From the NCBI GenBank assembly GCA_034226945.1, contig CP120458.1, positions 434,001 through 498,000 on the forward strand: a DNA stretch of 64,000 bases. Direction: 5' to 3'. The notes below the pieces were generated by a model that was given only the letters and a program-made list of their open reading frames with translations, made no database searches and had not been told where the DNA came from. The DNA is from Picochlorum sp. SENEW3. Its lineage: Eukaryota. Position 1 is the stretch's first letter. Each line of letters opens with the position of its first letter. A program made the translations under genes and the position numbers. This document shows positions 1-64,000 of the stretch, piece by piece.

Positions 1-2235
1 GAATACTGTGTATTGTTTGATGCTGGGACAAGGCCCATGCCGAATGCATTGAAGGCAGTCTGTACACATTTTCAAAGGTATCCTAATGTTGGAGCACTTA
101 CAGGGGAACTCAAGGTTGAGAGACCATACAGAACTTTCCTTGCTTCCGTTCAATTCTGTGAGTGGAAGGTATCTCACTTGTTGCAGAAACCAATTGAGTC
201 CATCTGTGGATTTCTTACTGTCTTGCCTGGGGCTTTCTCAGCTTTTCGATGGCTGGCAATTGATGGAGAGCCCCTTCGAAGGTATTTCTATGGTCTCTAC
301 TCCCAAGCAGAGCTGAATGCTTTTGAAGCCAACATGTATCTGGCAGAGGATAGGATTTTGTGTCTTGAAGTGGTTGCAAAAAAGGGGTGCCAGTATAGAT
401 TAGAGTATGTCAAAGAGGCTGTTGCTGAGGCAGATCCAGTCACAAGGCTCGTAAATTTGATGAAGCAGAGACGTCGATGGCTGAATGGCACATTTTTCGC
501 CATGCTCTATGCGTTGGGTAATATGAGCCGAATCTGGTCGGAATCTGGACACTCGTTCATGCGGAAGCTTGTCCTCACCACTGAATTCATCTATTTGACA
601 TTGGTGACTTTGGTAGGAACATGGTTTGGCATCGGTATCTTCTTTGTGATGCTTACAACTTTACTGGAAGTCGCATTCACTGGACCAGGGTGGCTTCAAT
701 CGATTGGTTATGGAGTTGAACTGCTCTATCTGTTCCTCCTTGTGACTGAGTTGATAATCAATCTAAAGAACAAACCTGAACCCGTCGAAAAGGTTCGTCT
801 CCTTTTGTTTCTTTTCTTTTGAGCGAGTATGATGATCATGCTTTTCATTTTGCAGATACATTCATTCTGTGCAATCTACTTTGCGCTTTACATGCTGGTG
901 TTTACTGGTGTCACGATATCATTCTTCATTACAAACTCGACTTTCACTTTTGCAAATGTTTCCTCAGATAAGCTTGGACTGCTTGTTGTCTTGCTGATGA
1001 GTGCTATTGGAGGTATTCTCCTGACTGCCTTGCTTCATGGAGATTTAGTGCAAGTGCTATGCTCTGGATTCCAATATTGGCTCATGGTGCCAACATTTTT
1101 CAACATTTTGCAAGTCAATGCTTTCTGCAATGCGGATGATATTTCATGGGGGACAAAGAACTTGGACAAGAGGGGAGATCACGAGGCTGTCAAAACTCAG
1201 TCAAAGAAGCTCGCATATCGTGTTCGGCCGACTCAGGCATCTCGTGCATTCTGGAAGGCGATGGGAGATCTTCAATCCCATTTATTTGACCAAGAGCAGG
1301 TGAAAAAGTACAATGCTAGAAAAGAGGCCAAGTTAAAGGCATTTGCCTCTTACCTTCTCATTGCGTGGGTTGGATCAAATATCATATTGGTTTCAATCAT
1401 CCTGATTGTCTCAAAAACAACATGGGAAGTTTGTGCTGTGACAGAATCGCAGTTGGCAGTATCAGCAATAAGATCTCAAGCAGATGACTATGATAAAGCC
1501 CTAGCAATAGCAGACTTGGTTCAAACAGCAGCAACAATTCTCATGAGAGGATCACAGCTGTATCCATTTGATGGCTTACAAGGCTTTCCGCAAGCGTATC
1601 CCATGTTGGTGAGTGGTGATGCTCAAGCAAATGCAGCAAGAGGGTCAAGGGTGACAGTTCTGGCAAATGCTACAGAAATGTTCAACAACCTTGACCAAAG
1701 CATGCCTAAATTCGAGGACTGGCTGGCAGAATCAATGGGTATTAATGCATCCGCAACGCTTGAAGAGTTTGAGCAAATATGGATACCAATGCCATCGAAT
1801 ACTACAGGTTTCGATACATCAGTCACCTGCAAAGAGGAAAATGGGTACACCTATTACCTGCAAGCACAGTTCTTACTTCTGATGATAATTGTCTGTTTCC
1901 AGGTTGGAGGGTCCATTATCTTTATCATTTTCACCTGGTGGAGAAGATTCACTGGAGCAGCGTTTGGCACTGGCTTCGGGCGCATTCCAGAAGGTGCATT
2001 GGGCTATGATGCGGAGGGAAAGATTTTGGATACAGATGATGAGGATGACTTGGCCTCAGATTTTGAAGTGTCTATTCAGCCTAACAACCTCAGATACATG
2101 ACTTCCCTTCGAGGAGCACCGTCTTCAGGTGATATGGAAACGGTAACGGATAGTGGAAGCTACACGCCCACATCAGATGGAAGCATGAGAGGGATGAGGC
2201 GCAGAGGCGGCAGTTCCCCAAGATACATCGATTGA
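1..2235 (+). CDS. Chitin synthase (GT2), 5'-truncated by the window edge
   Basis: Motifs DAGT, LPGAFSAFR, LAEDRIL, QRRRW, then TM helices and DDISWGTK. A 63-nt GT-AG intron (793-855) joins the same-frame ORFs 13..822 and 829..2235. Confidence 0.9.
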
Positions 2236-2321
2236 TCCTGCTCAACGATTTGTACAAACGCTGGCAAGAATTATAATGTTTTCTGTTTCATCTCGAGTAA
2301 TAATCTTACATTTACAAGAAA

Positions 2322-3189
2322 TTAGAAGCCACTAAATCCCTTCTTTGCACCATCCCCAGCCGGGATAACACGGAGCACATTGAAACGAACAGTTTTAGAC
2401 AGTGGTCTACATTGCCCAACTGTGACGATATCACCTTCATTGCATCTAAAGCATGGAGAAATGTGCGCTGAGATATTTGTGTGACGCTTCTCATAGCGCT
2501 GGTATTTCTTAATGTAATGAAGATAATCTCTGCGGAGAACTATTGTGCGATGCATCTTTGTGCTCACCACCTTTCCTGAAAGGATTCTGCCTCTGATGGA
2601 GACATCACCAGTGAATGGGCACTTTTTATCGATATATTTGCCCTCAATAGCATCTTTTGGAGTCTTGAATCCTAGACCAACATTCTTATACCACCTATTT
2701 CCGTTCTTCCCAGGAATTTTCCCACCCTTTCGCGCAGTCTTCTTATATCTGCAATCAAAAAATCACATGGTCAGATGAGTATGGACGCTGTCATCGAAAG
2801 CCATACGGACATGGAGCAAGACGGCGACTCGACCGTCCTGGTAACTCGCATCCGCAGACATGACACATTCCCCTGACGCATTAATTCAACACTATAAGAA
2901 AATCACATCAACATACCCTCGGCTGATTCCAACCTGTCTCTGGAAAGCCTTCTCAGTCTGCATAGCCGCAACATGGGTGTTAGTCATTTCGTAGAGCATA
3001 CCGCACTGCTTCCAGTATCTTTCTCTCACACAGACTAGTTGATTCTTAATTGGATCAACAATATTCTATATCAAACCATGTATCGCTGTGCCACCCGCCA
3101 GCCTCCATGACGGAACAAGGTGTCCAGCCGTCGTGGAGAAGCGGCTTCAACTATACCAAATCATCCCTTAGACGCACCTGATCAGCCAT
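2322..3189 (-). CDS. RPS11: 40S ribosomal protein S11 (uS17), 3 exons
   Basis: [12 protein letters not shown]...|...[10 protein letters not shown]...[11 protein letters not shown]...[12 protein letters not shown]. Introns at about 2959-3177 and 2749-2916. Confidence 0.97.
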
Positions 3190-3570
3190 ATTTCCTGTTT
3201 AACTTCCCTGTATTGCTTGATAAATAATGGAATTTACACTCCTAGCTCAGGTGCCCAAGAGTTTGCTTTCTACCTGTGGGCTAGCCCCGTGCAGAAAGCC
3301 CAGTCGATCTAGAATCCTCCGGTCCAAGTACCTGTCTGATGGGGTTTCCTGTAGATTGGATGGTCCCTCCCATCAAATCACTCCTTTGATGGGAGACTTG
3401 ATGTCCCTTTTCAGCGGATGGATGGACTACGCCGTCCTAGTCTACCACGCAGCAGTGATGTGGCAGAAGAAATTCCCAAGATCAAAGCTACTTATTTCCT
3501 GTGGTACGCAACCTTGCCATGTGCATGGAGCTCGAGCAGATCTGGGAATATCCATGTCAGCTGAGTGAGT

Positions 3571-4861
3571 ATGGGAAGGGCAGAAAAGTTGTTCTATCGG
3601 ACTTGTTTACGAACGCTTGATGGGTTTAAAAGCTTGCGAATACCTTTCACTGGAGTATATGGCACTTGTCTAGTGAATTGGAGTTTAGATAGTCAGGAAT
3701 CAGTGCGGCATTGGTGTAAGAGTGGAGTGCAGGGTTTGAATAGTCTGCAAGGTGGGTTTGATCAGCTCCCGATGTTTCTTTCGAACAGGGTGATTGTCCA
3801 CGCAATGGGTGATATGATAATAATGCTCGAGTGATGCGCAGATGGGATGGATTGCGTGAGTAGAGCTCAACGCCAGTTGCAGGTACTGCAGAGCGTGGAG
3901 GAGGAAACTCACAAGGTATGCACCACGGTCAATGCTAGAAATGAACATCATGTATTCGTCATGAAATGGATTGGGTACCTATTTTTTAATGCTTGTATAG
4001 GCAATCAATGAATGGGGGGAAGCGGTGGATGCGGTAGTGATGTATAGAAGACAAAATCATCTGGATGCATGTGACTCGGAAGGCATCATACGTGGGAATC
4101 TGATCGGCATGGAGGTCATCTCGAGACAAATCAACGATATCATGGGTAATAGCATCAATGCAAGTGTTTCGGACGGCATGGAGCAATGTATTGATGCTGC
4201 TGCATGTACCATTGAGAAGTTTCTGGAGCCAAGGAATGATCAGGTTGAGGAAAGGATAGAGTCGCTTATCCGCTCTTTCTATGGGCGTCTTGGATATAAA
4301 TACGAGCCTTTTGAATGGCTTTACGAAGGGTTGAGCCCAATACTCCTAACCCATGTGATGCAAACAAGAAAGGGATCACCAGCAGCTCTTGCATTGGCAT
4401 TGAGTGCAATAGGTTCAAAGGTGGGGATCCATCTTCTACCAATGCCATTAGATGATAGTGATTTAGGTCGCCGAGGAGCAATAGACGAATCACTCGAGCC
4501 TTTGCTCGAAACATTACCTCCTGAAGTTGCGAGTAGGCTGAATAGTGCTGGGTGTGGTCCAAATCCTTTGACCTGGATTTTGAGATTAGATGCCGGGCTT
4601 GCAGAGAATGCTGCCTTGTATGTGGACTGCAAGGAAGGAATCTTGTTGACAAAGTCAGATATGATGAAGAGGTTCCCATCCATGGGACAGCTATCTGCTG
4701 CAGACTGGAGAGAGCAAAGTCTTTTGAGATCGTGGAATGGATTGATCCAACTCGCCATTCAGGCTCATCAACGACGAGGAGAAAGCGATTGGGTGGCGCA
4801 CTGGATTTACGTAAAGCTGGCTATGGACCCGCTCGCGCCCGAGTGGGGCATGGTACTGTGA
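3571..4861 (+). CDS. SirB1/Transglut_core2-like domain protein, 3 exons
   Basis: LLTHVMQTRKGSPAALALALSAIG resembles the Transglut_core2 motif. Introns at about 3752-3841 and 3916-4001 keep the frame from ATG 3571. Confidence 0.6.
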
Positions 4862-5018
4862 CATTGTGGTTTGATGTTTACCTAGGACTGTCCAATCCCA
4901 TGCATGGGATGGGCCTTCAGCCAAAGAAACGCGTTCGAATTGAATACGTTTCTTTCCATTTGTACAGTGATACAGTAAAAAACTGGAAAATATCTGACCT
5001 GGTTGGTTTCTGTAAGAC

Positions 5019-5876
5019 ATGGGCGCTTTGCTGCGATTGGCATTGTTGTTGACTGCAACTTTTGGCTGTGTCACTGCCCAGCTTCCTCAGCAGCTCTCCA
5101 ATGTGCTTAGCGGGCTAGGCTCGATGGTGATTGATACATTTTCTGACACAATTGGAGGTGAATTAGGCTATGCTACATGCGTTCCTTATGAAATTCCTGC
5201 GCAATTCGAGAGTTATCAGGACTTCTGTCGTCACTTGAGTCAGATGGAAGATGAAGAAATTGACAGCATTTTCAAAGAAGGAACAGGCCCTCAATCTCCA
5301 TATGACGCTTTCCCTTTAAAAGGATGTGTATTAGGGTGTATTATAGGAAAAAATAGTTACGAAAGGGGTGCATTGTGGGGCTCTGGATCCTGGAGTGGAA
5401 AATGCATTCGGAACAACAATGAACTCAAGAATTTGCTGACACCCATCCCATCTCTTGGGGGCGCTATGACTGTCATGGACACATTTGAATGGAGTGAAAT
5501 GCTTCCTGTGACTGAGAGATATCCTGGCTCAATCTCTGTCGACTGGTCCTGGTGGGATGCATACAACACGCTTGCATCTAGTGGTAGAATGTCTAGGGTC
5601 TGGACATTATCGTATGATGATGTTGTCATCCCAGAGCCGTCTCCCGATGACGGGCCTTTAGGAGAACTCATGGCGGCGTATCCCAAACTGGTCAAAGGAT
5701 CAAGGGATGAAGTGCGAATGATTGAACCTGGTTTGGTCTTTGGACAGCTGTTTCGCAGGCCAAACTCCTATCTGAATCCCCTTCCTGTTCCTGTCGACAG
5801 TGGTATACGCTTCGCGATGATTCAAGTGTGTCAGGGCGACAGATATGCCGTGAATGGCAATCTGAGAGATTTGTAA
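5019..5876 (+). CDS. Hypothetical secreted protein (285 aa)
   Basis: Intact ORF with signal-peptide-like N-terminus (MGALLRLALLLTATFGCVTA) and several Cys. No family recognised. Confidence 0.7.
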   Translation: MGALLRLALLLTATFGCVTAQLPQQLSNVLSGLGSMVIDTFSDTIGGELGYATCVPYEIPAQFESYQDFCRHLSQMEDEEIDSIFKEGTGPQSPYDAFPLKGCVLGCIIGKNSYERGALWGSGSWSGKCIRNNNELKNLLTPIPSLGGAMTVMDTFEWSEMLPVTERYPGSISVDWSWWDAYNTLASSGRMSRVWTLSYDDVVIPEPSPDDGPLGELMAAYPKLVKGSRDEVRMIEPGLVFGQLFRRPNSYLNPLPVPVDSGIRFAMIQVCQGDRYAVNGNLRDL

Positions 5877-7510
5877 TGAAAAGGGCCAAGTCCTACGTGG
5901 CAATGACTGATGGCCCAAGAGCAAAGGATCAGAGCCATCCCGGTATTATGCTTTGTTCTGAATTGTATTTCGTGAATGGATGTAAAAGCTTGGGCATCTG
6001 TGGATCTAGAGCCAGTTTCATTCCTGGTTGAAGAAAAGGTTTGTCCATGCATCTTGCTGTAAGCTTGCGGGATTTCTGCCTTTTGTAACACTTTCATGCC
6101 GAGATTGACCATATTTGTAATATATAGGTTGAGAAATGTGATTTTTTCTCCAAGTACTGGGAGAAATCACCATTGCATGTTGAATCCTCTCCAAAAACGC
6201 GGGAGCTATTTCAATCTCTCTTTCCTGATTCATTTTTGACCGATGGGAAACTCTCAGGAAATCATTTAGTCCTTGGAAGTGACGTACTGGGTGCGAAATT
6301 CGAAAAAGGGGAGCGACATTCTCTGATCGATGCTGAGGAATGGACTGTACAGAGTTTGTTGGAGCAAGGGTGGACACTGCAAGTTCATCAGCCTCAGCGT
6401 TTTGAGGACAATCTCTGGAGGTTGTGTGCATCCTTGGAGTCGAGTTTAGAGTGTTTGGTTGGGTGTAATGCGTACATCACCCCTGAAGGGCATCAGGGAC
6501 TTGCTCCACATTATGATGATGTGTCAATATTTTGCTGTCAGGTTTCAGGAAGGAAGAGGTGGAAGCTATACAGCGCAAACCCTCCTTTGGCAAATCATTG
6601 CAGTGGGGATTTAGACTCAGAATCACTCGGTATACCTCTGCAAGAGGTGGACATGAGCCCAGGGGACGTGCTGTATCTTCCTCGGGGAGTGATTCACCAA
6701 GCAATGGGCACTGATGAGACTTCTGTACATCTTACTATCAGTACGTATCAGAGATGGACTTTTGGGGATTTGGCATTGAAAGCAGTTGAAGCCATGCTAT
6801 CGCTTCCTGCGCTGCAGCTTGAATTGCCAGATATTGCTCGAGAGAGTTTGCCAGTGACTCAGGGTCGTGGTTCAGATCTCTCGAAAGGGGTAACTAATGT
6901 TTTCGTTGAGTTAGGAAACCACATGAAATCTCACGGTAATAAGATTTCGATGCATGCCATGCATGCCTTGAAACATGACTTTATGGTGAACCGCTTGCCA
7001 CCTCATCCCAAACAAGTAGTAGACAAAGGTCCATGCCCAGGGCTCCACGATACCATCGAGGCGGTCCATCGGAAGTTCTTTTATCTCTTTAGAGAGAATT
7101 GTACAGATATTTATTCTGAGTATAATGAAAAAACACGTACAGTTGATTTGTCAGGCAGAGAAGATGTGCAATTGAGATTGGTATCAAGCCTGAGAAACAA
7201 TAGGCATTCTCACATGATGCCCTCTCCTCATGTCAGCGAAGATGATGGATACGATAAAGAAGGGGAAGAAAATGAGGAAGAGGAAGAAGAGGAAGAGGAT
7301 GATGAAATTATACTTCCTCAGTCATATGAATCTGTGCTGGCACAACTATTTGAGGGCAACCCAATATACGTGAAAAACCTTCTCTTGAATGATGATGAGG
7401 AAAAGCTTTCTTTGGCCAGACTGATGTGGGATTTTGGTTTGGTGAAGACCAGCATACAAACTCACAGGAAAAGAAAAGCTGACACCCACAAGGCATTTTC
7501 TCATAAGTAG
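5876..7510 (+). CDS. NO66: JmjC ribosomal oxygenase, NO66/RIOX1 family, 3 exons
   Basis: FFSKYWEKSPL, GCNAYITP..QGLAPHYDD, GDVLYLPRGVIHQA (HxD...H triad). Exons 5876-5942, 6010-6038 and 6128-7510 join in frame. Confidence 0.88.
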
Positions 7511-8790
7511 GTCATGCAACAATATATACTGCCATGAATTATTTGCGAACGTGTAAAGATCCGCTGTACTTTATTCGATTTACTACGTTTGCCATGATTT
7601 CTATTTATTCGCACGCATTTCGCGGCACCATAATTGAACAATGAATTAATTAGTGTGGATTCCATTGCCCGCTGATCCCGGTTCATAGTGATCCAGAATT
7701 CCGATATACATTTGTCCCCGGCGAATTGCGACAGGGTTGGTCCAGGACAAATTGTCCTCCGAATAGAATCTCTAGCAGCAAATAAAAACAGAAGTTCCTT
7801 CACAACTGTTACTTCCCAAACAATCAACTTCTGACCATATCTTTAGATCTATTTTGAGCGAAAGTGAACTCGAAGCGTGATGAGTGTTCTGGAGTAGTTC
7901 ACGATGAATTCCACGGGGTCTAAAATTAGGCCTCTTCTCTCTATGGGATGTTCTGGAAGAGATCAAACACCCCCGAGGAGTATTTGACTGCCTTATCAGA
8001 GAATCAGGGGTCACTTCACCCAAGCTAGATTTATTGAAATTGTGAGGTGTTGCAGTGGAACACCACCACAGCAACCTCGCAGCAAGGTGACCTTAGATCT
8101 GTCTGCATGAATTAAGACCACTTCCTCACAGGGTCAGAATTTCTCGACTCATTGATAGCCTGGCTCATGTCTGACGTGGCCTGAATATGAAGCATCATCT
8201 TCATATTCAGTTGTGTCACTCTACACTACGATTTTTGCAACAATGCTTTCCGCTGCCGCCCACATTTCCTGGTAAACTACTGTGATGCCGAGGCATCTAT
8301 GGCTGATTGACAAAACAGAGTAGCATTTCAACAAACGCGGCGGTTGGTGTCGCCGTGACGTTACAAACACATCCTGTGAAAGCATAGCATAGCATCGCTA
8401 AATGAAGTGATGTAAGGAACAGGCACACACGCCGAGTTTTGTAGACAAATTGTCTATCTCGTATGTAGCGAATTTCCCCCTTCATTGTCGGTAGCGTATT
8501 CTTATTCAACGAAAGTGAGGAAGGGAGCACTGACTCTTGCTGTTGCTCTGAATCTCTAACGTTTGCACCACTCCAGTGTTATGCATTGAAGATTTGGATC
8601 TGCAATCCGTATCGTTCATCTCACAAATCCTTAGTAGTAGTACGGGCCTGCAGTCTCATGTGTACCTAGTAGGTACTACCTACCTTTGTCGATCCGTCGA
8701 ATTAAGCTTATCCATTGGCATGAATACCTCAGCATGGAAAAAGGAAAAAGTATGAAAATTTATTATTGCAAATTCAACGAATAATAACAC

Positions 8791-10558
8791 ATGATGCTGG
8801 TTCCTCGGTCATCACATCGTCCTTGCGCACCTACAATCAGGGCTGTACACACCCCACGGGTACAGATCCATCGATATACTGGGAGATCAGTACACTTTAA
8901 TGATAGAAATTACGGGTTTGGGACGATTAGGACGATCTGCCGGGCAGAGTCGAAGGAATTCCCTCAAGAGAGTGCCGAGGTTTGTTGATCGACCAACATT
9001 GTTCTTGATTGGTGATAGATGTAGGGTTTTGCGTGACGAATGTTAATCAATGGTGTATTTGCAGGATATTAAAGAGATTTCTGAGCTTTCAGAGGCTCCG
9101 GTGCAATATTCGAAAGAGTTCGTTAGGACGAGGCTCATCACATTTGCTGGGATCGTACTTGGGTACGCGAGTTTTTACCTGACTCGTAATAGTTTGACGT
9201 ATACAGCTCCAGCCATGGTTGCTGATGCATCTTTAGGAGTGTCGATGACAGATGTACGTGCTTGATATGATATGGGAACCTTCGAACAACAATCAGTGTT
9301 TGATGAGAGGATTCATTTATTGCAGATTGGAGCATTGACGTCTCTCTTTCCCATCATGTATGGAATGTCCAAGTTTTTCTCTGGAGTTCTTGGTTCAAAA
9401 ACGTCTCCCAGATTTCTTCTGGCAGGAGGGCTCATGGCGACTGCGGCAATGAATATCGCTTTTGGCTTCTCTGCTTCGATGCTGTGGTTTTCTGTTTTTT
9501 GGTCCATGAATGGAATGCTTCAAGGCTTGGGCGCTCCTGGATGTGCTCGAATTCTAACATCTTGGTTTGCAGCGAAAGAGAGGGGGACGTATTGGGGCAT
9601 GTGGAATATTGCACATAATCTAGGTGGTTTTATTGCTCCTATTCTGGCGGGCACTGCAGCCAAGATGTATGGATGGCAGTGGGGTGCGTGGATACTGTAT
9701 TGATTGCATGCGTGGCTTGTAATAATCATTATCCGCTAACAATATGTAGGTTTGTTTGCCCCCGGTCTCATTGGAATTACGATGGGTATTCTGGTGTTGT
9801 TGGGTGTCAAGGATTCTCCCGAGTCAGCTGGCTTTAGCCCCGTGGAAAGAAGCGATTCCAATAGCAATACTGCATCAACAACCAAAAATGAGGGGAAAAA
9901 GGAGTCTCTTCTCGATTTATTAGTCAATGATTGCCTCAGGAATCCATTTGTTGTTGGTCTTGCAGTGACCTACTTTTTCATCTATGTTGTACGTCAGGGA
10001 GTCACCTCATGGTTTGTATTCTATCTTCTTCAAGTCAAAGAAGTAGCAGATGCTGGAGCAGCTTCTCTGCGAGTGTCTGGGCTAGAACTGGGAGGTCTGT
10101 TTGGCTCTCTGATAGCTGGGAAAGTGTCTGATATACTTATTTCGCGTTCAAAAGGCAAGGAGGGTACTGTCGGAAAGAGGATTCAAGTAGTGATTGTTTA
10201 TACGATAGGAATAGCCGCTATGCTGGCCGCGTTCGCGGCAACTCCTGCTTCCATGGGTTCCCTCCAATGGCTCACAGTGTTCATGATTGGCTTCTTCCTC
10301 TATGGGCCACAAATGATGATTGGGTTATGTGGAGCTGAGCTGGTCCGACCAGATTCTGTTGGGGCATCTCAAGGATTCCTGGGTTGGGTTGCATATATTG
10401 GAGCGGCAAATGCAGGAATTCCATTGTCCATGGTAGTTCAGAACATGGGATGGGGTGCATACTTCTCAACACTTATGGCTGCCTGTGGGATTGCTGTTTT
10501 ACTTTTGCTACCCATGACAAATGCGAAAAGTTACAGTCAAAATCATAAGACTATGTAA
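8791..10558 (+). CDS. uhpC: UhpC-type hexose-phosphate transporter (MFS, OPA family), probably plastid envelope
   Basis: GYASFYLTRNS, ERGTYWGMWNIAHNLGG, GFFLYGPQMMIGL. Transit-peptide-like first exon and three short introns. Confidence 0.88.
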
Positions 10559-10593
10559 TCATATAAAGCAATCAATATAGAATGACATGGGTT

Positions 10594-11714
10594 TTAGCGT
10601 GCTGTTGGACAGGGGAGCATTCGTACCCCATCAATCTTTTCATTTGCAACACTTCGTACTGCTGGAATATGCTTCTCCTTACTTCTCTGGATCAAAGTCC
10701 GCAGTAATGGTCGGTAGTTTCCCTGCTGTTGAACGCTTTCAAGCTTGGTTTTTATTGGTCTCAATTTCTTGTGCACAAAGTAGTATGATTCCCCATGCCC
10801 TGAATCAAATTTCAAAAGATACACTGTATCATCATTGCCTTCTAATTTCTTTGATGTTGCTGCCCTGTACGCCTCGACAAGTCCATCTTTCCCAGTATCT
10901 CTGTCGTCACAGAAGCCTGTTGGACTAGGGAGTCCTGATGATAAGTCTCCACTGCTTGTGCTAGAGTAACTACAGAATGGGGACAGCTCTTCTTCGCTTG
11001 CAACGCGATCCAACCGCACACCAGACCACAGCGAGGAATCATCACCAACCAAGGTCTGCTCTCTCAATGCGTCTTTTGTCAGGGACAACGGGCGATTCGC
11101 GCTTCTCCCCGTAAACTTTTGTATGCAATGCAACAGTGAAGCAAACCCGACCATCACGGAGACTGGGGCGATCTTCACAACTAGGGAGGATGATTCAATT
11201 GATAATAAGATTGAAGTTATCTTCGTCAGAGGTGTTCTTATCACCACTTGGCACGCTATAAAACAAATTTGCAGCAGCAGTGCAGCAGCCTTGATACACA
11301 GAGGATGTGACTTTGAACTGCCAACTGCTCCACCCTCTGGAAATGCTTTCAGAGACGCAAACCCAGTAAAACCAATCAAAACAAGTGACACAAAGTCCCA
11401 CTCTAACTCTCGCACGACTGCATAGACATCAAAGAATCATGAATGTTTCCTCACACTCGGCAGTTTCCAACTCAGCAAGAGCTGCGTCGTCATGTCCCGA
11501 ACAAGTTGATCGCACCTCCAACAGCACTCAATATCGCTAAAACAGGCAATCCTATACAAAATATCACTGATTGTATCTTCCCCACTCGCCGCAAAATCGA
11601 TTCAAGTAGATCCAGCTGCTGCCTGGATTGCCTGGTTCGAAGACTCTTGTAAACTGGCAACTCGCGTTCAGCCGCAGAGAATGTATCTAATGCCTTGTAA
11701 TGGACAAAGACCAT
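10594..11714 (-). CDS. Hypothetical multi-pass membrane protein
   Basis: ORF 11490..11714 joins ORF 10594..11415 through a GTGCG...CAG intron (11418-11515). Several hydrophobic helices, then a Ser-rich tail. Confidence 0.5.
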
Positions 11715-11923
11715 TACAAAGTAAAAGTCTTTAGCACAAAGTCCGCAGAAGAAGGGCTGTGCATAAAGTCCTGCGTTGGCCCTCGAGGGTAGATCTGCTG
11801 AATCACACCCGTCAATACCTAGGTCTTATGAGCAAGTAAAGAACGGATATGTTACACAAATCAATTGTTTTTAATGGGGTTGGGCAATGCGCTGATATCA
11901 AATCTCGGTTGCAGATTTTTGGG

Positions 11924-12060
11924 ATATGGGATCTTTGGGGCCGAATCCGGGTGGCTACTCGGGCTTCCCGACCTGGCCGGCCAGGCCTGGGTCGGTCACG
12001 GCCATGGCCAGACCCCCCTCCTTCAAGGGAGGGAAGGGTGCCCCCTCAATTGTCCCATAT
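11924..12060. other. GC-rich multi-hairpin element, candidate structured ncRNA
   Basis: 11937-12044 is about 73% GC by hand count. Closing GGGGC/GCCCC, outer ATATGGGA/TCCCATAT, and four internal hairpins. Confidence 0.45.
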
Positions 12061-12176
12061 ATCAGCATCCTGTTTTCATCCAGATCAGTCTTTCCTCAAA
12101 ACATTGTTCTCTGCAATCCCATCATGGTTTTTCTTACATGGCACCATATTCAAACGCCGGGCATGGGAATGACTGA

Positions 12177-13418
12177 TTAGATGGTCATTCCTGACCATTT
12201 GTTTCTGTTACTGATCGTGCTTTCCATCTGTGCGCAAGCATTTCGCAGTGTTTCAAATGCTCGAACTAGATTATGAGGGGTCTTGGATCCTGTACAAGCC
12301 GCAATCTGGATTGAGACGGCATCAATGTCATCCATGTCTGAGTGCCATTGGACATCACCCGTTTCTGTTGAATGCTCTGAACCAGTCATGGAAACACGCG
12401 ACTGCAGTGAACGCTGTTCAGATACTGGATCTAGATTCATAAAAATATGCAGCTTTGCTCTTCTTTCGTTCGATTCTTTCTCCTGATGTGCAATCTCAGT
12501 GCTTCGAAAGTGTTCCATCTGCAATACTTGGTCTCTCCAAGATGTGTACCATTCTTCCTTGTCTTTCACACTCTGTCGCCTAATCTTCTCAAGAGAGCGT
12601 TTCATTTGATCTTTTGATTCGATGCGACTCAAAATATCGGGGACGAGTGAAGCCATTTCCTGGGCAATGCAGAAGAGCTCATGATTCCTCTTGTGCTGCA
12701 GCTCATCAAAGAGTATCCTTTCCTTGCGGAGTCCGTCAATAGATGTACGCAAAGATCGACATTGTAACTCTGCCTCCCCTTTGGTGATATTGGACTGGTA
12801 CTTTTGATCTTCTAGGCGTCGAACCCTCTTCTCAGCCAAGACAGTCTCTTGATACAGAGCATCTGGACACCCTGCCTCCGCCCTACGGTCTTCCAGGGTT
12901 CTTTGGACTATGTGAAACCTATTGATCTCTCTTTGTATATCATTACGCAGCTGTTGGAGCCGATTCTCCAAGTTTCTGTCCTGAACCTCCAGAGCCACCA
13001 GAGCACTGTGCTGGTTTCCATGAGGACCCCTCGAAGGTGCGTCACAAATGTCGAAAAGAAGTGCCTTCAAGTGGTCATTTTCATGCTGAATGGAATCTAG
13101 GGCAAACCTACAGCACGACGAAACGATATCCAAGTCATGGAACCATCCCACAAGTCACCCAAGAGAGCTCACCTTCTGGACTCTGTATGACTCTTCATTC
13201 TGTGCCAACCAATTGTTGTTAATGGATTTGGATACGACGCTATCAATGTAATCTTGTCTACCTATATATCTGGTTGACTCGTGTACGTCGGCATGATCAA
13301 GGGTTTCTGACTCGGCACCTGAATCAATCAAGATACCCAGGTATCCGTCTCTTGAGACATGTCTGATGCCCAGCCATTTGTGTAGCATTTGATCCACATG
13401 ATGCCCATTCAATTTCAC
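12177..13418 (-). CDS. Outer dynein arm docking complex subunit 2-like coiled-coil protein (ODA-DC2/CCDC114 family); ends uncertain
   Basis: RVRRLEDQ...LRTSIDGLRKERILFDEL...EMASLV...KEEWYTSWR parallels the conserved DC2 block (LENRL...LRESINNLRRERIMF...EWRQL). Confidence 0.6.
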
Positions 13419-13614
13419 ACGTAAGAATTTATTTCAGAAAAGATAAACCCAGCCTCAAGTACTTATTCTGTTGGAAATTGCGCCATCATTCGACGTGCTT
13501 GATCCACTCGAATCGCTCCTAGCGTATTCACACCGATTGGTTTAGCATCCTGGAGATAAGATCCAGATTGGTATTTAACATAGTTTGGTATTTTGATACA
13601 GAAAACAAGGAGAT

Positions 13615-15608
13615 ATGGGTCGTGAGGCAGAAACCCCAGAGAAGGCTTTAGGGTGAGTGCCCTTTCACGATATTCTTCTTTAAGCAGGGTTGCATGAATT
13701 AATGATCATGGATGATTATGCAGATATGTGCGTAAAGTATCCGGGCCTGTGGTCATTGCTGCAAACATGGGTGGCAGTGCCATGTATGAGCTGGTTCGGG
13801 TTGGGACGGATAAGCTCATTGGAGAGATTATTCGCTTGGAGAATGATACTGCTACTATTCAAGTGTATGAGGATACATCGGGGTTGACAGTTGGGGATGT
13901 TGTGGTTCGAAGTGGAAAGGTGTGTGTTTTGAATTGATTGTACAGGACTTGCTGTCGGGTGATGTATGTCTCATGGTTCTTTTGGTTGCAGCCATTGTCT
14001 CTGGAGCTTGGTCCAGGAATTCTTGGAACGATTTTTGATGGTATTCAACGTCCATTGAAGGATATTGCTGTGGGGAGTGGGTCCTGCTTCATTCCACGTG
14101 GTGTGGATGTTCCAGCTCTGAATCGCTCTGCCTTGTGGGATTTTGAGCCCACCAATTTTAAAGTTGGAGACAGGATAACGGGTGGCGATATCTATGGTAT
14201 TGTTCATGAGAACTCGCTCATGGACCATCGCGTGATGCTTCCTCCAGCGGCTCGAGGAAACATTTCTTACATTGCCCCACCGGGCCAGTATTCCCTAACT
14301 GACAAAGTGATTGAAATCGATTTTGGTGGCGAGAAGAAGGAGTACTCCATGTTACAGATGTGGCCTGTGCGTGCACCGAGACCTGTGGCAAAGAAGATGC
14401 TGGCAAATACTCCGTTATTGACGGGTCAAAGGGTTCTAGATGGGTTGTTCCCTGCAGTCTTGGGAGGGACATGTTCTATCCCAGGTGCCTTTGGCTGTGG
14501 CAAGACAGTCATTTCGCAGGCTTTATCAAAGTATTCAAACTCTGATGGAATTATCTATGTCGGATGTGGAGAACGAGGGAATGAAATGGCTGAAGTGTTG
14601 ATGGACTTTCCACAGTTGACCATGACTTTGCCGGATGGAAGGGAGGAAAGCATTATGAAGAGAACAACCTTGGTTGCCAACACGTCCAATATGCCGGTAG
14701 CAGCGAGAGAAGCCTCAATTTACACCGGAATCACTTTGGCAGAATACTTTAGAGACATGGGTTACAATTTCTCCATGATGGCAGATTCCTCATCGCGCTG
14801 GGCTGAGGCCTTGAGAGAGATCTCAGGTCGCCTGGCCGAGATGCCTGCTGATTCTGGTTATCCTGCCTACCTAGGTGCCAGATTGGCTTCATTCTACGAG
14901 AGAGCAGGACGGGTGCAGTGCCTTGGTGGTCCAAGTAGGGAGGGAAGTGTTACCATTGTTGGTGCAGTCTCTCCTCCTGGAGGGGATTTCTCTGACCCAG
15001 TGACCACCGCCACCCTTTCGATTGTCCAAGTATTTTGGGGACTGGATAAAAAGCTTGCGCAGAGGAAACATTTTCCTTCTGTGAACTGGCTCATTTCATA
15101 CTCAAAATATGCCAAGGCTCTGGAACCCTTCTATGACAGTTTTGATCCAGAATTTGTATCAGTCAGGAAGACTGCACGAGAGATTTTGCAGAAAGAGGAC
15201 GATTTGAATGAAATTGTGCAGCTCGTAGGAAAGGATTCTCTCGCAGAAAATGACAAGGTCACGCTCGAGGTTGCCAGACTCATCAAAGACGACTTTTTAC
15301 AGCAAAACTCCTTCACAAAGTATGACAAGTACTGTCCTTTCTACAAGACTTCCAATATGCTCCGCAATATGATAACGTTCTACGATGTTGCGAATGAAGC
15401 CATCGAACGGTCCAGTGCATCAGGGTCTGACTCGCAAAAATTGACGTACAATGTGATTAAGAATAGACTGGGTGACCTTTTGTACAAGCTCGCATCACAA
15501 AAGTTTGAGGATCCTGCAGAGGGAGAAGAAGCTCTCAAGACAAAGTTTCAGGCGCTGAATCAGGAAATTCACGAGAGAATCGCCTCCCTTGAAGAAGAAT
15601 ATAGATGA
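13615..15608 (+). CDS. VHA-A: V-type H+-ATPase catalytic subunit A
   Basis: P-loop [27 protein letters not shown]. Two N-terminal introns and no intein. Confidence 0.98.
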
Positions 15609-15830
15609 GTATATATTTTTGACTTTTGTAATCGTCATGTGTTCTATTGACAGATGTACAAAATTTGAATTCTATCCCGGGTCAAGTCATGATACCGAAT
15701 TACTTTGGTCCCGATGCATCCCGAGCGAGGTGTGCGAAAAATCCCATGAGACACAGACTGGCCACAAGGGGTGGTATTCCAATTCCAACTTTATCCAAAG
15801 TCAACAGAACTTTGATTAATACTTATCAAA

Positions 15831-16573
15831 ATGCCTATCAAAGGAGACAAAGCGCCAGCGAAGAAGGTAGGGGCTCACAACCTCACAGTCTTTCGGTTCA
15901 TGTCTTTGTTGTGCGACCGTGGGACATGAGACCTTGACTCTGTATTTTCTCTTCATCTATACATGAATAACTATATTGTGTATCATTTGAGCGCACCGTT
16001 TGCCCGAGAAAGGGGCTGGTGTGGATCGACAGTTACTGACCGTTTGATCGTCGTTGTGCAGACGGCCAAGAAGGTGGCTGAGAAGAGAGGTGCTCGCAAG
16101 AAGACCTCTTCAAAGGTATGGATGGTTTTGATATTGTATCATTGCATCCCATTGCGGGCGTGGCTATGCAGCATGCCTGATGCCATGTTGTTGTTAGCAG
16201 CCCAGTGGACACGTACATGTTGAACCTGAATAATCATGTCCGTTCTCTGATTGCTCCATTAACGTCATATAATGGTGTTTTCTTGTTCTTGCTGCAGTCG
16301 GAGACGTACAAGATTTATATCTACAAGGTGCTGAAACAGGTTCACCCAGATACTGGTATTTCCTCCAAGGCCATGTCCATCATGAACTCCTTCATCAATG
16401 ATATTTTCGACAAAATTGCCAACGAAACCACCAACTTGGCTCGCTACAACAAGAAGCCAACTGTTACGTCGCGCGAGATCCAAACTGCTGTCCGTCTTAT
16501 TCTCCCAGGAGAGCTCTCAAAGCACGCCGTCTCTGAGGGAACAAAGGCTGTGACCAAGTTTACCACCGGCTAA
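15831..16573 (+). CDS. H2B: Histone H2B with two introns
   Basis: [16 protein letters not shown]...[29 protein letters not shown]...AVTKFTTG. Confidence 0.96.
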
Positions 16574-16754
16574 GCCACATTGTCATCAGACAATGGATAA
16601 TGATGGTTTCATCACATGACTTTCGCATACGCTGACTGAACTCATTGATGGCAGTGAACCATACATGTTGTGCTCCATTGCAAAATCGTGGTGCTTTCTG
16701 TGTGTTGAATGTAAATTCATGTATCTGTCATCGATTGCTGTAACATTACATACA

Positions 16755-17504
16755 CTAATATCTATATTTGGTTGAATAATCCTTTGGAGAGATGACCAGA
16801 CCCCTACCCTTCCTGGCACCTCGATACACTGTCTCAACAATGTCTATAAATTCCTGTTTGTCAGTCATGGCCCAGTTGATTTTGTTATTGTTTCCCGTAC
16901 CAAGATCAATCATGATATGCTGCAGAGTCATATAATTAAGTTAGTAGTAGATGATCGACGATTGTGCTGTCCATGCCAACACGTGTCATTGCACACAGCA
17001 TGCTTGCCCTCCTTCAATACAAAACAATGGAGAAGGCAGCAATGACACTCAAGTTGCATGGACAGACGTTGCTGTAGCAAAGTGACTGCCTTGGATGTGA
17101 TGGGCATAGGACACAGATCCAAGGTAATTTCTTTGCATCGACATCGAGGATAGTCAACGCACCTTGTTACGAAAAAAAAACATGACTGTGCAAGGGTCAT
17201 ACAGTTCATACATGGCATTGAAATCTGGCACCTCTGTTATATCTACGAGGTATATAACAGCAAAGTTTTTTATTTTATCTGCCACAGAGGCCAATGTCTC
17301 ATCCATTTGCATGCAGGTGTCATCCCAGTCATGCCCAAATCGGACAACGACAACTCTGGACTCTTCCTGCAACGAAATACAAGAACCTACTGGATCAGTC
17401 ATGGCATAGAGAAACGAATTACTCATACAGTTCCAAGTACATACAGTCAAAATGGCCTGATCCACGGCAAAACCAGAATGAAGATGAGGCAGGAGGAAGC
17501 TCAT
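16755..17504 (-). CDS. DIM1: U5 snRNP thioredoxin-like protein Dim1/TXNL4A, 3 exons
   Basis: MSFLLPHLHSGFAVDQAIL..RFGHDWD..YELYDPCTVMFFFRNK|HIMIDLGTGNNNKINWA...SPKDYSTKYRY*. Confidence 0.97.
16960..17138 (-). ncRNA. Candidate intronic box H/ACA snoRNA in DIM1 intron 2
   Basis: Hairpin (GCAAAG/CUUUGC plus CCUUGGAU/AUCCAAGG around a 6x6 pocket), H box ACAGCA (17070-17075), second hairpin with two 10-bp stems, then ACA (16963-16965), all upstream of the branch point ACUAAC. Confidence 0.6.
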
Positions 17505-17553
17505 GTTTTATGATTTCATTGGCATTGCCCTCGACAGAAACAGATGTTATCTA

Positions 17554-20313
17554 TTACAAATTTAATTTTTTTCTTACTGCTGTATGGACGCACGCTGCTA
17601 CAGAATCCCATTGTCCATCGGATTCGAATTGGGACTTGTATCCAGAAATGATGTGTGCCATCTGGGAGGGCAAAGGGTCCTTTGGTGTATGGCTCCATGT
17701 TGCAAAGCATTCGCATATACCTGCAAAGTGGGATTTGGCGGCGAGAGGATTGGCATTGATGACGCTGCACAAGCCTTCCTGAGCATCCTGCTTTTCCTCT
17801 CCATCTCTCAATCCTCGGAGTGCAGCACACCACCCACCCATGAAAGCTGATGCGTGGGGGGCAATTGTTTCCGGTGTGGAATTGCCAATTTGCCCCAAGC
17901 ATACTGCTGCGTTTTCAACCAGGCTCCTCGGAAGCACGCCGACAGGGGCTGTGAGGATTGGCAGCAGTCGTTCAAGTGATAATATGGCAAATTGAGCAAC
18001 ATCTTGAGAGGAACATTTCTTTGCAACAACTCCTAATGCCCAGACAGCATTATTGCAGGCGTCAATAGTATCCCCTGTTATATTTTCTGGCTTTATGCAT
18101 TCTAGAATAGCTTCCATGAGAGGAGAGAGAAAGGGCAAGAGTTCTAGCATGCAGGCATCTGCCAAGTCACCAACGAGTCCAAAGGCACTCTGGCGTAAAG
18201 CAGGACTTGAGTGCACGGAGACTTTGACCAATAGCGATCCCAAGGAACTGCTAGAAAACAAAGGGGCAATGGATGGGCCCAAACCTTGAATAATGCCGCT
18301 CAAGGTGTCTAGTGTATGCTCTATGAATTTGACCTGTTCCTCTGGGTCGACTGGTGTGGCATCTCCAGCGTAATAATATCCTTCAGCCAACGACATGCAC
18401 GAGTGGAATACATTTTGGGCATATGGAAGAAGTGATGATCCAGCTTCAGACCCAACTGTCCCAATACAGTCAAGTAATGGCAGAATCTCAGGGTCTTCAG
18501 CAGACGCACGAGATGCCTTGAATGTATCCAGTTTACTAAAGAGCGAGGGCAACAGAATATCCGCATATTCTTGCCTCTGTATTATCTCACAGCTTGATAA
18601 TGCTATGATACTGATTGAATCGTACACTGCTCTCAAAGATCCCTTCCCATAATGCTGGAGTCCAAATGACAAGGCACTGAATATTTCTGGAATGTATGGC
18701 TTGATCAATACTGGATCTTCCTCAACCAGAGTTGCCAAGCTACCACAGGCAGCTATTTGTACTATTTTATTGCGGTCTTTCACGACTCTATCTATGATAC
18801 CATGGGTTACTCTCTCTAATAACGTTCCATCACCCTCTGATGTGTTGCTATACACGTGTCTGGAATACCTTGTCAACGTCCAGCAAGAGATGCAGCGAAT
18901 CATCGGCCGCTGATCGACAAGACCAGGCAAGACAGCTGATATTATCGCATGCGTATGTTCCTTCAAACCAGTATGGCACCCATTGCTTACAGCCCCAAGT
19001 GTCAATATGGCTGCTTCCCTCGCTTTCCAATTCCCTTGCTGCAGATTACTCTCCACAACAGGAAGCAGTGTCGGTAGAATATCATCCCCTAGGAGCCCCG
19101 AAAGCATGTCAAGACCGGCAGCAGAGCTTTTCCTGAGGTTCCATTCAACATCTGCCTCCTGATCCTTCTCCATGTCACCATCCTTGCTGCTCGGTGCATG
19201 TGACACGGATGCATGAAGATGAGGCCGTAATTCGGAAGCACTCTCCCTCTTCTCTTCCTCGTATGCTTCTGCTTCAGCAACTTGCTCATCGAACTCATCA
19301 AACTCCATATTCTTCACCAATAGCGGAATGAGTCGAGGCACAAATGGTTTCAGCAATTCCCCATCAAAACCTGCTTCAGGAAACACCGACCAGAATTCAG
19401 ACGCTTCTATAGCAACATCATGATGTGGATCTTGCATAGCATCGATCATGTACTGAATTAAAAGCGACAGCTCCCCCTCAAGTTGAGATGGCGCCAACTC
19501 GGACAAATGAATCAATCCGATGCACACCACTCGTCTCACAGCAGCCTCTGGATGATGCGCCAACGAGAACACCCCCGCCTTGTACGCAGAAATCAACTCA
19601 TCCATCTTTGAAGATTGATTGAACAAAGCATAATTCAGTATAGTGATGGAGGCCACTTGAATGTGTACGACAGCATTCCCCATCTGTGCCAGAACCAATG
19701 GCAACAGACAATCATTCGCACTCGTAGAATCTCCCACATCCTCCTCCATCCTCCCAGGAGAATCCTCCCATGTCTTTTGAATAGCATTCAATGCACCATC
19801 CATGGCACATTCATCGCCAGAATTCAAATACATCTGTAAATCACGCAGCAGAGAAGGCCACTTTGAAAACCCCAAGCAAGACGCCAGTGTTGCCACACAT
19901 GTTGCAGCAGTATGCCTCAATGTCCGATCCGCACATCGCAGCCCATGCACTAGAATCTGTTTCACCGTCTCAACAACATCAGGGACAGCATTCGACACAA
20001 TAATATGCCTCAGACTATTCTTCAGAAACAACCCTGCACTCTGCCTTACAGCCCCAGCAAGCCCATCCCCTGACACCAATATATATGCCAAATAACTCGG
20101 GTAATCTCGGTATGAGCTACACCATTCCTCCAAATGGGATAATATCTACACATGCATCAAAAACCATCTTCCGTTAAAGCACCATCCAACTAGTGCCAGT
20201 CTGTAAAATCCATCCCGCACCTGGTGCTGATTGGCCCCTGGACTTTGAAATTCACTCAGCAACCCAGCAACCCTCTGAACACACCCATCATCTGGTTTCC
20301 AACCATCATCCAT
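17554..20313 (-). CDS. TNPO1: Transportin-1 (karyopherin beta-2)
   Basis: VRQSAGLFLKN, EASEFWS, acidic loop, WNLRKSSAAGLDMLS, WKAREAAILTLGAVS. One 5' intron. Confidence 0.93.
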
Positions 20314-20668
20314 TTCTCAAACAGTATTAATCCATGCAATAGAGAATCCGTTCATCCTATTCTTCTTCTTCTTCTGTTGAATCAGTCACAGAATTCGACA
20401 AGAGATGTTCCCAATCACAGTCTTCTCCCTCTTACTTTAAATTCTGTGTAAACAACAAGGATAACTCTGCTTTTTTGACTAGGCAAACAATGCATGCATG
20501 CAGAACTGAGTTCAGCATGGAGGATGCACTCCTTGATTGGAAAAACAAAATTCCTTTTCTTTTTTCTCGCTGTCTCTCTCTCCGATTGCCAAAACACTCT
20601 TTTCACAGATGGAAGGTGCATCGTTGATTTATAATTAAGAATAGCATTGCTGGTGGTTTCATAGAAGG

Positions 20669-22609
20669 ATGGTACGAGCGACAAGGAGTCGCAGGGCTGC
20701 TTCAAAGAAGGCAGACAAGGACAATGACTCTCCGGCGGAAAAACCTGCAACTCGAAGGGGTAGGAGGTCGAACATTGAACAAACTGAGACCAAGGGGGGA
20801 GGGTCGAGAGGAAAGGGTAGGAATGCGTCACGGGCGGGTTCAAAAAAGGATTCTTCATCTCTTCCGACAAAGGTACAACCTCAGAGCAGTGGGAATGAGA
20901 AACTGACAATGGCACAGAAGAAGAATAGGAAGAAAAAGCTTCGGAAGGCAGCGAAGAGGGTGGAAAGGGAGCAGGGTTGTATTTTGTTTTCTGGAGGGAG
21001 AGATGCTGGGGACAGCATTCGCAATGATTTTGAGGTAGAATACGTTGCTCCGCCTACGGAGATGGTTTTGGATACACTAAAGGTAAAAGATGAGAATGGA
21101 ATTGAGAGAAAAGAAGATCCGGCTGTTTTGGAAGAGTTTGCAAAGATATTGCAGAGGTTTGGGAACCCTGAGAGCAGCAGTGTTCCTGAGGAGGAAAGAG
21201 CTCATCATGGATCACGTTCTGGTGATGAGGGCCAAGGAAATGATGTGGGACACCAAGATACGGAGGGTGAATTACGGGGGTCAAGGAAACAGAAAAGGGG
21301 GATGAAAAGGATGACTATTGGAGAGTTGAAGCAGGCCTGTTTGGTGCCCGAGATTGTGGAGGTATGGGATGTCACGGCGATGGACCCTCTGATGTTAGTG
21401 TATCTCAAGGCATATAGAAATACGGTTCCGGTTCCTCGGCACTGGAGTCAAAAGCGAAAGTATCTTCAGGGGAAGAGGGGGTTGGAAAAGCCCCCCTTCA
21501 AGCTACCTGCTTTTATTGCTGCGACTGGGATTGGCGAGATGAGACAGGCTTATTTAGAGAAGGCAGAAGAACAGAATATGAAATCAAGAGGTCGGGAACG
21601 AACTCAGCCTAAAATGGGCAAGCTGGATATTGATTATAGAGTGCTGTATGATGCATTCTTTAGGCATCAGCAGAAGCCCTTGCTGTCAAATCCTGGAGAG
21701 TTGTACTATGAAGGAAAGGAATTTGAAACAGCTCATTTGAAAAAGTTTAGGCCTGGGGTTCTGAGCGATTCATTATCGGAGGCTTTGGGAGTCCAAAGAG
21801 GAGCACCTCCTCCTTGGCTCGTTGCAATGCAGCGATATGGTCCGCCACCCAGCTATACATCTCTTCGAATCCCGGGATTGAATGCCCCTATTCCTCCGAA
21901 TGCACAGTTTGGATATCATCCTGGAGGCTGGGGTAAGCCACCTGTGGATGAATTCGGCAATCCAATCTATGGAGATGTATTTGGGGAGCAGGTGGATGAC
22001 GACGAGGAGGAAGACATTCATGTGATCCATTGGGGTGAAGCAGACGAAGAGGAAGAGGAAGAAGAGGAGGAGGAAGAAGTATCTGAGAGTGATGAAGATG
22101 CTGAAGAAGAAGAAGAGGAGGAGGAGGAAGAGGAGGACAAGGCTCATGTAGCGGGTGATGAGGCAGAGCAAATAGCTGGTCACATCTCAGGACTGGAAAC
22201 CCCTGCTGAAGTGCAAATACGAAAAGAAGACACTTCTGATCGCCAACAGAAGCAGCTTTATCAAGTACTAGAGCAGAAAAAGGTCGACATGACCAGCACA
22301 GGAATCATGGGCTCTGATCATGTCTACAATGTCCCAAGCAAAAAAAGTCTCTCAGGTGTGGCAGCAAAAAGATTAGAAGCGCTACGACGAGGCATTCCAG
22401 AAGATTATGAAATTTCAATCGATCCTGCTGACTTGGAGTCCCTTGATGACGCTTCCCTCAAGGAATTGTACGATGCCAAAGTAGCAGAGCATAAAGCATC
22501 CTCTGGTACACAGGATTTCTCGGATTTGGTCGCTGCAAGAGCTGCTTCTGACAAGAAACGAAAAGCTGGCAATGCTTCTAATTCAAAAGATAAAAAATTC
22601 AAATTTTAG
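20669..22609 (+). CDS. SF3B2: Splicing factor 3B subunit 2 (SAP145/Cus1)
   Basis: RNTVPVPRHWSQKRKYLQGKRG, PPPWLVAMQRYGPPPSY, C-terminal KKFKF. Glu-rich tract at about 22046-22137. Confidence 0.96.
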   Translation: MVRATRSRRAASKKADKDNDSPAEKPATRRGRRSNIEQTETKGGGSRGKGRNASRAGSKKDSSSLPTKVQPQSSGNEKLTMAQKKNRKKKLRKAAKRVEREQGCILFSGGRDAGDSIRNDFEVEYVAPPTEMVLDTLKVKDENGIERKEDPAVLEEFAKILQRFGNPESSSVPEEERAHHGSRSGDEGQGNDVGHQDTEGELRGSRKQKRGMKRMTIGELKQACLVPEIVEVWDVTAMDPLMLVYLKAYRNTVPVPRHWSQKRKYLQGKRGLEKPPFKLPAFIAATGIGEMRQAYLEKAEEQNMKSRGRERTQPKMGKLDIDYRVLYDAFFRHQQKPLLSNPGELYYEGKEFETAHLKKFRPGVLSDSLSEALGVQRGAPPPWLVAMQRYGPPPSYTSLRIPGLNAPIPPNAQFGYHPGGWGKPPVDEFGNPIYGDVFGEQVDDDEEEDIHVIHWGEADEEEEEEEEEEEVSESDEDAEEEEEEEEEEEDKAHVAGDEAEQIAGHISGLETPAEVQIRKEDTSDRQQKQLYQVLEQKKVDMTSTGIMGSDHVYNVPSKKSLSGVAAKRLEALRRGIPEDYEISIDPADLESLDDASLKELYDAKVAEHKASSGTQDFSDLVAARAASDKKRKAGNASNSKDKKFKF

Positions 22610-22677
22610 CCACCGTACAGTGCCAATAGTAGGGAAAATAACAAGTCAAGGGTGACAGATTCAACTCGGCTGGCACG

Positions 22678-23513
22678 ATGAGTGCGGTAATTGCCCTTTC
22701 GAGGGCATTCATCTACCAGCCGAAGAGGGTTTGGACCTCGTATTTGCAAATACTAGAGAAGAAGCCAGTCCAGACGAAGATATCCACATCCATAGCGGCA
22801 GCTTTTCTGGGAGACACGATTGCTCAAAGGCTTAGCAAACGCAAAGAGGACGTTAAATGGAGGTACTGTGTGCTCATCGGTTTATTACATTGAATCTGTA
22901 AATCATATGATACAGCGACTCGAGTGTGGGTGACACTCTTGGGTTTACCATGGGTTCTCAGGGCTGAGTTCTTAGTTGACCCATATTTTTATGCATGTGC
23001 AGGCCTGATTGGGGGAGAACCGCTCGCCTCTGTGCTTTCAATGGAGCTATGGGGTTGTTTGGGCACTACTACTATGCGATATTAGATAAAACCGTGGTGA
23101 TTGGGACAGCTAAGAGTGCCGTAACTGTTCTGGCCAAGGTTGGCATTGACCAATTTATCTTTGCACCAGTCTGTACCATGCTATTTTATCTGTTCAAAGT
23201 GTCGACGGAAGGACGCCCATCGGAGTTTATTGGAGAGATGCAGGCAAAGTATGTACCAACTCTTGTTGCTGGATGGAAGCTGTGGCCTGCAGCGCATGTT
23301 GTAAATTTCCTGTTCATCCCGAACCAGCACAGGATTCTGTATACAAATATAATATCTGTTGCTGGAACGTATATTTTATCCATGGCGGCAAGCGGGGATC
23401 ATACGGCACAGAAAAAAGATTCAAAGAAGAAGACAAAGAAATCTGAACGCATCCTTGAGGCAGATGGTCCAAATGAAGTACTTTTCGACGGTGTTACGGT
23501 CAAAATTGATTGA
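22678..23513 (+). CDS. Mpv17/PMP22 family membrane protein, 2 exons
   Basis: GDTIAQ, DWGRTAR, KVGIDQFIFAP, WKLWPAAHVVNFLFIP. Confidence 0.9.
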
Positions 23514-23594
23514 TATAGATTATGATTTTGATGGTCACAGGGTAATAATAAATATATATGTATCATTGTTATTGGGTAAATAGGGTCTGGACTG

Positions 23595-25401
23595 CTACTG
23601 CGGTAAATCGTCGGCATTGAACTCGGCAAATATTGCGTCAAAATCCTCTGGCGACAAATTGATATCCTGTAGGTCTGTCAATACAGGCTCGTTGGTCCTG
23701 TTTTTATGAGGTTCTCCCGATGCATCCTCAGTTGCATTCTTGGGGCATTCTGCTTGGGTTATTTTTGCATCAGGTTGTGGACTTGTCACTCTTCGATCCA
23801 CATCTACTGGTTTGTGTAAAAGTGTTGCATTGCTGTTTGCTGTATATACAGGGTTTATATTTCGCTTAACCTGTACAGGCTGAGCTCCATGATCACTCTG
23901 TGCGGGTGCGAATTTGTGTACTGGCCGGTACATGGCACCTGGTCCGTGCGGGGGCATCCTCACTGGGTACTGCGGTTGCTGCACATGCGGTGTCATCTGC
24001 ACTGGCAGATAAGGATCTTGTATCCTACTCAAGTGATACGGTTCCTGCATCATTGGTACCCTGGGGCCATACGGATGAGGCACCACCCTCTGACAAGTGG
24101 CATTCTGCAACCCTGGATGCCAAGGTCCAGGCATAGCTTGTTGAACCTGTGGAGGCGGCACGAATCCCTGGGGTGGTGCAAAATGTTGAGGATATCTACC
24201 ATGAGGAGCCGAGCACTCGTGTGCAAACTCTGAGGATGTGCTGTACCTGTAGGCACCCTCATGACTGACGTCCTGATATGATCTATTTCTAGGTCCCATT
24301 CTTTGCCTTTCATGATCACGGTCAAGCTGGCTATGCCTTCCTTCGCGATAGTAATCAGCACATGGAATGTGGGCAGAGGAGGATTTACCAGAAGAGCGGT
24401 TTGATCCCAGCCTTCTATCCATTCCATGCATGCCCTCAGCCAGATAGCCCTTGCTGTATGGCATATACTCTGGCAAGACATTTTCACCCGACTCGTTCAT
24501 TCTCACTTCTTCTTCAAGTACCCGTTGGTTTCCATGCATTGGATTCACAGGGGTGCACAGCGACAATTGGTCATCCTCTACATCAGCACCATGGACACCT
24601 CTTCCTTCCTTCTTACCACTCGTGATGCTCTGTGACCGATGCTGTGCACGGCCAGCAGCATCAGCAAGTTTGTCATCTATGGCACCCATGTGCTTCCTTG
24701 GCTCAAGCGATTGGGCTTCTGGCTCGCTACTATGCCTAGATAAGTACCCTTTGTTGTCATAAGCTTGCGCCGTGTCATCCCTGAACACCTTGGTTTTCTT
24801 CAATGACTCGTCATCGTCAGAGTTCTTCTTGACAACATTGGAACCATGGACCTGCGCCTGCAATACCATCAGCTACATCAACCAAGCACAGCAAAAACAA
24901 CAAAACTAGTTGTGATAAGAAACTAATCCATACCTTGATTCTCTCAATCTCTTCAGCCAGAAGTTTCTGCTGCTTGATCAAGAAATTTAAATGCAAAAAC
25001 GCACTTGAACGATGGGAATCATCATCCAAAGCAGGAGGCTGGGATTTTCCACCCGAGTTTGCCTTTTCCAGGAAAGGAGACTTTTTCGGCGAGCCGGCCG
25101 CATCGGGAACGAAAGACTGCAAAAGCACCATAGATCAATTAGATACCTATTATCAACCATACTTTGAAATATTGTGTATCCAGAGGCGCAAGCTCGAAGA
25201 AACCAATCAATGGAGTTGTTGTGAATCAACACTCCCTCCCTCCGCATATCCTCAATTCTTTACAAAGATATCATCTTTACGCACTCTATATTTTTTGTTA
25301 GCATTATCATCGTTCTCAGCGCCGATATCTACTGCCGAGTCTCGGCTTCGTTTTAGTCCAAGGGGACTAACGTCCTCGAGGATCTCAAGTTCTTCTTCCA
25401 T
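23595..25401 (-). CDS. Hypothetical low-complexity Pro/Gln/His-rich protein, multi-exon
   Basis: 424-aa terminal ORF plus upstream ORF fragments with GT/AG boundaries. Start MEEELEIL is inferred. Confidence 0.5.
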
Positions 25402-25624
25402 ACAGCGAGCTACTATACCGCATACATTTTTATCTTTCCTCAAATTCCTCAATTATATATGGATCTGACGATCACAGCAGACGTACTCGTCTGGTTCTCC
25501 TCGGAGCAGCATGTACGTCCCCCTGTTCAGAGAATGGGGCAGGTTCCTATCCACGAGGCAGCTGCAGCTGAGGAAGGGGACGCGGACAACTGCAGCTGCA
25601 TGCAGCTGGAGGGGCACTCCTTGC

Positions 25625-28125
25625 TCATCGAGCTCGTTCCTGCTGATCCCATCTATCCATCAGTTTGGTCAGCATGCTGGACGAATTCGATACTTTCGCT
25701 GACAAAGCCGTGTCCCCTGATGTGAGCATTTTCATGGATACAATGGACATGTGGAAAGCTGTGCTCTGCACGTTGCTGGCCGGTCGAGCATGAGACAGTC
25801 GCTCTGCAATCAATCCGGGGGATTGAAGCTTCCACGATAGTATTTTACCATGTTGAGAGTAGTTTACTGAATCCCAAATCCTAAGAAACTGTTTAGGAGG
25901 CAGAATAGGCCATGCAATTTCGTCACTTGTCTCAGCCTGAACGTCCTGAGATGGGTGTACATTCTCCAGAGTCAAGGATGACACTTGCATCAGCTCGAGC
26001 AATGTGCTGAGCTCATTGTTCTCTTTGGCAATTGTCTTATTCTTTCTTGTATTCCTTGATGTCTGTTTCTCTGGCAGAAACCCTTTGATTCCATCAAGGT
26101 GAGGTATGATGCACTCTAGATCATGGGCAGCTTGCTTGTCATCAGTGCTCTGCTTTTGATGCAAGAGGTATCGTTGCAATATGCTCCAGGCTTCACAGGC
26201 AGAGATTGGGAACCCTGGTGAGCTTTCTAATAGCTGTTTGAGAAAGCTTGCGACACGCTCTTTTGAGACTCCCATAACATGCGTATCCGAGAAGCGTTCA
26301 TGTCCTGCATGATATGCTAGTTGAGATGCACAGAAAAGAGACCCATGCATTGGCGCGTCCAGTCTATTATCTGCACAGACACGAAATAGGAAGAATATTA
26401 AATACTCAACTCAAAAAGCCATTACTGATCATGCAGGCATTTTGACGTACCACGAGACGCTGCATATGTATGTGATTCAATAGATACACGGGATTCGTCT
26501 GCCTTCCTCTTTGTCGACATGGGTGGAGAAGTGCCTGATATTGGTACAAGTGCAGCCAGTTGCTGCTGCTCTGCTGTTGCTTCAGCTGGTACTCGATGCA
26601 TTTTCTGGGACACCAAGGTTTGTACTATTATATTTCCTTTTGAAGTTAGTCTGTATACAAGCGGAGTCTGAGTTGGCCTACCATGTTCCCATGTGTGATC
26701 AGTAATGGAAATGCCAAGGTCTCTATCACTTCCAGACTCTGTGTTTCCCAATAGCCTACACACTCTATCGTGTCCCTGAGTATCGGAGTCTGCATGAAAT
26801 ATATCATATTCTTCATCCCAAAAAGATTGTAGCATTGCTGTCTCTGCATAGGACATCCTATCATAGGCTACCTGAGGTGGTTCAATAGGATCCACACTGT
26901 CAACATCAGTAGGCTCAAATTGAAAAGAAAAGGTACTCTCGCAGGCCGATATTGACTCTCTTGAATCGTGTTGAACAAAATGACCACTGTGATATGCAAG
27001 TCTTGCTGTATCCTTTGCAGTATTCCAGTGCAAGAGAATTCCTCTTCCCTGGAATGAGCTTGTTGCAACTAGAAAATCTCTACCACCCTCACATGAGAAA
27101 TATAGTCCATCAGGGCTTGCTGTGCAGAAATCAATCATTGGTCTATCCTGTGTAGAAGATGAATTCATGTAATGTTCCCATGATGTCATTGGCCGAATGG
27201 CTTTCCTCATGTCAAATAAGTGAACATGTGTGGCAGTGGATGCTGCAAAACTGTATTCGTTAGTGCAAACTTGCCTCTTCGAGACCGCAAATGCTGTGAT
27301 AAAGTTTCCCTGGGAAAATCTATACAACGTCTCTGCCGTCGACAGCTTTTCTCGGAAATCAACTCTGATGAGAGCATGATGCATTGCTGTCAGTGCCAAG
27401 GATGGATGCAACGCAGAGCACTCGCATCGAACGACCCCCAAACTATGCATATCAGCATCATATGTTGACGCCCCAACCTGTAGCAACGTGAGCGAATGGT
27501 CATGGTCACAATCACATTCATGTACACCACCAGATGCAGTAACAGCAACTCCATTCCTTGACATGTACTGGTTCCATGAATAATCTTCCAGCCTGTTGGT
27601 TCTACACGTAAATCCAGGCCCCAGTTGATTCAATGCAAATGGCTGGGAATGCCCATCCCCGTCATAAAGCCTTAAAAAATCAACAGAATCTGCACTCTTC
27701 ACGGCAAAAATGGGCCTCCTCGTCTCTGATCCTTGTAACCCATCATCCACGTTACAGAAAACCCCTTCTATCGCTCTATGATGCTGTTTCACAACACATG
27801 AGGCCCCTTCGCCATCACCTTTGCCAAGGCGAGTGAGCCTCACCCGTCTCCTATCTGTCCCAGCAGCAGAGACACAATACTGCCTCCCTTCCCAGGAAAC
27901 CGCACTCAAAAGGCGGTTTGAGTAGGAGTATGTATCCTTATGATGTTCATATATCGCCTCTAGCAATACAGTCTGCGGGATGTACGAATCCGGCAAAAAT
28001 TTCCCGTATGCCACAGCCTGCTGAACTGAAGTGGCCAAGGCAACCCGCCGACGCCCAACGCTCCCACTCTCCCCAGACACTTCATAGATGTCCATAAAAC
28101 CATCAAAACCTTGATTGGTGTCCAT
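25625..28125 (-). CDS. TAF1C/Rrn6-like RNA Pol I initiation factor (beta-propeller), 2 exons
   Basis: CECSALHPSLALTA...LIRVDFR and HLFDMRKAIRPMTSWEH resemble TAF1C blades. Intron at about 26372-26448. Confidence 0.55.
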
Positions 28126-28438
28126 CTGAGGGATCACACAGCGTCATATGACTCGGGCAAGTTTGGTATTGACTGACCCAGTTGCATGAAACGTGTCATT
28201 TGAATTCTTCCCCCTCGTATCAAATCATGACAGACCGATCCTTCGAAATACACCATTAATTCATGCTTGTATCTCCAATATAATGGCTAATTCATGTGTG
28301 AGATGCGTATCCATCTGGCTTAAAATGGATTCCGCTGATGATCCAAATCGGATTTGGATCACATGTGCCCATCGATCTGCATCTAAACCAACGATCAACT
28401 CCCGTATATGACTGCATTGTATTTATTATTCACAGATC

Positions 28439-29394
28439 ATGGGATATTCCGACCCTCCTTGGGTGTTTACTGGGGATGCTCTGTATCAACTATCTTTAGT
28501 TCGGGTGGAAGAGGTGCGTCTCTGTTGATGGTGGGCAGCTCACACACTGACGATGCTTGATCCTAGAAAACTGTTGTCTTGTCTATGTAGGCTAGAAAGT
28601 ATGTACCCCCAAACATCCCACTGGTCAACTTCCTGGGATACACCCTGGGAGGTTTCTATTTAGCTCGGTATTCTGATTCCCCTACTGGGACTTTTGATGA
28701 GCTTGTTGCTCTGGCTGGTTTGGCTTGGAACTTTCCTACGTCATGTGCATGGGCTGCGAGGGTGTATGTGAACAATGCCGAGGCTCGGAATCATGGAATA
28801 GGAGTGGTTGGGCTGCCATCACGGTTGGCCAGTTTCAAGGCAGTGCGCAAACCATCATGTTGCAAGGGAAAAATACAGCATTCGTCCAAGTCTAGTAGTA
28901 GAATAGATTCAGGTTCAGACTGGTGGTCGTCAGCTGGTGGGAGACGCGATACGAAGAATCAAGGAGGGGCAGAGTGGGTTGAAATTCGAAACAGAGAAGC
29001 ACGACGCATTCCCATTCTGCAGCGAATAACATCTGGCCTGAAACGAGTATGCGGAATACAAAGCAATGCATATATTACAAAAGGGCTCAAAGAGCCCGTG
29101 TGTGCAATCCAGATCCCGAGATTACAGCCTCAGTGGGGACCAGTCATCCAACTCAGTCTACCAAGTTACAGTGGAGGGACACCAGCCTGCCCAGACTTGC
29201 TAAAGTATTCCTTGCGGATGTTGACAAAAATAAGATTCATAAAACCACTTAAAATTCGTATGGAGGATGAAAAGAGCGGGTCAAATTCACTGGAGGCCTT
29301 GGGCACAGTGTTGGGAGGCAAGCCACTTCTGTGCATGTCATTTGAAAAGATGAACATTCAGGTGGAGGCTCCAGAGTACCTTGAAATCAAGTAG
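28439..29394 (+). CDS. NXD1: Neoxanthin-deficient 1 (NXD1)-like protein
   Basis: PPWVFTGDALYQL...GYTLGGFYLARYSDSPTGTFDELVALAGLAWNFPTSCAWAARV matches the plant NXD1 N-terminus. One intron. Confidence 0.8.
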
Positions 29395-29803
29395 TGTATA
29401 ATTATATATACTTACAATCCATATTTTATGAAAGCCCAAATAGTTCCAGGGTTTAGAGAGCTAAGGCTCAGTCAATATATAGATGGCGCTGCCTCAGAAG
29501 AACCAAAGAAACAAGAGCATCTCTTCTTCACAGTGCTGACACCCCCCACCGAGTCGTCTCCATAGACATATCTTTACACACAGAGAGCAACCATCTCTTC
29601 TATCAGAACAAGACCATTCACAACCTCACTGCTGTATACCATTGTTGCCACTCAATTGAGTGAGTGCCACGTCAGCACTGGATCAGTCCATGTGGCAATC
29701 TCGACAGAACCGGTGGTGGTCATACTTTGTGTCTGCTCCATCCCATTGCCCTTCAATACTAATTATTACAATATAATTATATCTAGAGATTATTGCAGAT
29801 ATA

Positions 29804-30132
29804 ATGGTAACAGGTGCGTCATCAACACTCGGTTTCGGAACGTTCTTCTTGTCATGATCAACATCATGACCATGCTTCATTTCACCAAAAAAGCGACGGA
29901 TACAAACACTATTTGAATTCTGCTACTACACATTACCAAAAATACTGCTACAGGATCTCACGGTAAAGGAGATCACAAGGAAAGCCCAAAATCCAAAGGG
30001 GCACGTGAACATGATCATCATCTGTCTCGGAGTGGCAGAAACGATGCTGTAAAGAAGGGAGGAACTGGTAAAGGAAATTGGGGGAGTCCCCAGGAGGAAA
30101 TCAAGGAAGCCATGATGGAATCACACAAGTAA
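29804..30132 (+). CDS. 62-aa HABP4/SERBP1/Stf2-like microprotein, 2 coding exons
   Basis: Exons 29804-29813 and 29954-30132 give MVTGSHGKG...REHDHHLSRSGRNDAVKKGGTGKGNWGSPQEEI...*. Confidence 0.7.
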
Positions 30133-30241
30133 TTATTACTGTTTCTGAAGGAAAGATCTGTTTCCTTGGGGAAATGTGACTCATGTCTTTTTAATGATAA
30201 ATGAATAGAATGGATTCTCCTGATACATGTGTAAAAGAATT

Positions 30242-31297
30242 TCATTCGACAACGACAAGGAATTCATCGAATCCATGATTGGCAAAAGAGGCTACAACTC
30301 TGGAGAACCTCTGAGGCTGCTCAATATACAGCCAATGGTTCTCCTCTTCAAAATAGAGTGTTCTGCAATGTGGCAACAGTTTGGACACCTCTTCACAGCC
30401 CCAGTATGGAAAGACTGCAGATTTTTTACCAATCACATTCAAGCAAGGAATGGGTATGGTTGGTAAGAGTGGTCTCCAATCAAGTGCTGTATGGTCTGCC
30501 ATGAGTGCAGCCAAGGCTGCTGGATTTGCCCGCAGGGTTTCTTGCTCCAAGACTTTCAAGACATCCACTGGGACGTTAGAACTACTACAAAATAAAGCAT
30601 TATCCCGAGCGAATCCCTCAAAATCTTCCAACAGCCTGCATTGTAGCCTTGTCAATGAGGCAATATCATAGCACCCTGTGGAACCAGACTTCCAGTCTAT
30701 GGCAATATTCTGAAGAGGAGCCTGATCCACAAATATCGCCCTTTGTATTCTCCGATCCGATCCAAATAGTTCAAAATAGCTCCAGATGATGGATGCCCCC
30801 ATGGATGCCCCAACCACTGTCACATTCTTCAGCTGGAGTGACACAAGCACATCACGCAGATCAGATGCCAAACGGGCCACATGAAAGCCATGAGATGGCT
30901 TATCCGAATCCCCGTGATGCCTCAGATCGAATGTCACCACCTTACAGCTCCGTGCAATCAACCGCACATTCAGATCCCAATAATGCCTTGACCCACTCCA
31001 TCCATGAATCAACACAACCACAGGTTTCTCTCCGTTGCTCCCAGTAACGCTCCCAAAGTGTTCATAAAATATCTCTATACCATCGTTTGTTCGTATCTTC
31101 CCATACGGAGCCTTGTTAAAGGGGTGATGGGCGTCCATCAATGGATTCATGGCCTGAGGGGACTGCTGTGCAACCTCACCCGCATCGCCCTGATCATATC
31201 TCTCATCCCTTGTATGAGGTCTATTATCACTAGTATCTATTATTGCTTGGCTCCGATGACTATCCCGTCGAGAAATGAGAGAGGAAATGGCGTTCAT
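30242..31297 (-). CDS. Alpha/beta hydrolase, non-heme haloperoxidase/esterase-like
   Basis: VVLIHGWSG, DLRHHGDSDKP, nucleophile elbow GASMG, catalytic His in EENHWL. Intronless. Confidence 0.88.
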   Translation of the reverse strand: MNAISSLISRRDSHRSQAIIDTSDNRPHTRDERYDQGDAGEVAQQSPQAMNPLMDAHHPFNKAPYGKIRTNDGIEIFYEHFGSVTGSNGEKPVVVLIHGWSGSRHYWDLNVRLIARSCKVVTFDLRHHGDSDKPSHGFHVARLASDLRDVLVSLQLKNVTVVGASMGASIIWSYFELFGSDRRIQRAIFVDQAPLQNIAIDWKSGSTGCYDIASLTRLQCRLLEDFEGFARDNALFCSSSNVPVDVLKVLEQETLRANPAALAALMADHTALDWRPLLPTIPIPCLNVIGKKSAVFPYWGCEEVSKLLPHCRTLYFEEENHWLYIEQPQRFSRVVASFANHGFDEFLVVVE

Positions 31298-31836
31298 GAC
31301 TATTGATTGATTGCAAAATCAATCTCTAGATTGGCAGTGAGATGTTTTTTCTTTGCGATACTAATAACCATGTGAAGATAATAATAGCATTACATGGATA
31401 TCAATTGCATTATCACTGTTTCATGTAGTATTATATTCAATCCACCAGAAGGATGCTCAGAGATTAGTGCCAGCTAGCTGGCAAAAGAGAGACTCCAACA
31501 TGGGTGGAGTTTCCTTCTTCTTCTTCTTCTTCTTCTTTGAGTTGGCCACCATAATCCTATGATGATGGCGCATTCTCTTCAATTGCCCTGGATTCTACTC
31601 TATATGCGTATTGAGAACACATGTGGTACACCTCCCTTCTTCTCTCCTGAAGCAGGATGGATGGATGGATGGTCTGCAGTCTCTGATCGATCAGAGGCTT
31701 TCAGCCTCGGCTTATCTGAACCAATGATGATGTAGGTCGAATGCGATACATCTATGGATTTCAATCGAATAGGGGACTCAGATGTTACAGTAAACTTTAA
31801 TTAATGGCATTATATTGACTCACAGTGCAATAAAAG

Positions 31837-32814
31837 ATGCTGACGACTGTAAAGACACCGGTTGGCCGTAGCCTGGCCCTCTCTCAGGCCAGAACCTCGC
31901 GGGGCTGTATTATGGCCAGGGCTCACATGAGAAGGTATGATTGGTATATTCATATTAATCAATTGAGATGATTATGACAACAATGGTGGTGGTGTCTTAT
32001 TGCCGAGGTGGAAGAAAATACAACAGAACAGGCTGCTGCTTTTTCTCATTGCTGTGCTCGTTGAATATGCTTGGATAGTGTTTGTTTGGTAGCATGTTGA
32101 TATGATAATGAATATTAATGACATTGGTCTGGTGTATGGTGCAGTTCTTCTTCGAATCTGTGGGTGCCCACCTCGGAGCGGCAGACTGGCCTCGACAGCA
32201 GAGAAGACAATATGATTTGGGCTGGTCAGGGCCCTCCTCCTCCAAGTCCTTTTGTGATTGAGAGATTCCAGCAGGTTGTGTCCCAGTTGTTCCAGCAGAG
32301 GATTGTTAGAATGGGTGGGCCAGTTGATGATGACATGGCCAACCTCATTGTTGCTCAGCTGTTGTATTTGGACTCTATTGATCAGAAAAAGGATATTACC
32401 TTGTATGTGAACTCTCCTGGAGGAAGTGTGACTGCTGGTATGGCCATTTTTGATACGATGAGGCATATCCGTCCGGATGTAAGCACTGTGTGTGTTGGTT
32501 TGGCTGCATCCATGGGGGCCTTCATTCTGGCCAGCGGTGAGGAGGGAAAGAGGTATTCTCTGCCAAACTCTCGCATCATGATCCATCAGCCACTCGGTGG
32601 CGCTCAGGGTCAGGCAGCAGATATCGAGATTCAGGCTAATGAAATTTTGCACCACAAGCTCACGTTGAATGGCTACTTGGCAGAATTCACGGGGCAGCCC
32701 ATGGATCAAATCACCATAGATACAGATAGAGACTTTTTCATGAGCGCTCAAGAAGCTACAGAGTATGGATTGATTGATGCAGTCATCTCAAAGCCTGCAT
32801 TGGCAGCCATGTAA
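31837..32814 (+). CDS. CLPP5: Plastid Clp protease proteolytic subunit, ClpP5-like
   Basis: [31 protein letters not shown]. Transit-peptide exon plus one intron. Confidence 0.92.
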
Positions 32815-32892
32815 CAATACAACATACAATAATAATAATACTCACACTCTTCTTCTTCTTGTCTTACATCATAATCAAATGTATACGCAAAA

Positions 32893-33231
32893 TTAAAGCC
32901 CTATGTCCAAGCCCTTTCCAACAGTGACACCAATGAGTTCCAACAACCCCTTGCCAGCCACAGCCTCAAGAATGAGAAGAGCAAAGAAGCCAATCATGGC
33001 TGCCCTGCTATTTAAAACTTCGGCATTGTCCACAAATCCAAACATTGGAGGAGGCACAATTGGAGATCGAGGTGGCTGCGTCACGCCTTTGGGAGGGGCC
33101 GCAGCTACAGCAACTTGACGATGATGTGCTCTCCTGGTTCCTTGAACCAGCTTGGTCTGAAGATGATGTGCCGTTGACACATACAGCCTGTTCCCTGGGA
33201 GGGTCACTTGTCTATGTATAAGGGACGCCAT
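32893..33231 (-). CDS. OHP1: One-helix LHC-like protein (OHP1/HLIP)
   Basis: FGFVDNAEVLNSRAAMIGF chlorophyll-binding helix after a transit peptide. Confidence 0.88.
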   Translation of the reverse strand: MASLIHRQVTLPGNRLYVSTAHHLQTKLVQGTRRAHHRQVAVAAAPPKGVTQPPRSPIVPPPMFGFVDNAEVLNSRAAMIGFFALLILEAVAGKGLLELIGVTVGKGLDIGL

Positions 33232-33976
33232 TCCAAATCTATATTTGTTGTAATATGAACTGCACACATAATCGAATACGACGTGTGATGGGCGCTTGTC
33301 AACAATAGCCTTGCTTTGCTCCTAAGACTGCCAACAAAGAGTAAACCCTCAAGAGGCCCTCCTGGCCACGAGTTCTTGCGAATGAAACGCTCGCATTTCC
33401 CTCCATGTGGGCCTTTAGAAGGAATTAAAAAATACCTTTATGCGTACCTTGAGTGCCAAATAAATGCACAATGAAATCAATTCTGGACGACGAGAGTCAG
33501 AGACACCTAGAGCTGCAGAGGAGATTGGTTGCAAATGGATAGCAACGCCCAATCTATCCGTGTAATAAGGTTGATATAATACTATGTATTAAAATGCAGT
33601 GGCTAGCATTGGCCAATGAAGTGTTGTAGTGGCATATCCAATCAAAAAAAGGTTGCTCTCGGGGATTCATATTAAGGAGCGACGGCACGTGGAACAACAA
33701 CACTATCTGTGCCATGTTGATCAACCATACCTCGTATCTCGACCGTTATGCTATTAAAAATACTTCTTTTCCTTCATATATGCACTGAGATCCTGTATAG
33801 AGCATTTGGGGCCATGGTTGTCGCAGCGTCTGCTAGCGATGAGTGACTGAAATGAAGAGACAGGAATTCACGTCTTTTTTAGAAAAGATACCTGATGTGA
33901 TACAACTGAAGTCAGTTCATTAGGAATTTGGTTGTATCCAGTGACATTAGCTATTGTCAGGGTGAGGGACTGAACC

Positions 33977-36081
33977 ATGGGACTACTTTCCTGGTTTGGG
34001 CTGAGTAGATGGAAGAGCAAGGAGGAGAAGGAGGAAGAGCAGCTTGTTGATCACACAGAGTGTGATGATGGTCATGAGGGTGGTCTGGAGGATGCAACCT
34101 TGAAGGATACAGGAAGGAATGGCAGAGGCCAGCCAAGGCATACTTTGAGGAAAGGTCAGAAGAGTCGTCAGGGGAGAGCTTCTTCTAGGAATGGATCTTC
34201 GACACTGCGTGTTACTATAGCTAAGAAAGCGAAAAAGTCGGGGAGTTTAGGTGCGTCTCCTGCGGGTAGAGGTGGAAGAAGGCAGGGCTTGCGCACAGAC
34301 TCTGTTGCTACAGAGTTGAGAGGTAAAAAGCATTCGAATGGTACAGCGGATCAAATACATCTAAAGAGATCAACTAGTTCAACAGCGTATGATGCTGGGA
34401 AATTGGCTTTGAGCAATGTGAAGGCATTGTGGAAGGTGAGGCCATTGCCAGTTGATGAGAAGATTCGAGTTTTCATCTCTGGTAGAGATGATGGGTGCAA
34501 AGAGTATTGTGGTGGCGAGTTCTATCAATGGATGAAAGAGTCTGAATTGGGGTTTACAGATCCAATGGAGGCTGGGGCGTATCCTTTAATCATTCAGGAT
34601 TCAGAATTAAGGCAGGTGTTGGAGATCAAATATCCCTCTGAAAGAGCGCTGCAGAACACATATGGCAATTCAGGATCGTATAAAAAAATATGTGCTGAGA
34701 GGAATGAGAATAATAATAATAACCAAAATGGCATCAAGGTGCCAGTTTGGAGAAAGCTGTCATCTGCTGAATGTCCTGAGAATATCCTACAGCATCATCA
34801 TGCTGATGTTTCAGTGGTGGTGAGGAATCCTGAAGGAAACGCTGAAGTTTCAGTGAAGAGTCTTCATACATTAGGTGGTATCAAAGAAGCAGCAAGAAAA
34901 CAGGCATACAGAAGCAATGAGCAAGCATACATACGGTACATGCAACCCACCCCAGATGAGCTGGACCAGGCCATTGAGTATGATCTTGATGACGAAGACG
35001 AGCAGTGGCTGAAAGCGTACAACAAGTCTCAGTCTACATCTCTTCAATTAAAGGAAGAGTGGATGGAACATCTCATGGATAGAATGGAGAAGGAATACAC
35101 ATACGAGTTGCAAAAGCACCCAGAAAAATGGACTGTCCAGCAAGAGACTCTCCAAAACGAAACAGATGGCATGTTGGGGCAACATAATGCAACCAATACG
35201 TCTTTGGTTCTGCCATCAATATCTGAACTATTCCCCCTGAAAAAGTGCCTGAAGGCTCGAGGTTTAAGCCTGGATAGTAAAGTGGTCAGACGTGTGTACA
35301 ACTATTGGAAGAAGAAACACGAAAAGGCTGGCAGACCACTCATACAGAGATTATGGTATGAACCACCATGGCACAAAAAAGCTGCAGATGCAACTACAGC
35401 TGCATCAGATGGAGACGATGTCTTCTCAGGATATGATGTTCCTACAACTCTATCTAGAATAAGAAAACGCAAAATGAATGACTTCGAGGTCCAGTCTCGA
35501 TTTGATATACTTCGTCGTGATTTAGAAATGGTCAGGACCATGGCAGACTTGATTCGCAGGCGTGAAAAATTGAAGAGGCAGGAAATGGCACTTCTCAAAA
35601 CTGAATGGGAGTCGAGATTACAAGGTATGCAACCAAATATTTCCCTCTATGAAACTTGGATAGTACTCACATTTTATTTGATTGCTGTGTAGATATAATA
35701 TCTGGCAAATCTATATCGTCGACAAGGCGGCATCTGAAATCTCGCCCTCCCCCTGTATCCTCTGTGATAGTTTCCTGTAGAAGGCGGGAAGAACCTCATC
35801 ATCCCTTGTCTACTCCGAGGGCTGGCCCAAGCCGCGTCGAAGGTAGAGCTGCCAGGCTTGCAGCAAGACGAAGTGCAAGGAGCGAGGCCTTGCAAACCAT
35901 ATCAGTTCAGAGCTCCAGAGGCAAGGCATCAAAGAAGAAATCAATAGGCTCCCAGACCATGCAGGAAAACAAAAACACCTCACAGACGGCCCAACAGAAG
36001 AATTCTAGAGCCCAACCAAGAAGCAAAACAGGTCGATTTGTTTCCTGCCAGAGAAATAAGCGCATGAAATCATCTGCATAG
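33977..36081 (+). CDS. Enhancer of polycomb-like (EPL1) domain chromatin protein, 2 exons
   Basis: EYDLDDEDEQWL, VYNYWKKKH...PLIQRL, LRRDLEMVRTMADLIRRREKLKR. Intron at about 35625-35692. Confidence 0.75.
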
Positions 36082-36436
36082 CGTAGTGTAACAAACCTAT
36101 AGTACTGCCATTCCGATGCCCGAGTCTCAGGATGTCATGATGGTTCTCTAAGATCATCCTGATAGGGCCATATTGTGTTGTATCTTCGTATTGGAAGGTC
36201 CTTTTGCACAATGTTTTATTGAAAATCCTTTGAGAGCACATTTGTTTCATCAGACTAGGAGTCAGCACCTAATCATCCATACCAGCAGCCATCTTTGACC
36301 AGATGTATCCATGCATCGATCCACGGTACCCATAATTAATTTATTCTTTTACATTGGCGTATCATCAATCCCAAAGGGATAAAAATCAACGACTTTGTGC
36401 GTCTTCAACCGACCAGTCAAGATTAGCAAGCGAAAA

Positions 36437-37286
36437 ATGTCAGCAAATGGGCACTCCAGAGGGTACGAACTGCATCTATTATACATTATTTACACATATT
36501 GCAATCAAGTATCCCAAATGTACTATGCAAAGCATCCCAAGAAGAGAGTTTCGGGGACTGATCTTTGGAGCGCCGCAGAGCATTTTGTTTCAATGTCATC
36601 TGCGCACATAACAGGATTGACCCTTTTGCTGTGATGTTGATCTGCAGAATTGCCTCGCATCCATGGCATGATCTGGATATTGGACCCAAGTGCCCAGATG
36701 TCATCAACGCAGGTAGGTCTGCCTGAACTCATGGGTTGGTTTCCCCTTGAGTCCCTGACGACACATGCCTCTGACTGTATTTCTTATAATTGTACTTGTA
36801 GTGATTGAGATTCCACGGGGGTCAAAAGTCAAGTACGAGTTGGATAAGGACACAGGAATGCTCCATGTTGACAGAGTGCTGTACTCCTCAGTGGTATACC
36901 CACACAACTATGGCTTCATCCCTCGCACATACTGCGAGGACCACGACCCACTGGATATTTTAGTTCTGATGCAAGAACCAGTCCAGCCATTCTCCTTCCT
37001 GCGTGCCAAGCCAATTGGTGTTATGAGAATGATGGATCAGGGTGAGCAGGATGACAAAGTCATTGCTGTCCATGCTGATGACCCAGAATTTAGGGACTAC
37101 ACTGACATTTCAGAGTTACCACAGCATCGATTGGCTGAAATCAGGAGATTTTTCGAGGATTACAAGAAGAATGAGAATAAAGTGGTGGTGGTTGATGAGT
37201 TCCTGGGTGTTGAGGATGCCAAGAGAATCATCAAAGAATCCCTTGACACGTACATTGAGGAGTTCTTGCCCAAGAGAGCAAGGTAA
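36437..37286 (+). CDS. PPA: Soluble inorganic pyrophosphatase (family I)
   Basis: [47 protein letters not shown]. Confidence 0.95.
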
Positions 37287-37550
37287 ATGGTCGTGATCCT
37301 TGCCAATTGACTCTGTCGCATGCAGGTATCGTTGGATATGCTTGCTACGTCATCTGGATGTAGATGTAGATGGAGGCCATGTTGATGGAATTTTGATTCG
37401 TTTCCTCTCATACAGATGCCTCAATAGCGTCTCTGATTCGATATTATTATCTTTAATAGAATTTAATTCAGAGCTTTAGCTGATATTGCCATTGAAAAGC
37501 ATCGCAGACTCGTGAACCACGCTTTTCTTGACTTAGCAAAGATTATAATC

Positions 37551-38459
37551 ATGTTCTCGACGGCAACGTTGACTCGAGGGTCTCGTATTGCTCCTCGCAT
37601 GGATCATAAATACTTTACTGTCAATGCAGCAAAGAAGAAAGGGGGCAAAAAAGGGCAGAATAAGAAGAATAAAGGCCCCAGCATTCTCAAGCCGACAGAA
37701 GGCCCAAAACCATACTTGAGTACCCCAGTGATTATGCAGAACCTCTTGATGATTGAGAGCTACTTTAGGAAAACAGGGAGGTGAGGTTGACATTTGGCAT
37801 CGATACATTTGTGTTAAAGCCTTTGAGCAGCAGTTATTACCATGTTCAGGCCTTTGTTTGAGGAGGAGGTTGAAATTTCTGATGTTGCTGAACTCCTTTG
37901 GAATGCTCCTTTTGCCATTTTAGCCCATAACAGTAGCGAAGATCCAACGTTTGAGTACGGTAATAAGGCTGCGCTGGATTTGTTCGAATGTGAGTGGGGT
38001 GAGCTCATTGGTACACCATCGAGAGAGAGTGCTGCCCCTGAGAAGGAAATTCAAGAGGACCGGTCTGCTCTGTTGGCCCAGGCTCTCGAAAATGGATACG
38101 TGGATGATTATGAAGGCTGGAGGAGATCATTTAAAGGGAAACCGTTCAAAGTCAGTCAAGCAACTATATTCAATATTGAATCTCCAGATGGTGCTGCAGT
38201 TGGCCAGGGAGCTGTTTTGCGCCTATGGGAGTATGAAGATGGCACCCAAGGTGGTCCATTAGCTGCACCAGAGAATAATCAGACGGGGTCTGACACGGAG
38301 AAATTACGGTTGGCTCAAGAACGGGTTGATGCACATGCTGCCAACGTGCGCATGCTCAAGGAAGACAAGGGTCTCTCCAATTCACACGAAGAAGTGAGGA
38401 AGGCAGTTCAGGAGTTGCTTGCTGCCAAGAGCGATTTAGAACAAATGACAACATCTTAA
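37551..38459 (+). CDS. MEKHLA-domain protein with C-terminal WHEP-like helical hairpin, probably plastid-targeted
   Basis: LWNAPFAILAH..DPTFEYGNKAALDLFE..W.EL...PSRESA (MEKHLA); AANVRMLKEDKG...VRKAVQELLAAK (WHEP-TRS-like). One intron. Confidence 0.8.
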
Positions 38460-38495
38460 TTCTTTGATTTACATTTCATCTGTATGATGTGGAAT

Positions 38496-40529
<2,034 letters not shown>

Positions 40530-40621
40530 ATATCTAGACAGTATTTGATGTTATTATGATAGCAACAGTAAACATTAATTAATTTCTATGTCCATTGAGA
40601 TTGTCTTCTGATGTGTATTAT

Positions 40622-41855
40622 CTATGCCCAGACTGCCAAGAGACTCATGAGGAGGAATCCCAGCAACAGGCATGCTAATTTCAAAAATATGTTATGGTCT
40701 TGCTCTTCTAATTCACGTGGGATGACTTCCATGAATGCTACATAGAGGAATGTGCCTGATGCGAGGGCGGAGAGGGCTGCTGCGCCCAATCCCTGGGCCA
40801 TGTCTGAGATGAGGTATCCAAACAAGATGCCAATGGGGGATGCCACTGAGAATGGGATGATGACTTTCCAGAATCTATCCATCCTGCATGATGAATTATC
40901 ATAATTATAATGAGTAGTATTGCTATTGTTATCATCCTTAGAGAAGGGATTAGTCATAGGCAGGATACAATAGCATAATAACGACAAACAGCAAAGAAGA
41001 AGAAGCAAAGAAGGTACTATATCTTAATCATTATACGTACTCTACTTTTGACTCGATGATACTGCTGCCAAGGGCATACGCTGCCAACCCTTTATGGCTC
41101 ACAATTGCTATAAAGATATGCATCGAGTTGGTGATGGTCTCTTGGGCTCCCAAGGCGGCTCCTTCTAATAAGGAGTGAAAGCTCAGAGCAACTCCCATGA
41201 GCATGGCGGTGATGAATGACACCTTGGCCTGGGGAGGCAGATGATGATGGTGTCCATTCATCTCTGCGGCAGGCCTTGGATCCATCCCACTGGACCCATG
41301 ACACACGCTCCTTCCCATGGTGAGCTCTATCCCTTCATGAACATGTCCACTCGCATGCCTTGCATGCCCTCCTCCTCCAGAAGATGAGAGTATACTGGCA
41401 GCCTTGTCTGCACACAGAGTAATCAACAGACCACATCCGCACAAGAATGTAGCCCATGGAAACGTATGCGATGTATCCCCATCTACAACGTTCAAGTGAA
41501 GACTCATATCCCTAATGGCTTCCCCAAGCAAATGGCACAGCCCAGCAGACACCATCACCCCAGCACTAAACATATTCCCAACAACAAATGCCAGACTCCT
41601 CTTCTCCATACCTCCATGAGATAGTATTATTATACCATCCTTCCGATCCCTAGACGCATCTCCATCCTCCACCCCTGCCTCGTGGAGAGGAACACTCGCA
41701 TACGGCCTGGCCTGCACCCCCCCAAAGAGCACACGATACCCAGCCAGATACAGAGGCGCACATGCTCCAGCCAACGCCGTCACTGCTAAAATGCAGGATG
41801 AAATGATATCAAAAGCTAATCGACTACCGCTGCTATCGGCATCTGCTGCTGTCAT
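40622..41855 (-). CDS. ZIP-family Zn/Fe transporter, 2 exons
   Basis: ALSFHSLLEGAALG, IVSHKGLAAYALG, ALASGTFLYVAFME, His-rich loop. Confidence 0.9.
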
Positions 41856-42152
41856 TGGCGCAACAACAATCTTCTTCTTCTTCTTATGCTTCTTTTCTCT
41901 GAATGGCACTAGTCAACACACATGTATTTGTGAATATCTATATATCTATGCTATTGGATATAGTGTGCTTGAAAATAAGGCAGCGAGGAATCCATGTGGT
42001 TGGAGACACGCTCTCGTGATGTTTGATAAACTCCAATGGTCTCAAAGCAACGCTTGTGGCATATATATATATAGCCCATATCAATTCATAACTATGTAAT
42101 TAATTGTAGCAGTATTGGGAATGTGTGTGTTACATGGAAGGAATGGGATGAA

Positions 42153-43059
42153 TCAATGCATGGCTGCTCCACAGTAACTGTTCCAGATTTGGCCATCCGA
42201 GATGAAGGATTTATAAAATGTTGTTGACGTGGCATCTGTGTCTGATCCGAATGGATTCACTCGAATTATATAGGAGCTTGGGTTGATGCCCTTTTTGATG
42301 CCAACCTTGGTCTGCAATATATATATGTATACATCATGGTCAGGAACAACCTTGTCTGAAAACCAGACTCTAATTCATCTATATGATATGATGCGTACCG
42401 GAATGCATACGCGTGCGTATGGCTGCTCTTGGGACCAATCTGATGTCGTCTTATAGGAGCATACGGACGCCAGAGAATCCTTGACACCCTGAGCCTGTTC
42501 TTGCAGGTAGGGGTACTTGGCCTTGGTTGCCTCCCAACTATCACAAAAGGCTGCAAACTTGGGATTGGCCAGCTGTCCCTTTTGCGGTCTCCAATATACC
42601 ATTCTCCAATTCTCAATGTCATATTCTCCTTGTCCTACAGAAATAAAGATCATGGAGCCACGACTCGCGTCACAGATCGTGCACTGCAGCATACCATACT
42701 ACATACCATCCACGCACCTCCAAATGATGTATCATCAATACCCAAGCATGTGGTTGTGTTACACATACTCGTAGCCCTACACCCGTTCAACATGAGGCCA
42801 GTTGCCGCGGTATCTAGGCCCATTTGTGCCAGGCGCATAGCCTCGAGTGTTTGCAATAGAAACGACAGAAACAACATCCTGCTCGTCTATACTTTATTAT
42901 CGGTACTGTTGTAAAGATTGAATCTTTTCTACTACTACTATTGACAATGATACATGGAATAATGCCATGGGTATCGGGGTCTACCGCGTCGAGGCCAACT
43001 GCTGATCTCAGCACCGATGCTGACGGGAGCTTCCTCGATGGCAGAAGCCTCCAACACAC
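42153..43059 (-). CDS. Possible multi-exon hypothetical protein; structure unresolved
   Basis: Several open exon-like segments bounded by GT/AG (e.g. CTICDASRG...PYARVCIP; TKVGIKKG...YCGAAMH*). No family recognised. Confidence 0.35.
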
Positions 43060-43149
43060 GCGGCGTGTTTACTGGTAGTAGACGAAGACTTCCTTTGTAT
43101 ATACCATATATTGATATATTTCATTTGGTGGTGGTAGAATACACAAGCA

Positions 43150-44160
43150 ATGGATAGTCAGTCGAGGTTACTACTACTGCTGTTGTGCGCAGTGATCTTG
43201 GCTCTGGTTGGTCGCGGTTCTGCCCAGGATGACTTTGGATTCTGGGTGAGTACTGTTGAGTGTAAGACACCAGAAGAAAAGCCAATATTCAATTTTGATG
43301 GGAAGATGAGGTGTGGATGCGTCAAGGGAGGGGGGTACTCTGGGCCTTGCTACGACCTCGGGCTCAAGGTGCTGGAGATGCCTCCGGGTGAGGTGGAGCG
43401 GATTGCCGCTGAGATGTCGAGAGACTCTCCAGCTCCGATAGCAGCTGATCAGTGCCAGCAACTGCCACAGCAGTTCTTGGACAGTACGTTACACGTGATG
43501 TATAGATAGAACTATCATATGATGTATAAATATATAATTCCTTGTCTCCTTCTCCTTACAGGTGGTACTGCTGATACCGGCGCAAACTTTGACGAGGTGT
43601 ACGACGCTGCTGTGAATTCTCAATGCAATCAAACTGAACTGGAATGGAGAGCACGCGACTGCCGTGATGCATTGATACCTGTATACCAGGAGGTTCAGGA
43701 TCGCTCCACTCCCTACTGCCCACTTGAGTGCGAGGTGCTGTTCCTGAATGTGTCCACAAACTGTCCTAGAGTGTATGAATTGCTTAAATTAGGACAATTT
43801 GCTGATATATGCCCTGGCCTCAAGACGGTGCAGCTGTCTGAGCCAGTTGCACCAACAACTGCTCCTACAACTGTCCCTGAACCAGTGGTGGAGCCAATCG
43901 TTCCAACTCCTGCAGTAGTAGTCGAGCCAGTTGTTCCTGTTCCTGTAGTTGAAGTCGCACCCACGCCAGACGTTGTCGTTCCAAGTCCAGCCACAGTCGC
44001 TGCAGTGCCAGAGGTTGCCCCATCACCAGATCCTGTTGTCCCTGAAGAGGTGGTGACCCCAGTGCCTGCTGCTGCCCCAGCATCCAGTAGTCTACTCCAT
44101 TCTGGCACCGTGTCTTCAGTCATGGGTGCTGTGGTTCTTTGTCTTACAATCATGATGTAA
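43150..44160 (+). CDS. Secreted Cys-rich, Pro/Val/Thr-rich cell-surface protein, probably GPI-anchored
   Basis: Signal peptide, Cys-rich domain, EPVAPTTAPTTVPEPVV stalk, SSS plus hydrophobic C-terminus. Intron at about 43485-43561. Confidence 0.75.
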
Positions 44161-44499
44161 TATGAACTGGTGTAAACATGAGCAAACATCCGCTGCTGAT
44201 GGATGCCTGTTCCTGAAGAGAAATTTCTCTCGCTGCAAAGCCTTTGCACTTGAAGTGGCGCCCAGAGTCAATTTGAAATTTGAAAACAAGCATGTCAGGC
44301 ATGAATGTGTTATTCGATGCAGACAGTGATTTAAAATAGTTATTTAGTAACAAATAGTGATTTGAACAACATGGATGATGCTATAGCAAGGGCAATCCTC
44401 CGTTGCTGGTTCGATTGATAACAACGACGACGATAACGAACGGTATCAAGTGCTTGTCAATACCTCAGATTTTAAAGAGAACAATATATACATAGAGAT

Positions 44500-47400
44500 A
44501 TGGGAAAGAAATCTGCTCCAGCCTTTGGTGGCATTTCTGGTGCGGGGAGGTCTTCTCTGCGGGCCAGAGACGCTGGGGGTCCAGGAAAGAAGCTTCTTAA
44601 CCGCGGGATGGGCGGGAAGAGGAACAAGAACTACATAGAGAGGAATGAGATGAATCAGAGCAGGTCTCAGGATGATGCTCGGGTGAAGCAGAAGGGGGAT
44701 GATCACGATTTGGCAGCCAGGCTTGGTTTTGAACTGTTCACGGATGGGCCTGATAGGCTTGGGTGGCTTTTGAACATGAATTCGGTGCGTATTTGTATCT
44801 CTATATATAGAGATGTTTATATATTCCTATATGAAAGGACCTCGGGTATTTACCATGTGCGTTTCTACTATGTGCAGAGTCAGCAAGAAGACAAGGATTC
44901 TGGGCACATGGTCAGTGTTGTGGCATGCTATTTCATGTGTCAGAACGGTTCCATGTTCAAGGCGGAGGTTGAGTACGCTCCTTACTTTTATTTGCACGTT
45001 ATAGATGGTGCCGAGGGAGAAATGGATGGATGGCTTCGTCGAAAATTTAATGATGCGATCAAGGATGTGGAAATTGTTGAGAAGGAAGACTTGGATTTGA
45101 AAAATCATCTTGCAGGCATTAAAAGGAAATTGCTCAAGATTCAGTTTTGGAATGTTGATCAATTGGTGTCTGTGAAGCAAGAACTTTTGCCTCATGCTAG
45201 GAGGAATAAAAAGAAATATGACGGTTCGACCGCAGATTATAGTTCTCTCTTGCTTCATGATGATGACAGAGAGCGCAACAGGCCTGCATTCAAATCAATC
45301 ACTGAAGGGATTGTCGACCTACGGGAGCATGATGTGCCATTTCATATTCGATTTGCTATCGACATGGATGTTCGCGCTGGTCATTGGTTCATGGTTTCTG
45401 CCAAAGGAGGTAAAGTGTCTCTCTCGCGGAGAGAAGACCTTTTGCAGAGAGCAGAACCCAGGATTTGTGCATTTGACATTGAGACAACAAAGCTTCCACT
45501 TCAGTTCCCCAACGCTGAGTACGATCAAATATTCATGATATCGTACATGATTGACAAGAAGGGATATTTGATCATCAACAGGGAAGTGGTTTCTGAGGAT
45601 ATTGATGATTTTGAGTACACTCCCAAGCCAGAGTTTAAGGGCCCTTTCAAAGTATTCAATTGTGCGGATGAGAAGGAATGTTTGCGGTGCTGGTTCGACC
45701 ATATGAAGAGTGTAAAGCCAGGAGTGTATGTGACGTATAATGGGGACTATTTTGACTGGCCCTTCATTGAAACCAGAGCCTCCAAGCTAGGGATGAACAT
45801 GGAGCTGGAAATTGGATTCAAGTGCGTTTCCAATGGCGAGTGTCTATCTAGGTCGGCTGTCCACATGGACTGTCTCCATTGGGTAAATAGGGACTCGTAC
45901 TTGCCTCAAGGGTCTCGCGGACTCAAATCCGTGACGAAATACAAACTTGGATATGACCCTGTTGAAGTTGATCCAGAGGATATGGTACGGTTTGCATCAG
46001 AGCAGCCTCAGGCAATGGCATCATACTCTGTGTCTGATGCAGTGGCAACCTATTATTTGTATATGACCTATGTTCACCCCTTTATATTCTCCTTGTCGAC
46101 AATTATTCCAATGCCTCCGGATGAGGTCCTGAGGAAAGGTTCAGGTACACTGTGTGAGATGCTGCTCATGGTGCAAGCATACAAGGCAAATATCGTGGCC
46201 CCAAACAAGCATGTGGGTGCGAGTGAGCGTATGCATACTGATGGGAATGGTATAAGTCATCTTTTGCATTCTGAAACGTACATTGGAGGAAAGGTGGAAG
46301 CTCTTGAAAGTGGTGTTTTCAGGGCAGATATTCCCTGTAAATTTAGGTGTGACCCAGAAGGGTATCAGCAGCTCATCGATTCCTTGCACGGCGATCTTGA
46401 GTATGCAATACGGCATGATGCTGGGTGGTCGCTGGATGATGTGGAGAATTTTGACGAGATCAAAAGTCAGATTGAATCTTCTTTGGAGGATTTGCGAGAT
46501 TGTCCCAACCGCGAGGAGAATCCATTGATTTATCACCTCGATGTTGCTGCAATGTACCCAAACATCATTTTGACGAATCGACTCCAACCCTCAGCTATTG
46601 TGACTGACGAAGACTGTGCGGCCTGCGTGTACAACAAGCCTGGAAAGAATTGCTTGAGGCAGATGGAATGGGTTTGGAGAGGTGAGACATATACTGCAAA
46701 GAGGGCAGAATATGCATCCATCAAAAGTCAATTGCAATCAGAAGTTTTCCCAGTAGATGACGAGCATTCTGGCAGCAAAAACAATCTTCGGACTTGGAGC
46801 GAACTTAGTCAGGATGAGCGAAATAAGCATCTCAAGAGCAGACTGAAGTCATACTGTCAGAAGGTGTACAAGAGGGTTTTGAACAAGCCTGAGACACAAG
46901 TAAGGACTGCGGGAGTTTGTCAGCGGGAGAATGGATTTTACTATGACACTGTGAGAGACTTTCGCGATCGACGCTATGAATACAAAGGTCTGACAAAGAA
47001 ATGGAAAGGAAAATTAGAAGAGGCCAAGACCAGCGGAAATGCTGTTCAAGTTGCTGAAGCTGCAGACATGTGTGTCCTGTATGACTCTCTACAATTAGCT
47101 CACAAATGTATTTTGAATTCATTCTATGGTTATGTCATGCGGAAAGGGGCGAGATGGTATTCCATGGAAATGGCTGGAGTTGTCACTCATTGCGGAGCAA
47201 ACATAATCAAGAGAGCAAACCAGCTTGTCACCAAGTTGGGAAGACCATTGGAACTTGATACAGATGGCATCTGGTGCGCCCTTCCAAAATCGTTCCCAGA
47301 AGATTTTAGTGTACGGAGTTTGTTTGCACCCAAGCAAGTGTTGCCGTGTTCTGAGATATTTTGTCACTTTGTTTCTGCAGTTTGTTCACAAAACCACTGG

Positions 47401-50400
47401 GAAAGTTTACAAGCTCAGTTACCCTTGCGCCATGCTGAACGTGATGGTCGCAAAAAATAACACAAATGATCAGTTTTCTACTCTTGTCGACGAAAAGACG
47501 AGGAAATATTCAGTATCTTCCGAGATGACCATTGAGTTTGAGGTAGACGGTCCTTACCTAGCAATGGTCTTGCCGGCCTCAAAAGAGGAAGGCAAACTGA
47601 TTAAGAAGCGCTACGCAGTTTTTAACTTTGATGGATCGTTGGCAGAGCTCAAAGGGTTTGAATTAAAGCGTCGAGGAGAGCTCAAGGTCATTAAAGTCTT
47701 CCAAAGTGAAGTTTTTGATCAATTCTTGCTTGGTCACAATCTAGCATCATGCTATGATGCTGTCGCAGCTGTTGCCAATCGATGGCTCGATATGCTTGAC
47801 AGCAGGGGAGCAGATCTTACAGATCAGGAGCTAGTTGATCTAATCAGCGAATCTTCCGTGATGAGCAAAGGTTTGGACGAATATGATGGAAGAAAAAGTT
47901 GTGCCATAACGTGTGCTCGAAGGCTGGCAGAGTTTTTAGGGGATGGTCGCGTCCGAGACAAAGGATTAGTTTGTAATTATATTGTGTCAGCGTATCCAAA
48001 TGGATTACCAACCTCAGAAAGGGCTATACCCGTCGCAATATTCTCAACTGATCCATCGATTGCCAGAACATATATTAGAAAATGGTGTGGTGGGCATGTG
48101 GAATCAGGTATGACAGTATCCATATTCTAATACAGCAGTATCAATCTTTGCTTTTATTTTTGCTCATTTACACCTATTCTTTGAACTAATGCAGGTGAAA
48201 ATCTAGTTCCTGATGTGAGGGATATCATTGATTGGGCCTACTACAGAGAGAGGCTTGGCAATGCAATCCAGAAGATCATCACAATTCCTGCTGCAATGCA
48301 GCACGTAGAGAATCCTGTACCGCGAATCAAGCATCCAGACTGGCTTCATAAAGTCATATCCGAGCGGAAGAGTAGAAACAAACAGGTCAATTTGGGGAGG
48401 TTCCTGAAACCTGGAAATCACCACAATAGTAACCCTGGGCCAGTAGCCAGGGATATGGAGGACACTGTTCAAAAAGAGATTCAGACAATCGACTGCTCTG
48501 CTTCTGAGAATGTTCCAGTGGATGTTAATTCTTTGGGCCCGTCAAAAGGAGAAGCTTCCAAGTCAAATCTTGCGTCTGCCAAGTATCAGAATTTCACTGG
48601 GTGGCTTGCATCTCGGAAGCTTTCATGGCGACGATCGAGGCTGAAACGTAAAAGACCTAAAACCTCGAATAATCCGCCTTTAGGTAAGAGCAAGGGAATG
48701 AAAGCTAATTTAGAAGGTCTGCTTGTGCAACATATGGATTCTCTCACCAGCCATCCTTGGAATATTGTCTCCCTCTCAGAAACTAAAATACCTGGTTTGT
48801 TCAAAATGTGGGCTGTCATAAACCGGCAGATGCACGGCTTCATGGTGTCTGTACCGAGGATATTCTATGTGAATACTTCCCTCCCTGAGGATGATGAGCT
48901 GATCCATTGGCTTGGTGGCAAGCTGGTCTCAAAGTCCCCATCGTTTGATGGAAGAGTGCACAGGATTTATCGATTTGTGCTGAATGAAAAGGCGTATATA
49001 AACTATCTGCCAGATATCCAGGCAAAATTGATGTCCTGCCCAGAAATTTACGGAGTATATGAGGCCCAGATACCCCTGGAATGGACTGCTGTAGTGGAGA
49101 TTGGATGCGTAGCTCAAGTTTCGCCATCATCCAAGGGAATAACTGCTGCTGAAGGGTTCCGTTTATCAGATCTACAACAAGAATCTGTTGTGAAAGGAGG
49201 ATATTTCAACAAAGGAGAGAATCTGGGACATGCATTGCTTTTCCACTCAGATGATCAGGCCAGTGGAAGAGGTTTGTTCAGCTTGTACATTCCATGGGAG
49301 CATAAATGCTTCGTCTGGGTAATCAATCCAGTACGAGGTGGGCAGAAAGACATTGTCCCGTCAACATTGAATAAAGTTTGGGATGAAACTGTTGCCTTGT
49401 GTCTGTCAGAAATTGAGGATTTGTCTGAAGAGAACTTTGACCCAAACAGACCCAATTACGAAATATCGTACGTGTCATCCCACGAAAAAGCCATTAAATT
49501 AGTCCGGAAAGCGGTGAGATCTATAAGGTACGGAGGGAAAGATCAATGTATTGCAAGCATTTAGTTATGGATTTGACTGTGCATCACCCGTGTTACAGGG
49601 ATTTTTCGCAGCTGCCTGTGCTGACACTGGTTTCTTCTCCTAGTCCCAATATTTTGGTATATCAGGTACCAGAATTGCGTGATATGCCTCGCGCAGTAAT
49701 GTCTTGTCCTGGGCAAGATGTATACCCAGCAATTGGCTGGCAGACACATGTTGTGAGAAAGTGCATGAGAGACATTCTCAGCTGCAAGAGCTGGTTGCTG
49801 TTAAGGTTGGATGCAGCGCGATATGCGCATCTCCCAGTAGCTAGTTTTGGAGAGGATTGGATAATAGACACTTGTGATGCCTTGTTCTCACGGACACTGC
49901 GAGATGCAGGTGTCCTCTCCTGGATCCGGGATGAATCCCAGCCTAGCCTGGCCTGTCATCCAGAAGATATTGCGAATAAGTTAGTCACCGAGGAGCAGAA
50001 AGAAAGAGTTCAACTTGCTTGGCCTGGGATGTACAGAGGGGTTTGCATTCAGATCCAAATCAGCCACCTGGCAGTGAATGCTGTCTTAGAGGCTGCCACA
50101 TTAGGAGAATTAGAGGGTGTCTTGCTATTAGAAGATCAGGACGACTGTGGACCAGCATTTAGAGTACTCAAGGGTTTAGCTCAAACGTGGGTAGAGGATG
50201 CACTCAGGCGGAATAACGTCTGTGCAGACACCCTGTTGAGACACATGTACAGGTGGCTTTGCAGTCGAAGCTCCCGCTTATTTGACACTAGATTGATGCA
50301 AGCAGTACAAGATCTCATGAGGAAACTCATCCTCAATCTGGTCGGTGAAATGAAAAAACTGGGGGCAAAGGTTGTCTATATAGACAGTTCCTGCATCATT

Positions 50401-51531
50401 TTGTCAACAGGAAAACACACAATGAAGGATGCTCTTGGTTACACTGACTACATCTTGGAGACACTGAAAAAGAGAAAATTGTTCCAATGGATGGCACTAG
50501 CTCCTGAGAAAGCATGGATTACTCTTCTGTTTTTGGACAAGTACAATTTTCTTGGTTTGAGAGCACCACTGCCAGACACCATGGCAGATGCCATGTCACA
50601 AAAGCCTGGGTCCCTATCATCAGGCTCTCAATTGCTCGAGTCAGACGAGATAGAGATCACGCACGAATCGCTGCAGAAACCATCCTTTGACTATACCTTA
50701 AACCTGATGGAGTATTTACCAAGTGCTCTTACTGATGCATTTGTGTCTGCAATTGCCGAGTTTGTGTGGCTGCCATGGAAGCATGCCATGTTGTCACAGA
50801 TGGGCAAGACTTGTGGACCAATGGATGATATTCTGGCGTTACAGAATGCATGGATTGAAGAAAACCTGCCTTCGAAGATGACTGAAAAGCTTCTCAGGGC
50901 AACAAGGCATATTGCCTTGCATATTGGAAGCCATGATGGCCAGCCGGATCACAGATTCCCTCTGCGAGCAGGGTCTCATTTGAGTGATGCAGAGCAAGGT
51001 ACTCCTGTCCTTGCTTTTGTCAAATCTGTGTGCCACATGTACTCACTGGACAGGCAACACACCAGAGCAGTGGCTACACTGAGACGGCAACTCTTGAGGA
51101 TGATTCATGTCAAAGAGTTTGGTCCTGAAGCAGAATGGAAAGATCCATGCGCCTCGCTGGTGATCCAGGATGTCATTTGCCCAGAATGTCAAAATTGCCA
51201 GGATATAGACATCTGCAGAGACCCCACCCTACAGGATGGCAACTTGCAATGCCACCTCTGTGGGGCAGAGAGAGATGCCAACTTTCTGGAAACAAGACTC
51301 ATTGAAATGCTCCACAGCATTATTGAGGGCTTCCTCGTACAAGATGTCAAATGCCAAAAGTGTGGATCCACCGGGAATGAGCATCTCAGGCGACAATGTG
51401 ACGTGTGCGGAGGACAGATGCATTCCACAACCTCTTGTCAGACAGTCCAAGATACAATCCACGTCATCGAACGTGTCGCAGATATCCAAGGAATGAAAAC
51501 CCTTCATGAATTAGCACAACAATTAATTTAA
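44500..51531 (+). CDS. POLE: DNA polymerase epsilon catalytic subunit, 5 exons
   Basis: Exo [42 protein letters not shown], two C-terminal Cys4 motifs. Confidence 0.98.
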
Positions 51532-51555
51532 TAAAAGGCACTACACGTGTAATTC

Positions 51556-52269
51556 ATGCGCATTATGTACACAATGAATGCTCTGGTAGACTCGCTGGTA
51601 TCCAGCAGAGTTATTCACTCTCGTCAGGTTGAACGGGTCTTCCGCAGACTGGACAGGAAACTGTTCTGTCCTGCAGGCGAGGATGACGAGGTAGTCTACA
51701 GAGACAGTCCAGCTGGTATTGGGTGTGGTCAGACGATATCTGCACCCCATATGCATGCCACATGCCTGGAGTGGTGCAGAGCCCACTTGGCCCAGATGCC
51801 CTCCTCGCAACGAGGCAGTCGCATTACTATATTAGACATTGGTAGTGGTTCTGGATATCTATCAGCAGCGTTTGCTGCATTATTAGATGATATGTCTCTG
51901 CTTGCCACAGAAGAGGCATCCAATCAGCCACAAGTGGTTGGTGTTGAACTGTATGAGGAATTGGCAAGGGGATCAATTGAGAATATTAGAAGAGCTGCCC
52001 CAGACCTCGCTCCTTTTATTGATATTGTCACAGATAATGCATATACACATCGTGAAGATGAGAAGTTTGATTTCATCCATGTGGGTGCTGCTGCTGAAGA
52101 GATTCCTCAGTCTCTTGTCAGACTCATGAAGAATGGTGGGCGCATGGTCCTGCCAGTCGGAGATATCGGTGGAATACAGCATATGACGATAGTAGATAAG
52201 GATTTGGATGGACAAGGTGTGACATCCAAGAAAGTCATGGATGTCCGATATGTTCCTCTTGTCAAGTAA
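51556..52269 (+). CDS. PCMT: Protein-L-isoaspartate O-methyltransferase
   Basis: TISAPHMHA, LDIGSGSGY, FDFIHVGAAA, GGRMVLPVG, VRYVPL. Confidence 0.93.
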   Translation: MRIMYTMNALVDSLVSSRVIHSRQVERVFRRLDRKLFCPAGEDDEVVYRDSPAGIGCGQTISAPHMHATCLEWCRAHLAQMPSSQRGSRITILDIGSGSGYLSAAFAALLDDMSLLATEEASNQPQVVGVELYEELARGSIENIRRAAPDLAPFIDIVTDNAYTHREDEKFDFIHVGAAAEEIPQSLVRLMKNGGRMVLPVGDIGGIQHMTIVDKDLDGQGVTSKKVMDVRYVPLVK

Positions 52270-52328
52270 CATATTGGTATCATTATTGATCCATATTGTC
52301 GTATTTATAAAACAACAAAGATACTCTA

Positions 52329-53326
52329 TCAGAGTTTGAAAACTTTTCGAGGAGGACAAGCAAAGGTTTGGATGATTGGCACATCGACCAACCAGACACC
52401 GTCTCTTCCCTTGATGTAACAGAGCTCATAGGCAGGCCCAAGGAGAAACGCCAGCATGGCGCCTCCCAGAAATCCGCCCAGATGACCCCATTCATCTATA
52501 TCAGGTAATAAAAGACCTATACCGAAATTCAAGAGCACCGTGATGCTTAATCGAACCACTGTAGCACTACCTCTGTTCTTGTACAAGACCTTGTTGCGCG
52601 CAAAGTACACAATGAGAGCACCTGCCAGGCCAAATATAGCTCCAGAAGCCCCGAGGGATGGAGTATCATCCCCGAAATATGAGAAGATATTACCTGCAAC
52701 CGCGGCATACAAATATATCATCAAAAATCGCTTCCTGCCACACGTCCATTCACACACAGTCCCCAAGGAATGCAGAGAGAGCATGTTGAGCAACAGATGA
52801 GCCGGGCTTCCATGTAGAAATGCCGGCGTTAGTAGCCTCCAATACTCTCCAGCATCAATGAGATCATTGACTTTGATTCCTGCCATGGTGATGCCGGGAA
52901 AGACCAGCTGCAACATAAAGATTGCTACATTCGTGACAATGAGTGTATCAGACACTACGCGAGCTGGACTTGTGAGTGGTATTTCGGGTATATTGGGCAC
53001 ATGATGTGCAGGAGGTCGCCCCTCGGGTGCTACATCATCTCGGCTGCGCAGTGAAAACCAAGAAATGAGGCCACATATCAACGTTACCAAATCCTTCTAA
53101 AGTTTACACACCTGTCCAAGGAAGAGAAGCATGTGCTCTGTGGATGACCACCCTTGCGTTTCTCCTTCCATTTCCCATCTATATATCTCATTGAATTCAA
53201 ATATCCCACATCCAGTGCCCTGGTCTTTGCAGGAATGGTTTGGACCGAGTGTCGGACTATTCCAACGACAGACCCACGTTTGCCCTGCAAAGGATAGTAT
53301 CTCATTCCAAATGATCCAATATACAT
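52329..53326 (-). CDS. Rhomboid intramembrane protease, probably organellar
   Basis: WRLLTPAFLHG, GASGAIFG, WGHLGG. Intron at about 53046-53111. Confidence 0.9.
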
Positions 53327-53516
53327 GCTTGTAAGATATATTGCATTAATTAAGGCTAATTAAGGGCGGAGAATGTCGTATCACGAAGATGGATCATCAT
53401 CTCTTCAATTTCCGGGATGCATCCCATTTGGCTCAGCTGGACTGTCCAGCATGGACAAGTGCCATTGTAGGTGGCAAACGTGATGCATGTTACATGGAAA
53501 CCATTTTGATGACACC

Positions 53517-55905
53517 TTATACAATTTCAGGGTCTATTGGCTCAGAAGAAGAGTCCTTCTCGGAACTCATGATGGAATAAATTCGGTCTGCAAATGCCTT
53601 GGTGGACTCGATAGGATACCCACCAGTCAATAAGGCTGTATCATACAACAATGAAATCTGATCCTTGATCGCTTCCTCATTCTTCTTTGAGACTTCATTT
53701 GCAAGATTCTTGATGATTGAATGTTCGGGGTTGATTTCCAAGATTCTGCGACCCTTCATGTATTCAGCAGCCTGAGAGTCGCCCAATGCTTGGGCCTTCA
53801 TGATTCGTTCCATGTTTGCACTCCAGCCAAACTTGCTTGCAACGACAACAGCTGGCGTGTCTGTCAAACGATTAGTGATGGTTACTTTCTCAATCTTGTC
53901 TCCCAGAAGAGTCTTCATGAAATCTGTGAGAGGTTTGAGTTCACTAGCCTTCTCTTCCAGAGCCTTCTTGTCTTCATCAGTCTCACCCAAAGAGAGATCT
54001 TCCTTTGTTACGTCAACAAGTGGCATGCCTTCAAACTCACCCAGATTTGCCATGGCAATTTCATCTATTGGTTCTGTCAAGTAGAGAACCTCGAACCCTT
54101 TGCTTGCCAATTGCTCAACATATGGGGATGCCTGGGCAGCATCTTTGGAGTCTGCAGCCAAATAATAGATGGATTCTTGCCCTTCCTTCTTGCCGGAAAC
54201 GTACTCTTCCAATGAGGTATACCCAGCACCAGATAAGTTTGAGGAGAATCGAAGCAACTTTGCCAGCACTTGTCTATTACCCTCATCTTCAAGCACACCC
54301 AGTTTAATATTCCTTCCAAATGCCTCCCAGAATGTAATATAGGTATCATCTTTTGTTCCCTCTTCTTTGCTCTTCTCTGCCATGGCAGTGATTGCGTCGA
54401 GTGTTCGTTTCACCAACTGTCGCTTGATGGCCCGCACAACTCTGCTTTCTTGGAGAATCTCTCTGGACACATTAAGGGGAAGATCTGCAGAGTCGATCAC
54501 TCCTTTGACAAAACTGAGATATCGTGGCATGAGATCCTCATCAAACTCATCAGAAATAAATACTCTCTTCACATACAGCCTGATGTTTTTGGACTTTTGC
54601 ATGGCCTCCTGTTGATCAAATGGAGCCATCCCTGGAATGAAAAGCAGAGAAGAGAATTCAATGGTACCTTCTACATTGAAATGGATCTGATCCAAAGGAT
54701 CGATAAACTCTCTGAATGTGGACTTGAAAAAGGATGCATATTCCTCTTTTGACACATCCCTTGGGGGCCTTGTCCAAAGAGGCTTGTTGTCATTCTGAAT
54801 CTCCCAGCCCTCTGAGCTCTCCCACTCAGTCTTCACCACCGGATCAACTGGGTCTGCAGACTCTTTTCCTTCCTCTTTCGCTGCCTCATCAGCCTCCTCC
54901 TGTTTCTTCTGTGTCGCATCCTCATCCACAACTTCTTTGGAGTTCTGCTTGGTAGTCCACAGGTTGATTGGGAATGAAATAAACTCACTGTACTGCTTGA
55001 TCAAACTAGACAACTTGGCAGCATCAGCTATATCCGCTGCGTCTTCTTTCAAGTGAAGCGTGATCCTCGTACCCCGTGCAATGTCATTCACATCCTCCTT
55101 GATGGTGTATGAGTGAGATCCTGCAGTAGATTCCCAACACCACTGCTTGGGATCATCATTACTCTTTGTCTGAACAGTCACCTTGTCAGCAACTAAAAAT
55201 GCCGAGTAAAACCCGACACCAAACTGACCAATCAAATTCGCATCACCCTCCTTCATAGCCTCCATAAACTTGGCAGTGCCACTCCGAGCAATCGTCCCCA
55301 GAGAAGACAAGAGCTCATCCTTGCTCATCCCAACCCCCGAATCTTCAATCACAACCGTACGCGCATCCTTATCAGCCTTGATTCGAATGCCCAGCTCGGA
55401 TCCAGAATCGTATTGGGATGGGTCTTGCAAGGCCAGCAGACGGATCTTGTCCAATGCATCACTTGCATTGGACACCAATTCCCTCAAAAACACCTCCCGA
55501 TTACTATACAAACTATTCACAATCATATCCATCAAGCGATCCACCTCCGCCTGATAGGTGAAGGTCTCCTCCTCAACAGCTGAACACACAGCCACAGAGG
55601 TGTGATACCCATGACGGCCCTGCAGAGTAGTACAGGACCCCACAAGGGGTCGTGCTGCAAACCCGAGCGGCGTGCTCGCACCCATGCCCCGCACAGGACC
55701 CATCAATACACGCCGTGTCATAGCTGAAGCATGCATTCCCAAGGACGCCTGCATAACCACGCATGCGGAAGAATTAGGAATTACCTCCCAAACCATCTTC
55801 AATCCATGAAGCCATGGTTTCGGTATCAGAATGATGTCCTTGGATTATTAATGAAACAATGAGGCATACCTGAGCACGCACTGTAGTTGACAGAGATCTG
55901 GCCAT
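53517..55905 (-). CDS. HSP90C: Plastid HSP90
   Basis: SLYSNREVFLRELVSNASDALDK, IGQFGVGFYSAF, transit peptide, no MEEVD or HDEL. Confidence 0.93.
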
Positions 55906-56075
55906 GGTACCAATACGAATAAAGAATGCCTTGTGTCGAGCTACAAGCATGAACGTAGGGATGTCCTTCTTATTTTTCTTCTTAAATTATCTTTTTATGA
56001 ATTAAAGTATTGATTGATTGATGATTGAGCAAGCACACAGGTTTGATGGAAGAATGAAGGACAAGCAATGCATCC

Positions 56076-56120
56076 CTTCCAGAACCTTCCACTCTGGTAG
56101 AGTGGCCACTCTTCCGGAAG
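56076..56120. promoter_or_regulatory. Heat-shock elements upstream of HSP90C
   Basis: TTCcaGAAccTTC (56077-56089) and TTCcgGAA (56112-56119), about 170-215 nt upstream of the ATG. Confidence 0.7.
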
Positions 56121-56221
56121 ATCCATGGATCCATGGAAATGAGTGCTAGCAACTTGCAATTGATGGCTGCTTTGTTCTTCTTCTTCTACTACTACTACGA
56201 CGACGACGACGAGGCTTTCTA

Positions 56222-57571
56222 TTATACAATATAGGCTCTTCGGGCATCCAAGGAAGAAAAGACCTCCTCAGTGATTGGACACCGGATAGGGTACTCATCA
56301 TCCTGGAGTATACTCTCCACGTTATTCACATGTGGATCCAGACACATGAGTCCTGTAGTGATTGCTTCTTCACCATAGACGTATCCATTTGGTAGCACCA
56401 TGGGTGCATTGGATCCTTCCATAATCTTTCCTGTGATTGGGCAGACTAGTTTTGATACGGTTCTCTTGGAATATGGCAATGCTTCTGCTATTCTGCAAAG
56501 AGCGGGGCTACGCATTGGGTCACCATCTCTACTACACTTGCTGCTGTGCATGCCCAGTGGGGTTTTCAATGCAGATATCCCTGCCTCCAGGTGGATTTCT
56601 AGAGGAGAGGTCAATGGTAGTCCGTGTAGTCTGAAAAACTCGTGTCGCATCTGTTGAACCAAACCCGCCCACCTGTCTTGAGGGGAGAAATGGGTGGCGT
56701 TTTTACCGCCACCGAGGTGGGGTGATGCAAGGACAAGTGCTGCAGCAGCCTGCTGGAACTCTGACAGATTGGCCGACGCATATGGCGCCAAATATGTCTT
56801 TGCATATTCTATTGCATTCCTCTGTCGCTCTTTCCATGAGCACGTATCAGAGTGTTTGAAGAGTACCTGAAGGAATTCCTGTACATGCAACTGGAATGGC
56901 AAACTGCTCTTGAGCTTTTTCAATTTCGCCTGGTGATCCTTGCACCAGGCCAACGCAACACTACACCAGCAACCCCGCTCCAGCGACACCGCCAAGTCTT
57001 GCATCTCTTTAAATCCATCTACATCCAACAGCATGGCTGCCTCCCTCATACTCTTACGCTGCAACATGCATTGAAGGCTCTTCTCATACCCACACCGTGC
57101 AATATATTCTTGCACCAACAGCTGAATCCTCTCCCCAGCATTCCATTCTACATATGACATACCCTTCACTTCCTGGGGACTTTTCATCCGCAACAAATAC
57201 CCAACTCTGGACCGGCACTGATCCAAATATTTCTTCTCCTCCATCCCAATCTCAGTCAACCGTGCCCTCAGCTCTCGTACCTTGGCCAACACTCTCTCAA
57301 CCGCTCCTTTCACATCCTCATTCTTCTCATATCTTCTATTCAGTAGTGCAACAGAATTCTGGATGGATTCAATGACATATTTACGCTCCCTCGTCACTCG
57401 TTTCAATGTATCCAATGGCACTGTCAAAATGGACACATCCCATGCAAATCGAGGATCATTTCCCACAGATTCTTCTGCTTTTGGTTCTATTGGGCAATCC
57501 GTATTTACTGGAAGGGTACCAGCACCGGGGACTGCCCCATTGGTCTGTTCCGACATCTGTATTCCATCCAT
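56222..57571 (-). CDS. MAEA: CTLH/GID E3 ligase subunit MAEA/Gid9
   Basis: LisH (LVQEYIARCGY), CTLH (ALAWC...KLKKLKSSLPFQLHVQEF), degenerate RING (CPITGKIM...PMVLPNGYVYG). Confidence 0.85.
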   Translation of the reverse strand: MDGIQMSEQTNGAVPGAGTLPVNTDCPIEPKAEESVGNDPRFAWDVSILTVPLDTLKRVTRERKYVIESIQNSVALLNRRYEKNEDVKGAVERVLAKVRELRARLTEIGMEEKKYLDQCRSRVGYLLRMKSPQEVKGMSYVEWNAGERIQLLVQEYIARCGYEKSLQCMLQRKSMREAAMLLDVDGFKEMQDLAVSLERGCWCSVALAWCKDHQAKLKKLKSSLPFQLHVQEFLQVLFKHSDTCSWKERQRNAIEYAKTYLAPYASANLSEFQQAAAALVLASPHLGGGKNATHFSPQDRWAGLVQQMRHEFFRLHGLPLTSPLEIHLEAGISALKTPLGMHSSKCSRDGDPMRSPALCRIAEALPYSKRTVSKLVCPITGKIMEGSNAPMVLPNGYVYGEEAITTGLMCLDPHVNNVESILQDDEYPIRCPITEEVFSSLDARRAYIV

Positions 57572-57868
57572 GGAAGGAATACACGAGAGGGTCTCTCTCT
57601 CTCTCTTTGTTGATTATTATTACTAGTAGTACTAGTAGTAATAGTAAAATAAACTATGCAACAAACAACCACCAGTTGGCTGTCTTTTTCCCTGAAGGGA
57701 GAGGAGTGGGTTTGAAGCATTCGAAGGCAAAGTCCGTAAATAAACATTTAAAATACTTTGGATGGCGTACGTGGTTTGTCTAATTCTACTACAATGTCTG
57801 TCCATATCAGCAGATCCACTGAGTAATCCTTCTGTAAAGATATTTAAAATCGATATCATTGGAACAAC

Positions 57869-59760
57869 ATGTCAGGCGTATTGCAAACTGTGCTGAAGAG
57901 ACAGGGCAAGAGATCTCTGTCTCTGGTCCACCAGCAACAGAGTTGGTGGTTTGGGAAGAAAGTCTCATTGCAGCAGGATGGGATGGCTGATACCAGTAGG
58001 CAGTATTCTGCTGCTGCAGAGCCAGTTGCTGTGTCTAATGATGCGGATTATGAGAAGTTTTCTTCAGATGCGAATAGGGCACATGTGACGGTGCGTGTGT
58101 GTGATGTGGTTGTATTCTGAGGAAGTGGGGGGATTGCTGGCTGTCTTGCTATTTATGATGTTGTTTTCATGATCGGGATGTATGGATGAGTGCGGGTGTA
58201 GACACAGGGTCTACCACCCCTCCTCCTCCTTTTACTACTACTACTATGACATGTACACAATACTCTTATCTTTCGAGGAGGGGAGAGGAGAGGATGTTCA
58301 GGTCATGACTGACTCACTGACTTTATTATGTATCTATAAATATGCAGTGGCCAAAGGTGCTGAATCAGTCATTGGAGCAGGTGGACCCTGAACTGTATGA
58401 CATTATTGAGCATGAGAAGAACAGGCAGTACAAGGGTTTGGAGTTGATCCCATCTGAGAATTTTGTGAGCAAATCTGTGATGGAGGCTGTTGGGTCTGTG
58501 ATGACGAACAAGTACAGTGAGGGATATCCAGGGGCGAGGTATTATGGGGGTAATGAGTTCATCGACCAAGCAGAGAGGTTGTGCCAGCAGAGGGCATTGG
58601 AGGTTTTTGGATTGGACCCAGAGAAGTGGGGGGTCAATGTCCAGAGTTTGTCTGGATCTCCGGCGAATTTTCAGGTGTACACTGCATTGCTGAAGCCACA
58701 TGATAGGATTATGGGGCTGGATTTGCCTCATGGAGGGCATTTGTCGCATGGGTTCCAGACGGATACAAAGAAGATTTCTGCCACCAGTATCTTTTTCGAA
58801 ACAATGCCTTACAGATTGAATGAAGAGACGGGCCTGATTGATTACGACATGTTGGAAACGACTGCTTCTTTATTCAGGCCAAAATTGCTCGTGGCAGGTG
58901 CCAGTGCATACACGAGGCATTACGATTACCCAAGGATGCGGGCGATTGCTGACAAGCACAAGGCAGTCTTGCTGGCAGATATGGCTCATATTTCTGGTCT
59001 GGTGGCCGCAGGTCTGGTACCCAGTCCATTTGAATATGCTGATGTGGTGACCACGACCACCCATAAATCTCTGAGAGGTCCTCGTGGAGCCATGATTTTC
59101 TACAGAAAGGGAGAGACGGGAAAGACTGACAAGAAGACTGGCAAGCCAGTCATGTATGATTTGGAAGGACCAATCAACTTCTCAGTCTTCCCGGGATTAC
59201 AGGGTGGGCCACACAACCATACCATCTCAGGTTTGGCATGTGCATTGAAGCAGGCACAGGGCAAGGAATTTGTGGAATACCAAACCCAGGTGCTGAGAAA
59301 CTCGGAGGCATTGGCAAAGGGTCTTGCAGAGCGCGATTTCTCCCTTGTGTCCGGAGGCACAGAAAATCACATTGTCCTGACAGATTTGAGGCCTAAACAG
59401 GTGGATGGATCTAGAGTTGAAAGAGTTTTGGAATTGGCACACATTGCTGCCAACAAGAACACCGTCCCAGGAGATGTCTCTGCCATGGTCCCAGGAGGAC
59501 TCAGAATGGGATCCCCAGCTCTTACCTCGAGAGGCTTTGTGGAAGCTGATTTTGAGCAAGTGGCAGAATTCGTTGACAGGGCAGTGGGAATAGCAGCTTC
59601 AATCAAGAAGGAAACCGGACCAAAGTTGAAAGACTTTAGGGAATACCTGGCAGAGAACGAAGACAGTAGAATCACAGAGCTCCGAGAGCAAGTGGAAGAC
59701 TTTGCCAAGCAATTCCCAACTGTTGGGTTCGAGAAAGCTTCAATGCGCTACAAAGAATGA
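57869..59760 (+). CDS. SHMT1: Mitochondrial serine hydroxymethyltransferase, 2 exons
   Basis: [38 protein letters not shown]. Presequence exon; intron 58071-58348. Confidence 0.97.
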
Positions 59761-59996
59761 GTGGCAATCACCTGAGGTGACCTATTCTCTTGTTGTTGTT
59801 ATGTTTCACACAAATGTAAAATGAATTCTCATCTTTTATTTTGTGGGCAGCATTTTTACATCATACAACCACATCAAAAATAGTTTATGGTACCTATGAC
59901 ATGATATAAATCAAACTTTTGTCAGAAATGCTGGGTATTGTGACAATGTCCAGCACCGCTGACTGCTTACTTTGACACTGAGACTAAATGTAGCAT

Positions 59997-61470
59997 TTAT
60001 TCCCATTTGGCAGCAAGCACCTCAGCAAGGTCGACGACTCTCTGAGAGTAACCCCACTCGTTGTCGTACCATGCAACAACCTTGACCATATCATCTCCCA
60101 TCACCATGGTGAGGGCAGAGTCAATGGTGGAGGAGACATCAGTCATGCGGTAATCGCAGGACACCAGTGGCTCGTCAGACACGGCCAAGATTCCGTTCAT
60201 CTTACCGTTGGCAGCGGTTCTGAAGGCCTCATTGACTTCCTCAGCGAAAGTCTTCTTCTCCACCTGCACGACCAAGTCCACGACGGACACGGTTGGTGTT
60301 GGGACACGGAGAGCAACTCCGTTCAGCTTTCCCTTGAGCTCAGGCAATACAAGAGCCACGGCCTTGGCAGCACCAGTGGTTGTTGGCACAATGTTCATGG
60401 CAGCGGCACGAGCACGTCTCAAATCGCGGTGAGAGGCATCCAACAATCTCTGGTCTCCAGTGTAAGAGTGTGTTGTGGTCATTGTTCCCTTGACAATGCC
60501 AAACTTCTCATCCAACACCTTGACGAATGGTGCCAAACAGTTGGTGGTGCAAGAGGCATTGGAGACAATGTTATCGGAGTGGCTGTAGTTCTCCTCGTTG
60601 ACTCCAACAACGTAGGTTGGGATTCCGTCACCCTTTGCTGGGGCAGTGATCAACACCTTCTTGGCTCCGGCCTCCAAGTGCTTGGAGGCTCCCTTCTCGT
60701 CAATGAAGACTCCTGTTCCCTCGATCACAATATCGATATCCATGGCTCCCCATGGCAACTGTGTTGGGTCACGGTTGGACACAACCTTGATCTCCTTACC
60801 GTTGATGGTGAAGCTGTCATCTCCAGTGATCTTCACATCAGCACCGAATGTTCCCATGGTGGAATCGTACTTGAGCAAGTGAGAAGCCTGCTTCACTCCT
60901 CCAGAGTCGTTCACAACCACGACCTCGAGGTTAGAGCTATCACGGCCCTCCCAGCAACGCAAGAATTGACGGCCAATTCTTCCGAATCCATTAATGGCAA
61001 CACGGCACTTCTTTGCGCAGGTGGTCACCTGACGGGAAGCTCCAGTAGAAGCAGATCTCTGCACGCATGAACAGTAGACAGCATATTAGAATTACTGCAA
61101 GAGATCAATACACTACAACAAACAGAAAAATGCCACATGCCCAGAACGGGCCTCGGGATCGCCATCCACAGCTGAGGGTCTACAACGTCAGGAAGCGATC
61201 TGGGCGACACGCTTCGTCAATCAACCCTCCAACATCCTACGGACAGACGCCAGACCAGACGATTCAGCCCTGACCACCCGATTCCCCCCGCCGATCCATC
61301 TAATAGCACCGATTTAATGATAGATACTATGTGGCAATACCATTCCTATCCAAATCGGCAATCGGCGAGTGGCTTTGTGGCTGGAGCACCCAGGGCACCG
61401 GCTTTCGACAACAACTTACACGTGGGGCACCCACACGCATTCCACCAACGCGAGTGGCAACAGATGTCAT
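59997..61470 (-). CDS. GAPA: Plastid NADP-GAPDH subunit A, 2 exons
   Basis: [31 protein letters not shown]. Ends AAKWE with no GapB extension. Confidence 0.95.
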
Positions 61471-61878
61471 GAGAATAGCCATTTTACTTTGTAGACTTGA
61501 TTGAGGTAGCAAAGTAAGCGGAATTTGATAATGCTCCAGGAGTTTGATGAAGGAACTCCCTTATCCGATAAGATGGGACGAACTATTTCGATACAACATG
61601 GCTCTATTTGTTATCTGTCCATCACACGGTGCCTTTGATGGGGAGAGATGGACAAGGCACCTTCATCCTTTCCAGCCGAGTCATTGATGGGACTGCTTCG
61701 AAAAGGAATGGTTTCCTGCAGTCATGTGGAGGTCGATACTCTCCACCCAGTGCACACATCTTCTAATCTATTAGGAAATAAAGCGACATATTCTCGCACA
61801 TAGATTGAATTGCCGCACCACTCTAGGCGTGTGTACATTTGAACGTAACTCGTTGACGGCTGCTGCGACTGAGGGACA

Positions 61879-62840
61879 ATGCCTTTGGCTGCTGTGACAA
61901 AGAATAGCGCATAGTACGTTGCTTTGTGGTGTACATGGATGTAGCAGAGATATAGATCATTAATTGTGTATGCTTGCCTCGTATGTGCAGCTTCTCCAGG
62001 TACCAGGTGAAGTATCGCCGTCGCCGAGAGGGAAAGACGGACTACAGAGCCCGTCTTCGCTTGTGTCGCCAAGATAAGAACAAATACAACACCCCAAAAT
62101 ATCGTATGATTGTGAGATTCACCAACAGGGATATTGTATGCCAGATCGCCTATGCCACTCTGTCAGGCGACGTCATCGTCAGTGCGGCGTACTCACACGA
62201 GTTGCCACGCTATGGCCTGAAAGCTGGACTCACAAACTACTCTGCTGCGTACTGCACTGGTCTTTTGTTGGCTAGACGCACATTGCAGAAGTTTGGGTTG
62301 GACAAGGCGTATGAAGGTAACACTGAGGTTGATGACCTGGGAGAGGATTACACGGTGGAGGCGAACGAAGAGGGGCCAAGGCCATTCTACTGTATTCTTG
62401 ATACAGGATTGAAGAGAACGAGTACAGGAAGCAAAGTCTTTGCTGCATTGAAGGGAGCTCTGGATGGTGGTCTTGACATCCCCCACAATGAGAAGAGGTT
62501 TGCTGGATATGAGCCAGACGAGAAGGAGTTTGATGCGGAAATCATGCACAAATACATTTTTGGAGGACATGTAGCAGAGTACATGGAGGAAATGATTGAA
62601 GAGGATCCGGAGAAATACCAGTCTCACTTTGCTGAGTACTTGAAGAATGGCATTGAGCCAGATAACTTGGAAGAGATGTACGAGTCTGTCCACGAGGCCA
62701 TTAGAGCAGATCCATCTCCAGCTCAGAAGAAGGAGAAGTCCCAACCAACAAGTGGCACCAAGCAATGGAAAGCAAGGAAGCTCACCTACGACCAGAGGAA
62801 AGAGAACCTCAAGGCCAAGCTTGCTGCTCTCATGGGATAA
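61879..62840 (+). CDS. RPL5: 60S ribosomal protein L5 (uL18), 2 exons
   Basis: [30 protein letters not shown]. Intron 61914-61990. Confidence 0.97.
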
Positions 62841-63085
62841 GATGATATTGCTCTGCGTGAGTGATTGGGTTTATATATATACATATCATGTAAGAGTTTC
62901 ATACATAGTCTGGTTCTTTCTTGGTTTATCAAAAAAAAACCATCCTCATGCATTTTCATAAAGTTACAATGGTAAAAAAACAAAATTGATGACCTGAATG
63001 TTGCCATGTGCATGTCAGATCTGGTCACCCAGCAGATCGTCATATTCAATTCCACAAGGCTAGCATGTACGCTCAGTTCATCAAC

Positions 63086-63373
63086 TCATCGATGCAATTT
63101 GTCTAGAATACTTTCAAGATTCTTTATGAGGATTGGAATGTGCACATGTGAACCGTCAGTTGTAGACGGCCCCTTTGCAGAGAAGGCTATCCTCTCGCCA
63201 TTCAGTGATACATGGATTTGGTCCTCTGGGCTCATCTCTTCCTCGTATTCTTCCCCTTCGACAAGCACTTGAGGAAAACGCTCCTCAATACAATCTGCCA
63301 TCTCAATGAAATCGTCAACACGTGCCCGATCATACCTTACCAACACAGTCGGTGGAGGAGGCCGATCGAGCAT
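63086..63373 (-). CDS. Small Rdx (SelW/T/H)-fold-like protein lacking CxxU/CxxC; 5' structure uncertain
   Basis: VLVRY...FIEMADCIEERFPQVLVEG...IHVSLNGERIAFS resembles the Rdx beta-alpha-beta pattern. Confidence 0.4.
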   Translation of the reverse strand: MLDRPPPPTVLVRYDRARVDDFIEMADCIEERFPQVLVEGEEYEEEMSPEDQIHVSLNGERIAFSAKGPSTTDGSHVHIPILIKNLESILDKLHR

Positions 63374-63877
63374 GGATTTTCATGCAAAATGCCGCCCTTG
63401 CTTTGCAAACATGCTGTCTATAGGCGACACTCTACTCACTAAAGGTGCTCTTGAGATGCCCTCGGTCGATACTATGCGCAGAGTTGGTGCAGGAAGGTGT
63501 CGTGAAATACTACCACACAAGGTTCTAAAACTGTGGCCGCGACATCCAAATGCGCCATCATTCGGCAGCTCTCGAGACGTGATATGATTTTTAATACCAA
63601 TATTCGATGCAGAAGAGGGTGTTGTCCCTTCAATGCCGGGGAGGTGAGAGAAAGCACGCAAGCTTGCGTTCCTCAAGACGGTCTCCTCAAGTGGCCACTG
63701 CTGAACCGACCGAACCAAAAGGCTCCGGTATCGATTCATTACCGGTATTATTTTATGACGACGCACTGTACAGCTTTGGGCCACAACCAAGACATCAAAA
63801 AGAGTTCTGCGGCCACGATTACGAAGAAAACGGGACGTCGGGGATTCTTGAATAAAAATGTATAAAAATTCTGTTGG

Positions 63878-63979
63878 TATCCCGCATGGGGTTCGAACCC
63901 ACGACCTTCGCTTGTATCCACCGCCACACGAGGTACTTGCGGTCCGGAGAGCGACGCTCTTCCACTGAGCTAGCGGGAC
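63878..63979 (-). tRNA. tRNA-Arg(CCG) with 30-nt canonical intron (63914-63943)
   Basis: Acceptor GUCCCGC/GCGGGAU, D-arm GCUC/GAGC with A20, anticodon stem UCGCU/AGCGA with CU-CCG-G, T-loop UUCGAAC, downstream T5 terminator. Confidence 0.92.
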
Positions 63980-64000
63980 TTGCGAGCGGTGTCCAGTCCC

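Follow-up and report, generated by a model that had tools for sequence, protein, structure and literature searches.

The second intron of the DIM1 gene in the 64-kb window (the whole stretch of DNA that was analysed, 64,000 nucleotides) very probably encodes a box H/ACA snoRNA, the first hairpin of which would direct pseudouridylation of the large-subunit (LSU) rRNA uridine that follows the sequence GACUG. The element lies inside the intron on the sense strand of DIM1, which is the minus strand of the window, and its host gene encodes a U5 snRNP protein of the spliceosome.

The window is eukaryotic and gene-dense, with long reading frames that give Pfam matches to V-ATPase subunit A, an SF3b145-like protein, DNA polymerase epsilon, Hsp90 and SHMT. 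The host gene is built as follows:

17504-16755, minus strand: DIM1/Dib1 gene, three exons
17445..17504, minus strand: DIM1 exon 1, 20 codons from the ATG
17444-17367, minus strand: DIM1 intron 1
17163..17366, minus strand: DIM1 exon 2, 68 codons, Pfam PF02966 with E 2.2e-31 over profile positions 18-85
16920..17162, minus strand: DIM1 intron 2, 243 nt, with 5' GTGCGT, TACTAAC at 16946-16940 and 3' CAG
16755..16919, minus strand: coding part of DIM1 exon 3 with the stop codon at 16757-16755, Pfam PF02966 with E 3.7e-22 over profile positions 86-133 (16919-16773 tested)

The spliced product is 142 amino acids long and belongs to the DIM1/Dib1 (TXNL4A) family in the Pfam PF02966 search. The matches of exons 2 and 3 to this family bear out the initial annotation, which had placed the element in DIM1 intron 2. 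Read from the sequence alone, a histone H2B-like gene with one intron (~16118-16298) occupies window positions ~16000-16574 on the plus strand, convergent with DIM1 and with ~180 nt between the two 3' ends. The A/T-rich spacer between DIM1 and a neighbouring HEAT-repeat gene carries a U6atac-like Rfam match (17503-17572, plus strand) that is at chance level (13.6 bits, gathering score 33, E 0.93); a GlsR14-like Rfam match just upstream of DIM1 is also at chance level (E 6.6). Elsewhere in the window we observed a tRNA gene at 63878-63979 on the minus strand (Rfam RF00005, 52.2 bits), whose length of 102 nt against a 71-position model indicates that it probably has an intron inside, and an open reading frame of 468 amino acids from an ATG at 829-2235 on the plus strand, with no Pfam match at E 0.001.

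Read in the direction of transcription, the predicted RNA has the following parts:

16960..17138, minus strand: predicted mature H/ACA snoRNA, ~177-179 nt, from its fold and boxes
17131..17136, minus strand: lower stem of hairpin 1, 5' arm GCAAAG
17125..17130, minus strand: pocket of hairpin 1, 5' guide strand AAAUUA, of which AAUUA would pair with rRNA UAAUU 3' of the target
17089..17124, minus strand: upper stem and apical loop of hairpin 1, CCUUGGA/UCCAAGG extended by UGUG/CACA
17083..17088, minus strand: pocket of hairpin 1, 3' guide strand CAGUCA, which would pair with rRNA (U)GACUG 5' of the target U
17077..17082, minus strand: lower stem of hairpin 1, 3' arm CUUUGC
17070..17075, minus strand: box H, ACAGCA, which fits ANANNA, in a single-stranded hinge
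16966..17065, minus strand: hairpin 2, with a perfect 10-bp closing stem (I3), a perfect second 10-bp stem (I4) and a branched top
16963..16965, minus strand: box ACA, one unpaired C after the closing stem of hairpin 2, with AUC next

We infer the ends of the RNA from the base of hairpin 1 on the 5' side and from the ACA plus 3 nt on the 3' side. The initial annotation had described a hairpin-H(ACAGCA)-hairpin-ACA architecture with pocket strands AAAUUA and CAGUCA and 13 nt between the upper stem and box H, and each of these elements is found on the minus strand from 17138 to 16960. A single U separates the lower stem of hairpin 1 from ACAGCA, and the start of box H is separated from the last base of the upper stem by exactly 13 nt, a distance of 14 that falls within the range of 14-16. 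The 179-nt stretch has a minimum free energy (MFE) of -67.6 kcal/mol compared with a mean of -50.2 +/- 4.0 for 200 dinucleotide shuffles (z -4.34), none of which folds as stably, and both the MFE and the centroid structures of the window RNA have the hairpin-hinge-hairpin-tail form. In the predicted fold of the free RNA, the two pocket strands of hairpin 1 can pair weakly with each other.

In an H/ACA RNA, the 3' strand of the pocket base-pairs with the rRNA that lies 5' of the target, and the 5' strand with the rRNA that lies 3' of an unpaired U-N. Applied to the strands of hairpin 1, this rule gives the target 5'-(U)GACUG-U-N-UAAUU-3'. The initial annotation had given GACUGUYUAAUU as a pseudouridylated region of LSU domain IV, and published human, yeast and fungal-primer sequences confirm that the motif is real. 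A human 28S primer reads ...TCCGACTGTTTAATTAAAAC... and contains it (excerpt of PMC11331408), and a pan-fungal LSU primer reads CTGACTGTCTAATTAAAACATAG (excerpt of bioRxiv 10.1101/310540). The corresponding yeast sequence is UC-Psi-GAC-Psi-G-U-C-UAAUU-m1A-AAAC and that of E. coli 1769-1788 is UGCAACUGUUUAUUAAAAAC, both from a table in which the yeast numbering runs 2 below the conventional one (Taoka 2018 supplementary table S9-2, PMC6182160). Human 3610-3629 reads UCCGAC-Psi3616-G-Psi3618-UUAAUUAAAAC (Taoka 2018 supplementary figure, tables S5 and S9-2, PMC6182160), and the RNase T1 fragment Psi-UUAAUUAAAACAAAG corresponds to human 3618-3633 (Taoka 2018 supplement, PMC6182160). Against these published yeast, human and fungal-primer sequences, which stand in for the host LSU, the proposed complementarity of the pocket to GACUG-UN-UAAUU holds: the predicted duplex comprises 5+5 bp with the human and 6+5 bp with the yeast and fungal LSU, human rRNA having a C rather than a U before GACUG and hence one base pair fewer. 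At 10-11 bp the guide duplex is short and A/U-rich on one side, and it is within the usual range.

The uridine selected in this prediction is the equivalent of human 28S Psi3618, Arabidopsis 25S U2126, E. coli U1777 and, in conventional numbering, yeast U2135, in the helix 65 region of domain IV. In human 28S rRNA, Psi3616 and Psi3618 are modified to 89% and 95%, respectively (Taoka 2018 main-text table, PMC6182160). Arabidopsis 25S U2126, as mapped by Sun et al. 2019, is assigned to the guide snoR87 and equated with human U3618, with no yeast equivalent (Streit and Schleiff 2021, excerpt of PMC8351944). The yeast row of the comparison has the U after GAC-Psi-G unmodified (Taoka 2018 table S9-2, PMC6182160), so modification at this site is not universal.

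The sequence of events that we propose follows general intronic snoRNA biology. Debranching of the spliced intron and exonucleolytic trimming would free the snoRNA, and during the trimming its two hairpins and its H and ACA boxes, bound by Cbf5/dyskerin-Nop10-Nhp2-Gar1, would protect it. The internal loop of hairpin 1 would then serve as the pseudouridylation pocket, with CAGUCA paired to (U)GACUG and AAUUA paired to UAAUU. At the top of the pocket, 14 nt from box H, two bases would stay unpaired, the U right after GACUG and its 3' neighbour, and Cbf5 would isomerise the U.

How readily such an arrangement arises by chance was gauged in the window with a descriptor that calls for a closed upper hairpin between AAUUA and CAGUC, for a lower stem, and for a box (ANANNA or ACA) that follows the upper stem at 13-15 nt. 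With lenient 4-bp stems, exactly one site on both strands of the 64-kb window fits this descriptor, namely the element itself. Among 300 dinucleotide shuffles, two contain such a site, a mean of 0.007 per shuffle. Decoy guides run on the real window, with minimum stem lengths of 6 and 5 bp, gave no site for 1000 permuted pairs, which draw on only 599 distinct possibilities, and one for 1000 random 5+5 pairs. A eukaryotic ribosome contains on the order of a hundred pseudouridines. Because there are so many of them, and because the target was chosen after the pocket had been seen, these controls alone are suggestive rather than conclusive.

The decisive evidence for the H/ACA reading is the conservation of hairpin 1, and this conclusion is supported by the comparison of DIM1 loci. 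Metagenome contigs scanned for matches to DIM1 exon 2 gave 80 loci, in which the intron positions were found by tblastn with the three exons. The intron after the codon for ...FFFRNK is absent in 70 of the 80 loci and confirmed in six: it measures 342 nt in L002, 382 nt in L003 and L004, which are identical, 396 nt in L029, and 2143 nt in both L025 and L032. The closest relative, L001, with 94% exon-2 identity, leaves the reading frame at the same point, and its contig ends before exon 3; the contig of L015 ends at exon 2, and L034 has a gap of -1. The initial annotation had pointed to the DIM1 introns of relatives as a place where an H/ACA snoRNA should be conserved. Hairpin 1 is indeed kept, in the same intron, in the four closest loci L001-L004 (90-94% exon-2 identity; three distinct sequences), which backs that reading.

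Together with the window, L001, L002 and L003 make up four distinct sequences. The parts of hairpin 1 come in the order GCA(A/G)AG, 0-3 extra bases, AAUUA, CC ... GG, CAGUCA, CUUUGC, one base and the hinge box. In all four sequences the blocks AAUUACC (7 nt) and GGCAGUCACUUUGC (14 nt, which includes the CAGUCA strand) are invariant, and the hinge box keeps its spacing of 13 nt. Five of the six pairs of the lower stem never vary, and the sixth goes from A-U to G-U in L001. The hinge box itself reads ACAGCA in the window, ACACCA in L002, AGAUCA in L003 and AUAUUC in L001, so that ANANNA is present in three of the four, the L001 box lacking the last A. The remainder of the introns differs in length and G+C and is alignable no better than unrelated sequence. 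The full-length candidates from L001, L002 and L003 fold into the hairpin-hinge-hairpin-tail form, with z-scores of -4.04, -7.55 and -3.93, respectively. Two of these introns have short repeats outside the snoRNA: that of L003 (1304-1686) has a 16-nt CATTCGTTCGTCCGTT-type tandem repeat unit near its 3' end, and that of L002 (514-856) has GTCTCTCT-type short tandem repeat units near its 5' end.

We built a covariance model, R1, of hairpin 1 and the hinge and ran it on the window and the 80 loci (361 kb). There are five significant matches, L003 and L004 at 86.2 bits, L002 at 86.1, L001 at 84.5 and the window at 64.1, all of them sequences from which R1 was built or identical to one of these. 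The next best match, at 16.7 bits and E 0.25, is L028:497-595 (plus strand), downstream of the DIM1 coding region, which keeps AAAUUAC on the 5' side and has a different 3' pocket strand; we rejected it as probably a chance match. A second candidate copy, L021:1721-1770 (plus strand), passes the lenient descriptor and was likewise set aside: it is not found by R1, has a z-score of -1.42 and shows no H/ACA fold. An intronless DIM1 gene (2441-2869) lies ~700 nt downstream of this candidate. GAAAUUACCUGGAU and GGCAGUCAC occur both in the candidate and in hairpin 1 of the window RNA, and the upper stem of the candidate has only ~4 weak pairs; the match may be due to chance, or the candidate may be a copy that has decayed.

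The upper stem of hairpin 1 has changed in a manner that keeps it paired. Plain MAFFT with RNAalifold misaligned the upper stem of the window, and we used a model-guided alignment instead, which leans towards the given structure. In this alignment four of the nine modelled pairs have changed on both sides, compared with 0-1 when the partner is slid, counts that are modest, since the distinct sequences number only four and the alignment was fitted to the structure. Of the 57 cells, 94.7% are paired, as against 40-49% with the partner slid by 1-3 columns. Column shuffles reach four double-changed pairs in 22 of 500 cases and the covariation score in 6 of 500, which makes the signal only moderately extreme. 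Single-stranded guide strands that are frozen, beside a helix that is free to change while it stays paired, form the pattern of a guide RNA and not of a mere hairpin.

These comparisons bear on whether the element is functionless, two intronic hairpins that simply arose by chance. Structure can occur in short introns, and both ACA and ANANNA are motifs of low information. Chance would nevertheless have to account for fold z-scores of -3.9 to -7.6 and for invariant blocks of 7 and 14 nt that recur, together with a covarying stem, in three other lineages amid introns otherwise unalignable; recent common descent of the whole intron, which might have preserved such blocks passively, is contradicted by the dissimilarity elsewhere in it. 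We regard this explanation as extremely improbable.

The same conservation could in principle mark a structured element of the intron with a regulatory role in DIM1 splicing or expression, for example a protein-binding or autoregulatory hairpin, in place of a stable guide RNA. Hairpin 1 is tied to one intron of one gene in all relatives that have it, which fits this reading, as do the variability of hairpin 2 and the ability of the free RNA to close the pocket. This reading leaves unexplained, however, why an ANANNA-type box stands at a fixed spacing of 13 nt, why a terminal hairpin and ACA occur in all four sequences, and why the two strands have a bipartite complementarity, in the correct geometry, to a known pseudouridylation site. 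Moreover, the DIM1 genes of more distant relatives do without the intron (70 of 80 loci), so DIM1 expression in general does not depend on the element. A regulatory element is, in our estimate, quite improbable, and we keep to the H/ACA reading.

Hairpin 2 was considered as a second guide and rejected. Its small internal loop, AACUUGA / GUGUUG, is partly self-paired, and it has no canonical pocket, the last base of its second stem lying 18 nt from the ACA, outside the usual 14-16. We found no conserved guide strands in hairpin 2 of the relatives, which share no sequence there. A hairpin that ends at an ACA is present in all four distinct sequences, although L003 has two alternative ACA sites and the choice between them is ambiguous; hairpin 2 of L003 also contains a second CAGUCAC heptamer. 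These features agree with the initial annotation, which had called hairpin 2 branched and had named no target for it. Most likely, hairpin 2 is a second protein-binding module that gives the RNA its ACA box and stability and guides no modification.

The window RNA has the fold, a box H, an ACA after hairpin 2, pocket complementarity and, for hairpin 1, a target distance of 14. By these sequence-level criteria it is a member of the H/ACA class, one that lies outside any curated Rfam family. Rfam reports no snoRNA family at gathering thresholds over the whole window or at permissive thresholds over 16700-17600, nor does it match the element of L001-L003, and none of the human SNORA models in Rfam is significant on the window element. 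The only H/ACA model that aligns at all to hairpin 1 and the hinge is SNORA15 (RF00398), at a chance-level 15.4 bits compared with a gathering score of 47 (E 6.7) and with different pocket sequences, so the window RNA is not a member of that family. A CAB box (UGAG) is absent from the terminal loops of the MFE structures in all four sequences, and nothing points to a Cajal-body RNA (scaRNA), despite the spliceosomal host gene.

A genuine H/ACA RNA could still owe its match to helix 65 to coincidence, with hairpin 1 acting on another rRNA site, on a spliceosomal snRNA or on an mRNA, or being an orphan. The shortness of the guide duplex leaves room for this, as does the use of published LSU sequences in the comparison rather than the rRNA and snRNAs of the host, and a host gene for a U5 snRNP protein invites the idea of an snRNA target. 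Yet decoy guides almost never match in the window, the matched U is a pseudouridine in both human and Arabidopsis, and both guide strands are invariant in the relatives, as expected for a universally conserved target; the lack of UGAG in the terminal loops also speaks against another substrate. We therefore consider another substrate improbable and retain the uridine after GACUG as the predicted target.

Three known guides invite comparison with the window RNA. Arabidopsis snoR87 has the same predicted target (excerpt of PMC8351944) and, with the human guide, would be a functional counterpart of the window RNA. The human H/ACA guide or guides of 28S Psi3618 act on the same rRNA nucleotide that is predicted here; a literature search for their name returned nothing relevant. 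Yeast snR3, according to excerpted literature, is an H/ACA RNA that guides 25S Psi2129, Psi2133 and Psi2264, in an rRNA that also carries m1A2142. Like the window RNA, it has two hairpins and addresses the same strand of helix 65, but it selects other uridines, the U predicted here lying 2 nt downstream of Psi2133 and 6 nt downstream of Psi2129, and we detected no sequence similarity between the two RNAs. The excerpted main text of 'The fungal snoRNAome' (PMC5824354) mentions no guide for the position 2 nt after the 25S-3315 target of snR3.

These parallels allow the conjecture, which we hold to be doubtful, that the window RNA, plant snoR87 and the human Psi3618 guide descend from one ancient snoRNA, and that the pseudouridine is ancestral to eukaryotes and was lost in budding yeast. 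If that were true, this line of descent would have in the window RNA its first member from a microbial lineage with snoRNAs outside Rfam, and the snoRNA would have been kept in a gene for a spliceosome protein while its second hairpin lost its guide function or never had one. More directly, the predicted target suggests that a pseudouridine equivalent to human 28S Psi3618 is present beyond animals and plants. The element would be an ordinary, previously uncatalogued guide of a well-known class, and it leaves the knowledge of how H/ACA RNAs work unchanged. What it adds is a well-supported, unannotated snoRNA gene with a specific and testable pseudouridine prediction, and a small new family, comprising the window and three metagenomic lineages, whose covariance model R1 can be used to annotate relatives.
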